From the NCBI GenBank assembly GCA_964596985.1, contig CAZQWG010000001.1, forward strand, positions 396,977 through 460,976: 64,000 nucleotides of DNA. The letters are read 5' to 3'. The stretch comes from an uncultured Candidatus Bathyarchaeia archaeon (lineage in GTDB: Archaea; Thermoproteota; Bathyarchaeia; RBG-16-48-13; GCA-020345945). Below, piece by piece: positions 1 to 64,000 of this stretch. The notes beneath the pieces were generated by a model. The model saw only the letters and a list, made by a program, of their open reading frames with translations, did no database searches and was not told where the DNA came from. Made by a program: the position numbers and the translations under genes. How positions within the stretch are numbered: the first letter of the stretch is position 1; the number at the start of each line of letters is the position of its first letter.

Positions 1-414
1 CTTCAGCATCCCTGAATCCTTCATGAGCAGCCGGAGCGATTTCTCGTCCTTCTCAGCGACCTCGGCCCTGATCCTTCCGTCATCTACGAATACTGGGTCC
101 CCAACCTCCACTTGATCGTAGATATCGTAGTTAAAGCTGAACGATGGATCCCCGAAGCAGACCTCGGTTAAATCACCCTCCTTGAATTTTATCGATTTGG
201 TGATCTGGGTTCTAAGACCCGGACCATTCAGATCCATCAAAACAGGCATGTCTCCGATCCCTCGGACGTTCTCAAGGATTCCCCTGTATTGATCGAAGTC
301 GCCGAACACCGTGTTTATCCTTGCACCGTTCATTCCAGCCTCACGCATCTTCTTCATGACACGAGAGGAGAGGCTGGAAGGGCCTATCGTGCAGAGGATC
401 TTCGTCTTCTTCAT
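1..414 (-). CDS. pyk: pyruvate kinase, N-terminal part (rest lies off the left window edge)
   Basis: Manual minus-strand translation from ATG at 414: MKKTKILCTIGPSS..AGMNGARIN..LMDLNGPGLRT, the PK N-terminal signature. Absent from the ORF track because it runs off the window. Confidence 0.8.
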   Translation of the reverse strand, partial: MKKTKILCTIGPSSLSSRVMKKMREAGMNGARINTVFGDFDQYRGILENVRGIGDMPVLMDLNGPGLRTQITKSIKFKEGDLTEVCFGDPSFSFNYDIYDQVEVGDPVFVDDGRIRAEVAEKDEKSLRLLMKDSGMLK

Positions 415-550
415 CAAGCTACACCACGCCTCCTATACCCCACGAAGAGACCCCGCCGCCTCAATACGATACTACGGCACATTGAACTTAGATGCTGCAT
501 GATCGGAAAAATTATGCGTATTAATCTCAATTGGCAGAAGAGGTCTGCTG

Positions 551-1282
551 CTATCCGGGAAGCCTCGAACCCCCACCGCTGAGTAACGCTTCGGCGAAAA
601 CCTTGGGAAGCCCCTCTTTGTAGATCTCGCCGGCTACCTTTTCAACATCGTAATCGACGCGCTTGGAGTGCACCCGAAGATCCCCCGATATATCCAACAG
701 GGCAAAACAGGCTCTGGGGTCTCCGTCTTTGGGTTTCCCGACGCTCCCCGCGTTTATCATATGAACCTCACCGACGATCCTATGATAGGGGATGTGGGTG
801 TGTCCGAAGACCAAGACGTCTACACCTAAAGGTTCAAGCATCCTCCTCAGACTACTTGCTGGACGGTCTTCGAACAAGTACTCGTTTATCCGCCTAGGGC
901 TACCGTGCACGAACATCGTCCTCAATCCCCCCTGTTCCTCTACTATGGATCGAGGAAGATTCTTGAGGTAGGCTTTGTTTCTGCCCGTAACCCGGTTCTT
1001 GGTCCAGTTCAGCGAGATCTTCCCGTTTCTCACTTCCTCTTTGGTGACGTAGGCGCACCCACAGTCATCCCTCTCGAACCCCACCCCGTCGTCGTAGTTG
1101 CCGAGTGTCACGGGAATATTTCTCTCGCCCAGGAGGTCGATTACCTCGTTTGGTCTGGGACCGTATCCGACCAGATCACCGGTACATATGGTTCAATCAA
1201 CACCGATGCCGCCGATCTCTCTTAGAACCTCTTCCAAAGCCACTATATTCGAGTGTATATCTGAGATTACTGCGACTTTCAC
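551..1282 (-). pseudogene. metallophosphoesterase (MJ0936/YfcE-like) interrupted by an in-frame TGA
   Basis: Listed ORF 551..1111 has GHTHIPY and GSVG motifs. Upstream in the same frame from GTG 1282 reads VKVAVISDIHSN..GVD*TICTGDLVGYGP, with TGA at 1193-1195 separating the first metal-binding motifs from the rest. Confidence 0.6.
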
Positions 1283-1562
1283 CTTACATCAACCTCGTCT
1301 TCCCAGCATAGATGACTGATGCAAGGCTTTCTAAGGCTAGCCCTGAAGTCACCCTCATCAAAGAGTTTCAATATACGACTGATGCGTGGTCTGCGCTAAA
1401 CATCTTCCCCAAGGATGTCCTCACACCTATATGTGAAAACCATCTTCGGCTAGACAAGCCGCCCAAGAACACTGACAGGAGTATCGAATCGGCAGAACCG
1501 CTAAACGGCTCGGATAATATGCGTCTCTCGAAGACCGCGGCACCTGTGTTGGGGGGTTAACG

Positions 1563-2237
1563 TTATCGCAGCAATCCTTTCCGCCTCAGCACATCGTCGA
1601 CGCCCAGAATCTCCGAGAGCCTCCTGCCAGCCTTCATCTCCTCGACTATCCCCGACTCAAGACCCTTCTTTGCTTTCGCAGCCTCCAAGACCCTACTGCC
1701 TTGCTCCTTCGGGACAACGATGACGCCGCTGTCGTCCCCTAACACTATGTCCCCTGGCTTAATCTCGGCTCCCCCACAGAATATCGGAACATTCACGTCG
1801 CCATCTAGGGGTTTTCTTACCATCGTACGAGGCGTTACGGCCCTGGCGAAGACCGGAAGCCCGGTCTCTTTGATCTCTATGATGTCACAGACGGCGCCAT
1901 CAACAACAACCCCTTCTAGGCCCTTGAGCTTAGCTGACAAAGACATCAGCCCTCCCCAACACGCGTACCCGATGCCCCCCTCGGCGGAGACGACAAGCAC
2001 GTCCCCGGGCTCTGCAAAATCTATGGCTTTGTGAAGCACAGTGTTGTCCATCGCCGGTAACCTAGCAGTGATGGCTGGACCGGTGATCCTCATTCTTTCA
2101 TCGATGGGCCGGACCCCGGGGTCAAGGACACCGAAGGATACGGACTCCCAGAGATGCCCGATCGTGGCCGTATCCACATCCTTGAACTGCTCAACGAGTT
2201 CTCGCCTTGGTCTCCCGACAAGTCTCTCTATTACCAA
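1563..2237 (-). CDS. RraA-family protein (4-hydroxy-4-methyl-2-oxoglutarate aldolase / RraA-like)
   Basis: 224 aa. TATIGH, GDVLVV, GGLMS and GDIVLGDDSGVIVVP are typical of the RraA/DlpA fold. Confidence 0.7.
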   Translation of the reverse strand: MVIERLVGRPRRELVEQFKDVDTATIGHLWESVSFGVLDPGVRPIDERMRITGPAITARLPAMDNTVLHKAIDFAEPGDVLVVSAEGGIGYACWGGLMSLSAKLKGLEGVVVDGAVCDIIEIKETGLPVFARAVTPRTMVRKPLDGDVNVPIFCGGAEIKPGDIVLGDDSGVIVVPKEQGSRVLEAAKAKKGLESGIVEEMKAGRRLSEILGVDDVLRRKGLLR

Positions 2238-2406
2238 TTCTCTTCCCGACGGGTCTATAGCCTGCTACGGATAAGTCTCTTCCGCCCCCATTAACCGAAG
2301 AACATTACCGATGGCGCACGCTTAATAGCGAAAGTATGGTAAGGTGAAGACACCGCCTTGATTAACCTACAGGCAAAGTGTATTCTAACACACAGGAGGA
2401 TGTAGA

Positions 2407-3114
2407 TTGAGAGTAGATTCTGAGAAGTGTATCGGCTGCGACAGATGCGTCCCCTATTGTACCGTGGGAGCGATAGAGTCGGACGGCAAGACCGTGTTTA
2501 TCGACCAAGAAGAGTGCGTTGAATGCGGGGTTTGTTTGAGGTCGGATGTATGCAAGGTCGACGCCATCTACCAGCCGGAACTGTCCTGGCCTCGAATACT
2601 CAGAGCCCAGTTCAGCGATCCAACGGTCAGACATCCTACCGGAGTCGCTGGCAGAGGAACGGAGGAGATGAAGACCAACGATGTAACCGGAAGGTTTGGA
2701 AGGGGAGAGGTGGGTCTAGCCTTCGAGTTCGGTAGACCCGGGATCGGAGCCACATTCAAGGATGTTGAGAAAGGGACTATGGCCCTTACAGGGCACGTCG
2801 AGTTTGAACCCCACAATCCTGTAACCCTCCTTATTAACCCGGAGACAGGGAGGCTCAAAGACGACGCCGTGAGGGAGGAGAGAGTGCTCTCCGCGATCAT
2901 AGAGTGTAAGACGAGCCAAGAGAAGGCTGTCGAAGTGATTGAGATAATGCGGGAAGCGGCCAGGGATGTGGACACTGTGTTTAGCGTAGATGTAGTCAAC
3001 AAGTGCGTAGAGGGAGAGATACCCGTGAAGAAGATTCTCGGCAAGGCAGGAATCGGTGTTAGGATCAACGGGAAGACCTGCATAGGGTTAGGGAGACCTC
3101 TCGCAAGAACGTAG
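2407..3114 (+). CDS. 4Fe-4S dicluster domain protein with uncharacterised C-terminal domain
   Basis: N-terminus has two CxxCxxCxxxC-type motifs (CIGCDRCVPYC, CVECGVCLRSDVC). TTG start. The remainder is not recognised. Confidence 0.55.
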   Translation: MRVDSEKCIGCDRCVPYCTVGAIESDGKTVFIDQEECVECGVCLRSDVCKVDAIYQPELSWPRILRAQFSDPTVRHPTGVAGRGTEEMKTNDVTGRFGRGEVGLAFEFGRPGIGATFKDVEKGTMALTGHVEFEPHNPVTLLINPETGRLKDDAVREERVLSAIIECKTSQEKAVEVIEIMREAARDVDTVFSVDVVNKCVEGEIPVKKILGKAGIGVRINGKTCIGLGRPLART

Positions 3115-3125
3115 GAAGTAGGAGG

Positions 3126-3803
3126 ATGACGCATACAAACCATAGGAGAGGCAGCAAGGAATCTCTGATGAGTGACTGGGTCCTCCTCGCTAGGACATCG
3201 AGAGAGGTACCAGAACAGAGGGAAAACGCGCCGCCTAGGTTCCGGAGGCTACTGGAGATATGCACGAAGCACAGTCCAGTATGTCTGATGGCGAGGGACA
3301 TATCAGAAGAAGGGCAGCACGGCATCACTGCTTGGGTCCCAGTACGATACTACATGGGCGCCGGAGAATCGCTTGTGGAGGTCACCAAGGCGAAGAAGCC
3401 TATGTACGCCCACGCCGTCTTCTCGAGGAGAGAGGATCTGGAAGCCACGCTTGAAGAGATAAAGGAAGCCAACCTAGGGATATCCGTGGTTGCGAGCGGC
3501 CTATTCGACGAGGTATTCGGGATCTGCGAGAGAATCTCAACCGGTCCTGACACGGTCAACATGTCCCTTGGAATCATGGGGAAGACGGATCTCCTCCCGG
3601 AGGAAGAGATCCTAGAGATCACTACCATGTGTGGTCACGCCATGATCTCGGAACACCTAACAGAGGCGATGATAGAGGGTGTGAGACAGGGCAAGACAGC
3701 CGCCGAGGAGGCCGCGATAGAACTCGCAAGACAGTGCGTCTGCAACGTTTTCAACCCAGCACGAGCAGCCCAACTGATCAAGAAGTATGTTTCCACCAGA
3801 TAG
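3126..3803 (+). CDS. conserved hypothetical protein, probably co-transcribed with the 4Fe-4S protein
   Basis: 225-aa ORF 11 nt downstream of the previous gene, with GGAGGA just upstream of the ATG. No recognisable motif. Confidence 0.4.
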   Translation: MTHTNHRRGSKESLMSDWVLLARTSREVPEQRENAPPRFRRLLEICTKHSPVCLMARDISEEGQHGITAWVPVRYYMGAGESLVEVTKAKKPMYAHAVFSRREDLEATLEEIKEANLGISVVASGLFDEVFGICERISTGPDTVNMSLGIMGKTDLLPEEEILEITTMCGHAMISEHLTEAMIEGVRQGKTAAEEAAIELARQCVCNVFNPARAAQLIKKYVSTR

Positions 3804-4021
3804 AGCCGACGAGTGTACGAAGCTAACCACCAGAGAACAACGGTGAAACTAGCGACCGAAGAGGCAACCTCAAGGTTTCTTACTGGACAGAATCCGAGAC
3901 AGGTCCATGACGAGGCACGAGCTTCCTGTCATAAGGATAGATTTCACGGCGAGACCTTCCAGCCGTTGCCATTGGAGGGATGCCACGTTCTCCTTATCCT
4001 TTCTTGCCGTTCTGATGAAGA

Positions 4022-4177
4022 TTAACCCGTGCCCGAAGATTTCTTCTTGAACTCCTCTGCACATCTCTCACAACAGAAGGCATGCTTCTCACCATTTCCA
4101 GTTTCTTGGACACTGGCAAACAGGCAACCCTCAGCCGAGATCGTAGACTTACAAAACTCACACTTCAATACCTTCAC
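4022..4177 (-). CDS. small Cys-rich TRASH/zinc-ribbon-like protein (51 aa, below the ORF-track cutoff)
   Basis: Manual translation gives VKVLKCEFCKSTISAEGCLFASVQETGNGEKHAFCCERCAEEFKKKSSGTG. The GTG start overlaps the IscU TGA stop as GTGA. The pattern is CxxC..CCxxC. Confidence 0.5.
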   Translation of the reverse strand: MKVLKCEFCKSTISAEGCLFASVQETGNGEKHAFCCERCAEEFKKKSSGTG

Positions 4178-4539
4178 CTCTTTTTCAAGTAGTCTTGAAT
4201 GGCTGCATGGAGGGCGTCTGCAGCAAGGTTTGAACAGTGCATTTTTATCGGAGGGAGACCATCGAGGGCGTCGGCAACGTCTTTCTTCGTGATCTCAAGC
4301 GCCTCTTCCAACGTCTTCCCTTTGGCAAGCTCGGTGATCATGCTGCTTGTGGCGATGGCAGCACCGCATCCGAAGGTCTTGAATTTTACGTCGACCAACT
4401 TGTCGTCATTCACCTTGATCGTTACGGTCATCATATCCCCACAGACAGGGTTGCCCACGGTCCCCACACCGTCGGCGTCGGGGATCTCTCCCACGTTTCT
4501 CGGATTTCGGAAGTGTTCCATCACTTTCTCGCTATACAT
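4174..4539 (-). CDS. iscU: Fe-S cluster scaffold protein IscU/NifU-like
   Basis: 121 aa. MYSEKVMEHFRNPRNVG, NPVCGD, FGCGAAIA and HCSNLA contain the three conserved Cys ligands. Confidence 0.85.
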   Translation of the reverse strand: MYSEKVMEHFRNPRNVGEIPDADGVGTVGNPVCGDMMTVTIKVNDDKLVDVKFKTFGCGAAIATSSMITELAKGKTLEEALEITKKDVADALDGLPPIKMHCSNLAADALHAAIQDYLKKR

Positions 4540-4540
4540 C

Positions 4541-5713
4541 TCACTCTTCTCCTTTAGGGGTGAGCGGAGACATCTCTCTCAGCCGTCGGATGATGCCCGG
4601 CAGTTCATTCAATACATAGTCGACTTCTTCTTCAGTGTTGTGTTTTCCTAAAGTGAAGAGAAGCGAACCTTGGGCTTCCGCGTGAGGAACCCCCAACGCA
4701 ATGAGAACGTGCGAGGGTTGTAGCGTCTTGGAGGTACACGCCGAGCTGGAGGAGGCTGCGACCCCGACCATCTCAAGGCTTAGCAATAGTGCTTCGCCTT
4801 CTATATAGTCGAACCGGAAATTGGCGTTGTTCGGTAGCCTCTTGGTAGGGTGACCGTTCAGATGCGAGTCGCCTATCTCACTCAATACGCCCGATATCAG
4901 CTTGTCCCGGAGCATCCGCAACCGGTTTCCTTCCTCCTCCATCTCTTCTGCAGCGATCTCTGCAGCCCTCCCCATTCCAACTATGCCCGCGACGTTCTCG
5001 GAGCCGGATCGCAGTCCCCTTTCCTGCCCCCCACCCAGTATGAGGGGGGCGATTCTCACCCCGCGCCTTATATACAGAGCCCCAACGCCCCTCGGCCCAT
5101 ACATGTCGTTCGAGGACACCGTCAGCATGTCTATGTTTTCGTCTTGGACGTTTACCGGGATCTTTCCGCAGGCAGCGGTCGCGTCGACGTGAAGAGTTAC
5201 CCCTTTCTCACGAGTGATCTTTCCGATCTCTCTGATTGGCTGGATTGTGCCGATCTCACCATTCGCGTACATTATCGATACGAGTACCGTATCCTCGGTG
5301 ATCTCCTCCCCCAATCTTTCGGTGTCGACGAAGCCTTCACGGTCCACGGGGAGATGAATGACTTCGTAGCCCAGTTTCTGTAGGTGTTTGCAGAGATTGA
5401 TGATAGACATATGCTCTATGCTGGACGTGATGATTCTTCTTCCTCCATCCCTATTCCTGCTCAGAAAGCCCATCAATGCGAGGTTGTTTGCTTCTGTGGC
5501 TCCCGAGGTGAAGACGAGTTCTTCAGGATCCTCGGCACCGATCAAACCAGCCAGACTTTCTCTCGCAGCTTTCACCGATTCTGCGGCCTCAAGTCCGAGT
5601 CTATGAAGGGACGAAGGGTTTCCGAACTTCGTCGAGTGGTATTCTGTCATTGCCTCCAGTACCCTTGGGTCCACTGGAGACGCTGCCGCGAAATCAAAAT
5701 AGACTCTCCTCAT
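4541..5713 (-). CDS. iscS: IscS/NifS-like class V aminotransferase-fold protein lacking the PLP-binding lysine
   Basis: 390 aa. It has GNPSS.H, FTSGATE.NN, the active-site loop SSSSACTS and a C-terminal RLREMSP. The expected S-G-H-K motif reads S-S-N-D (N202 D203, codons 5105-5110). Confidence 0.85.
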   Translation of the reverse strand: MRRVYFDFAAASPVDPRVLEAMTEYHSTKFGNPSSLHRLGLEAAESVKAARESLAGLIGAEDPEELVFTSGATEANNLALMGFLSRNRDGGRRIITSSIEHMSIINLCKHLQKLGYEVIHLPVDREGFVDTERLGEEITEDTVLVSIMYANGEIGTIQPIREIGKITREKGVTLHVDATAACGKIPVNVQDENIDMLTVSSNDMYGPRGVGALYIRRGVRIAPLILGGGQERGLRSGSENVAGIVGMGRAAEIAAEEMEEEGNRLRMLRDKLISGVLSEIGDSHLNGHPTKRLPNNANFRFDYIEGEALLLSLEMVGVAASSSSACTSKTLQPSHVLIALGVPHAEAQGSLLFTLGKHNTEEEVDYVLNELPGIIRRLREMSPLTPKGEE

Positions 5714-5825
5714 GGCTTTTTCCTTCCGTATCTGTTCTTCCCGATTTGTCCGTTCGACGGTTTCCGGGTAGTACTGGTCATGGCGGACTTTTTTCTATCT
5801 TTTGGATCGGGGATAAGGCTTCAAC

Positions 5826-6230
5826 CTATTCTTGGTGGAGGTGCAGGCTCTCGGTTTCGAGTATTCTGATGCAGACGTCGCACGAGTCTGGGAGTTCCTT
5901 GTCGAGTTCCCTGTGAAGCTTGCAGAAGTCTCCGCTCCTTCTCATGGAGATGCAGATCCGGCATGTCTCCTCTATGGTCAAAGATGGCGGCGAGTCACGG
6001 CTGGCAAGGTCTTTCGCGATCACCCTTATGTCGCGGACGAAATCGTCCGAGAGTTGCGTCCTGCTGCCCCGATTGGAGGCCATGTACCTGCTCATTGCCG
6101 ACTGCGTCATCCCGAGCTTCTTTGCCGCAGAGATTTGGGTGAAGTTGTGTTTCTCGATTAATTCTTTGGCTATCTGCGCCCTCACCGCTGGAAGGATATA
6201 GTTCGTCATGATCTCACATGGGGGTCTCAT
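5826..6230 (-). CDS. HTH transcriptional regulator with Cys-rich C-terminal domain
   Basis: XRE-like HTH FTQISAAKKLGMTQSAMSRY, followed by CRIC..C..CDVC. It lies between the E1-like gene and iscS on the same strand. The true start is possibly M8. Confidence 0.55.
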   Translation of the reverse strand: MRPPCEIMTNYILPAVRAQIAKELIEKHNFTQISAAKKLGMTQSAMSRYMASNRGSRTQLSDDFVRDIRVIAKDLASRDSPPSLTIEETCRICISMRRSGDFCKLHRELDKELPDSCDVCIRILETESLHLHQE

Positions 6231-6303
6231 CGTTCCTCACTCATCAGAGTATGATCACGGTGACCGGTTGATTCTGAGGCTTCGAAGCCTTAGGCGCTCG
6301 ATG

Positions 6304-7065
6304 TTATTCTCCTCCACAGACCGGGCAGTCGGGTCTTCTCGAAAGCTCGATTTCGGTGAATTTCATTAGCTCTCCGTCGTAGATCAGGAGTCTGTTTTCC
6401 AGTAGGCTTCCGATGCCTGTCAGGTACTTTATTGTTTCTGTGGCTTCGATCATCGCGATCAAGCCAGGGGAGACCCCTATTACCGGAAAGGTTTCGCTCG
6501 GTGGGGCTTCTGGGATCACGCAGCTCAAGCAAGCCGTCTTGAAGGGGATGATGGTGGTGGCTCTTCCTTCCAGCCCCCATATTCCTCCATGAACGAAAGG
6601 GATGTTGAGTTTGACTGCGGCCTTGTTGAGTAGGTATCTTGTCGGGAAATTGTCCATCGCATCCACGATGACATCAGATCCCTCAATCATCTCAAGGAAG
6701 TTCTCTTCATCGATCTCGACGCAGTCCGCTTCGACTTCGATATCTGGGTTAATTCTTCTGAGCTTCTCCTGAATGGACTCCGCCTTCATCTTTCCTATGT
6801 CGTCGTCCCAGTGTAGTACTTGTCTATTCAGATTGCTCAGCTCGACGGTGTCCTTGTCAACAATCCTTAGCGTTCCCACTCCGGCGACAGACAAGTAGAC
6901 CGCGATAGGACACCCCAGTCCCCCAGCACCCGCCAAGAAGACTTTTGAAGACTTGAGTCTTCGCTGTCCTTCCAACCCTAAGCCAGGGATCATGATCTGC
7001 CTGTCGTACCGCTCCATCTCTCTCTGTGTGAGCTTAACATCTGGATTCTTAGACTCATCTTCCAT
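6304..7065 (-). CDS. E1-like adenylyltransferase (ThiF/MoeB/UbaA family)
   Basis: YDRQI, the nucleotide loop GAGGLG, DxD..SNLNRQ, and two CxxC pairs (CLSC, CPVC). Confidence 0.85.
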   Translation of the reverse strand: MEDESKNPDVKLTQREMERYDRQIMIPGLGLEGQRRLKSSKVFLAGAGGLGCPIAVYLSVAGVGTLRIVDKDTVELSNLNRQVLHWDDDIGKMKAESIQEKLRRINPDIEVEADCVEIDEENFLEMIEGSDVIVDAMDNFPTRYLLNKAAVKLNIPFVHGGIWGLEGRATTIIPFKTACLSCVIPEAPPSETFPVIGVSPGLIAMIEATETIKYLTGIGSLLENRLLIYDGELMKFTEIELSRRPDCPVCGGE

Positions 7066-7369
7066 GGATCTCTCCTCCGCTGACCGCTGGAAGGATCAGT
7101 ATCTCATCGTTCTTCTTGAGCTTGGTCTCAAGCCCCTCAACAAACCTCATGTCCTTGCCGTTGATGTATATGTTGATGAAACTCTTGGGTTTTCCGTCTT
7201 TGTCGCATAATTTTCTTTTAAGCGCGTTTCCGTACCTTTGGATCAGATTGTCGAGGACCTCTCCGAGCGTGTCTCCTGTTGTCCACGTCTCTCTTTGATT
7301 GTTTGCTGCACTGACCAATGCATGTGATAATGTTACCTTGACTTTCACCATCTCTACTCCTTCCTCCAA
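7055..7369 (-). CDS. MoaD/ThiS/SAMP-type ubiquitin-like protein with a 5-residue extension after the diglycine
   Basis: C-terminus is DEILILPAVSGG-EIHGR. The ORF overlaps the E1-like gene start by 11 nt. The true start may be M7 (MVKVKV). Confidence 0.65.
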   Translation of the reverse strand: MEEGVEMVKVKVTLSHALVSAANNQRETWTTGDTLGEVLDNLIQRYGNALKRKLCDKDGKPKSFINIYINGKDMRFVEGLETKLKKNDEILILPAVSGGEIHGR

Positions 7370-7482
7370 TTGTGTCCGCGCATATGAGGCTGATTAAGGG
7401 GCGGATAAAGGTTTAAGTATCGTTTACGCAACCCCTTCTATGACGGTGTCATAGGAGTGGCTGCCGCGGACAAGGACTTAGA

Positions 7483-8004
7483 GTGAAGAATCTGAAACGA
7501 AGAATCGGAATAATCATCATCGTCATCTCTCTGTCGGTTGCGATTGGAGCGATGTTATCAGACTTCGTCTCTGAGACGGAGAACCAAAAGAGGCTTGCAT
7601 CAGATTTTGCTCTCACGGACTTAGACGGAGAACCTTTCAACCTCGGTGACTTCCGGGGCAACGTTGTGGTCCTCGATTTTATGGCGACCTGGTGCGACCC
7701 CTGCAGAACACAGATCGATTACTATAGGCCTCTATGGGAGAAATATGGCGGCAAGATGTTTCTGATCTCGATCAGTATTGATCCCTCCTCAGACAAGGGG
7801 GAGGTCCTACACGAGTTCAGAGGTCGATTCCCTTTCGCGACTTGGATTTGGGCGGTTGACACCGAACAAGTCGGCAAACTCTACACCGTTTCATCGATAC
7901 CAACAACAATCTTAATCGACAAGGATGGGTTTCTAGTCCAAAGGTACATCGGGGTTACTGATTCTGAAACCCTGATCCGAGACGTAGAGCACCTGCTTAC
8001 CTAG
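7483..8004 (+). CDS. membrane-anchored TlpA/redoxin-family thiol:disulfide oxidoreductase
   Basis: N-terminal TM segment, then VVVLDFMATWCDPC (CxxC) in a thioredoxin-fold context. Confidence 0.75.
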   Translation: MKNLKRRIGIIIIVISLSVAIGAMLSDFVSETENQKRLASDFALTDLDGEPFNLGDFRGNVVVLDFMATWCDPCRTQIDYYRPLWEKYGGKMFLISISIDPSSDKGEVLHEFRGRFPFATWIWAVDTEQVGKLYTVSSIPTTILIDKDGFLVQRYIGVTDSETLIRDVEHLLT

Positions 8005-8096
8005 AAAGGAAGAGCTATCCGAGACCGCACTGCATGTAGTCTGAGTCCTATTCGTATCCCAAGGAGGACTGCGTTATCCCGCTCTCAACCATAATC

Positions 8097-8732
8097 TTGG
8101 CGTTTGCAGGAGGGTTTGCCTCGATGCTCTCGCCTTGCAGCCTACCCTTGCTCCCTGGACTTGTTTCGTACTACCTCGGAGAAGATTTTCCCACGAAGAA
8201 GGCGGTCATCCTTGGAGTGGCATGCTCATCGGGAACAGCATCCATTCTACTCCTTACAGGATTGATCGGATCACTGGTTGGCAGCCTCCTATTCAGGCTT
8301 ATACCTTTCTTCAAGATCCTCACTGGACTCACCGCCATCGTCCTCGGTCTTGCCTTACTTACCGGGAGGAGTACGCTCGTGTTTTCGCTTCCGACCAAGA
8401 CGGGAAGAAGGAAAGACCTAATCGGCATGTTCCTCTTCGGCGTTAGCTATGGTATGGTTTCACTGGAATGCTCTGCACCTGTTTTCCTATCGATGTTGCT
8501 CTACGCCTCTGCTTCAGGCATACCTCTCGAAATCGCTCTGGTAGTCATCGCGTACACGCTAGGAGCGGGGATTCCCTTAGTTATCGCATGCCTTCTTGTT
8601 GCAGAGACCAAGGGGTTGATTCTACGGTATGCTGAAGGATTCTCCAAATATCTCCCCGGGATAGGCGGGGCGGCCATGGTAGGTGTAGGAGTCTACCTCA
8701 TACTACTGGGCATCTCGGGTTACAGCGAATAA
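8097..8732 (+). CDS. ccdA: cytochrome c biogenesis CcdA/DsbD-type transmembrane electron transporter
   Basis: Polytopic membrane protein with SPCSLPLLPG and a second SLECSAPV Cys motif. It sits adjacent to the TlpA-like gene. Confidence 0.75.
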   Translation: MAFAGGFASMLSPCSLPLLPGLVSYYLGEDFPTKKAVILGVACSSGTASILLLTGLIGSLVGSLLFRLIPFFKILTGLTAIVLGLALLTGRSTLVFSLPTKTGRRKDLIGMFLFGVSYGMVSLECSAPVFLSMLLYASASGIPLEIALVVIAYTLGAGIPLVIACLLVAETKGLILRYAEGFSKYLPGIGGAAMVGVGVYLILLGISGYSE

Positions 8733-9433
8733 CCAGAGAATTGGATAGGACGATGGCGAGCCTCCGGTCTTCTCGACGGAGACACGGCTGGATCACAGTA
8801 TGATGTTCCAACATACTTGCCTATCGGAAACGAACAGTCCGCACTCACGAAATCGTCAAGTGAGTCCAGGACAAGGGAATCGATAGACTCCTGACACAGT
8901 GGTCGATGTTCTCATCCCCTCTGAGTCTCGTCCAGCGCTGAATCCTGTACTAGCGATTCTCCCCGGGACAACTCGACGAGTTCGACCTCTGCGTCACATG
9001 AACGAACACAGTCTTTCTCGTTCGTCTCTCGGACATACGTCCTCTATTGTTACACAAACGATGGGCGCCCTGAAGCCGTATTCGCACGTACCTTGCGAGG
9101 TAATCTTGACGCGTTCTCTTTCTAGCTCCAGGCACCCAGCCCCCGGCTCAGAGGAATTGTAGCTTAACTCTGCGGTCAAACGATTTATGTCTTACCCCCT
9201 TCCCCTACCTGACGACGGGTAGCAAGCGGTGTGCTTCGAGTCAACGGGTGCACAGGGGCTTGCAGCCGGAAGTCTACAGCAACAGTCCTCGGGTGCACGA
9301 GTCGACCTCACGAACCCACTCCTAACTCTCCTCAATATCCTATTCTTGAAGCGTCTCAAGTGCGCATATGTCGCATATTCAACATTAAACTCTATATCAT
9401 AGTCGCCGGAATAGTGTTGTCCAGTGATATTCG

Positions 9434-10291
9434 ATGACTCTTGTTACGATGGGAACCCTCTTGAAGAGGGCATACGAGGAGAAGTATGCTATTCCAGCAT
9501 TCAACTTCTTCAACACAGATGCTATCCGGACTGTAATAGAAGTCGCCGAGGAGGAGAGTTCTCCTGCGATTCTACAGGTACATAAAATGCTTCCTGGACC
9601 CGAAGATCTCTTCGACTGGTGGTGCTCGATTGCAAGAGCAGCGATTGAGAGAACCGAGATCCCGATCGCACTCCACCTAGATCACGGAGACGACTTCGAT
9701 ATAGCAGTGAAAGCGATTGTATGCGGCTGCTCATCAGTGATGATAGACAAGTCCAAGCTACCGATGGCAGAGAACATAGCGATAACAAGGAAGGTGGGAG
9801 ACGTGGCGCGGGTGGCAGGAGTAACTTTGGAGGCAGAGCTAGGTCATATGACTAGAGCTGAGAAGGGAGAATCAGGTGGACTGGACGAATCGGTATTCAC
9901 GGTCCCAGAAGAAGCCGTGACATTCGTGAGAGAAACAGGTGTCGACGCCCTTGCAGCCTCTGTGGGAACCGTTCATGGGCTCTATCGCGGAAAGGCAGAG
10001 ATAGACTTCGAGAGACTAGAGAAGATAAACGAGTTAGTGAATACACCGCTAGTTCTACATGGAGGAACCGGTATACCTGACGACTCTCTCAAGAAGACAA
10101 GCAAGTTCGGTGTTACAAAGGTGAACGTTGCCACCGCTCTTGGGGTAAGCTATTACACAGGAATCCGGGAAGCAATGGAAAAAGAGAAGGAGACGAAGAG
10201 CTTCTTCGGGTTCACAGAACCTGGACGAGAAGCCTTGAAAGAGACGATAAGACAGAAGATCAAGCTTCTTGGATGCAACAACAGGTTATAG
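9434..10291 (+). CDS. class II ketose-bisphosphate aldolase family protein (FBA/tagatose-bisphosphate aldolase type)
   Basis: AIPAFN, HLDHG, GTVHG and LVLHGGTG metal and phosphate motifs. Confidence 0.8.
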   Translation: MTLVTMGTLLKRAYEEKYAIPAFNFFNTDAIRTVIEVAEEESSPAILQVHKMLPGPEDLFDWWCSIARAAIERTEIPIALHLDHGDDFDIAVKAIVCGCSSVMIDKSKLPMAENIAITRKVGDVARVAGVTLEAELGHMTRAEKGESGGLDESVFTVPEEAVTFVRETGVDALAASVGTVHGLYRGKAEIDFERLEKINELVNTPLVLHGGTGIPDDSLKKTSKFGVTKVNVATALGVSYYTGIREAMEKEKETKSFFGFTEPGREALKETIRQKIKLLGCNNRL

Positions 10292-10367
10292 ACGCAGACG
10301 AAGAACCCGCTATTTCAGTAGGCTGCTGCAGCCGGCCAATAGTCTAGTTCCAGGGAGGAACCCCGAT

Positions 10368-11066
10368 ATGTGGAAAGCCATCGCATGCGACATAGATGGA
10401 ACGTTGACCGACCAAGATCATCTACTTAGCTTGGAGGCCTTGACCATGATGAGAACGGCTGAGAGAGCGGGATTAATAATTATCCTCTCAAGCGCTAGGA
10501 CGAGACTCGAACTGAGAATGGTGTCCAGCCTTTTTGGCGCCACTGGACCAGTAGTAGCAGAGAATGGAGGAATCGTCTGGTATCGCTCAACCGGTGAAGA
10601 AAAGGTCTTGGGTAACCTGGGAAAGGCGCAAGAAGCCTATGAAGCCGCCTCATCCCGCATTTCCGATCTACAGGTCTTGCAAGAGGGGTTCCGAGAGACA
10701 GACGTAATGGTTCGAGGTAGAAGAGCTACAGAGATTAAGCCGATTGTGGAGGCTGAAGGCCTGAGTGTCCATCTCTTTGAGAGTGCCCACGTGACATGCA
10801 TCGCAGCCTCCTCCGCGAGCAAGGGCCTCGGTCTGAGGGCCGCCTCGGAGATGATCTGTATCGATCCATCTCATGTTGCTGCCATCGGAGACGCCCAGAA
10901 CGATGTCACACTCTTCGAGACCGCTGGCGCCGGCTACGCGGTCGGCAATGCAGATCAGAGATTGAGGGATGTGGCGTCAAAGGTTATGAGTAGACCTTAT
11001 GGCGGGGGATGCGCCGACGCGATCAGAGAGATCATAGAAGAGCAACGGAAGGCTCTGAGGAGCTGA
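10368..11066 (+). CDS. HAD-IIB phosphatase (archaeal phosphoglycolate phosphatase / SPP-like)
   Basis: Start moved to ATG 10368 (GGGAGGAA 8 nt upstream). Motifs are ACDIDGTLTD, the SAR motif and GDAQNDV. Confidence 0.7.
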   Translation: MWKAIACDIDGTLTDQDHLLSLEALTMMRTAERAGLIIILSSARTRLELRMVSSLFGATGPVVAENGGIVWYRSTGEEKVLGNLGKAQEAYEAASSRISDLQVLQEGFRETDVMVRGRRATEIKPIVEAEGLSVHLFESAHVTCIAASSASKGLGLRAASEMICIDPSHVAAIGDAQNDVTLFETAGAGYAVGNADQRLRDVASKVMSRPYGGGCADAIREIIEEQRKALRS

Positions 11067-11260
11067 CTACTAAAATTGAGTTGTGCACTGGTAGAATCCT
11101 GTGCGGACCTCATATCCTTCTTCTAATGGAAAAGGGAAAGTAGTTTCCAATACATCCGTCAGCCTGACTGGTTGACCAGCCTTTGCCCTAGACACAGCAA
11201 AAAATTAGCGGGGACAAGGATCAGAGAACGCAGTTAGACCACACAGTCCCCTCACCGGGT

Positions 11261-11491
11261 TCAGAAACGTGCACTGGGCTGGATCACTTTGTCGATCCCA
11301 TACTCAACGTCTTCTGCGTCAACTGTAACTCTCTTTCTCTCTTGCGCGTGAGACAAAGCCTGCTCAGCGATTTTAGTCCCCGAGCGCTCCAGCGACTCCA
11401 TTAGGCTCCTTGCCGCGTCTTCCGAGACACGGCGAGCCCCGGCTTCACGAAGTATCCTTTTACAGGCTGCTAAAGTTATGTTTCCTGGCAT
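11261..11491 (-). CDS. archaeal histone (HMf/CBF-NFY fold)
   Basis: RILREAGARRVSEDA...HAQERKRVTVDAEDV matches the histone fold. The start is taken at the internal M (MPGNITL); the listed ORF extends to 11542. Confidence 0.7.
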   Translation of the reverse strand: MPGNITLAACKRILREAGARRVSEDAARSLMESLERSGTKIAEQALSHAQERKRVTVDAEDVEYGIDKVIQPSARF

Positions 11492-11587
11492 ATCAAATCG
11501 AACCTTGGTTCTACGAAAGACCATAAAAGCTTTCCTTAACATTAAGAGACAAGGCTCGACGACAAGAATATCGCGCTGGACTCTCCT

Positions 11588-12325
11588 TCAGTCGCTTTTA
11601 TAGTAGAGCGATTCGTAGGCGCGAACCGCATAGGTTGAGGCTTCTACCCTGGCCCCAGAGACTATCAGGGACCCGGCTTTTTCATAATCTTTTCTTGCCT
11701 CTTCGATACGGCCGCTCTTAGAGACTTTCAGAAGCTGGCTTACAAGGAGCATGAATTCGTCGAGGATATCCGCATTCAAGAACGGCAGTGACTGGTAGTA
11801 CCTAGTGGCATTATCTAGGTTCTGAAACGGTTTCCTCTCCCTTGAGAGCAGTGCAAGCCTACGACCCGAGGCGGTTAATCCCTTGACGGCCTCCTCGAGG
11901 TTAAATCTTGAGACAGGGGTCGGAGTGATACCTCTCATCCTCTTGTGGAAGAAGAAATGGTATATGCTCTGAATACCCGAGAGAAGACCCTTCCCTGTTC
12001 CCCCTGCGATAGAGATGCCGATCGCAGGTTTGCCATCTGCGTTGGGGATACTAACAGTTTCCATGAAAGACTTGGTTAGACCACTCACGTCACCCCAGTA
12101 TACGGGTGAGCCTAAGACTATTGCGTCAGCGTCTTCGCACAGACGGTTCAGATCTTCTGGACAGATCTCCCGAACCCCAACATAAGGCTTCACATCGAAG
12201 TCCACCAGATAGACTTTCTCGACCTCAACGCCCCCCTGCTTTGCCCCTTCCAGCGTGGCGTCGACTAGTCGGCTCGTCAACCCATTCTTACGTGGGCTAC
12301 CTACTATACCAACGATCACAATCAA
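11588..12325 (-). CDS. flavodoxin-like NAD(P)H-dependent FMN reductase with helical C-terminal extension
   Basis: IVGIVGSPRKNGLT and LGSPVYWGDVSG are typical of the NADPH-dependent FMN reductase / iron-sulfur flavoprotein family. Confidence 0.65.
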   Translation of the reverse strand: MIVIVGIVGSPRKNGLTSRLVDATLEGAKQGGVEVEKVYLVDFDVKPYVGVREICPEDLNRLCEDADAIVLGSPVYWGDVSGLTKSFMETVSIPNADGKPAIGISIAGGTGKGLLSGIQSIYHFFFHKRMRGITPTPVSRFNLEEAVKGLTASGRRLALLSRERKPFQNLDNATRYYQSLPFLNADILDEFMLLVSQLLKVSKSGRIEEARKDYEKAGSLIVSGARVEASTYAVRAYESLYYKSD

Positions 12326-12460
12326 TCCACCATACCTTGTATCCTATTTCCAGTATTATGACTCTTGCCTAGCCATGATCCTTGTTCTCATGGATGACGT
12401 AAACCTTCAATAGGTTGAGGCGTATGCCGGTCATATACCGAAGGAGGGAGGGCTTTAATC

Positions 12461-12844
12461 ATGAATGACGTGGGAAACAGGCTCTTGATAGCATCGATGG
12501 ATGAATGGAGGAGCAGGGTACTGAAATCGGATCTTCCCGTAGTGGTGGAGTTCTATTCCCCTACCTGTCCACATTGCGCCAGGCTGACACCGATCTTTCA
12601 GAGGCTTTCAACCGAGTACGGTGATAAGATGACCTTTGCGATCGTGAACGTTGTTGAAAGCCGAGATCTAGCTGAAGGATACGGAATCATGGGAGTGCCG
12701 ACGGTGAAGTTCTTCTGCGACGGTAGACCGATCAATGAAATCGTGGGATTCAGACCCGAAGAAGAACTGAGGGGGAAGATAGAGGAGGGAGTCCTGCAAA
12801 CGTACAAGAGATGCATCTCCCAAAGCTCTCCGATATACGTCTAG
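12461..12844 (+). CDS. trx: thioredoxin
   Basis: VVVEFYSPTCPHC and GIMGVPTVKFF motifs. Confidence 0.8.
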   Translation: MNDVGNRLLIASMDEWRSRVLKSDLPVVVEFYSPTCPHCARLTPIFQRLSTEYGDKMTFAIVNVVESRDLAEGYGIMGVPTVKFFCDGRPINEIVGFRPEEELRGKIEEGVLQTYKRCISQSSPIYV

Positions 12845-13058
12845 CCAAGATCTACTACTGGCCTCAACAACCCACACCACCGCCACCTCACCTTCGGCTG
12901 TACGTATGCTACTTCGCCGAGAAAAGGTGTAACATAATCGTCCCAGAACCCGTGCATAAGATATCGATCGGTGTACACTCTCTGAACACAGGGAGAAAAG
13001 CCGTCTTTATGTAGACTGTATTAAGATAGATGACCGTATGGATTGTCAGGGATAACCT

Positions 13059-14390
13059 ATGGAATCTTACAAAGAACAGGTTGTCAGTCTCATCGACAGT
13101 ATGAAGGAAACCATGGTGAAGGATTCCGATACGGTATGGGAATACGCTGAACCAGGGCTTATCGAATTCAAATCCTCTACACTCTTGATGAAAAGGCTTC
13201 GAGACAACGGTTTCGAGGTCTTGAGTGGGATCGGGGACATGAAGACAGCATTCGTCGGTTCCTGGGGATCGGGTACACCGATCGTAGGCTTGTTGGCGGA
13301 GTATGACGCCCTGGAAACTTGCGGTCCACCCATCGGTGAACCCGGACACGGTTGCGGTCACAATCTTCTGGGAACCGCACTAGTCTATGCAGCGATCGTC
13401 TTGAAGAAGATCATGCAAGAACACGGCTTAGAGGGAGGGATAAAGCTCTTCGGCTGCCCGGCAGAAGAGAAGTTGCTTGGCAAGGTCTACATGGCAAGAG
13501 ACGGCGCCTTCGAAGGAGTGGATGCAGTCATCGCATGGCACCCGGGCAGATACAACTGCGCCACTACGGCTAGTAGGAATGCCCTCGATTCTTTCTCTTT
13601 CCATTTCATAGGTCAGACAGCACACTCCGCGGTCGACCCGTGGAACGGGAGGAGCGCACTGGATGCGGTCGAGGTGATGAATTGTGCCGTAAATATGATG
13701 AGAGAGCATATCCCCGAGTCTGCGAGAATCCACTATGTGATCACCGATGGCGGGGGGCAACCCAACGTCGTTCCACCCGAAGCGAGAAGCTGGTACTTCA
13801 TACGAGCCGACAAACGGAAGGGAAAGGATGGTTTGGAGGAGATCTCCGAGAGGGTCAGGAAATGCGCCGAGGCAGCAGCCCTGGCTACAGGAACCAAGGT
13901 CGAGATCAAACACCTCACGGCAGTCTACGAGAGCCTAACGAACAGGTCAGGCGCAGAACTGGTGCAGAAGAATCTTGAGTTGATAGGGTCCCCCAAGTTC
14001 ACTGACGAGGAGAAAGCATACACTAGAGAGATCGGGCTCAAGGGAGATCTAGATGAAACCGTATCTCCCATCAAGACCCAGCAGCGAAGAGCCACCAATG
14101 ATTATGGAACGGTGAGTTGGCTAGTGCCCCTGTTGCATTGCAACATAACCTGCGCCACGACGGATACACCAGGCCATCATTATCTTGGGGCCTTGCAGTA
14201 CAAGTCCAGCATAGGACACAAAGGGATGACGACCGCAGCAAAGGTTGTCGCATGCACCATCATCGATCTCCTGACGAAACCCGAAGAACTAGCCAAGATT
14301 AGAGGAGAGTTCGAAGAGAAGACGAGGCGCTTCGTATTCGACCCCATCATACCGAAGGGACAGAAACCGTCGGGCAGGGACGGATACTAG
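13059..14390 (+). CDS. M20-family amidohydrolase (AbgB-like)
   Basis: 443 aa. GHGCGHNLLG, the PAEE motif and HSA..PW..GRSALDA are typical of M20D/AbgB peptidases. Confidence 0.75.
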   Translation: MESYKEQVVSLIDSMKETMVKDSDTVWEYAEPGLIEFKSSTLLMKRLRDNGFEVLSGIGDMKTAFVGSWGSGTPIVGLLAEYDALETCGPPIGEPGHGCGHNLLGTALVYAAIVLKKIMQEHGLEGGIKLFGCPAEEKLLGKVYMARDGAFEGVDAVIAWHPGRYNCATTASRNALDSFSFHFIGQTAHSAVDPWNGRSALDAVEVMNCAVNMMREHIPESARIHYVITDGGGQPNVVPPEARSWYFIRADKRKGKDGLEEISERVRKCAEAAALATGTKVEIKHLTAVYESLTNRSGAELVQKNLELIGSPKFTDEEKAYTREIGLKGDLDETVSPIKTQQRRATNDYGTVSWLVPLLHCNITCATTDTPGHHYLGALQYKSSIGHKGMTTAAKVVACTIIDLLTKPEELAKIRGEFEEKTRRFVFDPIIPKGQKPSGRDGY

Positions 14391-14430
14391 ACAACCTTTC
14401 AGCCGGCTCCAACCTCCTTTCTGAGGGGGC

Positions 14431-14988
14431 TCACAGTCTTACGCTTACTTCTACCCCGTCCCCGTCTACCCCTATGAACCTGCTCTCGTATTTACCCGAG
14501 TTTCTCACGTAGTCGAGGTATTCTCTCATCGAGGAGGCGTATGCCCCTGCGTTATCCGCCACGACCAGGCTCCCCTTTTTAAGCTTGTCTTCAAGAAGAC
14601 CCAGACATTCGAAGTACTTGCCCTTAGCGGCATCCAAGAAGATCAGATCGAACTCCCCCTCAAGGTTTGGGATAACATCCAACGCGTCTCCGACCAACAC
14701 TCTCACCCTAGGTGTGACCTCGGCTCTCCGAGCATTCTCCTTTGCCAGTTCCGCCTCATCTTCGTCGATTTCGATCGTGACGATCTCAGCCTCGTTCCCA
14801 AGTTCCTTAGCCATCAGGATCGTTGAATACCCCAACAGAGTCCCGACCTCAAGTACGCGTCTAGGCTTGACCCTACGGACCAGGCTGGCCAGAACCTCTC
14901 CCCTTACAGGCCCTATTATAGGCAGATATCTGCGCTCAGCAAGCCGCTCTATGCTGCGAAGAACCTCGCCAGCCTTATCGGAAGCCAC
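14431..14988 (-). CDS. class I SAM-dependent O-methyltransferase (COG4122-like)
   Basis: VLEVGTLLGYS, the acidic IEID motif and DLIFLDA motifs. Confidence 0.75.
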   Translation of the reverse strand: MASDKAGEVLRSIERLAERRYLPIIGPVRGEVLASLVRRVKPRRVLEVGTLLGYSTILMAKELGNEAEIVTIEIDEDEAELAKENARRAEVTPRVRVLVGDALDVIPNLEGEFDLIFLDAAKGKYFECLGLLEDKLKKGSLVVADNAGAYASSMREYLDYVRNSGKYESRFIGVDGDGVEVSVRL

Positions 14989-15201
14989 ACCGCGTCACCA
15001 ACAGCTTCTCGGGGAATGTACCACGCATCTAGGACACGAAAAGGTTCGTGTATACGATAGATACAACCAAGTTTTAGGGAAGAGGTTAAGAGGTTATCCT
15101 TGATCTGCAATTACCCGTCGTCAAGGATGATGAACAGAGAAGATGAGGGTCGGGATTGGAATCCTGATAGGGGAGGCGACTCACGTTTGAGTGATCTTGG
15201 C

Positions 15202-15956
15202 GTGAACCTGATTGACGCCCATTGCCACCTCCAAGACGAGGCTTTCAACGAGGATAGGGACGAGGTAGTGAGGAGAGCCCGACAAGCTGGCGTCACGTCC
15301 ATCGTCACTTCAAGCCTCGGTCTCGTCGACGCCTCGAGGATGTAGAGATCACCGAGATATTTCATGACCATGTGTATGCGTGCATCGGACTGGACCCCGG
15401 CAGCCTCGAACCCGAGGAGGCAGAAGAAGTCCGGAAGTCCATTGCAGCTAACAAGGATCTCATCGTTGGGATAGGGGAGGTAGGACTGGACTACTATTGG
15501 GTCAGAGAGGAGAGCGGCAGGGAACGGCAGAAACGGCTCTTCCGGGAATGGATTGAATTAGCCGAAAAGCTACACCTTCCATTGGTCGTCCACTCCAGGA
15601 GCGCAGGAAAATATGCGATTCGAATCCTCTTGGAGAGCGGGTTCAGACGGGTTCTAATGCACGCCTACGATGGACGCGTAGGTTGGGCAATGAAGGCAGC
15701 CGAAGAGGGCGTACACTTCTCGATACCAACCTCGGTCTGGCATTCCAGGCAGAAACAGAAGCTAGCCAAGACGCTACCCTTGGAATGCCTCGTCGTAGAG
15801 AGTGATGCCCCAGTGCTATCCCCTATAAGGGGAGAACGAAACGAACCGGCTAACCTAGTCTACGCCGTAAGGAAAATCGCGGAATTGAAGGGCCTATCGG
15901 AAAAGAAAGTGGCTATCACCACCACTGAAAATGCTAGGAGGCTATTTGGACTATAA
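15202..15956 (+). pseudogene. TatD-family metal-dependent hydrolase, reading frame broken near 15330-15345
   Basis: The N-terminal piece (VNLIDAHCHL..GVTSIVTSS) ends at TAG 15343. The remainder (..LEDVEITEIFHDHVYACIGLDP..GEVGLDYYW..HSR..ESDAP) continues in the -1 frame. Confidence 0.6.
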
Positions 15957-16194
15957 GCCTAGTGACTTTCAAGGAGAGTATTGAGGCAAAAGCTGAGGAT
16001 GAGTAGGTGTAATGCTCTATCGTCCCAAGGCTCTATGAACCACGATTCGAGTATTCTTAGACCCCTCAAAAGCCGTCTCAGACAGTTTTTATTGACGAAT
16101 CCCCGTTTAAACACGCCAAACGAAAGATTCAAATAGGCATAGTTCCCGAGACGGGGCAAACCACCGATGGTGGGGACCAAAAGGGTGAGTAGAA

Positions 16195-17295
16195 GTGAAG
16201 AGATACTTCATTCTTCTGACAGCGCTTCTACTTCTTGCTCAGATCCCGATTGTTCAAGGAGACCAAGAGCCTAGCCTCATCGTCACAATTTCTGAAGACT
16301 CAGTCAACGTGAAATGGGAGATCAAACTCCTATTCGAGGACCTACAAAGCTACGAATTGAAGGTTGACGAGATCCGTAGAGCCTACGAGAATAACTACGA
16401 TAGGAGGCTCGAAGCGCTCCTCGAAGGGTTTCTGACCGGGGAATTCTCACGTCACATAGACAAGACGGTCCAGATCACGGATCTGGAGATCGACCTACAG
16501 GGTAGTGGGTCACACTGGTCGGAGTGGATGGAAGTCTCCACCCAATTCACAGTCAAGGGACTCGAAAACCGAGACGGAGACAAACTATACGTTAATCTAT
16601 CCTGGCTGACCTTGAAGCTCTCCGATAGAAAAGTCGATTTCGAGGATAAGGATGACCCTGAGATTGTATACTCATTCTACCCGAAATACCTGCTCGCGGT
16701 CAATTGGGCGAACTGCTTCAATTGGGATCTCACCGCACGTACCCCAGAGCAGAACACGGACAGCCTGGTCCTCATACTTCCATCGAGACACGAATACAAA
16801 CCGTTCCAAGAATACTCAGAGGTCCGCGTCGACCCTGAGAAACCCATGCTCAAGATACGATTGATGGATTCAGAAGGAAACTTTGAGGCGAAACGCGCCG
16901 TCATACCCATCCCACCGAAACCTCTGACGTTTCAAGAGCACACAATTAAGCTCCTAGTAGACAATTGGGTGACAGCCGTTGTGTCCGTAGTCGCCGTCTG
17001 CGGCATCACCCTCTTCGGCCGATACCAAGTCAGAAGGAGGGCGAAGCTTCTCGTCGAGAAGCAGAGAGAGCAGCAAGCCATCGAACAACTCAAACCACTC
17101 AGCAACGAGTTACGAAGTGAATATGGAACCAGGAAAGTATCTTTAACACCAACCAAAATGAGGCATTCCACAAAGAATGTCAAGGTTTCAAGACGGATGA
17201 GCGAACGCCTCTTCGGCAAATCAGATTCTGAAGACTGGCACTCCATTCTCGGCGAGTTAAAACGGTCACTTGCCAAGATCTGCAGAAGAGACTGA
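16195..17295 (+). CDS. secreted/membrane-anchored hypothetical protein, likely in an operon with the FtsZ-like gene
   Basis: N-terminal signal-like segment, one TM (WVTAVVSVVAVCGITLF) and a basic C-terminal tail. It ends 24 nt before the next gene. Confidence 0.5.
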   Translation: MKRYFILLTALLLLAQIPIVQGDQEPSLIVTISEDSVNVKWEIKLLFEDLQSYELKVDEIRRAYENNYDRRLEALLEGFLTGEFSRHIDKTVQITDLEIDLQGSGSHWSEWMEVSTQFTVKGLENRDGDKLYVNLSWLTLKLSDRKVDFEDKDDPEIVYSFYPKYLLAVNWANCFNWDLTARTPEQNTDSLVLILPSRHEYKPFQEYSEVRVDPEKPMLKIRLMDSEGNFEAKRAVIPIPPKPLTFQEHTIKLLVDNWVTAVVSVVAVCGITLFGRYQVRRRAKLLVEKQREQQAIEQLKPLSNELRSEYGTRKVSLTPTKMRHSTKNVKVSRRMSERLFGKSDSEDWHSILGELKRSLAKICRRD

Positions 17296-17319
17296 AGGAG
17301 ACTCAAAGGAGGGAGAAGT

Positions 17320-18270
17320 TTGTTCAAGACAACCATCGTCGGCGTCGGTGGGTCCGGCTGCAACACAGTAACACGGTATCTGGATAGGGTCGGAAGACTG
17401 AAGGGCATTAGAACTGTTGCCGTCAACACAGATCGCCTAGCTCTAAGAGAGAACGCGAAAGCAGACAAGAAGATCCTTCTAGGCGACGGAATGGGGGCTG
17501 GCATGGATGTCGTATACGGCATGAAGGCTATGAAGGAAGGACTACCGAAGGTCCTCAACGCAATAGGAGACCCAGAAGTCGCCATCGTCACCTGCGGCCT
17601 CGGCGGTGGAACCGGCAGCGGCGGGATCCTAGAGATATGTAGGATACTACGCCAGAAACCCTCCACGTTCAGGATAGCGTTGGTAACCTTACCGTTTGAA
17701 GACGAAGGACCTGTTCAGAAAGGCATTGCAAAACGGATCCTACCCCTCGTAATCGACCAATCCGACCTCACCATCGTGCAGAGCAACGAGATTCTACTCC
17801 AAGCTGCCAAGGATAGTCGGAAGGATATACCCCTCGAAGAGGGGTACCGAGCGATGGATATGAAGCTGGTGGACATAATAATGAACTTCATGGATCTAAC
17901 GACACGAGGCGGAATCCAGAACATCGACTTCCGGGACTTCTACAATCTCCTAAGAGAGAGCGGGCTTGGACACATCGGGACTGGAGAGGGAGAAAACCTC
18001 GTAGAAGCCCTACACGAAGCCGAAAGAGACCAGTTGTTGGACGTAGACTACACAAACGCACGGGCCTGCCTCATAAACATAACCGGGAACGCCGGATTAA
18101 GAGAGTGTGGACACGTAATCAAGAACTTCACGAACGACCACGGAATCAAACGGTTCAGGTTCGGTCTACGAGACTCCTCAGGTCCCATCCGCTGCATGAT
18201 TGCGGTCGGCGGGGTAAGATCCCCCTATCTTGAGAGTTTTCTCGGGGCGAAAATGAAGTATCTTGATTAG
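17320..18270 (+). CDS. short divergent FtsZ/tubulin-family GTPase
   Basis: IVGVGGSGCN, AVNTD, the tubulin signature GLGGGTGSGG, and TLPFEDEG. At 316 aa it has no C-terminal linker or tail. Confidence 0.8.
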   Translation: MFKTTIVGVGGSGCNTVTRYLDRVGRLKGIRTVAVNTDRLALRENAKADKKILLGDGMGAGMDVVYGMKAMKEGLPKVLNAIGDPEVAIVTCGLGGGTGSGGILEICRILRQKPSTFRIALVTLPFEDEGPVQKGIAKRILPLVIDQSDLTIVQSNEILLQAAKDSRKDIPLEEGYRAMDMKLVDIIMNFMDLTTRGGIQNIDFRDFYNLLRESGLGHIGTGEGENLVEALHEAERDQLLDVDYTNARACLINITGNAGLRECGHVIKNFTNDHGIKRFRFGLRDSSGPIRCMIAVGGVRSPYLESFLGAKMKYLD

Positions 18271-18356
18271 ATTAGAGGAGACGCAGAGTTCCCATCCATC
18301 ATGCATCTCGAAACACTTCTAAATTCCTCGCCCAACCTCTTCACAGGCGGAGAATA

Positions 18357-19061
18357 ATGGAGCCTGTTGAAGCCGTAGTCTTCGACTACGATGGAACATT
18401 GAGCCTCTGGGACAACGACAAGGCAGTATCTGAAACATTCCATGTTGTGAACAGGCATCTAAGGAAGGAGTATGGGACAGAGATATTCGTCGGAACCGAC
18501 GAGTTCTATGAGATCGGCAGACGCACGAAGACATCACCCTACGTACATCGGATAACGAGGCAAGTCGTGCAAGCCAAAGGTTTCGAGATTCCAGACGAGG
18601 TCGCGGTAGACGCTTGGAGAGCGTGGTGGCATGTCATGCTGACCACCGCCAAACGACCCGAAGGCGCGATCCCGGTTCTGGGATCCCTCCGAGAAGAGGG
18701 TAAACGGCTCGCGATCTTCACCAGCCTCGATGATTTCCCCGGATGGAAGAGGAAGAGGATTCAAGAGGAAGGAGCCGACATCAAGAACCTCTTTGATGCG
18801 ATCGTGATCTGCGGCGTCGATACACCTGAGACAAAACTCAGCCTCTCAGAGGAGAACTACTTCTTCTGCCTAGAGAAGATACGGTCAACCCCGGATCAAG
18901 CCGTGATGATAGGAGACAACCCTCACTCTGATTTAGAGCCGGCGAGAAAGCTCGGGATGCGAACGATTCTCTTCGGACGTAACTCGGATCCGGTCTATCC
19001 TTGTGCAACCGACTTCTTCCAGATCCTAGAGATAATCAGGGACTTCGAAAGGAGGCCGTAG
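18357..19061 (+). CDS. HAD-superfamily hydrolase
   Basis: VVFDYDGTL and IGDNPHSDLEPARKLGM motifs. Confidence 0.7.
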   Translation: MEPVEAVVFDYDGTLSLWDNDKAVSETFHVVNRHLRKEYGTEIFVGTDEFYEIGRRTKTSPYVHRITRQVVQAKGFEIPDEVAVDAWRAWWHVMLTTAKRPEGAIPVLGSLREEGKRLAIFTSLDDFPGWKRKRIQEEGADIKNLFDAIVICGVDTPETKLSLSEENYFFCLEKIRSTPDQAVMIGDNPHSDLEPARKLGMRTILFGRNSDPVYPCATDFFQILEIIRDFERRP

Positions 19062-19259
19062 AGGCATATTACTAGTGGTTTGTGGAACGCCTACGTTTGA
19101 TACCTCGAATCAGATAGATCAAACCAAAGGAGGCTACGACAACCACACCGACCACCACGATGAATCCCGCCCCGAGCTACCTGTCTCCATAAATTTGTAT
19201 CAGCCTCGACATATCGATCAATAGGGGCTTCGTCTTGCCGTGGCTGTCAGAAAACGGTC

Positions 19260-19907
19260 TCAGGACAGCGTGAAGGCTGAAGGACATAGCTCGTTCAGAA
19301 CGCAGCCACCGCAGTCTGGTGTCCTGGCTATGCAGACGTTTCTTCCATGAGCTATCAGCAGATTCGAGAACTCGAACCAATATTCTCGGGGTACGATCTT
19401 CATCAGATCCTCTTCTACCTTCTCTCTGATCTTGTTCTTGCTGAGTCCGAGTCTTCTCGACAGCCTGAGGACATGGGTGTCCACGGCGATACCTTCGACC
19501 ACCCCAAACGCGTTCGACAGCACAATGTTGGCTGTCTTCCTGGCGACGCCTTCAAGACTCGTCAACTCTTTCATCGTACGAGGTACCTCGGAGTTGAACC
19601 GTTCCACAAGAGTCTTGGAGGCTCGCCTTATGAAGCGGGCTTTTCTTCGGTAGAATCCGGTCGGTTTGACGACCTCCTCCAGATCCTCAAGCTCAGCGTA
19701 CACGTAGTCCTCGGGCTTACGGTGGGTCTTAAAGAGGACCTCGGTCACTTCGTTTACTTTCTCGTCTGTGCATTGAGCCGACAGTATGGTTGCCACCAAA
19801 AGGTCGAGTGGGGTCTCGTAGTTGAGGTGGGTTCCCCTCACGTCAGGGTAGGCTTGCCTGAGAAGCACGATTATCTCTGCTACCTTCTCCTCGGCTTCCA
19901 TCCTCAA
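19260..19907 (-). CDS. nth: endonuclease III (HhH-GPD DNA glycosylase/lyase with 4Fe-4S cluster)
   Basis: LVATILSAQCTD, LEGVARKTANIV, VDTHV and a C-terminal Cx6CxxCx5C. Confidence 0.85.
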   Translation of the reverse strand: MRMEAEEKVAEIIVLLRQAYPDVRGTHLNYETPLDLLVATILSAQCTDEKVNEVTEVLFKTHRKPEDYVYAELEDLEEVVKPTGFYRRKARFIRRASKTLVERFNSEVPRTMKELTSLEGVARKTANIVLSNAFGVVEGIAVDTHVLRLSRRLGLSKNKIREKVEEDLMKIVPREYWFEFSNLLIAHGRNVCIARTPDCGGCVLNELCPSAFTLS

Positions 19908-19938
19908 CGCACCGGCAAGCTAAACGAAGACGTGTTGG

Positions 19939-20385
19939 CTAGTCTCCGCATCTAAAGAGAAGCCAGTTGTTCTTCTCCTTCTTGAACTTGATCAAACAGT
20001 ACCTTCCGTTGAGCCTATTTCCTCTGATGTGGACGATTATCTCCTCATCCCCCCATTTCTCGGGTCGGTAGGTACCGTTGTCCCATATCTCGACCGTCCC
20101 CGCGCCGTATTCCCCTTCAGGAATCATGCCTTCAAAACCAGCGTATTCGACCGGGTGGTCTTCCACTTGCACCGCCAGTCTCTTGACACCCTTCTCTAGT
20201 GGAGGCTCTTTCGGGACCGCCCAACTCTTGAGGACCCCGTCCTTCTCAAGTCTGAGATCGTAGTGGAGGTGCCTTGCATCATGCTTCTGGATAACGTATT
20301 TCCCGCCGTGGCTGGAGGAGATTCCTCCTTCGGGTTCCCCGGTCTTCGCAAAGTCCCTCTTCTTCCGATACTCCGTCAGACCCAT
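19939..20385 (-). CDS. stand-alone LigD-type 3'-phosphoesterase domain protein
   Basis: [44 protein letters not shown] and VEDHPVEY. The start is taken at the internal M (MGLTEY), which removes the overlap with argF. Confidence 0.8.
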
Positions 20386-20452
20386 GTTACGTAATGGTTC
20401 CTCCAAGGTAATATGAATTGTACGCGAACGGAAAACGGGATCTTCGAGGAGA

Positions 20453-21382
20453 CTATCCGAGAATTTCAGCAAGGAGGGCTTTCTGGGTGTGGAGTCGGTT
20501 CTCGGCTTGATCCCACACTATGGACCTTGGACCATCGAGTACTTCGGATGTCACCTCCTGTCCCCTATGAGCCGGCAGACAGTGCATGAACAAGACGTCT
20601 TTCTTCGCCAACTCGAGAATCTGCCTATTGACCTGGTATTCCGGCAGGAAAGCCTTCTCCCTTACCTCTCGCTCCTCCTCCATGCCGGCTGAAACGAAGG
20701 TATCCGTATAGACGGCGTCCGCGTCCCTTACTGCGACTCGGGGCTCCCTGGTCAGCTCGATCCTAGAGCCTTGCTCCTCTGCGCTGTCTCTGCCTCTCCT
20801 GAGAACATCCTCCCCGGGTTCATACCCTTTAGGGCAAGAGACGACCATATCTATTCCGAGTTTTCCGCAGCCTAGGATGAGCGAGGAGCAGACGTTGTTG
20901 CCGTCACCCACCCAAGCAAGCTTCAGCCCGCGGACCCTATCTTTCTTCTCCCATATGGAGAAGATATCTGAGAGGGCTTGGCACGGGTGAAACCTGTCTG
21001 ACAAACCGTTTAGAATAGGGATCCCCGCTGAACTCGCCAGCCTCTGAAGATATTCGTGTCTTGTAACGCGGGCGACAACGGCGTCAACGTACATATCGAG
21101 GACCCTGGCAGTGTCTTCCAAGGTCTCTCCCCTGGAGAGTTGTAGGTCCCCCCAATTCAGGGTTATGACATCCCCGCCCAGACGCCTCATAGCTACCTCA
21201 AAGGAGACCCGTGTTCTAGTCGAGGGGATCTCGAATATCATAGCGAGCGTCTTTCCGTCGAGTAGCCCACGTAGGCTCTGAACATCTCTCCCCTTCAGCT
21301 TCTTGCACTTCCGGAGGAGAGACCAGAGTTCCTCGGTGGAGAAGTCTTGCAGACTAAGGAAATCCCGTCCTCGAAGCAACAT
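20453..21382 (-). CDS. argF: ornithine carbamoyltransferase
   Basis: STRTR, HPCQ, DGNNV and HCLPA motifs. Confidence 0.85.
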
Positions 21383-21530
21383 CAGACCTCAAAGTTATTT
21401 CGTTCATTCCGAAGGACTAGTAAAAATACGATAGGACAACTGATAGAATCCCATTCCTCGTAGGTATCATTCAAGGTATGCTAGGACAAAGCGGTGAGGA
21501 ACCGTAGAGACGAAGGGTACGTGCCGGATA

Positions 21531-22787
21531 TTAATCCAAGACAGGATAGGTTTCTCCTCCATCGGTTAGGACGTTTATCTTCGAGTCGGAGCCATATCTA
21601 CGTGTAAGCGTATCGACAGCTTCCTGAACGCTATCGTACTTCTGAAATCCCATCTTCTCAGCCTGCTTGTCGGATATGCCTTGCGAGAATATGCAAACCG
21701 GATGCTTCTCCCGCACGTGCGCAACGTTCAAAGCCAGACCCAAGGCTACATAATCTTCGATCTTTCCGGTCCGGTACATCTCTGTCAGCTCCTCTGTACC
21801 GTACTGTAGGTACTCAATCCATTTCGGATGCATCACCGATACCCCCTCCGGGCAGGGTGTGGCCTCCACTATGCCACCGTCGACCCTTGTTGCAAGGTCG
21901 GCGGAGAACAGCCCCTTCAAGCCCTGCCAGTACTCGATGTCCGCCGGGTGGCTGCTGGAGACCGTGATATCCGCCAAGCCCTTCGCCGGTACACTGTAGA
22001 CCTGCTTTGCATGTTCAATCCCACGGCGATGAGCCTTGACGAAGTGACCCGTGTACACCCCAATTATCTCGCTACGGCGTGTTACCACGGAGTTTATCAG
22101 CAGGTGGATCTTCACCCTCTCAGCGAAGGCGTCTATCAGCCTTCGCGTCGGATTCTCTTCCATCCCAAGCCCGTTAGGGGTTGTCATAGCCGAGTGGACA
22201 TGCATCCTTCCTACGGTCTCCTCTCCAGCCAGCCCAGGGAGAAGGATCTTCGCTCCGGCCCCCCAACCGGCGTTGAAATGGGGGATTATGTTTCCTGTGA
22301 CTATTCGAATATCGGCTTCGACAAACCCCTTGTTGATCCAGACTGGGACGCCTTCGGTCATATCCCCGATGTATTTGAGTTGCGATTCGTCGTCGAAGGC
22401 ATGGTTGACGAACTCGTACTCCTCGACGACCCCAGACCCATACTTCTCTTTCATCTCGGACTCGGTCATTCGTCGGTGGGTGCCAAGCGCCACGAAAACC
22501 TTGATTCTATCCTTGCTCGCACCCGCCTTCTTCAGGCTCTCCAAGACAGGGGGGAGAAGCAGGTTCGTGGGGGTCGTACGGGTTATATCGTCCACCGCTA
22601 TAGCCACGGTCTTGCCTTTCGGCGCCAACTCCTCGACAGTCGGTCCGTCCAACGGTGCTTTCAGAGCCTTTTCAACCTCTAGGGTAGGATTCTTTGCGGG
22701 CGTTATTTCTGAGGGGGTTATGACCCCCAGTAGGCGATCAGGGTCGATGTCGAATTCGATTTCGCTCTTGCCGTAAGGAAGCTTCAT
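21531..22787 (-). CDS. larA: LarA-like nickel-dependent lactate racemase family protein
   Basis: The N-terminus MKLPYGKSEIEFDI..., DITRTTP, GTHR and the overall length are typical of LarA/DUF2088. The start is taken at M13 of the listed ORF. Confidence 0.7.
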   Translation of the reverse strand: MKLPYGKSEIEFDIDPDRLLGVITPSEITPAKNPTLEVEKALKAPLDGPTVEELAPKGKTVAIAVDDITRTTPTNLLLPPVLESLKKAGASKDRIKVFVALGTHRRMTESEMKEKYGSGVVEEYEFVNHAFDDESQLKYIGDMTEGVPVWINKGFVEADIRIVTGNIIPHFNAGWGAGAKILLPGLAGEETVGRMHVHSAMTTPNGLGMEENPTRRLIDAFAERVKIHLLINSVVTRRSEIIGVYTGHFVKAHRRGIEHAKQVYSVPAKGLADITVSSSHPADIEYWQGLKGLFSADLATRVDGGIVEATPCPEGVSVMHPKWIEYLQYGTEELTEMYRTGKIEDYVALGLALNVAHVREKHPVCIFSQGISDKQAEKMGFQKYDSVQEAVDTLTRRYGSDSKINVLTDGGETYPVLD

Positions 22788-22911
22788 GAACAACCATTTC
22801 CTCTGCACTCTAATCTGTGACAAGGTTCCTAATAGCTACTTAGATGCTACGCGATAGCTCAAAGAGGGATTCTTGGAAGACGTTCTCAGCCGGTGCGCCA
22901 TTACAAGAACT

Positions 22912-24081
22912 CTAGGAGAGTTTTATCGGGTATTTCCCGAATTCATGACCGGTCCTCGTCATGGCGAGGCAGTTTTCTAGTCTGCAGTGAGTGTACCAAC
23001 TGTTGCTACTGGACAGTATGAATCCTCCGCCGGGTGCAACTTTTCTAATGCACTCCTTGGTTTCCTCGACGACTTCTCGTGCGGTCTTGAGTGCGAGGCT
23101 GTCGACGGCGATATTACCCATCAAGAAGATCTTGTCACCCCATTCTTCCTTGACTTTCCCGATGTCCAGTCCAGCACTGGGATCCAAGGAATGAAGTCCG
23201 TCTACCCGCGATACGTTTACTAAGCCAGGTATCAACGTTCTTACGTCGCCATCGGTATGTTTCACGTATTTGATGCCTGCCTTGTGCGCCGCTTCCACTT
23301 CTCGACGCATTTCTTTGGCGAAAAACTCGTCATACAGTGCGGGTCTTAGGTGTGGCCCATCCCTGTGCGCAATGTCCCCTCCGCTTATGACTAGATCGCA
23401 CCCTAGTTCACCGTATTGTTTGACGGCTTCACAGTTATAGTCGGTATACGCCTTCACCGCTTTCCGCATGAATTCTGGTTGTTCGAGTTGCAGTCGATAG
23501 TAGGTCGCGATTGGGAAGGCTTCAAAAAGTGTGGCGAAGGGCGCACGAACTCGTCCTGCCGAAGCCATTTCATGTTCTTGGGCTAGTCTAACTGCGATCT
23601 TCACCGCCTCGTCCCGACCCTCAGCCCAAGGGTCCGGAAAGGTTTCAGACCATTCTTCCCACTGTTCCACAGAGGTAATCGTCCCGTACTGCTGAACCCA
23701 GACGCGGCACTTGGGATCGTATACGGTTCCCCTTCCCCACTCGTCCACGAAGGTTCCAACAGTCGAGAATAGCCCGGTTTCCTTCCTCATTTTTTTCGCT
23801 TCCCTCTCAGAGAGGACGTGGGCCGACCAGCCTGCTGGCGCGGTCAGCCGCGTCACCGCTATCGAAAATCCGATTCTGTCCAGGCATCTCAACTGTACTT
23901 CTGCGTTGTGTTTGAGGAGTCCCATTCTCTCTGAGGCTGGTCTATCCTGAGGAGACCAGAACCGTTCAGGGAACATGAGGACCTCTACGTGTGGGGGATC
24001 GATTCTCAGCTCAAATATCGGAACCTTTTCTGGCTCCCTGTGCTCCATCGTATTCAGGACGTCGTTTCTTCTGTTACCCAT
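22912..24081 (-). CDS. uroporphyrinogen-decarboxylase-fold methyltransferase (MtaA/MtbA/CmuA-like, corrinoid-dependent)
   Basis: URO-D family length with a C-terminal GGGFILSSSN-type motif. It lies immediately downstream of a corrinoid protein. The start is taken at internal M30, giving an 8-nt overlap. Confidence 0.7.
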   Translation of the reverse strand: MGNRRNDVLNTMEHREPEKVPIFELRIDPPHVEVLMFPERFWSPQDRPASERMGLLKHNAEVQLRCLDRIGFSIAVTRLTAPAGWSAHVLSEREAKKMRKETGLFSTVGTFVDEWGRGTVYDPKCRVWVQQYGTITSVEQWEEWSETFPDPWAEGRDEAVKIAVRLAQEHEMASAGRVRAPFATLFEAFPIATYYRLQLEQPEFMRKAVKAYTDYNCEAVKQYGELGCDLVISGGDIAHRDGPHLRPALYDEFFAKEMRREVEAAHKAGIKYVKHTDGDVRTLIPGLVNVSRVDGLHSLDPSAGLDIGKVKEEWGDKIFLMGNIAVDSLALKTAREVVEETKECIRKVAPGGGFILSSSNSWYTHCRLENCLAMTRTGHEFGKYPIKLS

Positions 24082-24730
24082 CCGACTTTCCACCGACCCA
24101 TCCCATGACCAGCTGCACGGCGTCGACAGCGGTTTCACCAAACGCGTCGGCACCGATCTGCCTGGCAAAGACCTCGTTCACCGCTCTGCCGCCGATCATG
24201 ACCTTCACTTCGTCCCTTAATCCCTCGCTTCTGAGTGTGTCTATCACCTTCTGCATCTCGTCGACAACAATCGTGAGAAGCCCTGACATAGCTAGAACGT
24301 CAGGTTTCTCTCTCCTGACGGCCTCCACAAAGCTGGTGCATGGGACATCAACCCCGAGATCTATCACATCCAGACCCTGCGACATCAGCATCGTAATCAC
24401 GATGTCTTTTCCGATGTAATGTAGGTCTCCCTGAACGGTGCCGATGACTACCTTCCCTTTGGAAAGGGATTTAGTCTTCTTCAATTCCGGTTTGATCATG
24501 TCCATGATCTCGGCAGCCGTGTTGCCAGCTAAGGTGAGTTCCATGAGGAAGTACTCCTTTGAATCGTATAGTTCTCCGACCTTGTCAAGCGCCACTTTGA
24601 CGACGTCGACTATTTCAAGAGGCCCTGCCCCAGCGTCCAAAGCCTTTCTCGCTAATCCCTTGGCTTCTTCTAGCCTAACGCATTCGATTACGGCTGACCT
24701 CAGTTCCTCTAGGATATCGTCCTTTTCCAT
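24074..24730 (-). CDS. corrinoid (B12-binding) protein of a methyltransferase system
   Basis: N-terminal helical cap followed by a Rossmann domain with the DxHxxG motif (GDLHYIGK) and the SGLLT motif. Confidence 0.85.
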   Translation of the reverse strand: MEKDDILEELRSAVIECVRLEEAKGLARKALDAGAGPLEIVDVVKVALDKVGELYDSKEYFLMELTLAGNTAAEIMDMIKPELKKTKSLSKGKVVIGTVQGDLHYIGKDIVITMLMSQGLDVIDLGVDVPCTSFVEAVRREKPDVLAMSGLLTIVVDEMQKVIDTLRSEGLRDEVKVMIGGRAVNEVFARQIGADAFGETAVDAVQLVMGWVGGKSDG

Positions 24731-24813
24731 ACCTTATTCCCTTCGATAGAATGATGAAATGCCAACATATCGTATATTGGACTTCTGCTGGAGCATCTTT
24801 CGGTTCACGGACT

Positions 24814-25635
24814 CTATCTAATTCGGTATGATGGCTCTTGAAGGATGGTCTTCATTCCAGTCTTCAAGATCTTACCTTCTCGTTCGAGTTCCTCTATGAT
24901 CCTAGGACCCATCACAGGGAAGGCGTTCATCTTCTGCGCCAGCTCGCTCGGTGTCAGTTCGTCTTCGAGCAGACCAAGGGCTTTCTCAAGCATAGTACTG
25001 GTTGTTGTAATATATTCCCGGATTCTTTTATTTCCATTCCGGATTGGCATTCCGTGCCCAGGCAGAAGAAAGTCGACTTCAAGCTCCGAAAGTCGCCTCA
25101 ATGAGTCTACATAGGTCTCGAAGCTACCTCTGATTATGGGTGCTTGGATCTCCCTGTCGTATCGAGCGTGGTAGAAGGCTGGCATGACGACGTCACCAGT
25201 GAAGAGTAGACGTTGATCACGGTAGTAGATACAGGTGCTTCCTGGGGTGTGACCAGGCGTAGGAATCAATTCCAACTCAATGCCACCGATAACAAGTTCC
25301 CGTTCTTCTTGGAAGACCACGTCAGGTCTTGAGGGCGCTATCGGCGGTATAGGATTGGACACGTTTTCGGCATCACCTTCATTGACGACGATCTCGGTGC
25401 CTAACTCGGTTTGCAATCTGCTGAGTCCACCGATATGGTCTCGATCAGAGTGGGTAACCAGCACATATTTCAGCTCTTCTGGGTGAACAACGAGACTCAG
25501 GTACGAGAGGATCATTTCAACGGTTTCATCGGTCCATCCAGCGTCTACGAGTGCGGCCTCACCCTCTCCCTTGATTATACCTGTATTGGCACCATTCAAA
25601 CCACACAGGAAGTAGATGTCGTCAAAGATTCTCAT
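24814..25635 (-). CDS. MBL-fold metallo-hydrolase
   Basis: THSDRDHIGG (HxHxDH variant), GHTPGS and a downstream PGHG. Confidence 0.8.
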   Translation of the reverse strand: MRIFDDIYFLCGLNGANTGIIKGEGEAALVDAGWTDETVEMILSYLSLVVHPEELKYVLVTHSDRDHIGGLSRLQTELGTEIVVNEGDAENVSNPIPPIAPSRPDVVFQEERELVIGGIELELIPTPGHTPGSTCIYYRDQRLLFTGDVVMPAFYHARYDREIQAPIIRGSFETYVDSLRRLSELEVDFLLPGHGMPIRNGNKRIREYITTTSTMLEKALGLLEDELTPSELAQKMNAFPVMGPRIIEELEREGKILKTGMKTILQEPSYRIR

Positions 25636-25899
25636 TCGGTAGCCCCCTCCCTCGGTATTGGGGTTGCCTGGGAGATAGATGAGGAATATGCTTAATATTT
25701 GTGCAGCCAGCTTTCAGAGTGAAGGACCAGTTGGAGATATTGAGGGAGAAAGTCACCATCCTATTTCCTAGATCGCAGCCTTATCGGAGATAAGGAATGT
25801 GCAAGTACTGGATTGAACTTCAGATCTGGAAGGCGACAAAACTACTGGGTGCAAATGGTTACCGACCAGTCTGTCTTGGAGCGCACGGACAGTCACCTA

Positions 25900-26496
25900 T
25901 TAGCGTTTTTCAGCGAGCGGAGTCTTTCCTTTAAGGGATTCTAAGTATATGGCTATCGCAGTATCGTATCTGGCGGTATGGTCAAAGGCTTTCCACGCTA
26001 GATGAAGACGCTCTTCGTATGAGAGACCTTTTCTTCTGCTCAGCGAATCTGCGGTCCAACCATAGTCTGATGGCTCTGTTACGACGATGACGTTCGTATA
26101 GTTCTTGGCTGCGGCCCGGATCAGCGTAACGCCTCCGATATCAATACTCTCGATCGCCTCCGAGAGATCATGTTCTCTGGAAGTTGTCTCGACGAACGGG
26201 TAGAGATTCACGACAACCATGTCCACACGGGTCAAGCCGTGTCTCAGCATATCCTCAGAGTCAGCTTCACCGCGAGCAAGGACACCGCCTAGGAGCCTCG
26301 GATGCAACGTCTTGACGCGCCCACCAAGAATCTCAGGAAATCCGGTCAGCTCAGAAACGAGTTTAGTTTCCACCCCGCCTAGTCTGAGGGTTAAGGCGGT
26401 TCCCCCTGTCGAGTAGATCTGAAACAGGCTATCGATGCGTCTACAGAAGTCAACTAGTCCAGTCTTATCGCTACAACTCACGATCGCAGTCTTCAA
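25900..26496 (-). CDS. purH: stand-alone IMP cyclohydrolase domain (PurH N-terminal MGS-like domain)
   Basis: SCSDKTGLV, STGGTA, GGRVKTLHP, VVVNLYPF and DIGGVTLIRAAAKN. TTG start. There is no AICAR transformylase domain. Confidence 0.8.
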   Translation of the reverse strand: MKTAIVSCSDKTGLVDFCRRIDSLFQIYSTGGTALTLRLGGVETKLVSELTGFPEILGGRVKTLHPRLLGGVLARGEADSEDMLRHGLTRVDMVVVNLYPFVETTSREHDLSEAIESIDIGGVTLIRAAAKNYTNVIVVTEPSDYGWTADSLSRRKGLSYEERLHLAWKAFDHTARYDTAIAIYLESLKGKTPLAEKR

Positions 26497-26718
26497 CCGT
26501 GAAACCCTCCAACTACAAAACTAGGCGAGTACCCCATTCAAAATCCTATTGGTAGCCAGAGACAATGAAGATGCCTAGATAGGTATAACCTGGACATGAG
26601 AGAACACCCGTTCCAGTGATCGAAGTAGGTCTGGGACTGAGGGCTTGCTTTGCACTAACCTTTATTTTTCACTCGTTATTATCTATGGGGAACATATGGA
26701 TAGGGGGATACATATACG

Positions 26719-27132
26719 ATGATGAGTGTGGAAGAACTAGCCTTAGGCTCCATAGAAGAGATGAAGAAAATCTTTCCTGCTTTCTTCGTCGTCACTCTGT
26801 TATCTGTAATATTTGAGACTTACGTGCCCATGGGAATCACACGCGCAATACTTGGGAAGAACCAGTTGTTGTCGATCCCATTAGCGACGGCCATAGGCAT
26901 CATTCTCCCCATTCCGAGATATGCAACATATCCAATAGCTTTCTCCCTACTTCAACAAGGAGCTAGCATGGGAGCCATCTTTTCTCTGATCGCCGGGGAA
27001 GTCATCATAGGATCCCCGGATAGAGATGTGATGGAATTCAAGTACTTCGGGTGGAAGGCCTTCACATTGCGTCTAGTTCTCTGTATGGTATTTGTCATGT
27101 TGGGAGGATTCTTAGTGGAGGTCTTCTTTTGA
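26719..27132 (+). CDS. permease half-protein (COG0701-like two-part permease), first part
   Basis: 137-aa polytopic membrane ORF directly followed by a second similar half. Confidence 0.5.
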   Translation: MMSVEELALGSIEEMKKIFPAFFVVTLLSVIFETYVPMGITRAILGKNQLLSIPLATAIGIILPIPRYATYPIAFSLLQQGASMGAIFSLIAGEVIIGSPDRDVMEFKYFGWKAFTLRLVLCMVFVMLGGFLVEVFF

Positions 27133-27158
27133 CCATCGAGATAATCCATCTTGCAGTG

Positions 27159-27545
27159 ATGAGGTTCTTGAAGTACGTGCCCATTCTTATACTCGCCTGT
27201 ATGGCAGCTACATTTCTTAGCTCATACACCTCAGGGAAGAAGATTAACAAGCTCCTCAGGAAGAAGAGAAGAAACATACTTGTGGCTTCGTCGATTGGGT
27301 TAGTGAGCCCAGGACCCTTAGCCCCCTACATGCCCCTTCTGAAGGTGTTGAATAGGAAAGGGTTGCCACTCAGTGTAGTAGCTGCATTTATCACAAGTCA
27401 AACCCTAGTAGGGCCACTCCGTGCCTTCTTGGAAGTAGAGATGTTTGGGCTGGCCTTCTTCTTATTTAGGGTATTCATCTCGTTCGTTATTGCCATCAGC
27501 ATCGGAGTATGCTTCCAGCTGCTTGAGAAACATATAGCACAATAG
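27159..27545 (+). CDS. permease half-protein, second part
   Basis: Start taken at the internal M (MRFLKYVPIL). About 4 TM segments. Confidence 0.45.
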   Translation: MRFLKYVPILILACMAATFLSSYTSGKKINKLLRKKRRNILVASSIGLVSPGPLAPYMPLLKVLNRKGLPLSVVAAFITSQTLVGPLRAFLEVEMFGLAFFLFRVFISFVIAISIGVCFQLLEKHIAQ

Positions 27546-27669
27546 CGCCTGCAATTGTTTCTCCCAGATTCGAGATAACAATCTCGGTGCTTCGTGAACC
27601 CGCTGCCAAAGATTAAAGAGCACCTCAAAAAGGTGATTGGATAAACATTTGATAGGTGTCTGTTGAGAG

Positions 27670-28677
27670 TTGAGTGAACAGATAAGGATAGTTCAGTACG
27701 GACTCGGACCGATCAGCTGCGAGATTGCGAGACTTGTCCTACAAAAGAAGACCCTAAGATTGGTTGGTGGAGTTGACATCGATCCCGACAAGGCAGGGAA
27801 GGACATTGGAAGACTGCTGGGATTGGACCACGACATTGGCGTGGTAGTGGAGGAAGATACCTCCAAGGTCCTCTCAAGAACGGGCGCAGACGTTATCCTA
27901 CATTCCACATCTTCCTCACTCACACACGTCAAAGATCAGATCCTGTCCTGCATCGATGCCGGCACTCACGTAGTCTCAACCACAGAGGAGCTCTCATACC
28001 CTTTTTCGCGTTCATGTGAGCCTGCGAGGTTAATAGACAAAGAAGCCAAATCAAGAGGTGTATCAGTGTTGGGAACCGGGGTCAACCCTGGCTTCGTAAT
28101 GGACACTCTCCCCATCTTTCTGAGTACAGCATGCCAACAGGTTAAGTCTGTAGAGGTAACTCGCATTCTCGACGCTTCTACTCGAAGGCTACCTCTTCAA
28201 AGGAAGATCGGAGCAGGATTGACTGTGGAGGAGTTCAAGAGAGGCGTCCAAGAAGGAGGACTGGGACATGTCGGATTGCTGGAGTCTATTGCGATGTTAT
28301 CTGAAGGCCTAGGACTCGAAGTCGATCACTCAGAACAGATAGTGGAACCAGTGATTGCAGAGAAGGACCTCAAGACGCAATACTTGTCTGTCAAGAAGAA
28401 TGAAGTGGCAGGCATAAGGAACATCGGACAAGGATACAGAGGACAAGATCTCGTCGTCCTTCTTAGACTAGAGATGTACATAGGGGCGAACAATTCTAGA
28501 GACAGAGTCAGCATCAAGGGAAGTCCGAACATGGATTTCGTGGTGGAAGGGGGAACCCCAGGCGATCCTGCCACAGTAGCAATGATCGTCAACGCGATAC
28601 CCAAAGTGATCGAAGCTAGACCTGGACTTCTATCGATGATGGACCTACGCCTACCGTCGATCCTAGTCGACAAGTAG
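27670..28677 (+). CDS. NAD(P)-binding DapB-like oxidoreductase / amine dehydrogenase family protein
   Basis: N-terminal Rossmann segment IRIVQYGLGPIS..VGGVD and GTGVNPG are typical of the dihydrodipicolinate-reductase-like family. Confidence 0.55.
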   Translation: MSEQIRIVQYGLGPISCEIARLVLQKKTLRLVGGVDIDPDKAGKDIGRLLGLDHDIGVVVEEDTSKVLSRTGADVILHSTSSSLTHVKDQILSCIDAGTHVVSTTEELSYPFSRSCEPARLIDKEAKSRGVSVLGTGVNPGFVMDTLPIFLSTACQQVKSVEVTRILDASTRRLPLQRKIGAGLTVEEFKRGVQEGGLGHVGLLESIAMLSEGLGLEVDHSEQIVEPVIAEKDLKTQYLSVKKNEVAGIRNIGQGYRGQDLVVLLRLEMYIGANNSRDRVSIKGSPNMDFVVEGGTPGDPATVAMIVNAIPKVIEARPGLLSMMDLRLPSILVDK

Positions 28678-28826
28678 CAGCAACCAGCCCCTATTCTCTT
28701 TCTTCTATTGCCAAGCTCATTTGTTTCTTCTTCCCCCCGGTCAATCTTCGTGGGGATTGAGAAAAAGCCATAATAGGTTAGGAAAAACTACAATTACAGA
28801 GTTGAGATTAAAGAGAGTGAATTATT

Positions 28827-29357
28827 ATGGCAAGTGTACAAGAAGGGTTGTGGATCGAACGAGACTACTTGAAATGCACGGGTTGCAGAAGATGCGAGAT
28901 TGCTTGCAGCCTCTTCCACGAGGGCAAGATCTGGCCCGAAGCATCCAGAATAAGGGTTTTCATGCTTATCCCGGGAGTAGAGATTCCTCATTTCTGTTCC
29001 CAATGCCACGACTATCCATGCATTGAAAGCTGCCCATTCGACGCGCTTTCCATCGACGAGAAGACCTCTGCAGTAAAGGTTGACGAGGAGAAGTGCACAG
29101 CATGCGGCATATGCATAAACGCATGTCCAGGGAAGGTACCTCACCTGCACCCCCAAGAGGAGAAGATCCTGATCTGCGATCTCTGCGACGGAGAACCGCA
29201 ATGCGTCAAGGCATGCACTAAAGCTAACTATGACGCGCTGGGTCTCAGCAGGGAGGCGAAACCTTTCTCTCACAAGTTGTTCTCCAAGACGCCAGAAGAA
29301 CTCACAGAGATGGTAGCTGAGAACCTGTACGCCGAGAAGGCAAAGGAGTTGATATAA
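28827..29357 (+). CDS. four-cluster 4Fe-4S ferredoxin (DmsB/NrfC-like), AOR partner
   Basis: Four Cys clusters: CTGCRRCEIAC, CSQCHDYPC, CTACGICINAC and CDLCDGEPQCVKAC. It ends 1 nt before the AOR gene. Confidence 0.8.
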   Translation: MASVQEGLWIERDYLKCTGCRRCEIACSLFHEGKIWPEASRIRVFMLIPGVEIPHFCSQCHDYPCIESCPFDALSIDEKTSAVKVDEEKCTACGICINACPGKVPHLHPQEEKILICDLCDGEPQCVKACTKANYDALGLSREAKPFSHKLFSKTPEELTEMVAENLYAEKAKELI

Positions 29358-29358
29358 G

Positions 29359-31227
29359 ATGGTAGGAGGATACGCAGGAAAGTTCTTGGACGTCGATCTC
29401 TCCGCTGGAAAGACGAAGGAGACACAATTTTCAGAAGAAATCCTCAGCCAGTATATCGGTGGAAGGGGACTCGCCGCACGGATACTGTGGGACAGGGTAG
29501 GCTCAAAATGGGAGTCGATAGACCCTCTCGGCCCAGAGAATCTCTTCCTCACATTGGCCGGCCCCCTCACAGGATACTTTCACGGCGCGAGGATCTGCGC
29601 AACAGGCAAGTCGCCTCAAAGCAACGGAATCGTCGGTTCCACGGTCAGCGGGGAATTCCCGATCGAACTCAAGTGCGCAGGCTGGGATGGGGTCATAGTC
29701 TCTGGGAAGGCTGAATCACCAGTCTACCTATTGATAGACAACGAGAACGTGGAGATAAGAGACGCAAAACACCTTTGGGGCCTAGAAGGCAAGGAGACGC
29801 TCAAGACCCTTACGAAAGGGGTGAAGGAAGAACTCGACAAACGCTACAAACGGCTCGGCATACAGAAGGAGCCAGCGATGCTCTATATCGGCCCAGCAGG
29901 AGAGAACAGTATCAGAACCGCCGCGGTCCTCCAGAAATGGAGCCACGCCGCAGGGTACGGAGGATACGGGGCTGTGATGGGATCCAAGAATCTGAAGGCA
30001 ATAGTAGCCAAAGGAACCGGCCCCCTACCCGAAGTCGCGAAGCCAGTACAGGTTCTTAGACTTATGGAGGAGACGGAAGAACTCTCCTACACGAGAAGAC
30101 GTCTACGCCGTTGGGGAACAGGATACGCAGGATACGAGGTCGGGGCAGACAGGAACTCAGAGCCGGTGAGAAACTGGCAAGAGGAATGGCACGACGAAAA
30201 GTCGATGGGAGGCACCAACTTCGACCTCAGACACTGGGTGAAACGCTACTGGGCAGACTACGGATGCGCGATCTCCTGCATGAAGCTCGCAGTGGTCAAG
30301 GTGGGTCCCTACAAAGGAGCCATCTCGGACAACCCCGACTATGAGTTGGAGGCCTATCTTGGACCAAACCTCGGCGTCTTCGACCCAGCAGCTGTACTAT
30401 ACCTTTCATCCCTCATAGAGGAGCTCGGATACTCAGGGATCAACGGACCCAACACACTGGCCTTCGCCATCGAACTCTACCAGCGCGGAATCCTGACAAA
30501 GGAGGATCTGGGAGGATTGGAGTTGAAGTGGGGAGACGTCAAATCCATCGAAGAACTGGCAAGAGGAATAGTGACGAGGGAAGGGAAGTTCTTTGACGCC
30601 CTCGCCGAGGGAACGTATAGGGCAGCCTTGAAGATATCTGAGATGAAAGGGGTAGACGTTACACCCTACGCGGTCACCGTCAAGGGAGTGGAGGTAGGTG
30701 CCCACGGAACACGGAGCAACCTAGACTACACAAAGGACATCTGCTACGCATGCTCGGTCCAAGGAGGCGACCATACATCTACAATCTCCGACGGCTATAA
30801 CGACCTCGAAACGGTGTTCGCGGACTCAGCCGTCTACTGCAATGTCATTGGATGGGGAGGAGGACTGGAAGATCTCCAATGGAGGTTCCTCCGAGCAGTC
30901 ACAGGATGGAACACGACAGACGAAGACTGGAAGACGACTCTAGGACCCCGAATCGTACACATTCAGAGAGCCGCGGAACTCATCGGGGGACCCGATGTCA
31001 ACTGGCGACCACCCAAAGACGACGACAACCCCAAGAGATTCTATGAGCCACTACCGTCCGGACCCTACAAGGGGCAGACAACAGACCGCGAATTCGTGGA
31101 CCAAAGAAGACTCGAATACTACGAGGCTATCGGATGGGACAAGAACGGAATACCTAAACCTGATGTCTTGAAGAAACTAGGATTGCAGGATGTGGACAAA
31201 GCACTAGACAAAGTAAGGGGCAAGTGA
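29359..31227 (+). CDS. aor: tungsten-dependent aldehyde:ferredoxin oxidoreductase family protein
   Basis: 622 aa. GGRGLAARILW, SPQSNG, GYGGYGAVMGSKNLKAI and DxxxC motifs are typical of the AOR family. Confidence 0.9.
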   Translation: MVGGYAGKFLDVDLSAGKTKETQFSEEILSQYIGGRGLAARILWDRVGSKWESIDPLGPENLFLTLAGPLTGYFHGARICATGKSPQSNGIVGSTVSGEFPIELKCAGWDGVIVSGKAESPVYLLIDNENVEIRDAKHLWGLEGKETLKTLTKGVKEELDKRYKRLGIQKEPAMLYIGPAGENSIRTAAVLQKWSHAAGYGGYGAVMGSKNLKAIVAKGTGPLPEVAKPVQVLRLMEETEELSYTRRRLRRWGTGYAGYEVGADRNSEPVRNWQEEWHDEKSMGGTNFDLRHWVKRYWADYGCAISCMKLAVVKVGPYKGAISDNPDYELEAYLGPNLGVFDPAAVLYLSSLIEELGYSGINGPNTLAFAIELYQRGILTKEDLGGLELKWGDVKSIEELARGIVTREGKFFDALAEGTYRAALKISEMKGVDVTPYAVTVKGVEVGAHGTRSNLDYTKDICYACSVQGGDHTSTISDGYNDLETVFADSAVYCNVIGWGGGLEDLQWRFLRAVTGWNTTDEDWKTTLGPRIVHIQRAAELIGGPDVNWRPPKDDDNPKRFYEPLPSGPYKGQTTDREFVDQRRLEYYEAIGWDKNGIPKPDVLKKLGLQDVDKALDKVRGK

Positions 31228-31292
31228 AAACTCCACCCTTCCCCTTTATTCTTTGCTCGACCTAAGAATCTCATCTGAACCAGTAGCCCAAG

Positions 31293-32288
31293 TTAAAGTT
31301 CTAGATCTGATAAAGGTGGGGGAGCAGTAAGATCGACTAAGCTTTCTAAGATTGAACAAGCCTCACTTGGAGGAAGTACGTTAAGCTCTCTTTGGCAACT
31401 ATAGACAAGCTTCTTTATTGCTTTCTCATAGCCAACCAAGCCATCGGCTTCGTATGTGATTTTGAAGAGTTCCTTCGCCGCACCTTCCTGGATTTTCGAT
31501 CTGCGGAGTAGCGATTCTATTCTCTTCCTATTCGTTAGGTTATTCAATGCGTAGAGTATGGGTAGGGGTAAGTGTTCATACTTTATACGGTGTGGAAGTT
31601 CCCTTCTGAAGTCCAACATATCAGCGAGGTCATCTCTTAGTATAGCAATCATTCCAAGGGCTCTTCCATACCTTGCTAAAGCCTCTGTCTCTGTTTCTGA
31701 TCCTCCACCGAGAATCGACCCAATTCTCATATAGGCTTCAACGTCAGCAGCCTTCATTCGAGTTAGGCGAAGATACCTTCTGGGAGTTATATCTATCCTT
31801 CCACGGAGTTCAAGCTCTCCGGCTTCTGCATTGCTCAGCTCTAGCAGGAGGTTTTTAATCACAACCAAAATCGACTGAACTTTCCCAGGTGAGAGACCAC
31901 AGTCAATGAGGTTGGATGCTAGAGAGACAAAACCTTTCACGAATAGTATATCACCGAGAATTAAAGTGACCTCGATACCTCTCGCTCCCAGTACAGTCTG
32001 CCCATGATCCTTTCTTGGGGATTGGTCGATGATGTCATCGTGAATGTCGATTCCAGCACCTACAAGGATCAAGGAAGATGCTATGTCTTTGGTCAGTGTG
32101 GGATCTCCGCCTACCACCTCGCAAGCCAGAGACATTAATGCTGGTCTAGTGTAATCTTTCCAGTAAGAGAATAAATGTGAAAGTGCTGACCTACACATCT
32201 TATCGGAAACATTCTCTTTTGCCCACGATTCTGCTCGTCTCAATGATAATAGACTTCGCTCGGTGAGATTATCCTTAACTCTTGCCAT
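31293..32288 (-). CDS. polyprenyl (geranylgeranyl) diphosphate synthase family protein
   Basis: First Asp-rich motif IHDDIIDQS and second motif RDDLADM. Confidence 0.85.
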   Translation of the reverse strand: MARVKDNLTERSLLSLRRAESWAKENVSDKMCRSALSHLFSYWKDYTRPALMSLACEVVGGDPTLTKDIASSLILVGAGIDIHDDIIDQSPRKDHGQTVLGARGIEVTLILGDILFVKGFVSLASNLIDCGLSPGKVQSILVVIKNLLLELSNAEAGELELRGRIDITPRRYLRLTRMKAADVEAYMRIGSILGGGSETETEALARYGRALGMIAILRDDLADMLDFRRELPHRIKYEHLPLPILYALNNLTNRKRIESLLRRSKIQEGAAKELFKITYEADGLVGYEKAIKKLVYSCQRELNVLPPSEACSILESLVDLTAPPPLSDLEL

Positions 32289-32511
32289 GAAAATTCCTGC
32301 CTATTATATCATGTTTTCACAATGAAAAAGAAATAAGAAAAGACTGTCCCCTATTCGTTTGCCCTCGATGTTCTTGGCAATAAAGTGGAATGCTCTCTTG
32401 AAGTCTAAAGCTTCTAACCCCAGGGTCTTATGGGTGATTTGGTGAGCCATCTTGCTAAGGCTGAAATACTCATATGTTTTTCACCTCCCCACCAGTCTTC
32501 AAAATCTCGTT

Positions 32512-32531
32512 TGTATTCGTGTTGAACACAA
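32512..32531 (+). promoter_or_regulatory. 20-bp operator-like motif TGTATTCGTGTTGAACACAA, 44 nt upstream of the MFS ATG
   Basis: Exact copy, in gene-relative orientation, of the motif at 35620-35639. The core GTGTTGAACAC is a near-palindrome. Confidence 0.55.
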
Positions 32532-32574
32532 CTACAATAATGAAATATAAGGGTTGCTAAAGGATGATTTCATA

Positions 32575-33816
32575 ATGAGGATTCCTTACACAGAAGATAT
32601 TCAGGTATCTCGGGGCAGATTCATCATAGTTGCAAGCCTGATATCGAACTCCATTTCTTGGTACTACCTAATGGCTAACTACTTGGAATTGCTCCTGACC
32701 GACCCGAATCTTCCTTTCGACTACCTGCGGAATGAGACTATCCTTGCGAGTTTCCTTTTCTCAATACCTCTTTCGTCCATGATTGCAGAAATCATATTGG
32801 CAAGGGTCAAAACGAAAACCATTCTATTTTATTGGATTATTGTTGACATTGCTACATTGCTGTTGCCTAACCTTTTCAGATTAAGAGCCAACATTGAATT
32901 TTTGGTCTTCGCTGTATTGTTGGGTTTTTCTATCGGGTTCGGTTTTCCTCGATGTCTCACATACTTCAGTGATTCTACTTCAATGGAAGAGAGAGGACGC
33001 GTAGGAGGAATCATAATTTTCTTGACGTATGTTTTGACCCCCTTGATTCTTGCGGCAACTCAAAGTCTTGATTCTTCGGTACGTCTAATAGTATATTCGG
33101 GGTGGAGAGGACTAGGACTCGCTACAATACCCTTCATTGGGACGGCTGCATACAGCGAGCCGGTAGAGAATGCAACAACTGATAGATTACGAACCCCACA
33201 ATGGAGAAGACTCATCCTCTACCTTATTCCTTGGATGGCTTTCAGTCTTATTGATGGCGTAGACACACAGATCCTCAAGAATATCTATCCACAAGAGAAG
33301 TTTGAAATGGGGAGAATGCTGGCCTATATAACTGGTAGTTTTTCCGCGATATTAGGCGGAGTGGCAATAGATCTTATTGGTCGTCGGACAAGCATAATCT
33401 TTGCCATGGTTACTCTTGGTCTGGGATTCATTGCCGTGAGCCTAGCTCAAGCTTCCTTGGCATCATGGCTGGCATTCTGGATTGCTGAGGGTATTGCATG
33501 GGGTGTCTTATCCATCACATACGTCTTAGTCATTTGGGGGGACCTTGGATCAAAGGATGATATGGGGAAATACTATGCAATTGGAACGATCCCCTTTTTT
33601 CTCTCTCGGGCTCTAGGATTCGTTCTCAAACCTAAGTTTTCCCAATTCTCTTCAACACATCTTTTTTCAATAGTCATTCTTCTAAACTTTCTAGCAGTGA
33701 TTCCCCTACTTTTTGCAGAAGAGGTTCTGCCATCGAAGACTAGAGAGCAGAGAAAAATGAGGGAATATATAAGAAGTGCCAAACGGCTGGTGGAACAAGA
33801 CAAGGGGGGGAGTTAG
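32575..33816 (+). CDS. MFS-type transporter
   Basis: About 12 predicted TM segments with an MFS-like organisation. The start is taken at ATG 32575; the listed ORF starts at TTG 32554. Confidence 0.7.
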   Translation: MRIPYTEDIQVSRGRFIIVASLISNSISWYYLMANYLELLLTDPNLPFDYLRNETILASFLFSIPLSSMIAEIILARVKTKTILFYWIIVDIATLLLPNLFRLRANIEFLVFAVLLGFSIGFGFPRCLTYFSDSTSMEERGRVGGIIIFLTYVLTPLILAATQSLDSSVRLIVYSGWRGLGLATIPFIGTAAYSEPVENATTDRLRTPQWRRLILYLIPWMAFSLIDGVDTQILKNIYPQEKFEMGRMLAYITGSFSAILGGVAIDLIGRRTSIIFAMVTLGLGFIAVSLAQASLASWLAFWIAEGIAWGVLSITYVLVIWGDLGSKDDMGKYYAIGTIPFFLSRALGFVLKPKFSQFSSTHLFSIVILLNFLAVIPLLFAEEVLPSKTREQRKMREYIRSAKRLVEQDKGGS

Positions 33817-34583
33817 AACTTCTCGAGTTTCTCAACGACCGATGTCAAGTGCTTCACAATCGGATGGCTCGGGTGTTGCTGGACAAAGATCGACTCCCCA
33901 ACAAGAGAGAGGACGTCACAGCTACAAGGGATAGCCTCGATTACAGGGAACCTGAAGATCGAACCGAATTTCTTCACTGTTCGAGGGTCGACGTCTATCG
34001 AGGGTCCCCCCGTAGGCACCTTGTTGATTATGATTCCCGTCTTTCGTTCGAGGGTCTCATAGACCCCCTTTATCAATTCCGAGGTCCCTTCGACATCGCC
34101 TCTGTCAGGCGTTGTGACAAGCACGGCAACATCCGAGCTTATGATAGCGTTGACCGAGGAGTACTGAAATCCTGGACTCGTATCGAATATGACATAATCC
34201 ACCTCAAATTTCTTGGACAGGGTCTCTAAGGAATTGTTGATTAGACGAAGAGATTTCATCTGCCACTTTCTGTCTCTCGTTACAATTTCGCTTATTCCCT
34301 CGGTTGAAGGGTCTGCGAGTCCAACATAGAGCCTACCTGGAAGAGAGAGTTCTTCGGTAGCGTCGGAGATGGATGCGCCGATCTCGCATCGTCCATCCAA
34401 GAGGTCATTCAGCGAGAAATTGGCTCTGTCAACGTTGAAGAAGGAGTGGAGACTCGGGGCCCGGAAGTCGAAGTCAAGCAGACACACATTGCGTCCTTTC
34501 TTGGCGTAGAGGACGGCTAGATTCGTCGAGATGAATGTCTTCCCTGTTCCACCTTTGTAAGAATGGAATGCAAATGATTTCAA
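33813..34583 (-). CDS. ParA/MinD-family P-loop ATPase
   Basis: Deviant Walker A SYKGGTGKT, LLDFDFRAPS and FDTSPG. It starts 7 nt downstream of a wHTH gene. Confidence 0.85.
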   Translation of the reverse strand: MKSFAFHSYKGGTGKTFISTNLAVLYAKKGRNVCLLDFDFRAPSLHSFFNVDRANFSLNDLLDGRCEIGASISDATEELSLPGRLYVGLADPSTEGISEIVTRDRKWQMKSLRLINNSLETLSKKFEVDYVIFDTSPGFQYSSVNAIISSDVAVLVTTPDRGDVEGTSELIKGVYETLERKTGIIINKVPTGGPSIDVDPRTVKKFGSIFRFPVIEAIPCSCDVLSLVGESIFVQQHPSHPIVKHLTSVVEKLEKF

Positions 34584-34590
34584 TCTCTAC

Positions 34591-34977
34591 TCACTTCTCC
34601 ACGCGGAAATAGACATCCCTGCCTTTCCGCCTTTTTGTGACGTATCTCATCGTGTAGAGCTGGTTCAAGTAACCGCTCTCGACGGCTCTAGCCCTCCCAG
34701 TCTTCTCTGCAATCTGTTCGGCGGTCGCTTCGCCTTCCTTGCACAGCATCATCGCTGTCTTTCTGAGATGATCAGGAAGGGAGAGAAGGGTAACGACATC
34801 AAGCGGATAGTCCTTGAGATCTCCTGCCTCGATATAGTCTGATTTCCCCGACTCAAGACTGGAAAGTATCTCATCCTGTTTCTTGGAGAGCTTACCTAGA
34901 TTGCGATCAATCCTCTTCAGGCTCTCACTAATTTCTTCAAGGAGGTCCATCACATTGTCCTTTTGTCTCGTTCCCAT
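34591..34977 (-). CDS. coiled-coil + winged-helix DNA-binding protein (paralog 1)
   Basis: 128 aa. The C-terminal LLSLPDHLRKT..GEATAEQIAEKTGRARAVESGYLNQLYTMRYV..RKGR..YF is shared with 35181..35576. Confidence 0.6.
   Translation of the reverse strand: MGTRQKDNVMDLLEEISESLKRIDRNLGKLSKKQDEILSSLESGKSDYIEAGDLKDYPLDVVTLLSLPDHLRKTAMMLCKEGEATAEQIAEKTGRARAVESGYLNQLYTMRYVTKRRKGRDVYFRVEK
34640..34703 (-). repeat. 64-nt segment 62/64 identical to 35245-35308 inside the two wHTH paralogs
   Basis: Direct nucleotide comparison finds mismatches only at positions 15 and 48. The flanking coding sequence is much more diverged. Confidence 0.85.
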
Positions 34978-35180
34978 GTCCTCGACCAGACTTCCATCGA
35001 TAATGAATGAGGTCCTCGCCTAGGTTCCAATGAACTTATGTATTTAAGTTGAACTTATAAACTAAACTCAATCCCCGCACTAGCACAATCTCTCCGCTTT
35101 GAATCCTTTTTAATGCAAATGGCGGTCAGCAGAGAAGAAACTCGTTGAGCGAGATCCCTAATCAAAGCCAAAAGGGGGAC

Positions 35181-35576
35181 CTAATTACCTAAACAACAGT
35201 TGTGGACAGAAAAGTGGACAGAGCGGCCTTTCCGTTTCTTCTTAACGTATCTCATCGTATAGAGCTGGTTCAAGTAACCGCTCTCGACGGCCCTAGCCCT
35301 CCCAGTCTCTTTCGCGATTTCAGCAGCAGTCGCCTCCCCCCTTCCACGTAGTGCAATCACCGTTTTTCTAAGGTGATCCGGAAGAGAGAGAAGGGTATAG
35401 ATATCAGTCGAAGACATACCATCGACTTCGGCCTTGCCGGGAAGCAGAGCATCAGCCTCAGCTCTTTGAGGGGAGGCATATTGAGTATTGACAAGGTCAT
35501 CGATTCGATTGTCTAATCTTCTAAGGGTTTCTCGAATTTCCAGAAGAAGCAAAGGAAGTGAATCAGCGGTTCTCAT
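35181..35576 (-). CDS. coiled-coil + winged-helix DNA-binding protein (paralog 2)
   Basis: 131 aa with the same C-terminal wHTH module. The N-terminal halves have diverged. Confidence 0.6.
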   Translation of the reverse strand: MRTADSLPLLLLEIRETLRRLDNRIDDLVNTQYASPQRAEADALLPGKAEVDGMSSTDIYTLLSLPDHLRKTVIALRGRGEATAAEIAKETGRARAVESGYLNQLYTMRYVKKKRKGRSVHFSVHNCCLGN

Positions 35577-35619
35577 GGTTTGATCACAGTATTTTTTTCT
35601 TCTTCCTAGTTTTAAGTAT

Positions 35620-35639
35620 TTGTGTTCAACACGAATACA
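35620..35639 (-). promoter_or_regulatory. second exact copy of the 20-bp motif, 44 nt upstream of wHTH paralog 2
   Basis: The reverse complement of 35620-35639 equals 32512-32531, with the same spacing to the start codon. A degenerate copy (ATGTATTTAAGTTGAACTTAT) lies at 35038-35058. Confidence 0.55.
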
Positions 35640-35753
35640 GATATTGGTTTAGTGTGATGACTCGGATTCGCATGAATCAAGACAGTTCTTGACAAAAATG
35701 GCTAGTGGACCGTCCGGTCCACGAATAGATATTGGATTGCTTGCCCTCAAGAA

Positions 35754-36884
35754 CTACCACTCCAATTTCATCTGCTCAAGTCTTTCACTCTTCCCAGTCT
35801 CCAAGAATTCTCTTATCATTCCTGAAATGCTCTCTCCTACTCCAGGAATCGTTTTCAGCTCATTCTTCTTGTGCAGGTGTCGAATGCTCTGATCAAGCTT
35901 CTCAATGTTCTGGGCAGCCTTGTGATACGCCCAAGCAGCGTAAGTGTTCCCGGTCCTCATTTCCTTGAAGTAGGCGTAGAGCAAGAGCAGATTGGCGATG
36001 TCAAAATTCTCTCTCAAAGGCTTGTCGAAATTCGGTGGGGTAATATGCAATGGAATTTCGTATTCTTTGGACAGCGCGAAGAGCTTTCTGTTCATGTTGA
36101 CTACGTACTGACCGTTTGGACTCTGCGAATCACCGTAAAGCCTTTCATACTTCTCCATGAGATGCGGCCAGTTCTCCTTTAGAAGTCCAAGGAAACGGAT
36201 CTTCTGATTGCTTCTAAGAGTCATGCTTCCCGGAAGGATGTACTGGGCCTCGCTTTCGGAAGCCTGTCCAATCACGTCTCGCATATTCTCTTCGTTATCA
36301 CAGATGTAGGGTATGATGGGTGTGAAATCAACACCCGACCGAATGCCTAGACCCGATAATCTTCGAACGACTCCGAACCTCTTTTCCGGTGGTGGAGCAA
36401 AGGGCTCCAAGAAGGGAACCAGATTCTTGTCCTGTGTTATGATGGTGACAGAGACCGTGCACCACGAATTCCTCGATATCTCAGACAGGATATCTGCATC
36501 TCTCAGTATCAGATCCGATTTGGTGACTATGTGAACAGGAAAGCAGTGGTCCCTCATTATCTCAAGAATCCTTCTCGTAATTCTGTACTTCTTTTCGGCG
36601 GGTTGGTAGGCATCCGTCACACCTCCTAGCGAAATCACGTCCCTCTCCGCTGTCTTGAGTTCCCTCTCAAGCAGTTCTGGCGCGTTTGCCTTGACGTATA
36701 TTATCCTCGAGAAGTCCTCCCAGTCTTTGTGCACCAGATACTTCTCGGTGATGGCGTCGCAGTAGTTGCAGGCGAATTGGCATCCCCGGTAGGGGTTTAC
36801 GCTGTATCTACACCAGAACCAGTTGTCGCGGTATTTGTGCCTGTTCAGAACCTTCTTTGCTTTCAGTTCTCTGTATTCGACCAT
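35754..36884 (-). CDS. radical SAM protein (SplB / DNA-repair-photolyase-like, COG1533 type) fused to a PolX 8-kDa-like HhH domain
   Basis: The CQFACNYC cluster motif is near the N-terminus. The C-terminal ~110 aa (..AWAYHKAAQNIEKL..LKTIPGVGESISGMIREFLETGKSERLEQ) resembles the N-terminal 8-kDa domain of family X polymerases. Confidence 0.75.
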   Translation of the reverse strand: MVEYRELKAKKVLNRHKYRDNWFWCRYSVNPYRGCQFACNYCDAITEKYLVHKDWEDFSRIIYVKANAPELLERELKTAERDVISLGGVTDAYQPAEKKYRITRRILEIMRDHCFPVHIVTKSDLILRDADILSEISRNSWCTVSVTIITQDKNLVPFLEPFAPPPEKRFGVVRRLSGLGIRSGVDFTPIIPYICDNEENMRDVIGQASESEAQYILPGSMTLRSNQKIRFLGLLKENWPHLMEKYERLYGDSQSPNGQYVVNMNRKLFALSKEYEIPLHITPPNFDKPLRENFDIANLLLLYAYFKEMRTGNTYAAWAYHKAAQNIEKLDQSIRHLHKKNELKTIPGVGESISGMIREFLETGKSERLEQMKLEW

Positions 36885-37079
36885 TGTGAGACCGTTCCAA
36901 GTATCTGCGTCGGGCTTTTTGCTCTTTAGCTATCTGATAAGGGCGGTGATTTATGCTGCTGCACTTGAAATGGAAAGGAAAGGGGAGACTTCAGAATCTT
37001 TTTTGAAGGACATATGATTGTCAATATAGAAATGATCTATTATTGGTAGTAGTACAGATACTGACAAGGTGGATAACAT

Positions 37080-37571
37080 TTGGGAGATAGGGAACCGGAG
37101 ATTTCTGGTCATATAGAGATTAGTGGTAAGGGGCGCCTCGATTTCCAAGGCAATACAGACGAGGTAATGAGTGCTATTCTGAGATTCTTGTCTGAGATCT
37201 ATCCTGCCTACAAGGTTGTCTCTGATATTACAATCAGTCTGGATCTTGAAGAACTGATGCGGGTTTTGAAGGGATTTGTTGGCGTATCCGATGAGGGGGT
37301 GGTGATCCTGAGGACGGATCTATCTGCCGATATGGCGATTATGCTTTGCCTAGTTGGATCTTACGTTTCGAATAGAATTGGAAAAGCAGATAAGTCAACG
37401 TTGACGACCGCCGATATTGCCAAGCTGGTTGGAAAAGCCGCCAAGACGATAAGAAACGAGATGCCAAGTCTGCTGAGGAAAGGATGGATAGACCGCGTTG
37501 AAAGAGGAGAGTATAGGGCTACAACGAATGGTATCGTACAGTTGCAAGACAAGATTCGATCAGGATTCTAA
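37080..37571 (+). CDS. small protein with an N-terminal beta-rich module and a C-terminal wHTH (trio member A)
   Basis: HIEISGKGRLDFQGNTDEVMSAIL at the N-terminus and LTTADIAKLVG..LLRKGWIDRVERGEY at the C-terminus. The TTG start is uncertain. Confidence 0.5.
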   Translation: MGDREPEISGHIEISGKGRLDFQGNTDEVMSAILRFLSEIYPAYKVVSDITISLDLEELMRVLKGFVGVSDEGVVILRTDLSADMAIMLCLVGSYVSNRIGKADKSTLTTADIAKLVGKAAKTIRNEMPSLLRKGWIDRVERGEYRATTNGIVQLQDKIRSGF

Positions 37572-37583
37572 GGAGTAGATGGT

Positions 37584-38027
37584 ATGACGGAAGAACGTTT
37601 CTCGATGAGGGTGCGGATTGGGAACTGCGAGATCGAACTGGACGGAAAGAAAGATGAGGTTATGGCAACTCTAGATGAATTGCCTAGGATCGTGGAAATG
37701 GTTTCCAAGAGTTTCAAGATTGCTGGAAAGGAGAATGTTAGAATCGCTCCAATGGAAGACGAACTCAAACAGATCACGCTTGTTGAATCGCCGGAGATGA
37801 TCCCGACCATTCCCAAGCCATCAGGGCCGTCGGACGCGATAATAAAACTGCTATCGACAGAATGGGGAAGAAAGCCTCGTACCTGGCAAGAAATCAATGA
37901 AGCGCTAGTGACAAACGCGATCTACTATTCGAAAGGGTCGATTACAGGTACCTTGACGAATTTGACAAAGAAGAATAAGTTACGCAGAATAAGAACAGAG
38001 CAGGGATATGGCTACGTTCTAGCATAG
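37584..38027 (+). CDS. small protein with an N-terminal beta-rich module and a C-terminal wHTH (trio member B)
   Basis: MRVRIGNCEIELDGKKDEVMATL at the N-terminus and WQEINEAL..TGTLTNLTKKNKLRRI..GYGYVLA at the C-terminus. Confidence 0.5.
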   Translation: MTEERFSMRVRIGNCEIELDGKKDEVMATLDELPRIVEMVSKSFKIAGKENVRIAPMEDELKQITLVESPEMIPTIPKPSGPSDAIIKLLSTEWGRKPRTWQEINEALVTNAIYYSKGSITGTLTNLTKKNKLRRIRTEQGYGYVLA

Positions 38028-38102
38028 CATATGTCCAATCTTTGGAGAATTACCGTCCATACGGTAATGTAGGTGACTACCCCTGATGATCGATAGACTG
38101 CA

Positions 38103-38474
38103 TCAAGGCGGGGGTCTTTTTTGGACGTAGTGGTATTGTCGTGCTCCTCCTTGCCTAGTGAGCACTCCTTCCCTCACCAAGTCTACTAAGGTATGTGCGA
38201 CTGCTGTGCGGTCGTAGTGGTAGCCTTGTCGTGCCATCTCCTCGTGTACTTCTCCCAGGTTTCTAGATACGGAGAACCAACCTTCTTCCCAAAGCTCTGT
38301 GATTATCGTCTTGCAAGTCTGTTTCTTTGGGATAGTTTTCTGCGATTTTGAGATGTTGGATATCTTGGACAACGTCTCGCTCTGTTTTTGAAGCGCGGTT
38401 ACTAAATCCTCTACAGCTGACTGTAGTTGGGATTCTTCACACTCGATCTCAGCTTCGACTTCCCCGATCGTCAT
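38103..38474 (-). CDS. small protein with an N-terminal beta-rich module and a C-terminal wHTH (trio member C)
   Basis: The start is taken at the internal M (MTIGEVEAEIECEES). The C-terminus reads LGEVHEEM..VAHTLVDLVREGVLTR..QYHYVQK. It is divergent from the NurA-like gene. Confidence 0.5.
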   Translation of the reverse strand: MTIGEVEAEIECEESQLQSAVEDLVTALQKQSETLSKISNISKSQKTIPKKQTCKTIITELWEEGWFSVSRNLGEVHEEMARQGYHYDRTAVAHTLVDLVREGVLTRQGGARQYHYVQKRPPP

Positions 38475-38521
38475 CTTCAATCTGATCGGGGGTTTCTTCG
38501 ACAACGGACATGCCTCTATTG

Positions 38522-38611
38522 AATTGTGCAATATAATTGTGCAACACAACACTTAAATAGGCTCTCTCTGTTGTCATATTGTTGAATTGCACAATAAAAG
38601 CATTGTGTGCA
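38522..38611. promoter_or_regulatory. cluster of AATTGTGCAA-type repeats in the divergent promoter between trio member C and the NurA-like gene
   Basis: There are direct copies at 38522-38531 and 38535-38544, an inverted copy TTGCACAAT at 38587-38595, and a related ATTGTGTGCA at 38602-38611. Confidence 0.5.
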
Positions 38612-38622
38612 GGTGAGTCGAC

Positions 38623-39720
38623 ATGCAGGAGATAGGACATGTCTTTGAGTGTGATTTCAGCAACCAAGAATTCGAAGAGTTCGCCAGCCTCGCACGCATG
38701 TCCATTGAACACGCGGACAGGAACCTGAGCATAGACTATCCAGAGCCATCATGGAACCCCCTCACGAAACGGCATACCAGCAAGACCGAGACTAGCCTGA
38801 ACGAGCATAGAACCAGATACCTTACCGCAATCAAACTCAACCCTGTCAAGGACGGGTCACCCGTAGTAGCAGTCGACGTCTCCATACTCGGTCTAGGAGA
38901 AACCCAGTCAGGCACCATCTACGCGATCCGAGGGACAGCGGTCTCCAGGAAGGACGGGAGATACCAGTACAGCCGGCTAGGTCCCTTCCTTTTCCACATC
39001 AACGGCGACAACAACAGAAACATCGATGGAACCCCAACAGTCCGCTACCCGATACCGTCGGTGGATGCAAGAAAGCTGGGAGGACCATACGTGTACAGAG
39101 GGTTGTTGACCGTCTTCGAGACTATGCTGCGCGAGAAGGTGGCGAAGAAGTACAGTGGTGCCATCGTTCTCTGGGACGGGTCGCTCTCCATTCTCGCCAT
39201 GGAGGAGGAGATTAGAGCGAACAGACTGTTACTGGAGCTGGCGAGAGAAAGAGGAAACAGGATTGTAGGACTCTCGAAGAAGACGTACCTCTTCTCTCCT
39301 CAAGGGACTAAAGACCCCCTGAGGAAACACGCTGGACCGTGCCTGATCGACATCGATTGCGCAGTCCAGCGAACTAGAAGACTTCTCCTCTTGGGCAGAG
39401 TCTACGTCGCAAAGCTTGCCCGCAACGGACTCTCGTTTCGATTGGATGTCGACAAGGAAATCCCCAAGGCAGAGAGAATATCGACCGTAGAGAAGATGAT
39501 CGGGAACGATCTCACCAGAGACGGATACCCCGAGACCCTTCGCCTGGCCCACATATTCTCCAAGTTCAACGCAACAGAAGTGATCGGTATGCACCGATTC
39601 CTCGACGAGAACTACGGTCTCAGGGTCCTCGAGTACCCGAGTATCCGACAGATACTCTTCGGACCGTTCGCAGGACCCCACTCGAAGGAGCCAGACGCAA
39701 ACCATGTTAAACCTGTATAA
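38623..39720 (+). CDS. NurA-like nuclease
   Basis: VVAVDVS, IVLWDGSL, IVGLSKK and GYPETLRLAH match the conserved NurA-domain acidic/His motifs. Confidence 0.7.
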   Translation: MQEIGHVFECDFSNQEFEEFASLARMSIEHADRNLSIDYPEPSWNPLTKRHTSKTETSLNEHRTRYLTAIKLNPVKDGSPVVAVDVSILGLGETQSGTIYAIRGTAVSRKDGRYQYSRLGPFLFHINGDNNRNIDGTPTVRYPIPSVDARKLGGPYVYRGLLTVFETMLREKVAKKYSGAIVLWDGSLSILAMEEEIRANRLLLELARERGNRIVGLSKKTYLFSPQGTKDPLRKHAGPCLIDIDCAVQRTRRLLLLGRVYVAKLARNGLSFRLDVDKEIPKAERISTVEKMIGNDLTRDGYPETLRLAHIFSKFNATEVIGMHRFLDENYGLRVLEYPSIRQILFGPFAGPHSKEPDANHVKPV

Positions 39721-41206
39721 GATCGAGAACGGGGAGGTACAGATCATCAGCTGCCCTCCTCAAGGAATACGCAAGGGAGACTATCTCTCGATCGAAGACA
39801 CCTCGACCAAGAAGAGTCTGATCATACAGGTTGTAGAGATAGACTACGCGAACGTACCAGGCATACTCGAAGACATCCTACGAAGATCATCGATCCGCAA
39901 GGTGAACGGAGAGGATTTCGATCCTCTGGAAGTCAGGTCGTACGTCGAACTCGTCAAAGACGCAAAGGTTCTACGATGCAGGATACGAGGAGCCCTAGTA
40001 GAAGGCAAGTTCACGGACGACGTCTCCTGGATACCGGTAAGATCCAAATCAAGGGTGATCGGCATCCCGGATGAGACACTCCTCAAACTGATCAGCTCGG
40101 ACCAGCCCTTACCGATACATCTTGGGAAGACGCGTAAGAACGTGAACGTAGAAATCGACGCGAGAGCGATAGATGCCGGCCTCAACATAATCTCGGGTAA
40201 GAAGGGAACAGGAAAATCAAACCTCTCGAAAAACATGCTTCTCGGGCTGATGAGTCAGGGAGGTATCTGTCTCGTCTTCGATATCAACGGCGAGTATACT
40301 AGGCTAGGCTTCAAGTCCACCGGCGAGAAGAATCAACACTACGAAAGGATAAGAGTCCTAACTCCGGGCTTGAATTTCAAGACCGACCTGAAGTACGCTG
40401 GGCTGGGAAGCATTCTCTCGATAATGCGGTCGGTCATGGACACCCCTGGAACCTCAACGTGGGAGTTTCGACGCATCTGGAAGGAACTTGAGAGAAGAGG
40501 CGAGATATCTATCGGAAAGATCTTCAGGTCAATCGATGCGGTCAACCACGAATACGTCAGAGACGCCCTCTTCCGCAGGTTTCAAAGCCTGGTAGACACA
40601 GGGTTCTTCACTGACGACCCCAAGTCCACCACGGCCTTCGAGAGACTGTTCACCGAGATAGCTGGGGGAGGAACGATCGTCCTGGATATGAAGGATCTGC
40701 CTCCTATGGTTCGGAAGATCGTCGTCGAATTCGTTCTGAGCAAACTCTACCAGTTGCTGAAACGCCAGATAGTGAGAGCAGTATTCCTCTTTGCAGAAGA
40801 AGCCCACCTCTACCTCAGAGACACCTACTGGGAAGACATAGTAACCAGGATGAGGCACCTAGGGGTCTTCGTCACCTTCGTGACCAACCAGCCGGAGACC
40901 ATAAACCAGAACATCTTTCGGCAATCGGACAACATCTTCCTGTTCAACTTCACGAACGAGAACGACCTGAAGTCGATCTCCAGAGCCTCAAGAATAGACA
41001 CCTACACGATAGAGTCCATCACCCGAGAACTCCCGGCTTACCATTGTCTAGTATTCGGAAAAGTGACTAGAGACCTGCCACTCGTCGTCGGGATAGACCG
41101 GCTGGATGTCCAAACGCAGGGCGAAACCAGGTTCTTCTTTTCACCACCAGAAGACCACGCCAAATTGAAGACAGCGCCGATAAGCCCATACAACGCAACC
41201 GCTTGA
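39704..41206 (+). CDS. HerA-like (DUF87-type) ATPase, short form
   Basis: Barrel-like N-terminus, Walker A GKKGTGKS and Walker B VFLFAEEAH. It overlaps the NurA-like gene by 17 nt. Confidence 0.8.
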   Translation: MLNLYKIENGEVQIISCPPQGIRKGDYLSIEDTSTKKSLIIQVVEIDYANVPGILEDILRRSSIRKVNGEDFDPLEVRSYVELVKDAKVLRCRIRGALVEGKFTDDVSWIPVRSKSRVIGIPDETLLKLISSDQPLPIHLGKTRKNVNVEIDARAIDAGLNIISGKKGTGKSNLSKNMLLGLMSQGGICLVFDINGEYTRLGFKSTGEKNQHYERIRVLTPGLNFKTDLKYAGLGSILSIMRSVMDTPGTSTWEFRRIWKELERRGEISIGKIFRSIDAVNHEYVRDALFRRFQSLVDTGFFTDDPKSTTAFERLFTEIAGGGTIVLDMKDLPPMVRKIVVEFVLSKLYQLLKRQIVRAVFLFAEEAHLYLRDTYWEDIVTRMRHLGVFVTFVTNQPETINQNIFRQSDNIFLFNFTNENDLKSISRASRIDTYTIESITRELPAYHCLVFGKVTRDLPLVVGIDRLDVQTQGETRFFFSPPEDHAKLKTAPISPYNATA

Positions 41207-41327
41207 CGCTGCCATGGTTCAGAGAAAGAGTCTGAAGAAACTTCTGTCGACGAACTCGGCGTGGAAAACAAGCGTCGGAGAACCCCAAGAGATAAGTATC
41301 ACACTAAGGCAGAAGGGTACGACGAAG

Positions 41328-41648
41328 ATGGGAAAGAAGAAGGTTCTGTCGGAGGAAGACATGGCCAAGAGGCTTTACATCCCTTCAGAAGGCCAGGTTC
41401 TCGGTCGAGTCGTCCAACAGCTCGGATACGACCGCTTCAGGGTTCGCTGCCAAGACGGGGAAGAAAGGACTGTAAGGATTCGGGGCAAGCTGAAGCGGAG
41501 AGCCTGGACTAGGGTCGGCGACTGGGTTCTTGTGGAGCCTTGGGACTTCCAATCCGACCGCGGAAACATACTGTGGAGATATACGAGAGGCCAAGTTGAA
41601 CTCCTGAGGAGCAGGGGTTATATTCGGCAAGGAGGCTCGGAATCCTAA
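41328..41648 (+). CDS. eif1a: translation initiation factor aIF-1A
   Basis: S1-like OB core: GQVLGRVVQQLGYDRFRVRCQDGEERTVRIRGKLKRRAWTRVGDWVLVEPW. The start is taken at ATG 41328 (MGKKK). Confidence 0.85.
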   Translation: MGKKKVLSEEDMAKRLYIPSEGQVLGRVVQQLGYDRFRVRCQDGEERTVRIRGKLKRRAWTRVGDWVLVEPWDFQSDRGNILWRYTRGQVELLRSRGYIRQGGSES

Positions 41649-41737
41649 CCGTCAAGTCAAAATCATCGGGTGCGATGGTTTTTCTCTTTTCAGGGCGAGA
41701 TTTATAGTAGACACGTGTATACTGTATCTGACTCCCT

Positions 41738-42022
41738 ATGGGTCGACGATGGATATACCAAGACCTTTACAACTCGGTTCAACACCTGCAAAGCGACTCA
41801 AACCGATACCTGATAGTCTACGACTTCAAAGGCAAGGGTTCGGGGGACCTCCCCCAAATGTTCTACAGACATCTATCAAGAGGAGAGAAGGGGCTGGATA
41901 TCAATCGGGTACAGAAGTCGGTGTTTGAATGCGATCTGAGTGGAGCCACATTCTTGGAGAGGATCCTAGAGGATTTCGACGCAGCTTTCATCACCTATCA
42001 AGTAGTAAAGATCACATCTTGA
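41738..42022 (+). CDS. Cas2-like ferredoxin-fold small protein (orphan; assignment tentative)
   Basis: RYLIVYDF...NRVQKSVFECDL...FITYQV follows the Cas2 beta1 / beta2 (VQ.SVFE) / beta-strand pattern. No cas1 or CRISPR array is present in the window. Confidence 0.35.
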   Translation: MGRRWIYQDLYNSVQHLQSDSNRYLIVYDFKGKGSGDLPQMFYRHLSRGEKGLDINRVQKSVFECDLSGATFLERILEDFDAAFITYQVVKITS

Positions 42023-42182
42023 CACTACTGGTGAAAGATCAGCTGATATTCAGATAGAATACCGAGGAAAGAGAGGTCTAAGACAGGAAAGTGCTTCTTC
42101 GGAGTACACAGACAGCTTGGAAGTAGAACCCGGACTACCTAGACAGGGGATTCGACTCCCACTCGATCCTAGAGACAATACC

Positions 42183-43178
42183 TCAGGGAAGCCAGGGAGT
42201 TGTATTGAAGTTGATCTGCCACTTCGGCGGCTCTCCTCTGAGGTATCTCGTTACGTTCTCGCAGCCTCTTCTCGCGGTCTCGTTGAAAGTCGGTACGGTC
42301 GAGGAGCCTATGTGAGGGGTTAAGATGACATTGCCCAGTTTCAATAGAGGACTGCCGGGTTCTAGCGGCTCCTCCTCGAAGACATCGAGACCAGCCCCAC
42401 CTATTCTCTTGGACTTAAGGAGGCGGATCAACGCTTTCTGGTCGATTATCTTTCCTCTAGCCGTGTTCACCAGGAGCGCGGTCTCCTGCATCCCGCTCAT
42501 CTCCTTCTCTCCGATGAGGCCTTCTGTCTCCCGGGTTAAGGGGCAATTGATCGAAACCACGTCGGACTTAGACATCAGAGTCTGCAGATCGGTCATTCCG
42601 ACCCCGAACATTTGAGCCGTCTCGGCATCCACGTATGGGTCGTAGGCTATTATTCTCATGTCGAAGGCGTGTTTTCCTTTCAACGCAACCCTTCGACCTA
42701 TCCTTCCCAGACCCACTATTCCAAGAGTCTTCCCCCAGAGGTCTACGCCCATCAGCCCCAAGCGTTCGCGCATCAGCCTCGGCCAACCCCCACCGCGGAC
42801 TAGTTTGTCTCCTTCAACTATCTCCTTTGAGAGGGCGAGAATGAGCGCCCAAGCATGTTGAGCCACCGTCTCAGACATCACCTCGGGGACGTTACAGACT
42901 ATCACTCCTTTGTCCAGTGCAGCAAGGACATCTATATGGTTGAAGCCGACCGACACGGTCTGAATCATCCTCAACTTATCCGAGGAATCGATCATCTTCT
43001 TAGTAAACCGACCCCTTGTGAAAGCTACCTCGACGCCCTCCAGGTTCTTGATCCATTCCTCCCCATTCTCGGATTCGGCATAGACGACCTTGACATCTGG
43101 GACATCCACGATCATCTTCAAGGAAGATTCCAGATGGAATGGGGGTTTCTCATACGGTACCAAGACTAGTCGCTCCAT
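42183..43178 (-). CDS. D-isomer-specific 2-hydroxyacid dehydrogenase (glyoxylate reductase / PGDH-like)
   Basis: GIVGLGRIGRRVA, NTARG and LDVFEEEP motifs. Confidence 0.85.
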   Translation of the reverse strand: MERLVLVPYEKPPFHLESSLKMIVDVPDVKVVYAESENGEEWIKNLEGVEVAFTRGRFTKKMIDSSDKLRMIQTVSVGFNHIDVLAALDKGVIVCNVPEVMSETVAQHAWALILALSKEIVEGDKLVRGGGWPRLMRERLGLMGVDLWGKTLGIVGLGRIGRRVALKGKHAFDMRIIAYDPYVDAETAQMFGVGMTDLQTLMSKSDVVSINCPLTRETEGLIGEKEMSGMQETALLVNTARGKIIDQKALIRLLKSKRIGGAGLDVFEEEPLEPGSPLLKLGNVILTPHIGSSTVPTFNETARRGCENVTRYLRGEPPKWQINFNTTPWLP

Positions 43179-43280
43179 ACGAGCCCCTCAGACCATTCTT
43201 GTGATAACACTCTCAATATGTTTACGATGAGTCCGATCGTAAGAAGAGACGGGTGTGAACCCGCCTGGTAAACCCATCTT

Positions 43281-44444
43281 CTAGAGGGTTTCCACAGTCT
43301 TCTTTATGCCGTCCAAGGCCCGATCGATCTTCTCAACCGGGGTTGCATAGCAAAGCCTGAGATATCCCTCCCCGCATCTTCCGAAAGCGGTCCCAGGAAC
43401 CGTCGCCACCCTACCAGTTCTGAGGAGAGCCTCTGCAAACTCCATCGAAGACCGTCCAGCCTTCGATACGTTCGCGAAAACGTAGAATGCCCCCTTGGGA
43501 GACGCGCAGGAGAAGCGGTCTATCTCGTTAAGATGCTTCACCAGATGCCTCCGCCGCCGATCATACTCCCTCACCATCTCGGACACGAAGTCTTGGGGAC
43601 CCTCGATCGCGGCTAAGGCTGCCCTTTGAGCCACGGCAGGGGCATTTGCCACGGTGTTCTGCTGGATCTTCACCATCTCCCTCACGACATCGGCGGGTGC
43701 AACAGCGTAACCGACCCTCCAGCCGGTCATGGCGTAGGTCTTCGAGAAGCTGTTCACGGTTACCGTACGCTCCGCCATCTCAGGGAGCGCGCCGATACTG
43801 AGGTGCTTTGCTCCGTCATAGAGAAGTTTCTCGTAGACCTCGTCAGAGATCACAGCCAGATTGTTCTCGATCGCAACCTCTGCCAAACCTCTCAGATCCT
43901 CCTCCAACAGAACCGCGCCGGTAGGATTCTGAGGAGAGTTCAGGACAATACATCTAGTTCTCTTCGTCACGCGTTCCTCCACGTTGCAAGGCAATGTACG
44001 AAAGGAGTTCTCCTCCCTCACGGGAACAGGGATAGGCTTCGCTCCCGCCATTATGACGCACGGCGCATAGGTGACGAATCCAGGATCAGGGATCAGAACC
44101 TCGTCTCCAGGATTCAGAAGCACCGTTGCCGCCAGAAAGATAGCCCCGGCACCCCCGACAGTAACGATGACCTCGGTCTCAGGATCGGCTGTGACGTCAT
44201 TCTCTCTCCTCATCTTCTCAGCGATCGCAGCTCTAAGGTCGAGAAAACCGGCGTTCGGCGTGTAGTGGGTATACCCCTCGTCGAGTGCGTCCTTGGCTGC
44301 GTCAATCACGTGTTCCGGCGTCCGGTAGTCAGGCTCACCGATCCCGAGGCTTATGACGCCGGCGGTACTCTGGGCTAGGTCGAAGAGCCGACGAATACCT
44401 GAATGTCTGATAGATCTCACCCTACCACTAATATCGATCGCCAT
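43281..44444 (-). CDS. class I/II PLP-dependent (aspartate) aminotransferase
   Basis: LGIGEPD, NPQNPTG and SFSKTYAMTGWRVGY (PLP lysine). Confidence 0.85.
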   Translation of the reverse strand: MAIDISGRVRSIRHSGIRRLFDLAQSTAGVISLGIGEPDYRTPEHVIDAAKDALDEGYTHYTPNAGFLDLRAAIAEKMRRENDVTADPETEVIVTVGGAGAIFLAATVLLNPGDEVLIPDPGFVTYAPCVIMAGAKPIPVPVREENSFRTLPCNVEERVTKRTRCIVLNSPQNPTGAVLLEEDLRGLAEVAIENNLAVISDEVYEKLLYDGAKHLSIGALPEMAERTVTVNSFSKTYAMTGWRVGYAVAPADVVREMVKIQQNTVANAPAVAQRAALAAIEGPQDFVSEMVREYDRRRRHLVKHLNEIDRFSCASPKGAFYVFANVSKAGRSSMEFAEALLRTGRVATVPGTAFGRCGEGYLRLCYATPVEKIDRALDGIKKTVETL

Positions 44445-44564
44445 CAGATGTCCCCTGTTGAACGTGTACCAACTCTTCGGAATTATGAGGGTTTTTCATG
44501 TTTTCGATGAGACCTGCTTTCTGATCCGCCGTCCTATCCATAGTGTTTACAGGGTACCGATGAA

Positions 44565-45776
44565 CTATCTCCTTTCACCGGCTGCGACGATCTTGATGAC
44601 GTCCCGGTCACGTAGAGCATAGTCCTTTGGCAACCTGAGCCTCGTCCTCGCATCGATCGCGAATATCATCGTTTTCGCCAGGTCAGAGTGGATCTCGTAC
44701 GCAAGATCCTCTGCCGTGGATCCCGGGGGGAGGAGAAAGACGTCGGGGAGCACCCTCCCATCTTTGTCGCTCAGCTTCACCTCATCGTCCACAGGATACA
44801 CAGAATTCATCCTCAGCAGCTTGAAGGTGGTAATGTTCAGAGCCCTCTGTATTCCTGTACCCGACCAATGGGTGAAGACCCTCCGATCGACGTAGTCGAG
44901 AGCCTTCAGTTGCTCCTCGGATAGACTACGCTCATCGAATACCCGGAAGATCTCTCCGCCAGGAGTATACCGGATATACTTCTTCTCTTCGGCTCGCCTC
45001 AAGGCAAGTTCTGCCTCGGCGCTACAAGGAACAACGAAGTCGGTACCAAGCGTGTCGGTAAGTCGCTCAAGGTTATCGGTTGACCCGGGGAGATCCATCT
45101 TGTTCGCAACGAAGATAGTCGGTTTTGAGAGGGCCCGTATCTGCCGAGCAAAACGAATAAGGTCTGCCTCATCCCAATCCGAGAAGGCCTTTCCCGTAAG
45201 CTGAGCTCTACGTAAGGCTTCACCGATATGTTCTCTTCTCACCTTCTGACCGGCAAGGAAGCCATGCAGGACCCGGTCTAGCCTATCTTCCGACTGCAAG
45301 CCTCGTAGTATCGTGTCGCGATTGTTCTTTATTATCCTGACAAACCACATGACCAACTCGTTCTCAATATCCTCTACGTCATGAACCGGATCGCCGATCC
45401 CAGGGGCGGTCAGGTTGCCTTCGTCGTCTATGCTTCCAGAGGCGTCGACCACGTGCAGAAGGGCGTCTGCCTGAGAAACCACGCTCAAGAAGCGTGTACC
45501 AAGCCCTCTGCCCAGATACGCCTCCTTGATCAGCCCTGGCAGATCGATAATCTGAACAGGTACGAACCGCCAACCATCGATGCACGCGGAGTTTCTAGGG
45601 TTGTCCGACACCTCCAACTCCCGGCACACGCAGAGAGTGCGGACGTAGGCTATCCCCCGATACGGTTCTTTGGTCGAGAAAGCACGACCCGAGATCTCGG
45701 CGTTGAGCAGCGTCGCAGCATTGAAGAAAGTGGTCTTTCCAGTGTTCGTCTTCCCTACGAGGGCTATACGGATCAT
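44565..45776 (-). CDS. OBG/YchF-family GTPase with C-terminal TGS-like domain
   Basis: G1 motif VGKTNTGKTTFFNA, DLPGLI and NKMD. Confidence 0.8.
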   Translation of the reverse strand: MIRIALVGKTNTGKTTFFNAATLLNAEISGRAFSTKEPYRGIAYVRTLCVCRELEVSDNPRNSACIDGWRFVPVQIIDLPGLIKEAYLGRGLGTRFLSVVSQADALLHVVDASGSIDDEGNLTAPGIGDPVHDVEDIENELVMWFVRIIKNNRDTILRGLQSEDRLDRVLHGFLAGQKVRREHIGEALRRAQLTGKAFSDWDEADLIRFARQIRALSKPTIFVANKMDLPGSTDNLERLTDTLGTDFVVPCSAEAELALRRAEEKKYIRYTPGGEIFRVFDERSLSEEQLKALDYVDRRVFTHWSGTGIQRALNITTFKLLRMNSVYPVDDEVKLSDKDGRVLPDVFLLPPGSTAEDLAYEIHSDLAKTMIFAIDARTRLRLPKDYALRDRDVIKIVAAGERR

Positions 45777-45844
45777 CTGTTATCCAACCCTGAGGCGGCG
45801 GATCAGAAGAATCTGCCCCGGATCGGTTGGCAAGGGTGTTCCGA

Positions 45845-46102
45845 CTAGAGTCTGTAGACGACGTCGTTCGGTCTGACCCTGTTCTTTACCTTGATCCCTA
45901 CGGCTTGACCCTTGGAGACCGAGTCCACAGGGTTCCGATCGATCTCCATAGACTCTATCTCCTGAGTGAAGTCTGTCGTTGCCCCTTTGATCCTTATCTG
46001 GTCACCTTTGCTCAGGGTTCCCTTCTCGATCTGAACGGCGGCAACATTCACCTTCGAGAAGTAGTTGACTATCCTTCCAATCCTCTCCTCGGAACCAGAC
46101 AT
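45845..46102 (-). CDS. small EF-Tu-domain-2-like beta-barrel protein
   Basis: IGRIVNYFSKVNVAAVQIEKGTLSKGDQIRIKG...GQAVGIKV resembles translation-factor domain II. The start is taken at the internal M. Confidence 0.5.
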   Translation of the reverse strand: MSGSEERIGRIVNYFSKVNVAAVQIEKGTLSKGDQIRIKGATTDFTQEIESMEIDRNPVDSVSKGQAVGIKVKNRVRPNDVVYRL

Positions 46103-46279
46103 TGAAGCACCGAGTACTTCTTTCCCTAAGTTGAAAGATATTGTTTTTGGTCTGAGAGCCGAGGAAGCCGTCACGTCCCAGTACCAGGATACAAGCATGT
46201 GCCATAACGGCGTAGGCATCTACCTTAACCCTTGGATTCTTTAGACCATACGCTGTTCTTCGACTATCGTAGAGAAGAC

Positions 46280-46954
46280 TCAATCTACGATTCTCAGAAG
46301 ACTGCCGAAAAGACCGTATGCAACGAGAAGCAAGACAGTTATCGTCAGGTTCCTTTTCCATCGGCGACTCCAGCGGATGCCGAACGGGATGCCTACAAGG
46401 AAGCCGATCACATGGGCAACGTGGGCGACTGGGCTCTCCACCAGATACTGGAGTGCCGCCAGACTGTAAAGAAAGTATAGGATGGCGACGAGTCCTTGGG
46501 GGAGTAGAAAAAGGATAGAGAATTTCAATGGTTTTGTCAGCATCGTCACGGACGTCAACGTGAAGATCGCCCCGGAAGCCCCTACGATACTGGCTGTTGG
46601 TGGATACACGAGAAGGGCTAGGAGGGAAGAAGAGATACCTCCGAACAGAAACAGTATCAGGGTGCGAGCCTGCCCCAATTCCCTTTCCAAGGTCCGTCCG
46701 AAGACGTAGAGAAAGCACATGTTACCTATCAGATGGGTGGGGGACGCGTGAACAAAGATGGAGACGACTATCGTCCAGTATCTTCCGGAGGTCAAGTTTA
46801 CGAGGTTGAGCGCAAGGTTGTCTACGACGAAGGGGGAGGGCGCCGACCAAGAAATGACGCTGAGAGCGAACGATGTCACGAGGAGAAGGTTAACGATCAT
46901 CTTCCAACGACCATCTGCCGAACGAGTATCGAAACCAGTCAGAGACGTTACCAA
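46280..46954 (-). CDS. rhomboid-family intramembrane serine protease
   Basis: Six TM segments, HASPTHL, the catalytic GASGAIF, and the downstream His in HVAHVIGFLVG. Confidence 0.8.
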   Translation of the reverse strand: MVTSLTGFDTRSADGRWKMIVNLLLVTSFALSVISWSAPSPFVVDNLALNLVNLTSGRYWTIVVSIFVHASPTHLIGNMCFLYVFGRTLERELGQARTLILFLFGGISSSLLALLVYPPTASIVGASGAIFTLTSVTMLTKPLKFSILFLLPQGLVAILYFLYSLAALQYLVESPVAHVAHVIGFLVGIPFGIRWSRRWKRNLTITVLLLVAYGLFGSLLRIVD

Positions 46955-46979
46955 GAAATTCTAATGGTGATTCGCGCTA

Positions 46980-48023
46980 TTACTTTGCTTTTCTCAGGTC
47001 GTCCACAAAAGACTTCAGCTGATTCCTATACGGGAAAAGAGCCGGCGTTCCACCCGTATGGAAGAAGACGATAGTGTCGTCTTTTGAGAAGTAGCCGTTC
47101 TTGATCAGATCCAGCATTCCGTGCATCGCCTTCCCGGTGTAGACCGGGTCCAACAGTATGCCCTCCGTTTCAGCGAGCAACCTTATAGCGTCAGCTACCT
47201 CTCGGGTCAAGTATCCGTAGCCAGGTGGCACGTAGTCGTCTACCACTACGATGTCCCCTCTAGTCAGCGGGAGATCAATCCCAAGAAGCCTGCTTGAGCC
47301 CCGAACGATGTCCGTGATTCTCTCCGATAGATGGTTCTTGTCCGAGCTTACGCTGATCCCTATCACCTTGACGCCGGTGCTGAGCGCCAACGCCCCCAAG
47401 AGTAGACCCGACTGCGTCCCGCCGCCCCCGCAAGAGTGGACGATGTGGGTGACTCTGACCCCCAACTCGTTGGCCTGTTGCAGTAGTTCGAGGGCGGCGT
47501 TCGCGTATCCCAGCGCCCCGATTGCGTTCGATCCGCCCGACGGTATGATATATGGAGTCCTCCCCGCGTCCCTGAGCTCTCCGGCAACCTCCTCCATCGC
47601 CTTCTGCATGGCGCGACCTCGAGCCTTCGGGTCTTTCCCTACCTTTGGGTTGACTAGACGTATCTCCGCGTCGGTCAGAAAGTCGAGAAGCAGATTACCG
47701 TCGTAACCCCCCGGCTCGCTCTCTACCTCCCGCAGAACAAGGACAGATCTCATTCCTAGGCGTCTTGCCGCCGCGGCGGTCATCCTAGCGTGATTAGATT
47801 GGAGGGCACCAGTGGTTATCACGGTGTCAGCCCCCTCCTCCCTCGCGTCCGCCATCAGGAATTCGAGCTTCCTAGCCTTGTTCCCTCCGAAAGCCAGTCC
47901 TGTGTTGTCGTCTCTCTTCATTAGCACCCGAGGCCCTCCGACCCTCTTGCAGAAATTAGGGATCTCTTCGAGGGGGGTCGGAAGGCTCGCCAGTCTAACC
48001 CTGGAGAACTTCGATAACTGCAA
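46980..48023 (-). CDS. ACC deaminase / D-cysteine desulfhydrase family PLP enzyme
   Basis: GGNKARKLEFL (PLP lysine), GALQSNH and HSCGGGGT. Confidence 0.85.
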   Translation of the reverse strand: MQLSKFSRVRLASLPTPLEEIPNFCKRVGGPRVLMKRDDNTGLAFGGNKARKLEFLMADAREEGADTVITTGALQSNHARMTAAAARRLGMRSVLVLREVESEPGGYDGNLLLDFLTDAEIRLVNPKVGKDPKARGRAMQKAMEEVAGELRDAGRTPYIIPSGGSNAIGALGYANAALELLQQANELGVRVTHIVHSCGGGGTQSGLLLGALALSTGVKVIGISVSSDKNHLSERITDIVRGSSRLLGIDLPLTRGDIVVVDDYVPPGYGYLTREVADAIRLLAETEGILLDPVYTGKAMHGMLDLIKNGYFSKDDTIVFFHTGGTPALFPYRNQLKSFVDDLRKAK

Positions 48024-48120
48024 CCCAATACCCCCGCATCACTTAAGCCGAGAATCCTTTTGAGTTTATCATTAACCATATAGCCCACCCTGTGTATGTG
48101 AGGAAACGGGGTTCAGCCGC

Positions 48121-49284
48121 ATGCAAGTCGGGTTGATCTACGACTACAGGGACGAGGACTCGTTCGAGATCGAACTGGCAGCTCAGAGGAGAGGAATCGA
48201 GATCACCCCAATACAGTTCTCTAACATGACGATTCCCCTCACAGATATCCCGGAACTGCGCAGACGGTTCAACGGGCTCCGAGTAGCCACGAACAGATGC
48301 ACGGTGAAGGCGAGACGGGAATACGCCGCAATGCTCCTGCAGACACTGAACATACCAGTCATCAATCCGTTTCAAGTTGAGCGTGTCGTTAACAGCAAGA
48401 GAGACACCGTTCTCGTCCTCGCAGAGAAGGGTGTCGAGACCCCGAAGACCCTGTTCTTCCCCGAGAACGTCACCGAAAGAGCGAAGACAAAGGTCACGCA
48501 GATAGCCGACGCCATAGAAGCCGAACTTGGATACCCGGTCATCCTGAAGCCTGACAGGGGAAGCGAGGGTAGAAAGGTGACAAGGGCCGACGACCGAAGA
48601 GAACTCGAAGCCGGAATAGCCCGGATAAGAAGGGGTACCGCCAACCCGTTGGGGATCATAGCCCAAGAATTCTTCCGTAAAAGCTTCGATCTGAGGGTTG
48701 TCGTCTCGAAGGAGGCAGGCAAAGAACCCAGGTATCTGGGGACACTGGTCAGAGTCGCCCCTAAGAGAGGCGAATTCAGAACCAACACCTCTTTAGGAGG
48801 GTACCCGCTCAGCATCGACCTCCCGTCGAGGGTTAGAGGGAACGCGCTGAGAGTGGTCGATGCAATCAACGAGAAAGCCTTAGAGGAGGGGCTTCGACCT
48901 TCCTGGTCGTCCTTCATACTCGGGATCGATATGATGCCCAAGGTTGGACAGGAAGATGACGAAGAGATCAGAAACCTGTCCCAACCACTGGGTCAATGCC
49001 TTGACGAGATCAGGGAGATAAAGCAGGAGCCCTCATACGTATCCAAACAGGAGATGTTTGAGGATCGGCGGAAGAGGATCGAGGATGCCTACAAGCAGTA
49101 TAGAGAGGAAGAGGCCTTTGTAGACGTCGCCCGCAAGATCCAAGACGTAGTCGACAGGAAGACCACGACCATCCTACCCCACGAAGTGAACTCAGGATTG
49201 GACTACTGGTTCAACACGAAGAACATGATCGACGTCAACCTTGCCGAGATCTACGTGGACTGCATGTTGAGCACCACGAGCTAG
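48121..49284 (+). CDS. ATP-grasp (RimK/LysX-like) ligase with ~100-aa acidic C-terminal extension
   Basis: ATP-grasp core YPVILKPDRGSEG and LRVVV. The C-terminal region is not recognised. Confidence 0.7.
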   Translation: MQVGLIYDYRDEDSFEIELAAQRRGIEITPIQFSNMTIPLTDIPELRRRFNGLRVATNRCTVKARREYAAMLLQTLNIPVINPFQVERVVNSKRDTVLVLAEKGVETPKTLFFPENVTERAKTKVTQIADAIEAELGYPVILKPDRGSEGRKVTRADDRRELEAGIARIRRGTANPLGIIAQEFFRKSFDLRVVVSKEAGKEPRYLGTLVRVAPKRGEFRTNTSLGGYPLSIDLPSRVRGNALRVVDAINEKALEEGLRPSWSSFILGIDMMPKVGQEDDEEIRNLSQPLGQCLDEIREIKQEPSYVSKQEMFEDRRKRIEDAYKQYREEEAFVDVARKIQDVVDRKTTTILPHEVNSGLDYWFNTKNMIDVNLAEIYVDCMLSTTS

Positions 49285-49355
49285 AAAGCCGGCAGAGAAA
49301 CCCCTCTATACGCATCGGTTTCATGTTCAACCGACAGGTGGGTCGACGGTCTCCA

Positions 49356-49706
49356 CTAGATCGGGGTTACGTGGATCTTCCCGCTCTGCTCCACGGTAAC
49401 CTGAACCTCATCGCCAAAATGGTACTTCTTCGGCAGGCGATCCCACTCTTGGGCTGTGAAGTAAAGAACCAGTCGGTTACTGTAGATTCTCGACTGAGGG
49501 AAGATCTTGGGGATCTGACTGATTATAGGCATGACCATCGACATCTCCTTGGGGGCATTGGTAGGCATCGAGATCACGTTAGGTGGTCTCTGAGCTTCCA
49601 TCGCGAACTCCACGCAGACAAATTCGTTGCTGAAGGGGTCAAAGAACGGGTGAACCGAAGTAACCTTGCAGCTGAAGGAGAGCCCGCCGAGATCAGACAT
49701 ACCCAA
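49356..49706 (-). CDS. hypothetical protein
   Basis: 116-aa ORF filling an otherwise empty interval. No motif is recognised. Confidence 0.3.
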   Translation of the reverse strand: MGMSDLGGLSFSCKVTSVHPFFDPFSNEFVCVEFAMEAQRPPNVISMPTNAPKEMSMVMPIISQIPKIFPQSRIYSNRLVLYFTAQEWDRLPKKYHFGDEVQVTVEQSGKIHVTPI

Positions 49707-49794
49707 ACCTCATGACCGGTGGAGTCAGATAAACCGAATACGCATTCAAGAGGAAGGAGTCTGAGGCTTAAGTCTTCCGCTAAGAGTAAGAAAC

Positions 49795-50688
49795 CTAGAC
49801 CCGTGCCATGAAGGCTTCAAGTTCTTCCCTGGTTGGACTTCCCCGAGTGACAGGCTTGGTCACCTTGAAGGCCCCTGCAGCATTGGCGCGTAGAAGGCAG
49901 TCGTGATCTGACTGACCAAGGGATTTATACGCGGCGAAGACGCCTAGGAACGCGTCGCCGGCACCTACAGTGTTGACGGCCTGCAGTCCCATCCCCCTCA
50001 GGTCTATGCCAGGAACGCGAAATACCTGACCGCTCTCCGATCCGATTAGAACACATCCATCGGCACCGAGCTTCGAAACCAGGTTACAGGTAACACCTTC
50101 GCTTTCCAGCGCCTCGGAGGCTTCGACTGGGTCGCTTTTTCCGGTCAGGTTCTCGATCTCTACGGAGTTCAAGACAACGTAGTCCACATTCCTCAGAACA
50201 CCCCTAAGCCCGGATAGCCCCATTGTACTCCTCACCCCAGGATCGAAGATCACAACCTTTCCGAGAGATCTACCCAATCTCGCGAGGGCTAGGAGAGAGT
50301 CAGGTCTTGGATCGATTATGACGACGATCTTGGACCTCTCGACCAGAGAGCGTCTAGCCTCATCCATAAGATCTGCCGGGGTGAATTCCAGATTCGCCCC
50401 GAACAGAGTGAATATCATATTCTGGCCTTCGGCGTCTATCGTAATGTAGGCTTGACCTGATTCGATCCCTTCTACGATCCTTATCCCAGAGGTTTCTACC
50501 CCCTCGGCATCTAGGATCTCGATCTGTTCCCTTCCAATCGCGTCAGCCCCCAGACCCCCGAGGATGGCTACCTTTTCTCTGCCTAGAATCCTTGACGCCG
50601 CGACCGAGACGTTTGCTCCCTTCCCTCCAGGTATTCGAGTCAACTTCTCAACCGCGATCTCCTCCCCGCTCTTCGGGAACTGCTGCAC
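49795..50688 (-). CDS. PfkB-family sugar kinase (ribokinase-like); the conserved N-terminal strand lies upstream of the first canonical start
   Basis: GGKGAN, DPR and the C-terminal NTVGAGDAF motif. Upstream, the in-frame sequence EVVVCGAINLDINLF (50689-50733) has no ATG/GTG/TTG. Confidence 0.8.
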   Translation of the reverse strand: MQQFPKSGEEIAVEKLTRIPGGKGANVSVAASRILGREKVAILGGLGADAIGREQIEILDAEGVETSGIRIVEGIESGQAYITIDAEGQNMIFTLFGANLEFTPADLMDEARRSLVERSKIVVIIDPRPDSLLALARLGRSLGKVVIFDPGVRSTMGLSGLRGVLRNVDYVVLNSVEIENLTGKSDPVEASEALESEGVTCNLVSKLGADGCVLIGSESGQVFRVPGIDLRGMGLQAVNTVGAGDAFLGVFAAYKSLGQSDHDCLLRANAAGAFKVTKPVTRGSPTREELEAFMARV

Positions 50689-50981
50689 GAACAGGTTGAT
50701 GTCCAGGTTGATGGCTCCACAGACAACTACCTCAGACAGACAGTTACACCTCTCAAAGCCAACTCAAGCGGAACCCAAACACCGATCGAGTCTCTACTCT
50801 TCTGGAAGAACGTTGAAGAGGCTTCAGCTATTAAGATCTTGGAAAGCCCGGGATTATAATCTCTACGAGAGAAGTCTCTGAAGGAGAGAATCTTGAAGCC
50901 GGGGATACCCTGTGAGAGAACGGGAACCGAGATGAAACCAATCATATACGAATCCGAGATCATTGGAACAGAGCAGAATGA

Positions 50982-51076
50982 TGGCGGGCCCGAAGGGATT
51001 CGAACCCCCGACTTCAGGCTCCGAAGGCTTTCGCGGTGATAAACCACTGCGCCCTATCCGACTAGGCTACGGGCCC
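50982..51076 (-). tRNA. tRNA-Arg(UCG) with one 18-nt intron at non-canonical position ~29/30; CCA encoded
   Basis: Manual fold: acceptor GGGCCCG/CGGGCCC and T-arm GGGGG-TTCGAAT-CCCTT. After removing TGGTTTATCACCGCGAAA, the anticodon arm is CAGGC-CTTCGGA-GCCTG. Confidence 0.75.
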
Positions 51077-51276
51077 AACAGGTCCGTGAAATAGATAACC
51101 GATTAAAGAAGCTTCCTATAAATCCCTCCAAGAGAGAGTGAAGTCGCGGTCAAGGCGAAGGAGAAACGGGAACCCGTGGAAGGCTAGAAAGATACATATT
51201 CTTATGAGGACATCTTATGACGACATAAAGACAACACTCTTACATTTTCATGATATTAAGAGAGAAGGAAAAACAG

Positions 51277-52020
51277 ATGAGTTCTCAAACACACCTCCAC
51301 GATCTCAAGTTCAGGATGATGACCATCGATCTTCTCAGGATGGCGAAGGAACGATACACCTACCGAGAACTAGCCCAACACACAGACCTCCCAGTGACGG
51401 TCTTAAGCAGATACGTGAAAGGCCACGTATTACCGACAACGAACAGGGCTAAGAGCATATGGAACTCGTTGGAGAAACTCGTAAGCCTAGAGAACGAGTT
51501 CAGAAATAGGATAACCTTCGACGACTCCGGCTATTTTGATAATACAAGCATCGTCTGCAACATATCCCTCCTCTCGCAAGGAGCCCAACACGCCCTCTCG
51601 AAATTTGCCGGCCGTAGAATAACCAAGGTGATTACCGCGGCGGTGGACGGCGTTCCTCTGGCTACAATGATCGCAGAGGCTTTCGGGGTCAACCTGGTAC
51701 TGGCGAAGAACACGAAGGAGGTTGGAATCCACGACTTCATCGAGGAGAGCTACATCCCAAGCGGCTCAGCGGTAAGGATGGTATTGTACATACCGAAGAA
51801 AGCGATCAAGAGGGGAGACAGCGTCCTGATAGTCGACGACGTCATCAGGTCGGGAGAGACCCAGAGGGCGTTGATCAACCTAGTCGGAAAAGCCCGGGCT
51901 GAGGTAGCAGGAATCTACGCGCTGGTTGGAGTAGGGAAGAATTGGAGAGAGAAGATACCCACCCCATCCAACTGTCCTTGTGAAGTAATCCTGACCCTGC
52001 CATTGAAGAACGGGGAATAG
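51277..52020 (+). CDS. HTH + phosphoribosyltransferase-domain regulator (GfcR/PyrE-like)
   Basis: N-terminal HTH (YTYRELAQHTDLPVTVLSRYVKG) and the PRTase motif VLIVDDVIRSGET. The start is taken at ATG 51277. Confidence 0.65.
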   Translation: MSSQTHLHDLKFRMMTIDLLRMAKERYTYRELAQHTDLPVTVLSRYVKGHVLPTTNRAKSIWNSLEKLVSLENEFRNRITFDDSGYFDNTSIVCNISLLSQGAQHALSKFAGRRITKVITAAVDGVPLATMIAEAFGVNLVLAKNTKEVGIHDFIEESYIPSGSAVRMVLYIPKKAIKRGDSVLIVDDVIRSGETQRALINLVGKARAEVAGIYALVGVGKNWREKIPTPSNCPCEVILTLPLKNGE

Positions 52021-52062
52021 GCGGCCGAGAGCAGAGAAGCCAGATCCTTTGATATTCGATCT

Positions 52063-53103
52063 TCAACGTCTGGAAAACAGTCTACCTAGACTTCTCCCGA
52101 AAGGCGGGAATACTACATCGCTCTCCGTCACTATTGCAGTCACATACTGGGGCGGCGTAACATCGAAGGCAGGATTCAACGCAGGTATACCCGTAGGCGC
52201 GGTACGTATCCCGTGGAAGCCGAGAACCTCCACCTCGTCCCTCAACTCTATCTCGACATCCTTCGACTCGGTCTTCAGATCGACCGTGGAGAGCGGGGAA
52301 GCAACATAGAAAGGGATCCTATGGATGCTTGAGAGAACTGCAATCGTGTAGGTTCCAATCTTGTTGATTACAGAGCCGTCTCCAAGAACCCGGTCAGCGC
52401 CTACGATCACCTTGTCCACCATCCCCTCTGCCAACACGTATCCAACGGCGCTGTCAACAATCAGGGTGACAGGAATCCCAGCCCTCTGAAGCTCGAAGGT
52501 TGTCAACCTCGCCCCCTGTAACCTGGGTCTCGTCTCGGTTGCAATCACCCGCACCCTCTTCCCAGACTCAGCCGCCGCCTTCACGATCCCGAGCGCAGTC
52601 CCGTAGCCCACAGTGCCAAACCCCCCTGCGTTGCAGTGTGTGAGAACCGCGTCACCATCATCAAGTAGGGAAGCCCCGTTCCTACCTATCGCCAAGTTCA
52701 CTTGCAGATCTTCCTCAGCCAACCTCAGTGCGGCATCAAGCGTCATCTTCTTCAGCGTCTCGACGGTCCCCTTACCGCCTCGAACCGTGTCCAAGACACG
52801 GTCGATCGCCCAAAAAAGGTTCACAGCGGTCGGCCTAGTCGATCTCAGCCGATGCGCCGAAAGTTCCAAGTCACCTAAGAGCTCTTTCTTGGAGACCGCT
52901 TTGGAGGATAAGGCTGTAAGAGCAAGACCGAAGGCGGCAGCAACGCCTATGACCGGGGCTCCACGGATCTTCATGTTCTGAATTGCTTCGGCGATCTGGC
53001 TGGAACCCCGAAGCCTGAGCTCGACGAGCTCATGGGGAAGCCTTGACTGATCGTAGGTGACGACGACACCGTCCTCCCATCTTATCGTCCGGAAAACACT
53101 CAT
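52063..53103 (-). CDS. mtnA: methylthioribose-1-phosphate isomerase / eIF-2B alpha-beta-delta family
   Basis: N-terminal DQSRLPHE, IRGAPVIG, THCNAG, the ETRP motif and GADRV. Confidence 0.85.
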   Translation of the reverse strand: MSVFRTIRWEDGVVVTYDQSRLPHELVELRLRGSSQIAEAIQNMKIRGAPVIGVAAAFGLALTALSSKAVSKKELLGDLELSAHRLRSTRPTAVNLFWAIDRVLDTVRGGKGTVETLKKMTLDAALRLAEEDLQVNLAIGRNGASLLDDGDAVLTHCNAGGFGTVGYGTALGIVKAAAESGKRVRVIATETRPRLQGARLTTFELQRAGIPVTLIVDSAVGYVLAEGMVDKVIVGADRVLGDGSVINKIGTYTIAVLSSIHRIPFYVASPLSTVDLKTESKDVEIELRDEVEVLGFHGIRTAPTGIPALNPAFDVTPPQYVTAIVTESDVVFPPFGRSLGRLFSRR

Positions 53104-53654
53104 TCCCCCACTTCCAAGAATGCGGAAAGGATATCCTGTGAGAGATCCCGGGCAGTCTTAGCCAGTTCAGGAGTCATCTCCATCCCTAACCCAATATTCT
53201 TCGGTTGAACGCCGAGGAAAAGAACCTTAGCGCCGATCCCCGAGGTAATGTACTCGGAGAGAATCGACAGGGACAAGGCGTGTGTACTGGAGGCTGATTC
53301 AAGAATAGACTCCGAGTTGACAACACGTGTCTCGCCAGGATCCAAGCCCATCTCTGCAGCATCGATTATCAGGACGTGGCTAGGAGCCATCCTCCTAAGA
53401 GGACCGGTGAAACTCTCGGGCACGGTCTCGCAGTCGAAGAGCTCCACGTAACTTGGCACCCGCCCCTTCAAGCGATCAACTATGACCGAGCCGACAGCGT
53501 CATCTCCCCTAATCCGGCTGCCCACACCCAGCACGGCGATCTTTGTGGCCCCTCGAAGCCATCTCCTCAATTCCGGAAACACAGTCAACTCAGACTTGAG
53601 TTCTACACTACACGAATATGAAAGTGTTGGATAGGGAATGCTTATCCCCAACAC
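53100..53654 (-). CDS. hydrogenase maturation endopeptidase (HycI/HyaD family)
   Basis: IAVLGVGSRIRGDDAVG and the downstream IIDA motif. The true start is probably internal. There is a 4-nt overlap with mtnA. Confidence 0.6.
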   Translation of the reverse strand: MLGISIPYPTLSYSCSVELKSELTVFPELRRWLRGATKIAVLGVGSRIRGDDAVGSVIVDRLKGRVPSYVELFDCETVPESFTGPLRRMAPSHVLIIDAAEMGLDPGETRVVNSESILESASSTHALSLSILSEYITSGIGAKVLFLGVQPKNIGLGMEMTPELAKTARDLSQDILSAFLEVGE

Positions 53655-53736
53655 GAATCACCGGCGACGATAGCCGAAACCTACATAAAGAGAAGACATT
53701 TGGCAATAGGTTGAACCCCAAGAGGAGACATGTACA

Positions 53737-54270
53737 TTGCAGAGAGAGATAATAGAAGCCAGATACCAAGAAGACAAAGTCAACGTCTATGAGGAAGACG
53801 CCGTCAGCTTTCTCAACGAGAGGGGATACGGAGAACTCGACAAGGAAAGCCACGTTCTCACCCTAACCCCTTACGAGGTCCTATACCTTGCCCTAGACAA
53901 GAAGCTGAAGGTACTGGATTCTGACGCAGAGTCGCAACTGGGCTCCCCTGAACTCCTTGAAAAGTTCCGTCTGAAGGACCCAGAGATATGGACGAGATAC
54001 CTAGTATACCGAGACCTCAGAGACAGGGGATACGTCTTGAGAGAAGGCTTCGGGTTTGGAGTAGACTTCAGGGTATACGACAGAGGGGAATACGGGAAGA
54101 AAGCCGCCAAGTACATAGTCTTCGGAATAAACGAGGGAGGCCCTATCCCAATCAGCAGGATAGCTCAACTCTTGAACCAAGTGAAGAGCTTGAAGAGAGA
54201 ACTGATCCTAGCCGTCATAGACAGGAGAGGCGAGGTCGTCTACTACTCCGTCTTCCAAATGGTGCCATAG
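53737..54270 (+). CDS. endA: tRNA-splicing endonuclease, catalytic-type subunit (177 aa)
   Basis: YLVYRDLRDRGYVLREGFGFGVDFRVY and the C-terminal catalytic domain pattern. Confidence 0.85.
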   Translation: MQREIIEARYQEDKVNVYEEDAVSFLNERGYGELDKESHVLTLTPYEVLYLALDKKLKVLDSDAESQLGSPELLEKFRLKDPEIWTRYLVYRDLRDRGYVLREGFGFGVDFRVYDRGEYGKKAAKYIVFGINEGGPIPISRIAQLLNQVKSLKRELILAVIDRRGEVVYYSVFQMVP

Positions 54271-54272
54271 AC

Positions 54273-55127
54273 ATGAGGAAACTCTGGGGTTTCTTTGCTA
54301 TTATCAGACCAGTCAACTCCTTAATGATGGGGCTTAGCGTCCTGATAGGACAGCTGATAGCCGAGAACAGCATCCCGGTTCTCTCGACCGCTTTCCTAGG
54401 CTTCACGACAGCCTTCTCGTTCACGGCTGCAGCGATGGTGATCAACGACTACTACGATCGCGACATCGACGCGATAAATGAGCCGCAGAGACCAATCCCA
54501 AGCGGATTAATATCCCCAAATGAGGCCTTGGTCTACGCAGTCCTCCTAGAGATAGTCGGTCTTGCAGCCGCGGCCTTCACCAACCTCACCTGTCTGCTCA
54601 TAACCATCACTACGATAGTACTGTCGATCCTATACACCACAAAGGGCAAAGAGACCGGGCTTCCAGGAAACCTCATGGTCAGCGCATGCGTCTCAATGCC
54701 TTTCGTCTACGCGGGTTACCTCGTAGGAAGAGAGCCGAGTCAGCTTCTCTGGACCTTCGGATTCATGGCGTTCCTAGCAAACACTGGACGCGAAATAACC
54801 AAAGGAATAGTCGACATAGAAGGGGATAGAACCCGAAACGTTAGGACAATAGCCGTGAGCTCCGGACCCGAAAAAGCAGCATTCTCAGCTGCCCTATTCT
54901 ATCTCTCCTCAGTAGTCCTGAGTGCACTACCGGTATGGAACGGAGAGGTTTCAGCATACTACCTTCCCGTGGTTGCAATAACCGATATCGGTTTGATAGA
55001 ATCATCCTTATCACTGATCAGAAAACCGGGCAGGGAAAACGCTAGAAGAGTGAAACAACGGGTGTTAGTCTACATGCTAGTCGGAATGATAGCTTTCCTA
55101 GCAGGCAACCTTCCTGGAGAGCGATGA
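54273..55127 (+). CDS. UbiA-family prenyltransferase, digeranylgeranylglyceryl phosphate synthase-like
   Basis: NDYYDRDIDAINEPQRPIPSG and a second Asp-rich motif. It is polytopic. The start is taken at ATG 54273. Confidence 0.8.
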   Translation: MRKLWGFFAIIRPVNSLMMGLSVLIGQLIAENSIPVLSTAFLGFTTAFSFTAAAMVINDYYDRDIDAINEPQRPIPSGLISPNEALVYAVLLEIVGLAAAAFTNLTCLLITITTIVLSILYTTKGKETGLPGNLMVSACVSMPFVYAGYLVGREPSQLLWTFGFMAFLANTGREITKGIVDIEGDRTRNVRTIAVSSGPEKAAFSAALFYLSSVVLSALPVWNGEVSAYYLPVVAITDIGLIESSLSLIRKPGRENARRVKQRVLVYMLVGMIAFLAGNLPGER

Positions 55128-55128
55128 T

Positions 55129-56415
55129 ATGCCCGGATTTCAGACCCTAAGGGGAATGAGAGACTTCCTGCCAGAAGACCTCAGGAAAAGGAGACAAGTG
55201 GAGGATACGATTCGACGGCTCTTCACCCTCTACGGCTATGAGGAGATCGAAACCCCAACCGTCGAGTCAATGCAACTATTGACCGCAAAGGCAGGAGACG
55301 AGATAAGACACAGAATGTACGCCTTCAGAGACCTAGGCGACAGAGAGGTCGCTCTAAGACCCGAGATGACCGCCTCGGTTGCAAGGATGGTCGTAAACAA
55401 CCTGAGATACTCAACGAAACCGTTGAGACTAGGCTACGTATCCAACTGCTTCCGCTACGACGAACCACAAAAGGGAAGGTATAGAGAATTCTGGCAGGGA
55501 GGATACGAGCTGTTCGGGTCCTCTAGACCAGAGGCCGACGTAGAGATACTCACCATCGCCAACCAGCTAATGGGGGCTCTAGGCTTCAACAGGTATGAGA
55601 TGAAAGTAGGTCACGTGGGAATACTCAGAGGAGTCTTGGAACAGGAAGGAATCGGCGAACAAACCCAAAATAAAACTGTAGCCTTTATGGATAAGGGTGA
55701 ATACGACAATGCAATAGCCCTACTGGAACAGAATAGAATCCCAAGCGAGTGCATCGAAGTATCCAGAGAACTATTCGAAGTGAAAACAGACTCCATCACA
55801 GAGGCATTAGAAGAGGGAAGGAAGCTGCTTGAGAACTATGGGAAAGCGCTTCAATCCCTCGACAACCTAGGAAGCATCATCAGGATCTTAACAGATAGCG
55901 GATTGGATATCCCTCTGACAGTCGACCTTGGTTTCGGAAGAGGGCTGGAATACTACACAGGAATGGTCTTCGAGGTTTTTGTACCGGACCTTGATGTAGC
56001 CTTAAACGGTGGCGGCAGATACGACCGACTGATAGAAACATTCGGGGGAGAACCTACCCCTGCAGTGGGATGCGCACCTGGAATCGATCGGATCGTCCTC
56101 GCCATGGAGAAGGAGAACCTCTTCAAGAAAGAAGAGGAAACCCCCAAGATTCTAATAGTAGCCCTAGAGGACAGGCTTCACAGCAGAGCGTTGGAAGTCG
56201 CACAGAGACTAAGAAACAGAGGTTACCGTACAGAAGTCGAAGTAACGGGTAGAAAGCTGAGGAAAGCACTCTCGTTCGCGTCCAACGCGAAACACACCCA
56301 TACAGTAATAATCGGACAGAGAGAACTGTCGAGAGGTCTAGTCATCGTTAGAAATATGGCGAGAAATGAGCAGACAGAAGTCAAGATAGATGCCATCCAA
56401 GATCAAATAGTGTGA
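55129..56415 (+). CDS. hisS: histidine--tRNA ligase
   Basis: Class II motifs: RGMRDFLP, ALRPEMT, FRYDEPQKGRYREF and GGGRYD. Confidence 0.9.
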   Translation: MPGFQTLRGMRDFLPEDLRKRRQVEDTIRRLFTLYGYEEIETPTVESMQLLTAKAGDEIRHRMYAFRDLGDREVALRPEMTASVARMVVNNLRYSTKPLRLGYVSNCFRYDEPQKGRYREFWQGGYELFGSSRPEADVEILTIANQLMGALGFNRYEMKVGHVGILRGVLEQEGIGEQTQNKTVAFMDKGEYDNAIALLEQNRIPSECIEVSRELFEVKTDSITEALEEGRKLLENYGKALQSLDNLGSIIRILTDSGLDIPLTVDLGFGRGLEYYTGMVFEVFVPDLDVALNGGGRYDRLIETFGGEPTPAVGCAPGIDRIVLAMEKENLFKKEEETPKILIVALEDRLHSRALEVAQRLRNRGYRTEVEVTGRKLRKALSFASNAKHTHTVIIGQRELSRGLVIVRNMARNEQTEVKIDAIQDQIV

Positions 56416-56467
56416 AAGCCGACCTTCGTCGACCAGGACGACACCCCAAGAGAGTACGCCTTTGAGG

Positions 56468-56579
56468 TGGCGGGCCCGGTGGGATTTGAACCCACGACCT
56501 ACGACTCTCACCACGGGTTTAGGAGGCCGCCGCTTTGGATGGGCTGTACACCCCTCTATCCAGGCTGAGCCACGGGCCC
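56468..56579 (-). tRNA. tRNA-Arg(CCU) with two introns (about 21 nt in the D-arm 3' strand, 13 nt at canonical 37/38); CCA encoded
   Basis: Manual fold: acceptor GGGCCCG/CGGGCCC, T-arm GTGGG-TTCAAAT-CCCAC and anticodon arm GCGGC-CTCCTAA-GTCGT. D stem GCTC..GAGC is restored only after removing GGGTGTACAGCCCATCCAAAG. Confidence 0.8.
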
Positions 56580-56671
56580 GGTCTATACGTAGACCTATTA
56601 CATCTCCTCAAGGTCCCTATAATAAAAGTGTGGAAGACTTATCAGTGGAGAGAACATCTGCAAGATAGGTC

Positions 56672-56829
56672 GCGGGGGTTACCGAGTTAGGTCAAAGAAA
56701 ACCCCTATGGGACGAGGGGTTTGTGAAAGTGCAGGACTTAAGAACCCTATACCAAGGACCGAGTCTGGGCCAGATTGAGAGATCCTGTGGCGTAGGCCTT
56801 CGCGGGTTCGAGTCCCGCCCCCCGCACCA
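56672..56829 (+). tRNA. tRNA-Leu(UAA) with two introns (31 nt in the D-arm, 39 nt at 37/38); CCA encoded
   Basis: Acceptor GCGGGGG/CCCCCGC, anticodon arm CAGGA-CTTAAGA-TCCTG, long variable arm TGGCGTAGGCCTTC and T-arm GCGGG-TTCGAGT-CCCGC. The D-arm intron is 56698-56728 and the canonical intron 56743-56781. Confidence 0.85.
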
Positions 56830-56831
56830 TT

Positions 56832-57170
56832 TTACCCAGTAAGGCAGTTCGCGAGGTGTGGTTGAAGCACCGCCATGCCGGCCTTCATAGCCTCAGCAGC
56901 CATCAACAGCTCAGCAAGGAATACCTCGAACCTCCCGTACTTCTCGCCGATCCCCCTAATCGTCCCTATCAGCGCCCTACTGGCTTCGATCGGATCGACA
57001 CTTCCTCCATACACTCTTTCATCGCTTCCTCGACTCGGTCGGCTTCGTACGTGTCCAGCCCCCCACAGTTTCTCAAGGGGATTCATCCACTTCCTCACCT
57101 TGGCAATATCTAGCGTGCTGCAACCTTGAATATTGAGCAACGACACCGCACAGACAGCCGAGCCTCTCAA
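56832..57170 (-). pseudogene. fragment of a corrinoid-protein gene (N-terminal cap domain only), ending 3 nt from tRNA-Leu
   Basis: GEKYGRFEVFLAELLMAAEAMKAGMAVLQPHL parallels GELYDSKEYFLMELTLAGNTAAEIMDMIKPEL of 24074..24730. There is no DxHxxG Rossmann domain. Confidence 0.35.
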
Positions 57171-57189
57171 GCATCCAACAGGAGTCGGG

Positions 57190-58383
57190 CTACTTCGATC
57201 TCATACGATAAGCCAGGGAGAACGAGATCACAGCCATGCAGACTAGATGGACGAACACAAAGGCATAGAAGCCGATTCCGCCGACAAGCCAGGTCCACCC
57301 GAACCTAGGTCTGTACCGATGGTAATGGAAGAAAACCGGGAACTCAAGGTACACAGACACCTGGAGAAGCCAGTAGGGGACCCAGTATCTTCTCCTCCAG
57401 ATCTGCATCAGAAGAAACGGAGTAAACCAGGCAATGAATTGGGGGGAGAAGACCTTCGAGAAGAAAATCAGGTTCATCAAGGAGATTGCACAGCACGCCA
57501 GCAGATCCTCTCTTCGACGGCAAGGCAGTAAGAGAACAAGAGCGTAACCAAGGATTTGAAGTGCCCAGAATACTGTGAGTTCGATATCAGCCATCGGATT
57601 ACCCCACAATACCACTGAAAGCAAGCCGGGTAGACTCTGAGGTGTCTGCCTCCTAGAGAGATGATACCCGTAAGCCCCCCTGAAGAAAGAGTGGGCGTCC
57701 ACAGCCAAGAATGGAAATGTATACAAGAAACATAGGGCAACCGCGCCTGCCGCTAATGCGGCGATTGACCTGTGGCCCCGATCGTTCTTGTGCAAGAACT
57801 TTACAAACAGCGGGAGGAGAACGATGGGATACCATTTGAACATAGCCCCTGCACCGAGAAGTAGACCAGCAGAGAGACCCATCCCCCGGAACAGCAGAAA
57901 GGCCGCCAACACGGTGAGAAACGTGGGAATACAATCGTACCGACTCATCCAGGTGTAGAGAATCATAGGACTCAGATTGTATGCGAACGCGCAAGTCAGC
58001 GCCTTCCTTCTCCCGAGCAATTCTCTTCCCATCCTGAATATGAGAAGAGAAGTCAAGAGCTCTAGGGGAAGCTGCACAAGATTCAACATCAACGCAAAAA
58101 CATTCTCCTCACGGCCTGTGACGAGTGAGATCAGGATGAACAGGTAGCTTGCAGCCTGAGGGTACTCGATCGGCATGACGACATACGGGAGACGGGAAGG
58201 AGCGTCTTTTGCAATCTCGAAATACTTGTCGATATCACCGAAACTGCGAATGGCAAAGTTGAAGTCGTGAAAGAGGAAGAGCTGCCCACCACGGAGAAGA
58301 GCGAGACCCAAGAAGAACAAGCGGATCATGAGGGCGCATGCCAGGATACGGGTCTCGTCACCAAACTCTTTGATCGAAGGCAA
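57190..58383 (-). CDS. polytopic membrane glycosyltransferase-like protein (GT-C / DUF2029-like)
   Basis: 397 aa with about 10 TM segments. The assignment rests on architecture only. Confidence 0.5.
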   Translation of the reverse strand: MPSIKEFGDETRILACALMIRLFFLGLALLRGGQLFLFHDFNFAIRSFGDIDKYFEIAKDAPSRLPYVVMPIEYPQAASYLFILISLVTGREENVFALMLNLVQLPLELLTSLLIFRMGRELLGRRKALTCAFAYNLSPMILYTWMSRYDCIPTFLTVLAAFLLFRGMGLSAGLLLGAGAMFKWYPIVLLPLFVKFLHKNDRGHRSIAALAAGAVALCFLYTFPFLAVDAHSFFRGAYGYHLSRRQTPQSLPGLLSVVLWGNPMADIELTVFWALQILGYALVLLLPCRRREDLLACCAISLMNLIFFSKVFSPQFIAWFTPFLLMQIWRRRYWVPYWLLQVSVYLEFPVFFHYHRYRPRFGWTWLVGGIGFYAFVFVHLVCMAVISFSLAYRMRSK

Positions 58384-58528
58384 CCGATTCTCAACTACTG
58401 CAAGAGGACTCGAATAGGATAGCTGTATCGTACTTGCTTACGGGATTGTATACCACACACTACTGCCACCTCATTGCATAGAAAAGATTTATTTTAGGTT
58501 CACGGACAGCTGATACTGCCTCGGCAAT

Positions 58529-58664
58529 GCCTCGGTTCCGTGGAAAAACGGCGAGACAGCTCAGACTGGCCAAACACACGCGTTGGGTCAAAGCGCGACC
58601 TTGGTAAGGTCGAGATCGCGGGTTCGAAACGCCGAGAAGCGCGAACATCCCGCCCGAGGCTCCA
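58529..58664 (+). tRNA. tRNA-Thr(GGU) with three non-canonical introns (after pos 8, D-loop, T-loop) and none at 37/38; CCA encoded
   Basis: Acceptor GCCTCGG/CCGAGGC, uninterrupted anticodon arm CGACC-TTGGTAA-GGTCG, and T-arm GCGGG-TTCGA[19 nt]AT-CCCGC. Introns are about 58537-58557, 58570-58586 and 58628-58646. Confidence 0.75.
58628..58646 (+). repeat. T-loop intron copy 1 (AACGCCGAGAAGCGCGAAC) in tRNA-Thr(GGU)
   Basis: Identical 19-mer at the same T-loop position in three tRNA genes. Confidence 0.8.
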
Positions 58665-58779
58665 CACAAATGACCTCCAGACAAGGCTATGCTTCTTAAG
58701 TAAATGTGAAGATACTAATAACAAAGTCAAACGACGATATACCTCGAAGAGAAGGTATTCCGATCTCGAGGAGATACGG

Positions 58780-59505
58780 GTGCTACAAGTAACAACCCTC
58801 CAAGACCTAGTTGATTTCTTACCCTGGTTCGTTGCAGCTTGTTCCTTGGTGGCGTTGGCATTCATCGTATTCCAATCCTTTCCTCCAACAACTGCACGAA
58901 GAGTTGAGAAGCCCAAACCGAGTCTGAAGCCCCACGTGCAGACCCCTTTAAGGAATACGATAAGCGACCTGAAACTTGAAGAGGCACAAAAAGAGTTGAA
59001 TACGCTACGCATAGAGAGGGACATAGTCAGCTACGCCCTGACAACACTGTTCGAGGCTGAGGCTCAAGGAAAAATAACCGACAGGGAAAGGGACCGACTG
59101 ATCCAGAAGTACAAGGAAGACATGAGGCAGCTAGAGAAGGATATCGAAGAGAAAGAACTGGTCGTCAACCTCCACAAACTGGAAGGTATGCAGACAAACC
59201 TCCTTGAGATGTTCCAGAAACGGTTCGACGAGGTAAGCAGCCGAATAGAAGAGGTCAGATCCAGGCTTAAACTGGAAACCGAGCCCCCCCAGGGGACTCT
59301 CGTCGAGAAGCCGGGAGTGGAAGCAGAGGAAGAAGAAACAGAGCCTGATACTACAGGATTTGATACTACGGAATCCCCGGTAGAAGAAAAGCTCAAAGAG
59401 ATTCAAGAAGAAGTGATGAGGGAACTAGAGAGGCTGAAGCAGATGGAGGCTGAAGAAGGATACGATGAATTGGATCAACACGATGAAGAAGAAGGTAGCG
59501 ATTGA
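58780..59505 (+). CDS. membrane-anchored coiled-coil protein with acidic C-terminus
   Basis: The listed ORF 58540.. overlaps the tRNA. A plausible start is GTG 58780 (GGAG upstream). One TM (FLPWFVAACSLVALAFIVF) is followed by a heptad-rich region. Confidence 0.4.
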   Translation: MLQVTTLQDLVDFLPWFVAACSLVALAFIVFQSFPPTTARRVEKPKPSLKPHVQTPLRNTISDLKLEEAQKELNTLRIERDIVSYALTTLFEAEAQGKITDRERDRLIQKYKEDMRQLEKDIEEKELVVNLHKLEGMQTNLLEMFQKRFDEVSSRIEEVRSRLKLETEPPQGTLVEKPGVEAEEEETEPDTTGFDTTESPVEEKLKEIQEEVMRELERLKQMEAEEGYDELDQHDEEEGSD

Positions 59506-60157
59506 AGCAGTTCAAGAGGTCAAGAACGGATCCATTGTCGGTCTTGGAAGCGGGAGTACCGTAGCGTACGTCATCGAAGAGCTGGGCCGTAGGGTCAAAG
59601 AAGAAGAATTGGAGATCCAAGGCATCCCAACCTCCTACGAGACGATGAAACTCGCGGTACAATACGGCGTACCCCTCACAACCCTCAACGAACATCCAAA
59701 ACCAGACATGGACATAGACGGAGCAGACCAAGTCAACGGAGAACTCAACCTAGTAAAAGGTCTGGGAGGAGCCCTGACAAGAGAAAAGATCGTAGGCAAG
59801 GCGTCGAAGAGGCTCATAATAGTAGTCGACGAGAGAAAATTAACCGACAGACTAGGCGCCGACCAGGTCGTACCGATAGAGGTCATACCGATCGCCACGA
59901 CGGTCGTGACGAACGCACTACGTTCGTTCAACGGGAAAAGCACCCTCAGAAGAATAGGGAACGACGACCTCCAATTCATCACAGACAACGGAAACTTCAT
60001 ACTGGACGTAGACTTCGGGATCATAGAAAACCCGAGAGAACTAGAGAGAAAGCTACAAACCGTAACAGGCATCGTAGAGAACGGACTATTCCTAGACATG
60101 ACCCATAAAGTCTACGTGGGACACAAAGACGGTACAGTCAAGACCCTACACAAGTAA
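59483..60157 (+). CDS. rpiA: ribose-5-phosphate isomerase A
   Basis: GLGSGSTV, DGADQV and KGLGGALTREK. Confidence 0.85.
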   Translation: MKKKVAIEAVQEVKNGSIVGLGSGSTVAYVIEELGRRVKEEELEIQGIPTSYETMKLAVQYGVPLTTLNEHPKPDMDIDGADQVNGELNLVKGLGGALTREKIVGKASKRLIIVVDERKLTDRLGADQVVPIEVIPIATTVVTNALRSFNGKSTLRRIGNDDLQFITDNGNFILDVDFGIIENPRELERKLQTVTGIVENGLFLDMTHKVYVGHKDGTVKTLHK

Positions 60158-60240
60158 GAAGCAGAGGGAGCCGTTGACCTCCCGAGAGAACCGATTCTCC
60201 AGAAGACTTTAAAGAGAAGGTAAGAATTCAACAAGAATAT

Positions 60241-60403
60241 GCCGAGGAAAACTGGTGCCAGAACTCAGCAGAAATGCTGAGACCACTAAGGGGTAGCTCA
60301 GTCTGGTCATGAGCGCCGGACTCATAAGGGAATGAACCGCCTGGAGAAATCCGGAGATCCCGGGTTCGAAACGCCGAGAAGCGCGAACATCCCGGCCTCG
60401 GCA
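60241..60403 (+). tRNA. tRNA-Met/Ile2(CAU), elongator-type, with three introns (46 nt between acceptor stem and pos 8, 22 nt at 37/38, 19 nt in the T-loop)
   Basis: Acceptor GCCGAGG/CCTCGGC, D-arm GCTC..GAGC, anticodon arm CCGGA-CTCATAA-TCCGG and T-arm CCGGG-TTCGA[19]AT-CCCGG. Introns are 60248-60293, 60327-60348 and 60370-60388. CCA is not encoded. Confidence 0.8.
60370..60388 (+). repeat. T-loop intron copy 2 in tRNA-Met(CAU)
   Basis: Identical 19-mer AACGCCGAGAAGCGCGAAC. Confidence 0.8.
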
Positions 60404-60464
60404 TCCTATTCCACGCATCCTACAAACATCTTTTAAGATCCCGCCAAGTTTCAGAGATAGCACT

Positions 60465-60582
60465 GCCTCGGTGGCTCAGCTGGCAGAGCGATAGCCTTGT
60501 ACCCGACTATGAAATGGTCGGTAGGAGAGCTATTGGTCGCGGGTTCGAAACGCCGAGAAGCGCGAACATCCCGCCCGAGGCT
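60465..60582 (+). tRNA. tRNA-Thr(UGU) with two introns (26 nt at 37/38, 19 nt in the T-loop)
   Basis: Acceptor GCCTCGG/CCGAGGC, D-arm GCTC-AGCTGGCA-GAGC and anticodon arm ATAGC-CTTGTAA-GCTAT after removing 60502-60527. The T-loop intron is 60549-60567. Confidence 0.85.
60549..60567 (+). repeat. T-loop intron copy 3 in tRNA-Thr(UGU)
   Basis: Identical 19-mer AACGCCGAGAAGCGCGAAC. Confidence 0.8.
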
Positions 60583-60692
60583 CCTCTTCTTGAAGAACCG
60601 ATGCTGAGAGGCAAAAGCCTGAAGAACAAGGGAGAAAAGAAAACCTAGATATTCGAGCGAAACCCAGCTAGATAGCTGATCTTCACAGAATT

Positions 60693-60784
60693 GGGGTCGT
60701 CGGCTAGCATGGTCTAGGCTATGTGGCTTGGGCCCACGTGACCGGAGAACCTCGAACGGAGTTCAAATCTCCGCGACCCCACCA
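60693..60784 (+). tRNA. tRNA-Pro(UGG) with one 14-nt intron at the variable-loop/T-stem junction; CCA encoded
   Basis: Acceptor GGGGTCG/CGACCCC, anticodon arm TGTGG-CTTGGGC-CCACG and T-arm CGGAG-TTCAAAT-CTCCG. An extra CGGAGAACCTCGAA (60743-60756) duplicates the T-stem 5' strand. Confidence 0.8.
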
Positions 60785-60883
60785 CACAAAGAGATACAAC
60801 ATGTACGGGTACTCGAAACAAAAAGTTTTACAATTCGAAAATCCTTAGGGCATCAAGTACCGCCAGTGTTTGCGGCATCACAT

Positions 60884-60958
60884 GCCAGGATGGCTGAGCG
60901 GATAAGCGAGCGGCTGCAGACCGCTTACACGCAGGTTCAAATCCTGCTCCTGGCTCCA
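60884..60958 (+). tRNA. tRNA-Cys(GCA), intron-less; CCA encoded
   Basis: Standard 75-nt cloverleaf: GCCAGGA..AGCGG-CTGCAGA-CCGCT..GCAGG-TTCAAAT-CCTGC-TCCTGGC-T-CCA. Confidence 0.9.
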
Positions 60959-61029
60959 AGTCACTCACTCAGGTTTACAGAGGGTCACTTGAGATCAACC
61001 TAGCTCGGAAGTCGAGCATCCGTTCAGGT

Positions 61030-61320
61030 TCATACTAGGTTCATTTCACGAAAAGCCTTGACGAGTGTCTTTACATTTCTTGCCTCAAGATTCAGCGCGT
61101 ATAGAGAGATTTCACCGTAGAGCACCTTCTCCACTAGTTTTTCTTCAACAAGTATCCCAATGTTCCTGTTGATCGTTGACCTCCCAAGACCGCTTTGTCT
61201 ACCTATTTTGTAGATTGTAAGTGGCGTCGAGGATCTAGCCAATGTAAGCAGAATCTTTAACCTAGCCCGGTTGCCGAGTGCCTCTATTAGTCTCTCTTTG
61301 CTATCACGGTTTCTGGTCAA
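61030..61320 (-). CDS. ArsR-like winged-helix transcriptional regulator
   Basis: RLKILLTLARSSTPLTIYKIGRQSGLGRSTINRNIGILVEEKLV. Confidence 0.6.
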   Translation of the reverse strand: MTRNRDSKERLIEALGNRARLKILLTLARSSTPLTIYKIGRQSGLGRSTINRNIGILVEEKLVEKVLYGEISLYALNLEARNVKTLVKAFREMNLV

Positions 61321-61326
61321 GACTGA

Positions 61327-62490
61327 TCAAGGCTTCCTTAGATGATCCACGAGGACTCTTTCAAGAACATCAACCTTTATTCCGGGTAGACCAAGTTCTT
61401 CTGTGTTTTCTCCGGGGGCATCGACGATCACGGCATCCCTCAGCCTTCCGACGAATCCTTGAAATGAGACCTCCCCAACAGGTTCGAAACGATACTCCTC
61501 TGAAAGAGCAGCGTACATCTGATACACATTCGTTATTGGCACATAGACAGATTCCTTCTCCTTCTTCAATTCTCTCGCCAAGGCAAGTAGAATATGTTTC
61601 TCTGTTGGGGAGAAGGCGTATATTTCCTCAGTACGTGACTTAGGATCGACCCAGGATTGTGCTTCTCTGACAGCATCAGGCATCACATATGGTGAGCCCT
61701 CGCGTTCAGCTACAAGACCAGCCATGGTAAGCAATTCAAGGGCGTATCTCGCATCCCCACGTCCGTATTCACAGACATTCCGCACGATGAAGCCGAGTAT
61801 CTCGGAGGGGACTGCGTTCTCTCTGAATGCTTCGTCGATTCTTGCGCCGAGGATATCTCTGATCTCATGTTCCTTGTACAACGGGAACTCGACTGTCGTC
61901 TTTACAAAGGTGCTGAGTGTTGAGGAGTCGAATAGGTTCCGGAAAGAATAGTCTCTTGCTATGAGGATCAGGTGAATGCGTTGAGGAACGTCCTGTACCG
62001 AGTCTGCCAAACGCGTCAGATTGTACACTATGTCTTCTCCAGTAGATCTAATGAAGTAGTCGATCTCGTCAAGAACGAGAAGAAGATATCTATCCTTCTT
62101 GTTCAAGTAGTCCCGGAGACCTCTCAGCAACTCATCTGACCCGTACCCTCTAAGGGGCAACTCAGGCGCTGCTTTACGAATTAGGGCCTGAACTAGACTG
62201 AACCCACTAGGAGTCATCCTGCAATTCAGGTACACGAATTCAAGTTGGATTTCATTCTTCTCTGCAATCCTCTTCAGAATAGCGCCGACTCGCTTGGCGG
62301 TAACAGTCTTACCTGCACCACTTTCCCCAACGAGAAGGATCTTCCTCGACAGGACCGCCGGGGTTCTGAATGCAACCTGGAAGAACCCCACAAGCCTTTG
62401 AACGTGGTCTTCTCGATGTGGAAGACGCCTCGGGACATAACTGTAGGAGAGCTTCTCGATACCGTCCTCCCTGAATATTCTACTAGGCAC
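61327..62490 (-). CDS. cdc6: Orc1/Cdc6 replication initiator (AAA+ with C-terminal winged helix)
   Basis: YVPRRLPHRE, Walker A GESGAGKT, Walker B LVLDEID, and a C-terminal wHTH. Confidence 0.9.
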   Translation of the reverse strand: MPSRIFREDGIEKLSYSYVPRRLPHREDHVQRLVGFFQVAFRTPAVLSRKILLVGESGAGKTVTAKRVGAILKRIAEKNEIQLEFVYLNCRMTPSGFSLVQALIRKAAPELPLRGYGSDELLRGLRDYLNKKDRYLLLVLDEIDYFIRSTGEDIVYNLTRLADSVQDVPQRIHLILIARDYSFRNLFDSSTLSTFVKTTVEFPLYKEHEIRDILGARIDEAFRENAVPSEILGFIVRNVCEYGRGDARYALELLTMAGLVAEREGSPYVMPDAVREAQSWVDPKSRTEEIYAFSPTEKHILLALARELKKEKESVYVPITNVYQMYAALSEEYRFEPVGEVSFQGFVGRLRDAVIVDAPGENTEELGLPGIKVDVLERVLVDHLRKP

Positions 62491-62608
62491 TTTGCATCAC
62501 CCTATCCTGAGAGAGCCTGTGAAAAGAATTTTACTCACAGACGGGAAAAAGTGGTTGAGTGACGTGAAACTCTATATAGTGCTCAGCAGGAATATGTTTA
62601 GGTCTGAT

Positions 62609-62813
62609 GGGGGCGTAGTCTAGAGAAGAGGCGAACCCTTCTTCGGAGAACTAGGTATGACAACGGGCTCCAGAGGTCCGTGAAGAGCCATAATACGGGT
62701 ATGCTGACCAGATGGGATGAAGAACTTCCGGAGCGCGAAGAAACCCGTAGGTCGAGAACCGATAGGTTATCGACATGTCGGTCGATAGGGTTCAAGTCCC
62801 TTCGCCCCCACCA
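62609..62813 (+). tRNA. tRNA-Trp(CCA) with three introns (about 27 nt in the D-loop, 69 nt at 37/38, 32 nt in the T-stem); CCA encoded
   Basis: Acceptor GGGGGCG/CGCCCCC, anticodon arm ACGGG-CTCCAGA-CCCGT after removing 62674-62742, and T-arm GAGGG-TTCAAGT-CCCTT after removing 62755-62786. Confidence 0.8.
62674..62742 (+). ncRNA. C/D-box guide RNA embedded in the tRNA-Trp canonical intron
   Basis: C-like GTGAAGA (62680-86), D' CTGA (62704-07), C'-like ATGAAGA (62717-23) and a degenerate D (CGAA/GCGA, 62735-39). The guides are complementary to tRNA positions 38-44 and 31-37. Confidence 0.6.
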
Positions 62814-62867
62814 AAACGCTTCATTTCGAGCCTGTTTCAGGAAAAGAATAGATTTTTCAGCTCTTTT

Positions 62868-64000
62868 TCAGGTTTCTGCCTTCTTGAGGTGGATGTCGAA
62901 TCTTGTTCCTTTCTTCGTGTCTTTCAGTTCGATGGTTCCTTCACTTGTGTCGATGATCCTCTTGACTAAGTAAAGACCGAGACCGCTTCCCATACTTTCT
63001 ACTCTTTTGATTCCTCTCTCGAATAGCTTGTCACTTACTGATGGGGGTATGCCTTTTCCATCGTCTTGGAATGTGACTCGGTAATGGTCTTTCAGTTCAC
63101 GTACTGTGATCTTGATCTTCCTGCATTCAGCGTGATTGATGCTATTGTTCATAAGGTTCGAAAACGCATTCTTCAGTAAAGGATTAGCCAGCACTATTGT
63201 GTCTGTTTTTCCCCTGTAGGTGACTGCAATCCCTTGCTCCTCAGCTTTCAGCGAATTATCTTCAATTGCATCGCTTATCGCCAGGTTGAGATCAATTCTG
63301 ACAGTTTCCCCAGCGAGTTCTTCGACTGTGGAGAGGGCTTGAATCTTATCTATCAGCTCGTTTGCTGTTCCACATATCTCCTTAAGATTTCTCACGTACT
63401 CTTTCTGTTTCTCTAAGAGCTGTGTACGGTTCAGCAGCTCAAGATACCCATAGCCACCTTGAAGCTTGTTTCTTAGATCGTGTCTGAGAAGGGAGTGGAG
63501 GAGCCGCTCTCGTTCTTCAATTCTCTTAAGTCCGCTGATGTCTGTGAATATGCAGATGGCTGGTGCAGATTCCGTACGATCTTCCGGATTGATGGAGGAT
63601 ACTGAAAGAATGGTGTACAGTGTTGAGCCGTCCCTCCTGACGAGTCTCCTCTCACGCGTATCTGCCGTACCAGATTCAAGACGCGACTTTCTTCTTGTCC
63701 TGTAGCCTTCTCTATCGTCTGGATGCACAAAGTCTCTATAGTTCTTTCCTACTAACTCCTCTACAGTGTATCCAAGCATATCAGCCATCTTTTGGTTAGC
63801 AAATGCAATCGTGCGTTCTGGTCCAGTGGTTAGCATGATCCCGTCATGAGCCAGCTCGACCAACGTACGGTACCTTTTCTCCGACTCCCCTAGAGCTTCC
63901 TCCGTTCTCTTCCGTTGGGTGATGTCTGTGAAGAATAGGTGTGCCCCTGCGTACTCGTTTTCCTTGTTGAAGTGGGGGGATATCGATAATAGTAGTGTGA
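62868..64000 (-). CDS. PAS-domain sensor histidine kinase (N-terminus off the right window edge)
   Basis: PAS modules, HisKA H-box LLRHDLRNKL, and HATPase N/G boxes (NLMNNSINH, DDGKGI, GSGLGL). The frame stays open upstream of the listed M to position 64000. Confidence 0.8.
   Translation of the reverse strand, partial: TLLLSISPHFNKENEYAGAHLFFTDITQRKRTEEALGESEKRYRTLVELAHDGIMLTTGPERTIAFANQKMADMLGYTVEELVGKNYRDFVHPDDREGYRTRRKSRLESGTADTRERRLVRRDGSTLYTILSVSSINPEDRTESAPAICIFTDISGLKRIEERERLLHSLLRHDLRNKLQGGYGYLELLNRTQLLEKQKEYVRNLKEICGTANELIDKIQALSTVEELAGETVRIDLNLAISDAIEDNSLKAEEQGIAVTYRGKTDTIVLANPLLKNAFSNLMNNSINHAECRKIKITVRELKDHYRVTFQDDGKGIPPSVSDKLFERGIKRVESMGSGLGLYLVKRIIDTSEGTIELKDTKKGTRFDIHLKKAET

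Follow-up and report, generated by a model that had tools for sequence, protein, structure and literature searches.

A Lysine-Less IscS-Like Gene Coupled to iscU in a Bathyarchaeia Genome in Which SufB/D Was Not Found

The window (the whole stretch of 64,000 nt analyzed here) contains an iscS/misS-like gene on the minus strand (4541–5713), which codes for a protein of 390 amino acids of the lysine-less (Asp) type. This protein covers the whole Pfam Aminotran_5 model (PF00266, model positions 1–371 of 371, E 3.8e-75), so the type I desulfurase fold is present in full length. Its top PDB match is IscS2 of Archaeoglobus fulgidus (4EB5), which aligns with residues 4–384 (E 6.5e-141), and the second match is 4R5F, the D199K variant of the same A. 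fulgidus protein. An initial annotation, made from the sequence alone, had described an end-to-end likeness to cysteine desulfurases, which these alignments confirm.

The protein includes the segment DMLTVSSNDMYGPRG, and its residues 199–209 read VSSNDMYGPRG. We have aligned it by MAFFT with the IscS of E. coli K-12, from which the residue correspondences given here are taken. Asp203 falls at the position of Lys206 and Asn202 at that of His205, and S-S-N-D is found in place of S-G-H-K206. The two codons, AAC for Asn202 (5110–5108) and GAC for Asp203 (5107–5105), occupy 5105–5110 on the minus strand. The sequence and the E. coli alignment thus agree with the initial annotation, which had reported S-S-N-D at this motif. 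Other positions are also changed: Ala180 (GCT, 5174–5176, minus strand) is found at Gln183 of E. coli IscS, Leu352 (CTC, 4658–4660, minus strand) at Arg354 and Ser238 at Thr243. On the other hand, His101, Asp177 and Cys326 correspond to His104, Asp180 and Cys328, all three retained. Cys326 (TGT, 4736–4738, minus strand) is the loop cysteine, part of the SSSSACTS string, and had been correctly recognized as kept. We take Gln183 and His205 of E. coli IscS to be PLP contacts, and Arg354 to be the substrate-binding arginine. The protein departs from active type I desulfurases at the PLP lysine, at the positions of Arg354, Gln183 and His205, and in its NCBIfam scores: 514.2 with the NifS model TIGR03402 (cut-off 530.75) and 300.8 with the IscS-subfamily model NF002806 (cut-off 304).

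When compared with E. coli IscS (1P3W/3LVL) and NifS, the protein has the same fold, length, loop cysteine and partner IscU, and is 46% identical to E. coli IscS, but Lys206, Gln183, His205 and Arg354 are all absent. A. fulgidus IscS2 (4EB5, 4EB7, 4HVK and the D199K variant 4R5F) presents the same SSND, with its Asp199 aligned to Asp203. It also has Ala, Asn and Leu at the positions of Gln183, His205 and Arg354, the loop cysteine, and an IscU encoded adjacent. Both alignments, with the E. coli and with the A. fulgidus protein, place Asp and not Lys at the PLP position, and the Asp-for-Lys type proposed at the outset is that of the top PDB match. On sequence grounds, the gene is a new member of the "dead IscS" type of A. 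fulgidus IscS2, a type already known by structure and biochemistry.

The properties of the A. fulgidus protein are relevant here. It has no desulfurase activity (PMC7585200; PMC8918507), and its proposed function is that of a scaffold partner, with sulfide as the source of sulfur (PMC8918507; PMC7585200), so the literature agrees with the description, given in the initial annotation, of an inactive assembly partner of IscU. In the crystal structure with IscU(D35A) a [2Fe-2S] cluster is found, and the loop cysteine of IscS is its fourth ligand (PMC7585200; PMC13066941; PMC8918507). The further statement that this protein binds no PLP holds only in part: the Lys–PLP Schiff base is missing together with the activity (PMC8918507), but the isolated protein holds pyridoxamine phosphate (PDB 4HVK) and the IscS–IscU complex has been modelled with PLP (PMC8918507, a 2022 review). 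Two differences concern the host, which belongs to a different phylum-level lineage (Bathyarchaeia), and the absence of any SufB/D found in this genome, unlike A. fulgidus, where SmsCB is present (PMC12192291). IscS1 (MisS1) of Methanosarcina acetivorans also lacks the catalytic lysine, as does A. fulgidus IscS, and is paired with an IscU (PMC7585200), a likeness which we take from its description in the literature. Unlike the genome studied here, M. acetivorans has three IscSU pairs and two SufBC systems; its IscS1 is uncharacterized and formed inclusion bodies.

An obvious question is whether the SSND motif is real. Three sediment metagenome runs have Logan contigs at this site, which show no differences from the window, and codons 202–203 are unchanged in all of them. 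One run (X1) may be the source sample, and the same study also provided the other two (X2 and X3), from different samples; the X2 contig spans 5052–5774 and the X3 contig 5012–5248, together 5012–5774 with no differences. The motif is also widespread. It is found in 116 of the 120 nearest protein clusters at 90% identity (two others have SSNE) and in 74 of 80 loci taken from genomes that represent their species; Lys is absent from this site in all 80. It occurs in Bathyarchaeia, Hadarchaeota, Methanosarcinales, Methanocellales and A. fulgidus. In an alignment of 21 members the mean column identity is 77%; S200, S201 and N202 never vary, and the conservation of D203 reaches at least 90%. A sequencing or assembly error is ruled out by the identity of the contigs from the three runs and by the conservation of the motif throughout the clade. 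Nor does the gene look like a recently inactivated pseudogene, as its frame is intact, its conservation high and its motif shared by several archaeal lineages; an artifact or decayed gene of either kind is hardly conceivable. The lysine-less IscS is, to judge from this conservation, under strong purifying selection. The conservation of the Asn-Asp pair argues that the pair itself is selected, beyond being merely tolerated.

The loss of the lysine is accompanied by other changes. We have aligned 182 proteins: 150 representatives at 50% identity obtained by an exhaustive search, Asp-type members, and the paralog found in this same genome. The position of Gln183 is Ala in 41 of the 47 proteins without Lys, and Gln in 129 of the 135 which bear it. 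For His205 the corresponding figures are Asn in 36/47 and His in 121/135, and for Arg354 they are Leu or Val in 40/47 and Arg in 134/135. Other positions are the same in both sets: the loop Cys328 (47/47 without Lys, 133/135 with Lys), His104 (45/47 and 135/135) and Asp180 (47/47 and 134/135). These substitutions are correlated across relatives, and the aligned sequences indicate that the lysine-less type is a remodelling of the whole pocket, more than one single change.

A FastTree phylogeny of 163 of these 182 proteins, in which many nodes are weakly supported, places the SSND proteins in one main clade, with a few variants (SSNE, SANS, SSSA, SSGP and ASNP). Its sister is a Lys-bearing archaeal clade, which includes the paralog from this genome. 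The Lys state changes at least three times in the whole tree, most parsimoniously five. Nine lysine-less IscS/NifS-like representatives are found outside the main SSND clade: P0129 (TAHM), P0138 (SAQG), P0142 (SAHT), P0143 (SAQQ), P0169 (SSHT), P0177 (AGNQ), P0209 (SPHL), P0217 (TAHR) and P0246 (SARS). The several changes of state in the tree, together with these outlying proteins, indicate that the lysine has been lost repeatedly in the IscS/NifS family.

A third IscS-like type retains the lysine, and is found in some relatives (L110, L112, L113, L114 and L140, from G028, G029, G015, G010 and G183). At the positions of Gln183, His205, Thr243 and Arg354 it has Asp, Tyr/Asn/Ser, Val and Leu, respectively. 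It adjoins a more divergent IscU (46–48% identical) in three of the four loci whose flank was inspected.

The gene which follows the lysine-less iscS codes for a scaffold protein, IscU/MisU, of 121 amino acids (4174–4539, minus strand), and begins 1 nt past the iscS-like stop codon. It matches Pfam NifU_N (E 1e-50) and NCBIfam TIGR03419 (213.9 bits, above the cut-off of 187.9), and its set of ligands is complete: Cys33, Asp35, Cys58, His101 and Cys102. This arrangement is a general one. IscU adjoins the Asp-type gene in 75 of the 80 related loci, where one seeming exception corresponds to a masked stretch. In close relatives, it is found beside 12 of 13 Asp-type genes, but beside none of the eight canonical Lys-type paralogs. 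Among the neighbouring genes examined in the window there is no hscBA, fdx, iscA or iscR. The locus is similar to the archaeal MIS system (MisS–MisU), a unit of two genes, IscS-like and IscU-like, without chaperones or carriers (PMC13066941; PMC12442378). Nevertheless, MIS has been described with a cysteine desulfurase, while here it is the inactive type that is coupled to IscU, and the paralog which looks active has no such partner gene.

A third gene may belong to this unit. A short ORF of 51 amino acids (4022–4177, minus strand), with a CxxC...CCxxC pattern, follows iscU, and its GTG start overlaps the iscU TGA. It appears to be TRASH/YHS-like, on the basis of Pfam matches to TRASH_HVO_1752_C, zf-FCS and YHS which are all below threshold. 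Homologues are found directly after iscU in 41 of 70 related loci. In close relatives they are present in six of ten Asp-type loci, in contrast with none of five loci with a Lys-bearing IscS and IscU. This ORF, translationally coupled to iscU, is a candidate for a third component with a metal-handling role.

Other genes are found upstream of the lysine-less iscS on the same strand. The nearest one (5826–6230, minus strand) codes for an HTH protein, with weak HTH matches only, which has a C-terminal CxxC...C...CxxC string. Further upstream are a ThiF/UbaA-like gene (6304–7065, minus strand) and a ThiS/MoaD-like (SAMP-like) gene (7055–7369, minus strand). The presence of these last two genes suggests that the IscS-like protein might act outside Fe-S assembly, perhaps by loading sulfur onto the SAMP/UbaA pair for the thiolation of tRNA or the synthesis of molybdopterin. 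Nevertheless, this neighbourhood is found in only one or two of the 80 loci, as opposed to 75 with an adjacent IscU, which makes such a function very improbable. The HTH protein is likewise rare in the vicinity of the Asp-type gene (two of the 80 loci), so neither it nor the UbaA/SAMP genes can be considered conserved partners.

The position of the HTH gene is occupied by tusA and dsrE in related genomes. Among 72 related loci with at least 1 kb of upstream sequence, 36 have both TusA and DsrE, 30 TusA only, two DsrE only, and four neither of them. One or both genes are therefore found immediately upstream in 68 of the 72 loci, and both families are confirmed by Pfam. The locus in the window is an exception, as TusA/DsrE are not found upstream on the same strand, and the same is true of a relative from the same genus (CP070773.1). 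The genes are not missing from this genome: A TusA ortholog, 55–59% identical to the linked TusA proteins, is found on the same contig about 20 kb away (C1:381026–381292), and a DsrE-like gene on another contig (C4:127482–127892). The TusA ortholog is divergently adjacent to a gene for a ThiF-family protein of 358 amino acids with a C-terminal extension. In the literature searched we have found no paper on a linkage of either TusA/DsrE or a TRASH protein with IscU in archaea.

We have also searched the genome (2.33 Mb, 98.5% complete) for other components of Fe-S assembly. A canonical Lys-bearing IscS-type paralog, 54% identical to the Asp-type protein, is found on another contig (C2:357890–359038). 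It retains SSHK and the loop Cys, as well as Gln, Thr and Arg at the other pocket positions, and scores 340.1 with NF002806, above the cut-off of 304. No IscU is found beside it. A second IscU gene stands alone next to ilvC (C5:42488–42850); its first cluster cysteine is changed to Asp (GNPADGD instead of GNPVCGD), and the other ligands are retained. A class V enzyme on contig C6, which has a lysine in a GGKW motif, was not accepted as a desulfurase, as no Cys loop is visible in its sequence. Neither SufB/D (PF01458) nor SufE was found in this genome; the SufB/D control was positive in all 14 reference genomes. Since no SufB/D was found and IscU is located beside the Asp-type gene, the paralog coupled to IscU would be the inactive one, while the active-looking enzyme is encoded alone. 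The presence of a canonical paralog may be a further difference from A. fulgidus: Both of its IscS copies are reportedly without Lys, a finding attributed to Pagnier et al. in 2015.

These results also bear on the source of sulfur. The initial annotation had deduced a source independent of any desulfurase. This may be accepted for the IscS-like protein itself, but not for the organism, which has a Lys-bearing paralog. The same applies to most of the relatives sampled. In a sample of 201 genomes of the class, the DNA pattern for SSND-x-YGP is found in 71 (none with the reversed control), and at least 54 of these 71 also have a Lys-bearing IscS- or SufS-type motif. The counts of Lys-bearing desulfurases by patterns are lower bounds; an FSGHKM pattern was added for SufS-like FSGHKMLGPTG proteins, which were found in four initially negative genomes. 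SufB/D is found in 70 of the 201 genomes, 13 of them with the Asp type; genomes with just one of the two number 58 (Asp type) and 57 (SufB/D). This corresponds to an odds ratio of 0.29, for genomes which are not phylogenetically independent. The Asp-type IscS–IscU pair thus often looks like the sole scaffold system, yet most genomes with this pair also encode a separate Lys-bearing desulfurase. SufS-type desulfurases (FSGHKM..GPTG, RSGHHC) are found in some Bathyarchaeia genomes where SufB/D was not found (L117, L118 and L129–L132, from G009, G022, G183, G043, G085 and G191).

Our overall explanation, which we consider probable, is that the gene codes for a catalytically dead paralog of IscS, a partner of IscU whose Cys326 would serve as a ligand or as a point of sulfur transfer, with sulfur of external origin. 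The Schiff-base lysine has been replaced by Asp in this paralog, and Gln183, His205 and Arg354 by Ala, Asn and Leu. The fold, the mobile-loop cysteine and the ring and phosphate contacts His104, Asp180, Thr76 and Ser203 (here His101, Asp177, Thr73 and Ser200) have been retained. The protein would be translated together with IscU and, by analogy with the A. fulgidus crystal structure, we infer that both form an (IscS–IscU)2 complex. Within this complex, Cys326 may be the fourth ligand of the nascent [2Fe-2S] cluster on IscU, the point where sulfur is handed over, or both. It follows from the residues present that the standard mechanism, by which a desulfurase takes a persulfide from cysteine, should not be open to the IscS-like protein, and sulfur would have to be supplied from outside. 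Several points speak against this explanation, among them the unlinked TusA/DsrE genes and the weak support of many nodes in the tree. IscU might be served by the canonical paralog without any intermediary, in which case the Asp-type protein would have another role. In addition, the A. fulgidus structure with a bound cluster was obtained with the D35A variant of IscU, so the native set of ligands may differ from the one seen there (PMC8918507).

The protein might still be an enzyme, able to use PLP or PMP bound in a non-covalent way to remove sulfur from cysteine, or a related substrate, without a lysine. Such an activity would agree with the conservation of His101, Asp177, Thr73 and Ser200, which contact the ring and the phosphate. 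Nevertheless, the lysine is not the only residue lost, as those at the positions of Gln183, His205 and Arg354, the last one presumably needed for substrate binding, have also been replaced. In the case of the A. fulgidus protein, a B6 vitamer is retained (PMC8918507), but there is no desulfurase activity (PMC7585200; PMC8918507). A remaining activity of this kind is most unlikely.

If the IscS-like protein is a dead paralog, different routes may be considered for its sulfur. The one we prefer, tentatively and with a little less than even confidence, is the transfer of a persulfide onto Cys326, either from TusA/DsrE, which are unlinked here, or from the Lys-bearing paralog. Such a relay is favoured because the linkage to the carriers is nearly universal in relatives and the cysteine is invariant. 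The case for it is weaker in the window than in the related loci, since its own TusA/DsrE genes are found elsewhere.

Free sulfide may instead be the sole source of sulfur, with the Asp-type IscS as a purely structural partner and ligand donor whose Cys326 never carries a persulfide. This is what has been proposed for A. fulgidus (PMC8918507), and archaeal minimal systems are able to use sulfide (PMC12192291; PMC13066941). The DNA comes from sediment metagenomes. In 17 of the 71 Asp-type genomes no Lys-bearing desulfurase motif was detected by patterns, whose counts are minimum values. One of them (G078, 96% complete) has no strong class V match besides the Asp type; another (G007, 93% complete) has only other class V matches, and no Cys loop was seen in the one inspected. 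On the other hand, carriers of sulfane sulfur upstream of 68 of 72 related loci would not be expected if free sulfide were used alone, and a Lys-bearing desulfurase has been kept in this genome and in most relatives. The invariance of the loop cysteine, which could be raised against a sulfide-only supply, is compatible with both possibilities. In our opinion, sulfide as the only source is less probable than the relay, but a serious alternative.

The persulfide relay onto Cys326 may be extended to include the third gene. In Bathyarchaeia which lack SufBC, as the present one seems to, the lysine-less IscS, IscU and the TRASH-type Cys4 mini-protein might be the main or only scaffold machinery for Fe-S clusters. 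The dead IscS would be the receiver of a relay of sulfane sulfur independent of cysteine, from TusA/DsrE to Cys326 and then to IscU. A B6 vitamer without catalytic function would be held by the nearly invariant Asn-Asp pair, and metal would come from the TRASH protein. This proposal is speculative, and we regard it as doubtful in its complete form. If it were correct, the unlinked carriers of this genome would mean that such a relay also functions in trans.

The locus is relevant to the origin of the sulfur in the Fe-S clusters of anaerobic archaea. The "dead IscS" of A. fulgidus has so far been treated as an oddity, and the same type is now found in Bathyarchaeia, a major lineage of sediments. 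Its presence in 71 of 201 genomes of the class, mostly without SufB/D, the linkage to TusA/DsrE and the recurring TRASH-like ORF provide candidates for sulfur and metal donors which may be tested. The window contributes a Bathyarchaeia member, from a genome without detectable SufB/D, which departs from the usual linkage to the carriers and whose iscU is followed by a conserved TRASH-like gene. Taken alone, it adds little beyond one further member of the type and one informative exception, in which the carriers are unlinked.

We should also note that two contigs labelled as bacterial MAGs (L021 and L083, assigned to Actinomycetota and Krumholzibacteriaceae) contain an archaeal-type SSND IscS–IscU pair, with 60–63% identity. 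These cases correspond to either mis-binning or transfer.

Follow-up and report, generated by a model that had tools for sequence, protein, structure and literature searches.

The window, a 64-kb stretch of DNA from a Bathyarchaeia archaeon, contains a NurA-like nuclease gene and a HerA-like ATPase gene that form a widely conserved and apparently vertically inherited pair, accompanied by small winged HTH (wHTH) proteins of a lineage-specific family, here called wB. We consider it fairly probable that the locus encodes the Bathyarchaeial version of a HerA–NurA DNA end-processing machine, regulated by a dedicated wHTH protein. The genes and the control region are arranged as follows:

35754–36884, radical-SAM/HhH fusion
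37080–37571, plus strand, wB1 (163 aa; weak wHTH matches, family HMM E value 1e-50)
37584–38027, plus strand, wB2 (147 aa)
38103–38504, minus strand, wB3 (~133 aa; start placed by comparison with orthologues)
38505–38622, divergent wB3/nurA control region (putative promoters and operators)
38623–39720, plus strand, NurA-like nuclease (365 aa; predicted RNase H-like fold)
39704–41206, plus strand, HerA-like ATPase of the FtsK/HerA superfamily (500 aa)

The two ORFs and their motifs are as claimed in an earlier note made from the letters of the sequence, and the 17 nt that nurA and herA share in the ORF list suggest that their translation may be coupled. The NurA-like protein carries the motifs AVDVS, WDGSL, GLSKK, and GYPETLRLAH. 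Alone it gives weak sequence evidence for the NurA domain that the note had proposed, scoring 20.2 bits against the Pfam NurA model with a cut-off of 21, and neither single-sequence nor profile searches found a sequence match in the PDB. The domain is supported by the protein's family, of which 18 of 31 members match Pfam NurA (best E value 2.8e-9) and some are already named NurA by NCBI, and by the fold of an AF2 model (pTM 0.74). The top Foldseek match of the model was S. solfataricus NurA (2ygk, E value 3.7e-9), the second was TdpB of the TdpAB defence complex (TM 0.55), and these were followed by the NurA structures of T. kodakarensis (9x1l_G), P. furiosus (3tal), and D. radiodurans (7f6d_G); the protein is accordingly modeled with the RNase H-like NurA fold. 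Residues D85, E166, D185, and H310 are intact and invariant across the 31 family sequences and, judged by motif order, are putative catalytic residues matching the D-E-D-H set of P. furiosus NurA (D51, E105, D126, and H411), with an E-to-D spacing of 19 in the NurA-like protein and 21 in the P. furiosus enzyme (PMC3300031).

The HerA-like protein has the Walker A motif GKKGTGKS and the Walker B motif FLFAEEAH, and its assignment as a HerA/DUF87-type ATPase was borne out by profile search: Pfam DUF87, the HerA central domain, matches it with an E value of 1.7e-9 and matches 16 of 16 family members, among which the two motifs and many further ones are invariant. Among solved structures, its nearest relative is S. 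solfataricus HerA (4d2i), which was matched with an E value of 8e-10 by the single sequence and of 1.2e-13 by the family profile over residues 120–473, and in the alignment FLFAEEAH pairs with IIAVIEEAH. The profile also matches Sir2-associated HerA (9e-9) and TdpA (4e-3). The protein had been described as short, but its 500 aa equal the length of S. solfataricus HerA. The alignment to T. kodakarensis HerA covers residues 75–213, and NCBIfam HerA_Thermprot aligns residues 47–201 to model positions 34–183; the Pfam model of the HAS barrel, the N-terminal domain of HerA proteins, gave no match at E ≤ 0.01. The scores against the NCBIfam HerA equivalogs NF040937 and NF040819, 33.6 and 30.3 bits, are below the cut-offs of 800 and 970, and the protein belongs to a distinct, divergent subfamily. 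Because both enzymes have diverged so far from the canonical HerA and NurA, their orthology with the repair pair is tentative, and a second, canonical pair may be present elsewhere in these genomes.

The genomes of at least 324 GTDB species contain relatives of the pair. The search kept 80 loci, which are from Bathyarchaeia save three whose records bear other titles (two bacterial, one Thermoproteota). In 80 of 83 loci examined for gene order, the NurA-like gene directly precedes the HerA-like gene. Housekeeping genes surround the pair: GatD/GatE lie upstream, Nudix lies downstream, and the clade of the window also has eIF1A and AFOR. The absence of Mre11 and Rad50 pointed out by the note extends to the neighbourhoods of relatives: a motif scan found no Mre11- or Rad50-like ORFs in the 64-kb window, where the longest ORF has 622 aa, and none within up to ±10 kb in 83 loci. 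The further claim that the locus matches no described system was nevertheless overstated, as HerA–NurA operons without mre11-rad50 are documented (PMC3326311, PMC2288612, PMC2588523). Linkage between herA-nurA and mre11-rad50 is characteristic of thermophiles (PMC3326311, PMC2288612), multiple HerA–NurA operons are present in most archaeal genomes (PMC2588523), and Deinococcus has HerA–NurA without Mre11–Rad50 (PMC12977600, PMC9960219). Overall, the locus has the appearance of a regulated core module for DNA processing, not of a mobile defence island.

The proposed paralogy of three wHTH proteins held for wB1, wB2, and wB3, which are true paralogs (pairwise family hhalign E values 1e-8 for wB1/wB2, 8.6e-7 for wB1/wB3, and 3.8e-13 for wB2/wB3) with a common N-terminal beta-hairpin/helix module. 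The count of small wHTH genes did not, as there are five, the other two (wA, 34591–35576) belonging to a family unrelated to wB. The N-terminal domain of wB1 is followed by a C-terminal winged HTH, and many loci have an orthologue of this protein upstream of nurA; wB2 follows wB1 after 12 nt, and the two are probably co-transcribed. The ORF of wB3 is open to a GTG at 38552, but translation most likely starts at the TTG at 38504, for a product of 133 aa, as orthologues begin just before KPPIRVKMKIG. This is the most conserved of the paralogs. The window protein is ~55% identical to its main-clade orthologues, compared with ~36% for NurA. The wB3 family has 3,319 database matches; among the 120 matches listed, the 11 named ones are hypothetical proteins of MAGs in the Bathyarchaeia lineage, none with a Pfam domain. 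Pfam matches to the wB proteins themselves are weak, with Penicillinase_R at its cut-off (22.6 bits) and AbiEi_4 and TrmB, both matched by wB1, below theirs. In the AF2 model of wB3, a beta-hairpin and a long helix precede a C-terminal three-helix wHTH (pLDDT 81–89), the DNA-binding domain of generic winged-helix regulators. A fold search with the model gave no significant match, and no named regulator family can be claimed.

The neighbourhood comparison suggested by the note linked these genes to the pair: among the 74 Bathyarchaeial loci with enough upstream sequence, 72 have a wB-family gene directly upstream of nurA, 62 of them divergent and 10 co-directional. The same comparison failed for the radical-SAM gene (see below). 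Most genomes have three to four wB paralogs. So many wHTH paralogs exceed the usual regulator need of a two-gene operon, an observation that runs against a regulatory reading.

The repeat-rich promoter from which the divergent wHTH gene was said to be transcribed is real. ATTGTGCAA occurs three times in the window, compared with 0.16 expected in 64 kb, and all copies fall within the 73 bp of 38523–38595:

38523–38531, plus strand, ATTGTGCAA
38536–38544, plus strand, ATTGTGCAA
38587–38595, minus strand, ATTGTGCAA
38552–38559, read on the minus strand, TATA-like CTTAAATA for wB3
~25 nt upstream of the nurA ATG, A/T-rich AATAAAAG

The wB3/nurA intergenic DNA is strongly conserved over ~60 species, its conserved elements being a TTGTGCAT-N7-ATGCACAA palindrome adjoining the TATA-like box, direct repeats of TTGGTGA, and AAATATAATTTTCC. 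From its sequence, this operator-like region is in keeping with a DNA-processing module under transcriptional control. Together with the wB linkage, it upholds that part of the module inferred in the note; the part that envisaged defence or element maintenance was not upheld.

HerA–NurA is a helicase–nuclease complex whose partners are mutually dependent (PMC3326311). If the window pair forms a similar complex, a HerA hexamer would pump duplex DNA into a NurA dimer, which would degrade one strand, either in DNA end resection or in the processing of broken or stalled DNA. The protein wB3, a putative autoregulator and repressor of nurA-herA, would bind the TTGTGCA-type repeats over both divergent promoters, keeping its own gene and nurA-herA silent until a signal lifts the repression. 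Its paralogs wB1 and wB2 would most likely be co-regulators or partners, acting via mixed oligomers with wB3.

The wB proteins may not be mainly transcription factors but DNA-targeting or accessory subunits of a HerA-based pump, an explanation that we consider unlikely. They might recognize sites or ends in place of Mre11–Rad50 or serve as centromere-like adaptors when chromosomes are segregated or resolved. The number of paralogs per genome, their near-obligatory linkage to nurA-herA, the greater conservation of wB3 than of NurA, and the placement of HerA within the FtsK–HerA pump superfamily are consistent with such functions, and the 10 loci where every wB gene is co-directional with nurA-herA in a single array hint that the wB proteins have a structural or targeting function and are not purely regulatory. 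A part in segregation or resolution was once proposed for the archaeal pair, and HerA–NurA has been called partition machinery (PMC2588523; discussion of PMC12977600). On the other hand, the conserved palindromes are exactly on the wB3 and nurA promoters, and in many genomes 2–7 kb of unrelated genes separate the wB1/wB2-type genes from nurA. Palindromes on a gene's own promoter are the classic signature of an autoregulated repressor. That a wB hetero-oligomer provides integral DNA-recognition subunits, loading or targeting a Bathyarchaeia-specific HerA–NurA as a replacement of Mre11–Rad50 or for site-directed segregation or resolution, seems to us quite unlikely; if true, the subunits would represent a previously undescribed way to direct a HerA-family motor.

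We judge it very unlikely that the locus defends against viruses or plasmids as a system of HerA plus an effector, comparable to TdpAB, Sir2-HerA, or DUF4297-HerA, with the wHTH proteins as sensors or regulators. Defence genes are typically patchy and located in variable islands, whereas the pair is found across the species counted above in conserved housekeeping synteny. The structural similarity of the NurA-like model to TdpB, the matches of the HerA-like protein to anti-phage HerA structures, and the frequency of wHTH genes in defence loci speak for defence, but the HerA-like protein is nearer to S. solfataricus HerA than to either TdpA or Sir2-associated HerA. Its PADLOC matches, to mad8 (1.5e-15) and HerA models (~1e-13), are partial, weak, and generic, and PADLOC had no match for the NurA-like protein, wB2, or wB3. 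A search of IMG/VR gave no relatives of the pair, and neither dnd nor other modification genes are conserved nearby.

The radical-SAM/HhH fusion was confirmed by profile search (Radical_SAM and HHH_8 domains; Rv2578c/PA0069 radical-SAM family). Only one close relative (locus L001) has the gene, and it is absent from another close relative (locus L004) and all distant loci; the gene and a ParA/wHTH pair are gained or lost even among relatives at 70–80% nucleotide identity and are unrelated neighbours of nurA-herA. The segment at 31.2–35.7 kb, consisting of a polyprenyl synthase, MFS, ParA, and the two wA genes, has a G+C of 0.43–0.47 compared with ~0.52 and is missing in L001, but we give hardly any credence to the locus being what is left of an integrated mobile element, or a maintenance module of one, with the ParA-like ATPase, the small DNA-binding proteins, the nuclease and ATPase, and the radical-SAM gene as cargo, because this variable segment stops before wB1, L001 and L004 both retain the wB1-wB2-wB3-nurA-herA block, the core of which is conserved throughout the class, the G+C of 38–42 kb equals the genome average, and no integrase or viral relatives were seen.

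Among known systems, the archaeal HerA–NurA of S. solfataricus, P. furiosus, and T. kodakarensis (4d2i, 2ygk, 3tal, and 9x1l) gave the best sequence and structure matches and are alike in having adjacent, overlapping genes, an ATPase of ~500 aa with Walker A and an EEAH Walker B, and an RNase H-like NurA partner with D-E-D-H residues. The window pair is nevertheless very dissimilar in sequence, with ~30 bits to the NCBIfam equivalogs and a sub-threshold Pfam NurA score, and differs from the canonical operon in the order of nurA then herA, in the missing mre11-rad50 (in the window and in the 83 loci), and in its dedicated three to four wHTH paralogs and conserved operator; we found no reports of such paralogs or operator with the canonical operon. 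The NurA–HerA of Deinococcus-Thermus (7f6d) is likewise a stand-alone pair without linkage to Mre11–Rad50 (PMC12977600, PMC9960219). It is from a different lineage, and its NurA is related to the NurA-like model at the fold level only. We know of no wB-type wHTH partners for it. The TdpAB complex (8wet/8wfd), made of the HerA-like TdpA and the NurA-like TdpB, has the same two-protein architecture, but TdpA matches far less well than S. solfataricus HerA does, and the window pair occurs widely within one class in conserved synteny instead of being patchy, with no associated DNA-modification genes seen. A precedent for wHTH control of herA/nurA transcription is S. islandicus nurA-rad50-mre11-herA under Csa3a, a CRISPR-associated global regulator with a CARF domain that is encoded elsewhere (PMC5587795), whereas the wB proteins differ from it in the N-terminal domain and are unrelated in sequence, and their genes adjoin the operon.

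According to an earlier note on this DNA, the NurA-like and HerA-like genes (here called the pair) overlap by 17 nt; the ORF list confirmed the overlap, and all motifs cited for the two proteins were found in the window ORFs. The genes in and around the pair are the following:

Genes in and around the NurA-like/HerA-like pair (window coordinates, strand, feature)
33813-34583, minus strand, ParA/MinD-type ATPase, 256 aa (ORF list and profile searches)
34591-34977, minus strand, wA1, small wHTH protein, 128 aa (ORF list and profile searches)
35181-35576, minus strand, wA2, small wHTH protein, 131 aa (ORF list and profile searches)
35754-36884, minus strand, radical-SAM protein (Rv2578c/PA0069 family; PolX-like HHH_8 domain at the C terminus), 376 aa
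37080-37571, plus strand, wB1, 163 aa
37584-38027, plus strand, wB2, 147 aa
38103-38552 (ORF limit), minus strand, wB3 (ORF list)
38623-39720, plus strand, NurA-like protein, 365 aa
39704-41206, plus strand, HerA/DUF87 ATPase, 500 aa
41214-41648, plus strand, eIF1A (ORF list)

At 144 aa, the eIF1A ORF as listed (41214-41648) probably extends too far at the 5' end; its orthologue was called at 101 aa in L001, the locus most closely related to the window.

We scanned one genome per GTDB species for relatives of the HerA-like protein and kept 80 loci with flanks of up to ±10 kb. Relatives were present in at least 324 GTDB species genomes, and in 80 of 83 loci nurA sits directly 5' of herA; the remaining 3 are truncated. 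The proposal that wHTH genes are linked to nurA and herA is borne out across relatives: among loci whose upstream sequence reaches 1.7 kb or more, 72 of 74 (~97%) have a gene of the wB wHTH family immediately upstream of nurA, and it is missing in L002 and L067 only. This is a divergent wB3 orthologue in 62 cases (phmmer E 1e-37 to 1e-48); in the other 10, 2-4 wB genes form an array that runs in the same direction as nurA. Where the upstream sequence covers 9 kb or more, 28 of 45 loci contain three or more wB genes. The usual order is GatD, GatE, (x), one wB2-type and two wB1-type genes, a variable insert, wB3 divergent from nurA-herA, and a convergent Nudix gene. Of 83 loci, 40 have the Nudix hydrolase (~149 aa; e.g., L009 6169-6609) as the convergent gene directly following herA, a linkage that may be functional or simply synteny; the window has eIF1A at this position and no Nudix. 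An extra 930 bp separates wB2 and wB3 in L001 (7468-8396), absent from the window and holding a 194-aa ORF that gave no match to the wB HMMs. All named homologues come from Candidatus Bathyarchaeota/Bathyarchaeia. Among the loci kept, L041 and L065 lie in bacteria-labelled MAGs and L070 in a record titled Thermoproteota. L041 (DATKLC010000078.1, Krumholzibacteriaceae) and L065 (DATHCJ010000002.1, Limnocylindrales) hold a typical Bathyarchaeial wB3-nurA-herA cluster, conserved intergenic DNA included, and their contigs are probably mis-binned archaeal DNA. The cluster is also present on the closed Bathyarchaeia chromosomes CP070773.1, CP070659.1, CP070759.1, CP070828.1, CP070679.1, CP070649.1, and CP070765.1.

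The three wB proteins of the window are true full-length paralogs, as had been claimed (hhalign E 1e-8, 8.6e-7, and 3.8e-13). The wB3 family has 3319 database matches; among the 120 listed, 11 were named, all as "hypothetical protein" of Bathyarchaeia-lineage MAGs, and the matches listed included no Pfam domain. In the wB3 model, a beta-hairpin and a long helix make up the N-terminal part, a disordered linker follows, and the C-terminal part is a three-helix wHTH predicted with confidence; the fold search for wB3 gave nothing significant (RTP, Fur, ZapA, and Lsr2-N appeared at E>1 and were not counted as evidence). By alignment with its orthologues, wB3 most likely starts at TTG 38504, giving MSKKPPIRLKMTIG..., and 118 bp remain between this start and the nurA ATG. 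The description of a repeat-rich divergent promoter proved apt: ATTGTGCAA occurs three times in the entire 64-kb window, each time in the region between wB3 and nurA (38523, 38536, and, inverted, 38587), with 0.16 copies expected and 0 of 100 shuffles reaching 3. Conservation of the homologous intergenic DNA across ~60 other species is striking. This DNA contains a TTGTGCAT-N7-ATGCACAA palindrome adjoining a TTAAATA box, in minus-strand reading likely the wB3 TATA box, as well as direct repeats of TTGGTGA and a AAATATAATTTTCC element, whose position ~25 nt ahead of the nurA ATG suggests a leaderless nurA transcript. The half-site core TTGTGCA is common to the window clade and the main clade. 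Judged from these sequences, the control region has the signature of an autoregulated repressor acting over two divergent promoters, with wB3 as the predicted binding protein. L007, L008, and L044 come from genomes whose wB genes all run in the direction of nurA-herA; there, three tandem TTAACGTT motifs stand beside a TTTTTAAATA box ahead of the first wB gene, a putative operator unlike the TTGTGCA type.

The explanation we favor, with some reserve, is that the pair is a widely conserved, vertically inherited, divergent HerA-NurA translocase-nuclease for DNA end processing, tightly controlled by the dedicated wHTH regulator wB3. In established systems, the HerA hexamer and NurA dimer each depend on the other, and duplex DNA enters the NurA channel (PMC3326311, PMC5715905, PMC12977600). 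If this core mechanism carries over, the HerA-like hexamer would thread duplex DNA into the NurA-like dimer, while wB3 would hold nurA-herA in check via the predicted operator and wB1 and wB2 would serve as its co-regulators or partners. That the wB proteins are instead an adaptor or subunit of HerA-NurA seems unlikely to us. Three to four wB paralogs, the fully co-directional arrays of 10 loci, and a wB3 more conserved than NurA together exceed the needs of a simple regulator, but the palindromes centered on promoters speak against such a role.

For the regulated HerA-NurA reading, the two proteins were compared with known families and structures. The HerA-like protein matches Pfam DUF87 (E 1.7e-9, profile search), and its nearest solved relative is S. 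solfataricus HerA 4d2i, with E 8e-10 for the single sequence and E 1.2e-13 for the family profile across residues 120-473. It had been called "short," which it is not because 4d2i also has 500 aa. Against cut-offs of 800-970 bits, it reaches 30-34 bits with the canonical-HerA NCBIfam equivalog models, and we regard it as a divergent subfamily; a HAS-barrel was not confirmed in the Pfam model search. The NurA-like protein is sub-threshold for Pfam NurA (20.2 bits vs. the cut-off of 21), a model matched by 18 of 31 NurA-like relatives (best 2.8e-9). PDB sequence searches with the protein alone or with the 31-sequence profile gave zero matches, and fold comparison alone succeeded: the best match of the AlphaFold2 model (pTM 0.74) is S. 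solfataricus NurA 2ygk (E 3.7e-9), followed by TdpB and the NurA structures of T. kodakarensis, P. furiosus, and D. radiodurans, and then by EndoV and PIWI domains, both expected for NurA's superfamily. Residues D85, E166, D185, and H310 are invariant in the 31-sequence family alignment and correspond, by order, to the P. furiosus NurA catalytic set D51/E105/D126/H411 (PMC3300031). On this evidence, both enzymes look catalytically competent. The TdpB match and generic HerA similarity could also fit a defense system, which we consider improbable given the wide spread over species and the housekeeping synteny. PADLOC HMMs gave weak, partial matches for HerA and none for NurA or wB2/wB3, and no relatives of the pair were found in the IMG/VR viral contigs scanned.

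The conserved linkage does not extend to the genes upstream of wB1. The radical-SAM/HhH gene was rejected as part of the module, as phmmer on 83 loci recovered it in L001 only (HerA 88% identical), besides a weak match in L044 to an unrelated radical-SAM gene located downstream; it is absent from L004 (HerA 81% identical, 70-72% nucleotide identity to the window) and every more distant locus. Its product (35754-36884, minus strand) is an Rv2578c/PA0069 ("SplB-like") radical-SAM protein fused to a PolX-type HHH_8 helix-hairpin-helix, which suggests a DNA-directed radical-SAM enzyme. ParA and wA1/wA2 were also rejected, since no locus apart from the window and L004 has them and hhalign found no homology between the wA proteins and the wB family. 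The paralogous wA1 and wA2 have C-terminal domains resembling Csa3/ArsR; wA1 is followed directly by ParA, and the two look like a small partition-type pair. The 4.5-kb segment 31248-35744, which encodes a polyprenyl synthase, an MFS transporter, ParA, wA1, and wA2, is lower in G+C (0.43-0.47) and may be an insertion; L001 lacks it, and L004 has part of it. As this segment is absent from L001 and the radical-SAM gene is variable, the DNA upstream of wB1 is a rearrangement hot spot, while wB1 through herA form a constant block. The block is most improbably a mobile-element remnant, as the variable, low-G+C DNA ends ahead of wB1. The earlier interpretation is borne out in part: the linkage of wHTH genes to nurA-herA and a regulated module for DNA processing stand, and the radical-SAM linkage and the defense or element-maintenance role fall.

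The reported absence of Mre11/Rad50 near the pair also held: a heuristic motif scan, not an HMM search, found no Mre11- or Rad50-like ORF, displaced nearby or otherwise, in the 64-kb window (biggest ORF 622 aa) or any locus. Our literature search on a second canonical HerA/NurA or Mre11/Rad50 in Bathyarchaeia found nothing specific to the lineage. How recombinational repair starts in archaea outside thermophile models is poorly understood, as is the role of HerA-NurA when unlinked to Mre11-Rad50, and Bathyarchaeia are abundant sediment archaea, nearly all uncultured. The cluster provides a concrete, testable handle in the form of a very divergent HerA-NurA with intact catalytic motifs, a linked wHTH family, and a strongly conserved putative operator. 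As regulators, the wB proteins would form a lineage-specific circuit, perhaps one responding to DNA damage, that keeps a potentially harmful nuclease under control; if they exceed that role, they would represent a new mode of targeting a HerA-family DNA pump.

The missing mre11-rad50 linkage is not anomalous, because the four-gene operon is a (hyper)thermophile feature (PMC3326311, PMC2288612) and stand-alone NurA-HerA pairs are functional in Deinococcus (PMC9960219). HerA-NurA itself is known, and what is new here is its association with a dedicated, uncharacterized family of wHTH paralogs and with a conserved putative operator.

Follow-up and report, generated by a model that had tools for sequence, protein, structure and literature searches.

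The gene P0001 of a Candidatus Bathyarchaeia archaeon probably codes for a radical SAM enzyme of two domains that is directed at DNA, processes a lesion in it and uses a PolX-type tail as its anchor. It occupies positions 35754..36884 of the window, by which we mean the whole stretch of 64,000 nucleotides that was analysed, and the open reading frame list and translation give a protein of 376 residues running from the ATG to the stop (stop codon included in the coordinates). The gene and all the features of it that are described below are on the minus strand; the initial annotation had named no strand.

A radical SAM/HhH fusion

Sequence comparisons and the structural model together indicate that P0001 is a real fusion between a COG1533-type radical SAM enzyme and a true homologue of the 8-kDa HhH domain of PolX and pol beta. 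Two Pfam families were matched, Radical_SAM (PF04055) on residues 29-202 (E 2.6e-11, 44.4 bits for a cut-off of 29.5) and HHH_8 (PF14716) on residues 292-365 (E 6.5e-15, 55.7 bits for a cut-off of 30). Since both matches exceed the curated thresholds, they are far beyond chance. The AlphaFold model of the protein has a pLDDT of 86.6 and a pTM of 0.88, and pLDDT remains between 85 and 96 throughout the tail. The PolX-type 8-kDa/HhH identity that had been proposed for the C-terminus was thus borne out, but its length was not: the domain spans about 86 residues (291-376) and not the 110 or so first suggested, residues 265-290 belonging to the last part of the radical SAM domain and to a linker.

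The barrel is related to spore photoproduct lyase

Pfam, NCBIfam, the model and Foldseek all define residues 1-285 (36030..36884) as an SPL-like (COG1533) partial TIM barrel. This agrees with the initial annotation, which had called the N-terminal part SplB-like and had pointed to the radical SAM motif CQFACNYC (CxxxCxxC). The motif is indeed present at residues 35-42 (36759..36782), and its cluster cysteines, Cys35, Cys39 and Cys42, are invariant in alignments A1 and A3, while in A2 their conservation is 90% or more. When the barrel part of the model (residues 1-281) was compared with solved structures, spore photoproduct lyase (SPL, 4fhc_A) was the top match, with a Z score of 19.6 and an rmsd of 3.1 Å over 256 residues; the next-best radical SAM structure came 3.8 Z units lower (Z 15.8). 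Many solved radical SAM enzymes matched the model with Z scores of 12-20, indicating the partial (beta/alpha) TIM-barrel fold. SPL was also the best Foldseek match of the P0001 model (E 2.4e-7) and the best match of the family profile among PDB sequences (E 6e-5), although in the latter case the HMMER alignment covers two short segments only, one at the cluster motif and one at EP...RL.

Among the NCBIfam models, residues 3-276 were nearest to Rv2578c (NF038135, E 6e-57) and PA0069 (NF033668, E 6.6e-55). P0001 fell below the cut-offs of both (193 against 430 bits and 186.5 against 360 bits, respectively), and these two models, unlike P0001, stop before the HhH tail. Judged by these scores, P0001 is related to the Rv2578c and PA0069 families but is not an equivalog of either. 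The curated SPL models TIGR04070 and PF20903 gave no match to P0001 at E values up to 1, which led us to reject SPL orthology; PF20903 was weakly matched by 16 of 81 diverse relatives.

SPL acts on 5-thyminyl-5,6-dihydrothymine, with Cys140 as the hydrogen donor. In the Geobacillus thermodenitrificans enzyme (PDB 4FHC-4FHG), Tyr96 and Tyr98, located beside the last cluster Cys, are the radical-relay tyrosines. P0001 and SPL have in common the COG1533 clade, the CxxxCxxC motif and the EP...RL motif, as well as the tyrosine inside the cluster motif (Tyr96 of SPL, Tyr41 of P0001). In contrast, the two proteins are just 11-12% identical, the N-terminal 57 residues of SPL are missing from P0001, and the PolX HhH tail of P0001 is missing from SPL. 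Moreover, in a short local alignment the relay residue Tyr98 stands opposite Asp43 of P0001, which is invariant in A1. The chemistry of the P0001 family thus need not follow that of SPL.

The tail is a PolX-type HhH domain that looks like a DNA anchor

The tail (residues 291-376, 35757..36014) is identified by Pfam, by matches to PDB sequences and by the model as a PolX-type 8-kDa HhH domain that lacks the lyase lysine. Besides the HHH_8 match, the NCBIfam PolX model aligned with residues 295-373 (E 9e-10), and when the tail alone was compared with PDB sequences it matched Thermus PolX (E 1.6e-6) and the 8-kDa domain of pol beta (E 2.4e-5). The model of the tail could be superposed on Thermus PolX (3au2_A; Z 14.5, rmsd 2.0 Å over 86 residues) and on pol beta (4rpx_A; Z 12.7, rmsd 1.7 Å over 82 residues), in agreement with the resemblance first noticed by eye. 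Identity to the PolX and pol beta structures was 30-35%, and it was 32% to the N-terminus of the PolX encoded in the same genome. The five-helix fold with its conserved IPGVG hairpin (35835..35849, equivalent to L62-G66 of pol beta) is that of an HHH_8 member, and the HhH hairpin of the PolX domain is kept, as are its Tyr39 and its 'FL.TGK' helix. One difference is the position of the domain, which is N-terminal in family X DNA polymerases (pol beta, pol lambda, bacterial and archaeal PolX) whereas it is C-terminal in P0001.

The initial annotation had gone further and read the tail in functional terms, as a pol beta-type domain that would bring radical chemistry to DNA gaps or ends, and here the residue counts made in 120 close homologues of P0001 spoke against it. 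The position of Lys72, the Schiff-base residue of pol beta, is Met356 in P0001, and the homologues carry Val (51 sequences), Thr (35), Ile (23) or Met there, and in no case Lys. His34, Lys35, Tyr39, Lys60 and Lys68 of pol beta form the cationic 5'-phosphate pocket, and of these gap-binding residues the P0001 family retains Tyr39 alone. His34 is replaced by Tyr; Lys35 corresponds to Ala316, with Ala or Ser in the family and Lys in a single sequence; the Lys60 position is variable; and Lys68 corresponds to Ser352, with Ser, Asn or Thr in the family and Lys in five sequences. Tyr320, the equivalent of Tyr39, is kept in all 120 homologues, His321 in 119, and a Lys or Arg at position 322 in 115, while the hairpin residues Gly348, Val349 and Gly350 are found in 103, 111 and 117 of them, respectively. 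Residue conservation thus leads us to reject a dRP-lyase or 5'-phosphate-pocket role for the tail, Lys72, Lys35 and Lys68 being gone.

A tail that worked as the 8-kDa domain of pol beta does, by binding 5'-phosphates at gaps or ends, perhaps with dRP/AP lyase activity and in concert with NurA/HerA, would fit the true homology of the two domains and the conservation of Tyr320 and of the basic residue next to it. We consider such a mechanism quite improbable, as Lys35 and Lys68 are each lost in more than 95% of the homologues, in addition to the Lys72 and Lys60 changes, whereas the host's own PolX still has a lysine at the Lys72 position. With the lyase and pocket lysines lost and the hairpin kept, the tail looks like a DNA anchor; it does not look like a dRP lyase, nor is it proven to sense gaps. 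Generic binding of the DNA backbone by the conserved HhH hairpin would therefore be a safer reading than the targeting of 5'-phosphates, gaps or ends.

The same loss of catalytic and phosphate-binding lysines could be taken to mean that the tail has decayed into a relic, or serves as a module for protein-protein interaction, and plays no part in DNA binding. It would agree with such a view that about half of the more divergent representatives have a degraded GxG hairpin and that the tail is only mildly basic, its pI of 8.2 being near neutral. However, in the clade that contains P0001 tail and barrel are equally conserved (mean column identity of 68% in A1), Tyr320, His321 and the GVG hairpin are nearly invariant, and the tail is modelled with high pLDDT values all along. 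This pattern of conservation indicates that the tail is under selection, and a relic or a mere interaction module is extremely unlikely.

The gene neighbourhood is uninformative or island-like

The gene had been described as sitting next to a NurA/HerA-like pair. The pair is nearby, 1.7 kb from P0001, but it is not directly adjacent, since three small wHTH-like ORFs (37080-38552) lie in between; the immediate upstream neighbour of P0001 is a divergent wHTH ORF. Synteny of the block that runs from the radical SAM gene to HerA extends to one relative only, which is 79% identical (L015/L016). At four more distant loci (L017-L020) no NurA or HerA is listed within 6-8 kb, and at three other fused loci the flanking genes are unrelated. 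As the adjacency is limited to one close relative, functional coupling to NurA/HerA as a conserved feature is ruled out. The proximity of the pair and its synteny in this relative are what the neighbourhood offers to a pol beta-like mechanism, and the more distant loci count against it.

Alternatively, P0001 might function as one component of a local island, mobile or defensive, to which the wHTH trio and the NurA-like/HerA-like pair would also belong. The G+C content drops to 0.43-0.47 at 32-38 kb of the window, against about 0.51-0.54 further out on both sides, and a 4.5-kb indel abuts the P0001 gene. In addition, the HerA-like protein matches the HerA and mad8 models of PADLOC, and the synteny just described extends from the radical SAM gene to HerA. 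P0001 itself, however, is unmatched by the PADLOC defence models, and its distant homologues are found in unrelated contexts. The absence of a PADLOC match led us to reject its membership in a defence system, and we hold a functional role within such an island to be very unlikely. The context of the gene is either uninformative or island-like.

Linkage of the family to DNA-repair genes

Of 22 fused loci elsewhere, 9 have an AlkD-like gene of the glycosylase family (PF08713) on the same strand, either immediately upstream or close to it. In two loci genes for a methylpurine glycosylase (MPG) and an SNF2 helicase are found downstream of the fused gene, and one tail-less member of the family has an AlkD-like domain fused at its N-terminus. 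P0001 shares with these relatives the enzyme family of the radical SAM/HhH and AlkD-like two-gene cassette but not the AlkD-like partner: PF08713 had no match anywhere in the host genome, which is 98.5% complete, and hence none upstream of P0001. In the closest Bathyarchaeia relatives the upstream position is taken by a small gene with a CxxCxxCC domain and not by the AlkD-like one, and this small gene is absent beside P0001 as well. P0001 is an ordinary, partner-less member of the fusion family. A search of the host genome showed that both an AlkB-type dioxygenase and a flavin photolyase are absent from it, a result that fits a lesion-processing role of P0001.

Bacterial relatives have also been connected with DNA damage. 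PA0069 (bioRxiv 10.1101/2022.03.14.484287), Rv2578c (PMC3381160) and COG1533 members of Bacteroidetes (PMC8565304) belong to DNA-damage regulons, and the SOS/LexA-linked 'SplB-like photolyases' of bacteria have been tied to such regulons too (PMC3765255); the repair link of the non-SPL branch has been called speculative (PMC12924846). In the literature we found no characterisation of the radical SAM/HhH fusion or of any non-SPL COG1533 member. To our knowledge, no radical SAM enzyme other than SPL has been proven to repair DNA, and we know of no lesion assigned in two decades to its relatives from non-sporulating organisms, some of which are SOS-induced in pathogens.

These observations bear on another explanation, according to which P0001 would modify a DNA base, or possibly a structured RNA, the HhH tail giving substrate affinity only. 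Most radical SAM enzymes acting on nucleic acid are modifiers (RlmN/Cfr, MiaB, TYW1), and several of them are fold neighbours of the P0001 model. The replacement of the SPL relay tyrosine by Asp43 would fit, as would the patchy, accessory-like distribution of the family, the match of the barrel to the phage family phrog_13321 and the presence in the host genome of three paralogues of COG1533 type, of which one adjoins TrmO. On the other hand, the repeated linkage to AlkD-like genes, MPG and SNF2 and the SOS control of the bacterial relatives speak against a modification enzyme, and no methyltransferase or restriction partner adjoins the gene, apart from a class I methyltransferase in L009, which is unrelated. 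We thus regard this explanation as unlikely.

Proposed reaction

In the lesion-processing enzyme that we favour, Cys35, Cys39 and Cys42 of the barrel would hold a [4Fe-4S] cluster, and SAM would be cleaved reductively, as in SPL, giving a 5'-deoxyadenosyl radical. The tail would act as a sequence-independent anchor that keeps the barrel on duplex DNA, and the barrel would then abstract hydrogen from a damaged nucleotide that has been flipped out, so that the lesion is reversed or otherwise processed without oxygen or light. That the enzyme binds DNA, carries out radical catalysis on it and repairs rather than modifies it is our inference. Against the proposal stand the missing AlkD-like partner of P0001, its gene context, the failure of the SPL models to match it, the replacement of the relay residue Tyr98 by Asp and the only mildly basic tail. 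The UV spore photoproduct is an unlikely substrate because the hosts form no spores and live without oxygen or light; alkylation damage and anoxic radical-induced cross-links are candidates.

A bolder proposal, which we find somewhat doubtful, is that the fusion family represents the first radical SAM DNA-repair enzyme besides SPL, carrying out direct reversal free of oxygen and light in strict anaerobes. If this were true, the family would act on damage that aerobes treat by oxygen-dependent enzymes or by excision repair, for example by removing alkyl groups from bases with radical chemistry, as AlkB's counterpart in anaerobes, or by splitting methylene-bridged or cyclo-nucleotide cross-links induced by radicals under anoxia. 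The borrowed PolX domain would anchor the enzyme to DNA, and in many cases an AlkD-like protein that binds the lesion would be its partner.

Whatever the lesion, an unmistakable polymerase DNA-binding domain and the frequent coupling to AlkD-type genes constitute the clearest sign that SPL relatives act on DNA. The fusion branch offers a tractable entry point, since the protein is small, consists of one chain and has a predicted DNA anchor, and its substrate, if found, would reveal a repair that dispenses with oxygen and light in strictly anaerobic archaea of sediments and vents.

Distribution of the fusion family

P0001 is not alone: more than 115 clusters of full-length homologues, 54-79% identical to it, have the same start and architecture. 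The tail is carried by about 54 of the best 150 representatives (clustered at 50%), concentrated in one part of the tree, and sequences that are mostly tail-less form a separate group of 62 rows. In the 150-sequence alignment the presence of the tail was scored with a purpose-built iterated HMM, the Pfam tally being made on 81 sequences. The family is large and patchily distributed in anaerobic archaea, including Bathyarchaeia, ANME-1, Hadarchaeota and Asgard. The fusion architecture is widespread and already auto-annotated, and P0001 adds no new one; existing database names for it are just "radical SAM protein" or "DNA repair photolyase".

Domain identity and predicted structure

The gene under study is an open reading frame that runs from ATG to stop on the minus strand (35754-36884) and translates into P0001, a protein of 376 amino acids; the plus-strand frame of the same stretch contains stops throughout. 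The motif CQFACNYC occupies residues 35-42 of the translation (window 36759-36782, minus strand). Two Pfam models matched above gathering score, Radical_SAM at residues 29-202 (E 2.6e-11) and HHH_8 at residues 292-365 (E 6.5e-15). Among NCBIfam models, residues 3-276 were nearest to the Rv2578c (E 6e-57) and PA0069 (E 6.6e-55) families, both scores lying far under the curated cut-offs, and residues 295-373 matched PolX (E 9e-10). Compared alone with the sequences of solved structures, the tail matched the PolX of Thermus thermophilus (E 1.6e-6) and the 8-kDa domain of pol beta solved in isolation (E 2.4e-5). The by-eye alignment of this tail with the PolX/pol beta 8-kDa domain in the initial annotation was therefore right. 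The last codon encodes Trp376 (window 35757-35759). Of 120 close homologues, 81 likewise end in Trp; this conserved aromatic C-terminus might serve for docking, or do no more than cap the final helix.

From an alignment of 25 fused homologues, AlphaFold2 gave a confident model of P0001 (mean pLDDT 86.6, pTM 0.88), the only poorly defined part being loop 44-59, which follows the cluster motif. In an exhaustive structural comparison, residues 1-281 were closest to the spore photoproduct lyase SPL (4fhc_A; Z 19.6, rmsd 3.1 Å, 256 residues aligned), the next radical SAM enzyme scoring Z 15.8. SPL was also ranked first by Foldseek (E 2.4e-7), and was the best PDB sequence match of a profile of 150 diverse family members (E 6e-5), a match that runs through the cluster motif and a common EP...RL motif. 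As for the tail, model residues 291-376 superposed on residues 1-88 of Thermus PolX (3au2_A; Z 14.5, rmsd 2.0 Å, 86 aligned, 30% identity) and residues 291-375 on residues 10-91 of human pol beta (4rpx_A; Z 12.7, rmsd 1.7 Å, 82 aligned, 35% identity), followed by pol lambda, pol mu and TdT. The barrel is therefore SPL-like, and the tail is a genuine PolX 8-kDa domain, some 86 residues long; the rest of the ~110 residues originally assigned to the tail is barrel end and linker. P0001 is an SPL-like radical SAM enzyme with a predicted PolX DNA-binding tail.

Conservation of the tail

We then compared the tail with pol beta through a HMMER alignment, and scored conservation over the 120 closest homologue clusters. 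The pol beta residues His34, Lys35, Tyr39, Lys60 and Lys68, which form the 5'-phosphate pocket, correspond to Tyr315, Ala316, Tyr320, Lys344 and Ser352 of P0001, and Lys72, the Schiff-base nucleophile, corresponds to Met356. The Lys72 position holds V, T, I or M and is never Lys (0/120), which argues against dRP-lyase activity as a role for the tail. Lys was found in only one cluster at the Lys35 position and in five at the Lys68 position, and the Lys60 position is variable, with Glu commonest. The idea that the tail directs the enzyme to DNA gaps or ends, put forward in the initial annotation, is unlikely; it keeps Tyr39 in its favour and has lost most of its residue basis for 5'-phosphate recognition. 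A relic tail is another unlikely reading of the same losses; against this, Tyr320 is kept in all 120 clusters, His321 in 119, and the hairpin G-V-G in 103, 111 and 117. The genome's own PolX, a normal protein of 576 amino acids (HHH_8, HHH_5, palm, thumb and PHP; G000:C1:121368-123095, L001:1471-3198), serves as an internal control: its 8-kDa domain shares 32% identity with the tail and has Lys at the Lys72 position. Taken together, this pattern and the PolX control argue for a selected, intact HhH module, predicted to bind DNA, and not for a dRP lyase.

Distribution of the fusion

Real and biologically suggestive, the fusion is also widespread, and its two domains are already annotated automatically in public collections. 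Among 5.8 billion proteins searched, more than 115 clusters, 54-79% identical to P0001, share its precomputed architecture (PF04055 + PF14716); the name in the sources, where there is one, goes no further than "radical SAM protein" or "DNA repair photolyase". The clusters came from ANME-1/Methanophagales, Syntrophoarchaeum and Nitrososphaerales, together with some bacterial bins, and loci in species-representative genomes from Bathyarchaeia, Hadarchaeota, Thermoproteota, Methanosarcinales and Methanophagales. Freyarchaeota (Asgard group) hold a 37%-identical branch; the few labelled members of same-architecture ESM Atlas clusters, mostly Chloroflexota, are a lead only. At 50% clustering, 7827 proteins matched at E up to 0.001, and an iterated HMM detected the tail in about 54 of 151 sequences (P0001 and the best 150 of the 7827 representatives). 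In a barrel-only tree the tailed sequences sit in one part of about 80 rows, where many tail-less rows are short fragments; a separate 62-row group is almost wholly tail-less. Nineteen of the 120 close homologues, for the most part of ANME-1 type, have a 12-residue insertion in the barrel-tail linker that starts Q-x-T-L-I-P (P0080-P0118, residues about 292-305; alignment A1 columns 319-330); P0001 lacks it.

Within lineages the fused gene is sparse: in a sample of 201 genomes of the window's phylum it was found in 3, and it occurs in about 9-10 of 150 from the window's class, to which the Bathyarchaeia locus L004 also belongs, and about 10 of 79 from the class containing ANME-1, where several copies are frameshifted, deleted or stop-ridden. 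Broken copies in some Methanophagales/Methanosarcinales genomes (G202:C130:7791-8655, G204:C133:10343-11486 and G402:C98:26671-27729) include one split over two frames, one without residues 153-232 and one with five in-frame stops; they are due to decay or assembly errors. The window's genome has three COG1533 paralogues, and only P0001 bears the tail. The others are a 319-aa protein (G000:C1:348796-349542, L021:1111-2070, minus strand), whose gene adjoins a TrmO-like tRNA methyltransferase gene, and a 287-aa protein (G000:C7:93270-94061, L022:911-1774).

Repair genes next to fused genes

In L018 (Syntrophoarchaeum), L007 and L008, the fused gene is immediately preceded, on its own strand, by an AlkD-like HEAT-repeat gene (PF08713). 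A survey took in 21 genomes in which the fusion had already been recognised, with 22 fused loci between them; at nine of these loci a PF08713 match on the strand of the fused gene lies directly upstream or no more than 1.4 kb away in that direction, and one of the nine is a remnant. Downstream, L008 has an SNF2 helicase and L007 a methylpurine-DNA glycosylase (MPG); the latter (L007:9667-10710) forms an unusual fusion with an FmdE-type domain. Since the tail-less COG1533 radical SAM protein P0185 (551 aa) starts with a HEAT/AlkD-like (PF08713) domain, the AlkD association exists as a fusion too. The nearest Bathyarchaeia relatives (65-67% identity) have, about 25 nt upstream on the same strand, an ORF of 168-169 aa (L004:7467-7973, L005:1445-1951, L006:7114-7620 and L017:7467-7976). 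The two copies for which a test or an annotation exists (L004 and L017) contain a CxxCxxCC domain (PF03692); this ORF may be an alternative partner. No PF08713 match was found in the window's genome (98.5% complete) and no CxxCxxCC-domain gene adjoins its fused gene, which falls in the partner-less subset and is otherwise an ordinary member of the family.

A probable DNA-directed radical SAM enzyme

Bacterial COG1533 relatives have repeatedly been reported in DNA-damage regulons. In P. aeruginosa, PA0069 is counted with the SOS genes (bioRxiv 10.1101/2022.03.14.484287), Rv2578c has a LexA site and RecA-dependent induction (PMC3381160), an SOS-like network of Bacteroidetes includes COG1533 (PMC8565304), and "SplB-like radical SAM photolyases" are tied to ImuB-C (PMC3765255). 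For these relatives no lesion is established in the cited literature, and a 2026 paper regards a role in repair as speculative for a protein of the Rv2578c family (PMC12924846). RadicalSAM.org places SPL, DUF5131 and "MJ0683-like" as sub-groups within one megacluster (PMC9477430). No description of the HHH_8 fusion was found in the literature searched.

P0001 is probably a DNA-directed radical SAM enzyme. The analysis establishes what the two domains are, how far they are conserved and that the family is linked to repair genes; from there on, DNA binding, catalysis and lesion alike are inferred. The HhH tail would hold the DNA backbone and the barrel would take a flipped-out damaged nucleotide; the [4Fe-4S] cluster would then cleave SAM, and the 5'-deoxyadenosyl radical would abstract a hydrogen atom, so that the lesion is reversed or processed. 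An invariant Asp takes the place of SPL Tyr98, so the chemistry may differ from that of SPL. Such a difference would also suit a modification enzyme, a less likely reading; the repair genes beside fused loci speak for damage processing. Hosts of the fusion are strict anaerobes of dark habitats, and neither a flavin photolyase nor an AlkB-type dioxygenase was found in the window's genome, which makes the UV spore photoproduct an unlikely substrate. Alkylation damage is a candidate lesion in view of the AlkD and MPG neighbours, and anoxic radical-induced cross-links are another candidate.

Neighbourhood in the window

On one flank of the P0001 gene are two wHTH genes and a ParA-like gene, and on the other three small wHTH-like ORFs, after which comes the NurA-like/HerA-like pair. 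The pair, initially described as adjacent, is thus nearby with three ORFs between. An unlikely reading makes P0001 a component of an island comprising this pair: L015/L016, a relative at 79% identity, shares a syntenic block that runs from the radical SAM gene as far as HerA, and in PADLOC the short HerA-like ATPase (window 39704-41206) hits the HerA models of defence systems and 'mad8' (E 1.5e-15). Neither the NurA-like neighbour nor any of the three wHTH-like ORFs gave a specific match. As NurA/HerA were absent within 6-8 kb in four more distant relatives (L017-L020) and P0001 itself had no PADLOC match, we do not treat the pair as its partner.

A 4.5-kb stretch (window 31248-35744) holding a polyprenyl-synthase-like gene, an MFS transporter, a ParA-like ATPase and two paralogous wHTH genes has no counterpart in L015, where the gap between AFOR and the radical SAM gene is 164 bp. 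Its G+C is 0.43-0.47, compared with 0.51-0.54 in windows further out on both sides. The stretch is either an insertion in the window or a deletion in L015. At a second indel, window 38022-38099, L015 instead has some 930 bp that include a 194-aa gene.

Follow-up and report, generated by a model that had tools for sequence, protein, structure and literature searches.

The window analysed here, a 64,000-nucleotide stretch of a Bathyarchaeia metagenome-assembled genome (31 contigs, 98.5% complete, 5.3% estimated contamination), contains nine tRNA genes between positions 50982 and 62813, from which 17 insertions have to be removed before cloverleafs form. The insertions total 454 nt (the introns are 13–69 nt long), with five at the canonical position 37/38 and 12 at non-canonical sites, and they are distributed as one in Arg-UCG, two each in Arg-CCU and Leu-UAA, three each in Thr-GGU and Met-CAU, two in Thr-UGU, one in Pro-UGG, none in Cys-GCA and three in Trp-CCA. 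TATA-like boxes, read directly from the sequence, lie about 25–30 nt upstream of the first exons. After excision by coordinates the predicted mature tRNAs are 72–88 nt long, and ARAGORN returns all nine as canonical tRNAs with exactly the anticodons given in an earlier sequence-only reading of this DNA; the 17 introns in nine genes of that reading, and its count for each gene, are borne out. Several of the sites it assigned are placed more exactly below. We regard the 17 short introns as confirmed to be real.

Without splicing, Rfam models find only two of the nine genes (Cys, with 58 bits, and Pro, which scores 40 bits and shows a 15-nt insertion), the remaining seven loci all scoring below 21 bits, and ARAGORN finds three, miscalling the Arg-UCG locus as Ile-UAU. 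A bulge-helix-bulge (BHB) or relaxed BHB motif is present at 16 of the 17 sets of boundaries, compared with 1.8% of control boundaries displaced by 3–15 nt; several of the motifs are relaxed, with three of four pairs in the central helix (H) or with the outer or inner helix missing. The nominal P of 1e-27 for this difference is too small, because some boundaries were picked among a few equivalent registers by the same motif that was later counted; by our own arithmetic about 1e-11 remains if ten alternatives per intron are allowed. Collinearity with uninterrupted orthologs is evidence independent of the motif. Orthologs in other Bathyarchaeia, either without interruptions or with different ones, are collinear with the predicted mature Pro, Arg-CCU, Leu-UAA, Thr-GGU and Arg-UCG sequences, and the compact tRNAs of one genome (G073) include gap-free matches to four of the spliced predictions (Arg-CCU, Leu-UAA, Thr-GGU and Thr-UGU).

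The Arg-CCU gene (56468–56579, minus strand) has a 21-nt intron in the D-arm, now placed at D-stem position 22/23 (56535–56555; H 4/4, h 1, h' 3), and a 13-nt intron at the canonical 37/38 (56507–56519; H 3/4, h 5, h' 2). Three orthologs have an intron at the first site only, with a contiguous anticodon loop, and a fourth is intron-less, so that all four lack the second intron; the spliced sequence is identical to that of G073 at 69/78 positions. The Leu-UAA gene (56672–56829, plus strand) similarly carries a 31-nt intron in the D-arm, placed at D-stem 23/24 (56698–56728; H 3/4, h 1, h' 8), and a 39-nt intron at 37/38 (56743–56781; H 4/4, h 7, h' 1). Its orthologs bear different intron sets; the first site is shared with four order-level relatives and empty in two other orthologs, the second intron is missing from three, and identity of the spliced sequence to the G073 tRNA is 73/88. 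Thr-GGU (58529–58664, plus strand, CCA encoded) has three introns, a 21-nt one after position 8 (8/9, 58537–58557; strict BHB with H 4/4, h 2, h' 4), an 18-nt one in the D-loop at about 20/21 (58574–58591; H 4/4, h 1, h' 2 in the register chosen) and a 19-nt one in the T-loop at 59/60 (58629–58647; strict BHB with H 4/4, h 5, h' 3). An alternative register for the second (58570–58587) gives a product that differs by one base, and pairing of its H helix is kept in the relative L004 through GU/GC changes; five orthologs are uninterrupted and 75 nt long. Thr-UGU (60465–60582, plus strand; 64/76 identity to G073 when spliced) has a 26-nt intron at 37/38 (60502–60527; strict BHB with H 4/4, h 7, h' 8) and a 19-nt intron in the T-loop at 59/60 (60550–60568; strict BHB), the latter being absent from two orthologs. 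The T-loop intron is one identical 19-nt sequence in three genes, Thr-GGU, Thr-UGU and Met.

At the right end of the region, tRNA-Cys(GCA) (60884–60958, plus strand) has no intron and is found by both Rfam (58.4 bits) and ARAGORN, and tRNA-Trp(CCA) (62609–62813, plus strand, CCA encoded) has three. These are a 27-nt D-loop intron at 15/16 (62624–62650; H 3/4, h 2, h' 7), a 69-nt C/D-box-like intron at 37/38 (62674–62742; H 3/4, h 5, h' 1) and a 32-nt T-stem intron at 51/52 (62757–62788; an HBh' motif with H 4/4, h 0, h' 7). In L004, U11 has become C11, with matching changes at position 24 and in the strand of the first intron that pairs with it. Across the class, conservation of the locus is highest in the 3' two-thirds of the second intron, for which BLAST gives matches in 59 of 121 genomes. 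The genomes G004 and G005 carry these same three introns, and Trp genes of other families have one to five, at differing sites.

The elongator tRNA-Met(CAU) gene (60241–60403, plus strand) is the sole copy in the genome, where the other CAU genes look like one initiator and one Ile2-type tRNA. Its 22-nt intron 2 at 37/38 (60327–60348; H 3/4, h 5, h' 3), whose sequence varies freely from one relative to another, and its 19-nt intron 3 in the T-loop at 59/60 (60371–60389; strict BHB) lie where they had been placed, whereas insertion 1, previously put at the junction of the acceptor stem and position 8, proves to be ambiguous in register from 3/4 to 7/8. This 46-nt insertion (60248–60293) is the only one that fails the BHB-like test, as no motif fits in any of those registers, even when bulges of 2–4 nt are allowed. 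Its removal would give a mature 5' strand of GCCGAGG or GCCGGGG, and in four Met orthologs the 5' strand of the acceptor runs straight into U8. It is possible, although we think it rather unlikely, that insertion 1 is not an ordinary intron of the splicing endonuclease EndA. Among five sequences from separate assemblies its mean pairwise identity is 93%, near that of the exons (98–100%) and far above the 68% and 77% of the gene's other two introns; both of its helices pair at 100%, two of the pairs being compensatory, its CCAGAA/AC internal loop and GAAA loop are invariant, and the A-run and G-run that flank it co-vary (AAAAC/AGGGG in the window, AAAAA/GGGGG in L004). Its removal may follow a route that needs no BHB, its own conserved hairpin may be the recognition element, perhaps with a protein partner, or it may be a small RNA with a function of its own; retention as an extra arm is the least likely of these. 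On the other hand, the five sequences are closely related, so the conservation may in part reflect a short divergence time (the other two Met introns did diverge across the same five), the insertion matches no Rfam family, very relaxed motifs are cut by broad-specificity EndA enzymes, and no alternative tRNA-intron pathway is known in archaea. EndA splicing at BHB motifs, which we favor for these tRNA genes as a group, does not account for the handling of this one insertion.

Some of the loci could be read more simply, as intron-less, with two genes as examples. The tRNA-Pro(UGG) gene (60693–60784, plus strand, CCA encoded) is aligned whole by Rfam (40.4 bits) with the extra 15 nt as an enlarged variable region, and ARAGORN makes the Arg-UCG locus (50982–51076, minus strand, CCA encoded) a class-II-like tRNA-Ile(UAU). 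We consider this very improbable. Spliced Pro-UGG aligns with an uninterrupted ortholog over 75/75 positions, and its 14-nt intron (60748–60761 in the 53/54 register; hBH type with H 3/4, h 3, h' 0), previously assigned to the variable loop/T-stem, occupies a site that holds 16–18-nt introns in three relatives and in this genome's own Pro-CGG gene, those of the relatives being unrelated in sequence and having a BHB-type helix. A direct CGGAG repeat makes its register ambiguous from 48/49 to 53/54 (registers back to 60743–60756 yield the same product), and in L004 variation is confined to its loop part. The Ile-UAU reading requires a 22-nt variable arm and a 4-bp anticodon stem and would leave the assembly without any Arg-UCG gene; removal of an 18-nt intron at 29/30 (51029–51046; H 3/4, h 3, h' 3) instead gives an Arg-UCG tRNA collinear with the compact one of G073 save for 1 nt in the D-loop.

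The spliced genes are also conserved as functional tRNAs would be. In the sister species exons are 98–100% conserved and ordinary introns 68–77%, with compensated changes in the stems and BHB helices. As for taxonomy, the nearest named record is a Bathyarchaeia metagenome-assembled genome whose RpiA is 72% identical, whose genes stand in the same order and whose tRNA exons are almost the same. That the loci are decaying pseudogenes or chimeras of a contaminated 31-contig bin, seven of them being under the Rfam threshold, is more improbable still, since the same interrupted genes recur in unchanged order in assemblies made independently of this one (G005/L004, G004 and four metagenome contigs), exons are conserved with intact stems and compensatory changes, and no second gene for any of the nine anticodons was found in this 98.5%-complete assembly. 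Neither simpler covariance-model structures nor pseudogenes, the outcomes named beforehand as telling against the intron maps, were found.

The genome has an RtcB ligase gene and two EndA paralogs of about 180 amino acids each, and is predicted to encode a crenarchaeal-type two-subunit EndA. The putative catalytic α subunit, on a contig (C10) other than that of the window, matches the Aeropyrum pernix α subunit with E = 8e-42 over 172 residues; it keeps the catalytic Tyr, His and Lys positions, and both basic residues of the Crenarchaea-specific loop, K44 and R46 in A. pernix, are kept as K40 and K42 here. The second paralog lies within the window (53737–54270, plus strand; Pfam PF01974 and PF02778). 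In alignment with 1A79 and the C10 paralog, Ala stands in place of the catalytic His and Arg in place of the catalytic Lys, and so it is apparently a non-catalytic, β-like subunit; among two-unit EndA models its match is to the N-terminal half, which is the non-catalytic one, and "subunit β" models match it weakly. An α subunit with a specificity-loop lysine and a β-like partner lend support to the broad-specificity endonuclease that had been proposed from the introns.

The nine loci are thus very probably functional single-copy tRNA genes, eight with introns spliced by EndA and RtcB. Those eight would be transcribed as precursors with one to three introns of 13–69 nt, each folding with its flanking exon into a BHB or relaxed (HBh', hBH) motif; both bulges would be cut by an (αβ)2 endonuclease whose catalytic specificity loop permits cutting outside the anticodon loop, and RtcB would join the exons into ordinary tRNAs of 72–88 nt. 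We infer from the exon-intron maps, motifs, ortholog collinearity and enzyme genes with their key residues, all read from sequence, that cleavage and ligation take place at these sites in the cell.

The A. pernix EndA is an (αβ)2 enzyme with the Crenarchaea-specific loop (PDB 3P1Z; PMC3241643). The parallel here is one of sequence and lies in the catalytic and loop residues of the putative α and in the apparently non-catalytic second paralog; as a difference, the β-like subunit is nearer in sequence to euryarchaeal EndA units (Methanopyrus kandleri 5X89, Methanocaldococcus jannaschii 1A79) than to the β chains of Crenarchaea. Multiple-intron tRNA genes are already known in archaea, in the Thermoproteales (Pyrobaculum, Thermofilum and Caldivirga; Sugahara 2007/2008, Fujishima 2010, reviewed in PMC4033280) and in some Asgard families, which have 2.2 intervening sequences per tRNA gene and a maximum of five per gene (bioRxiv 10.64898/2026.10.13.758758; PMC11291895); here they are in Bathyarchaeia, for which we found no paper describing them. 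Bathyarchaeia belong to the Thermoproteati/TACK archaea, so the prediction of a TACK-type source from the intron load was correct, but its premise, that such loads are on record chiefly for Thermoproteales and other TACK archaea, is out of date; given the heavy Asgard load, intron load alone no longer indicates only TACK. As in the Thermoproteales, the introns are short with BHB or relaxed BHB motifs, many are non-canonical with up to three per gene, one intron sequence (the 19-nt T-loop intron) recurs across genes, and the EndA is apparently (αβ)2 with a specificity loop; the differences are the host (a class distinct from that order), the one insertion without a BHB, and a load of 1.9 introns per gene (over these nine genes, not a genome average) against a lower reported value of 1.54 in P. 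calidifontis, the richest reference genome. As in the Asgard archaea, the majority of genes carry introns, many of these are non-canonical and in the D-arm, they escape standard annotators, the load is about two per gene, and relatives of this genome reach five introns in one gene; the phylum differs, and related intron sequences are common to several genes here, which was not general in the Asgard study.

Without splicing, ARAGORN finds three tRNA genes in the 64-kb window and calls the locus at 50982-51076 a tRNA-Ile(UAU), and Rfam at its gathering thresholds reports tRNA-Cys only (permissive thresholds add tRNA-Pro, at 40.4 bits and with a 15-nt insertion, as well as fragments below 21 bits at 50993, 56468, 56672 and 62609). 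Every candidate tRNA locus in the window lies between protein genes. After reading the nine loci at 50982-62813 we defined their insertions by coordinates, removed these by script and submitted the products to ARAGORN, which then gave canonical cloverleafs with the expected anticodons for all nine, as against three of the nine loci unspliced. The calls are Arg-UCG (one intron), Arg-CCU (two), Leu-UAA (two), Thr-GGU (three), Met-CAU (three), Thr-UGU (two), Pro-UGG (one), Cys-GCA (none) and Trp-CCA (three), or 17 introns with a total length of 454 nt, of which five lie between tRNA positions 37 and 38 (37/38) and twelve are elsewhere. The sequence-only reading had proposed just this number and this gene-by-gene distribution, and the excision by coordinates matches it throughout.

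The proposed boundaries were scored for bulge-helix-bulge (BHB) motifs in a geometry in which four exon nucleotides pair with four intron nucleotides to form the central helix (H), a 3-nt bulge on each strand is cut after its second base, and an outer (h) and an inner (h') helix flank the whole; a common pass criterion of H ≥3/4 and h+h' ≥3 was used, and the relaxed forms HBh' and hBH were accepted. A BHB-like motif is present at 16 of the 17 boundaries and at 1.8% of boundaries displaced by 3–15 nt, a comparison that is partly circular in that a few registers had been picked by the motif itself. Six of these motifs are strict (Thr-GGU 8/9, Thr-UGU 37/38, Leu 37/38 and three T-loop introns), and the other ten are relaxed, having either three of the four central pairs or a flanking helix that is short or absent. 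A strict BHB scan was rejected for de novo prediction, since shuffled loci yield 2.1 weak hits apiece; the motif is informative only as a measure of strength at boundaries defined independently. Because of the partial circularity, comparative evidence that makes no use of the motif matters more for the intron maps than does the BHB score.

Such evidence was gathered by searching the DNA of 60–120 species genomes of the class and aligning the matches with introns tolerated (a synteny search around RpiA beyond the genus gave a single useful locus, and the direct DNA searches did better). Of the named relatives a Candidatus Bathyarchaeia MAG is the nearest; its locus, L004, has 72% identity in RpiA and conserved gene order. 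Its copies of the Thr-GGU, Met, Thr-UGU, Pro, Cys and Trp genes have nearly identical exons and diverged introns, and the same is true of the Arg-CCU and Leu-UAA copies on a separate contig (L097) of the same-genus genome G005. In the tRNA-Trp gene of L004 a change from U11 to C11 is compensated both at position 24 and in the intron, on the strand with which position 11 pairs in the BHB. More distant orthologues have other sets of introns: an uninterrupted Pro-UGG gene aligns with the spliced prediction at 75 of 75 positions, five Thr-GGU orthologues are uninterrupted, Arg-CCU has one uninterrupted orthologue and three with the D-arm intron only, Leu-UAA orthologues carry one to three introns at other sites, Met orthologues exist in which the acceptor 5' strand runs directly into U8, and sites free of introns in other families were found for Leu, Met, Thr-UGU and Trp. 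The intron-poor Bathyarchaeia genome G073, with 43 Rfam tRNAs, supplies compact tRNAs of the same anticodon that match the predicted mature Arg-CCU, Leu-UAA, Thr-GGU and Thr-UGU without internal gaps; its match to the Arg-UCG prediction has one gap, in the D-loop. Finally, no second copy of any of the nine genes was found in the 98.5%-complete assembly. The conserved exons and compensated changes, the uninterrupted orthologues, the gap-free compact matches and the single copies therefore exclude the readings of these loci as pseudogenes, as assembly chimeras or as tRNAs of some simpler structure. Elsewhere in the same genome (G000) a tRNA-Pro(CGG) gene (G000:C2:76043-76137) carries an intron of 16 nt at 53/54, the site also occupied in the window's Pro-UGG gene.

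Several of the introns have features of their own. An identical 19-nt T-loop intron is present in Thr-GGU (58629-58647), Met (60371-60389) and Thr-UGU (60550-60568), and the 3' halves (48 nt) of the two Thr genes, which include it, are identical. In L004 the copies in the two Thr genes are again identical to each other and differ from those of the window at four positions, a pattern that suggests concerted evolution or gene conversion, and not old transposition alone. The 5' acceptor heptamer of Thr-GGU, GCCTCGG, occurs twice, 4 nt apart, at 58518-58535; the duplication is also found in L004 with a different spacer, and a TATA-like box suits a start near the first copy.

No part of the tRNA-Trp locus is better conserved across Bathyarchaeia than the 3' two-thirds of the 37/38 intron (62674-62742), for which BLAST found matches, most of them to intron positions, in 59 of 121 genomes. 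The conserved parts of the intron are ACGGGT, complementary to tRNA positions 38–43, followed by a CTGA box and, further 3', by a GATGAAGA-like box and a stretch complementary to tRNA positions 31–37; at the ends, C and D boxes are poor or lacking. This arrangement fits a candidate C/D-type guide that would direct 2'-O-methylation at positions 39 and 34, and guides of this kind are known from Euryarchaeota. In several other families of Bathyarchaeia the tRNA-Trp gene is still more heavily interrupted: five introns, at about 10/11 or 16/17, 29/30, 37/38, 45/46 and 56–58, are present at loci L073, L074, L076, L083, L092 and L094 (in genomes G061, G109, G075, G100, G097 and G031), where most introns have a BHB-like motif, most central helices are 4/4, and excision leaves sequences that ARAGORN calls as tRNA-Trp. 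The sister species has a 5S rRNA gene (L004 14263-14417) some 600 nt downstream of its tRNA-Trp gene.

The genome that holds the window encodes two separate EndA splicing endonuclease paralogues of about 170–190 amino acids, with PF01974 matches on contigs C10 (185-aa ORF) and C1 (177-aa ORF); a third match is below threshold and contains a stop codon. The C10 protein (G000:C10:30283-30525) matches the catalytic alpha subunits of the A. pernix, S. tokodaii and P. aerophilum heterotetramers (E down to 8e-42), and in alignment with 3P1Z_B and 2CV8 it keeps all of the Tyr, His and Lys catalytic positions. Its K40 and K42 align with K44 and R46 of the Crenarchaea-specific loop of A. pernix EndA, in which the Lys at the K44 position confers cutting at non-standard positions (PMC3241643). 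The paralogue encoded in the window (53737-54270) is beta-like; since it has Ala for the catalytic His and Arg for the catalytic Lys, and matches the non-catalytic half of two-unit enzymes, it is predicted to be the structural partner and not the catalytic subunit. The full triad is thus found in alpha only, as expected of an (alpha-beta)2 EndA. An RtcB gene is also present. With this EndA pair and a Bathyarchaeia MAG as nearest named relative, the earlier interpretation of the introns in terms of lineage and splicing enzyme stands.

One insertion does not fit the known BHB rule. The first insertion of the sole elongator tRNA-Met(CAU) gene (60248-60293, 46 nt) has only H 2/4, h 0 and h' 1 in the 7/8 register, and no BHB was found in registers 3/4 to 7/8 with bulges of 2–4 nt. 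The flanking GAGG and GGGG leave its register ambiguous over that range, and the 5' strand of the mature tRNA would be GCCGAGG or GCCGGGG, both of which are present in relatives. A metagenome pattern search that constrained only the flanks gave six matches, four of them further copies of the insertion; the other two (metagenome contigs L186 and L187) are chance matches to other tRNA genes that lack it and were discarded. One metagenome copy is the same as L004 across the whole gene, which leaves five distinct sequences, among which identity is 93% in the insertion, 98–100% in the exons and 68% and 77% in the other two Met introns. The insertion folds as two helices, one of them TGGYG/CRCTA and the other a 7-bp hairpin capped by a GAAA loop; in the five sequences all cells are paired, two pairs are compensatory and the internal loop is invariant. 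The observed score was reached by 30 of 500 shuffles, so with five close sequences the alignment offers modest evidence for a conserved structure.

It is a tentative and rather unlikely proposition that, in the genus of the window, the sole elongator tRNA-Met has acquired at its acceptor/U8 junction a structured and conserved insertion of 46 nt that BHB recognition cannot process. If true, it would mean either that archaeal splicing enzymes recognise substrates in a new mode or that a functional RNA resides within a tRNA gene. A speculative alternative is that RNase P cuts before the GGGG run of tRNA-Met and that 3'-5' repair follows, but this would not account for the heptamer upstream, which is perfectly conserved. 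A TATA-like box lies some 27 nt upstream of the GCCGAGG heptamer, as fits a transcription start at exon 1. By inspection, no pairing joins the splice sites of the insertion to the 3' trailer or to the splice sites of the two other Met introns, and the insertion has no convincing boxes for a K-turn, C/D-box or H/ACA reading; a search of Rfam, even with permissive filters, gave no match. A BHB-like motif internal to the insertion (i=29, j=49) was rejected as a route, as cutting there leaves 27 extra nucleotides. Conserved yet without a BHB, the insertion is a concrete substrate for probing the limits of EndA recognition.

Bathyarchaeia are among the most abundant archaeal groups of sediments. 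Across 106 high-quality genomes of the class the number of Rfam-detectable tRNAs, a proxy only for intron load, ranges from 7 to at least 38 (up to 37 candidates were scored per genome, so upper counts are minima) and is grouped by family, with 16 in the window genome under the same filters. Rfam at threshold finds 19 tRNAs in the window genome versus 43 in the intron-poor genome of similar completeness. Spliced alignment of those 43 compact tRNAs to the window genome passed only 14 loci because the reference family is too distant. Automatic annotation would miss most tRNA genes of this genome, and so MAG quality metrics and codon-usage inferences based on tRNA counts would be misled. With introns allowed, ARAGORN reports a tRNA-Pyl(CTA) with a 291-nt intron (G000:C4:39517-39895) and a tRNA-Gln with a 2405-nt intron (C13:8302-10798), both probably false. 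A locus at G000:C7:59232-59401 (minus strand) resembles the 3' half of a CAU tRNA (anticodon arm, T-arm, CGGCCGC acceptor strand and CCA); no matching 5' acceptor strand is present in the 60 nt upstream, and the gene may be split, permuted or heavily interrupted.

The phenomenon is already known in kind, and our literature searches, which covered open-access sources, found no paper on tRNA introns in this lineage. Reviews give a maximum of three introns per gene in Thermoproteales (PMC4033280), and a 2026 preprint (bioRxiv 10.64898/2026.10.13.758758) reports a maximum of five for Asgard and, for P. calidifontis, 1.54 introns per gene. It is largely shown here that Bathyarchaeia are a third, apparently undescribed, reservoir of hyper-interrupted tRNA genes, and their orthologues with zero to five introns within one class form a natural series for the study of tRNA intron gain and loss. 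The link between a loop-bearing (alpha-beta)2 EndA, predicted here, and scattered tRNA introns now extends to this class. The shared T-loop intron resembles the intron transposition described in Thermoproteales (Fujishima 2010) in that near-identical introns reside in different tRNA species, a likeness that could also come from gene conversion; unlike that case, the organism here belongs, by its nearest named relative, to the Bathyarchaeia and not to the order Thermoproteales.
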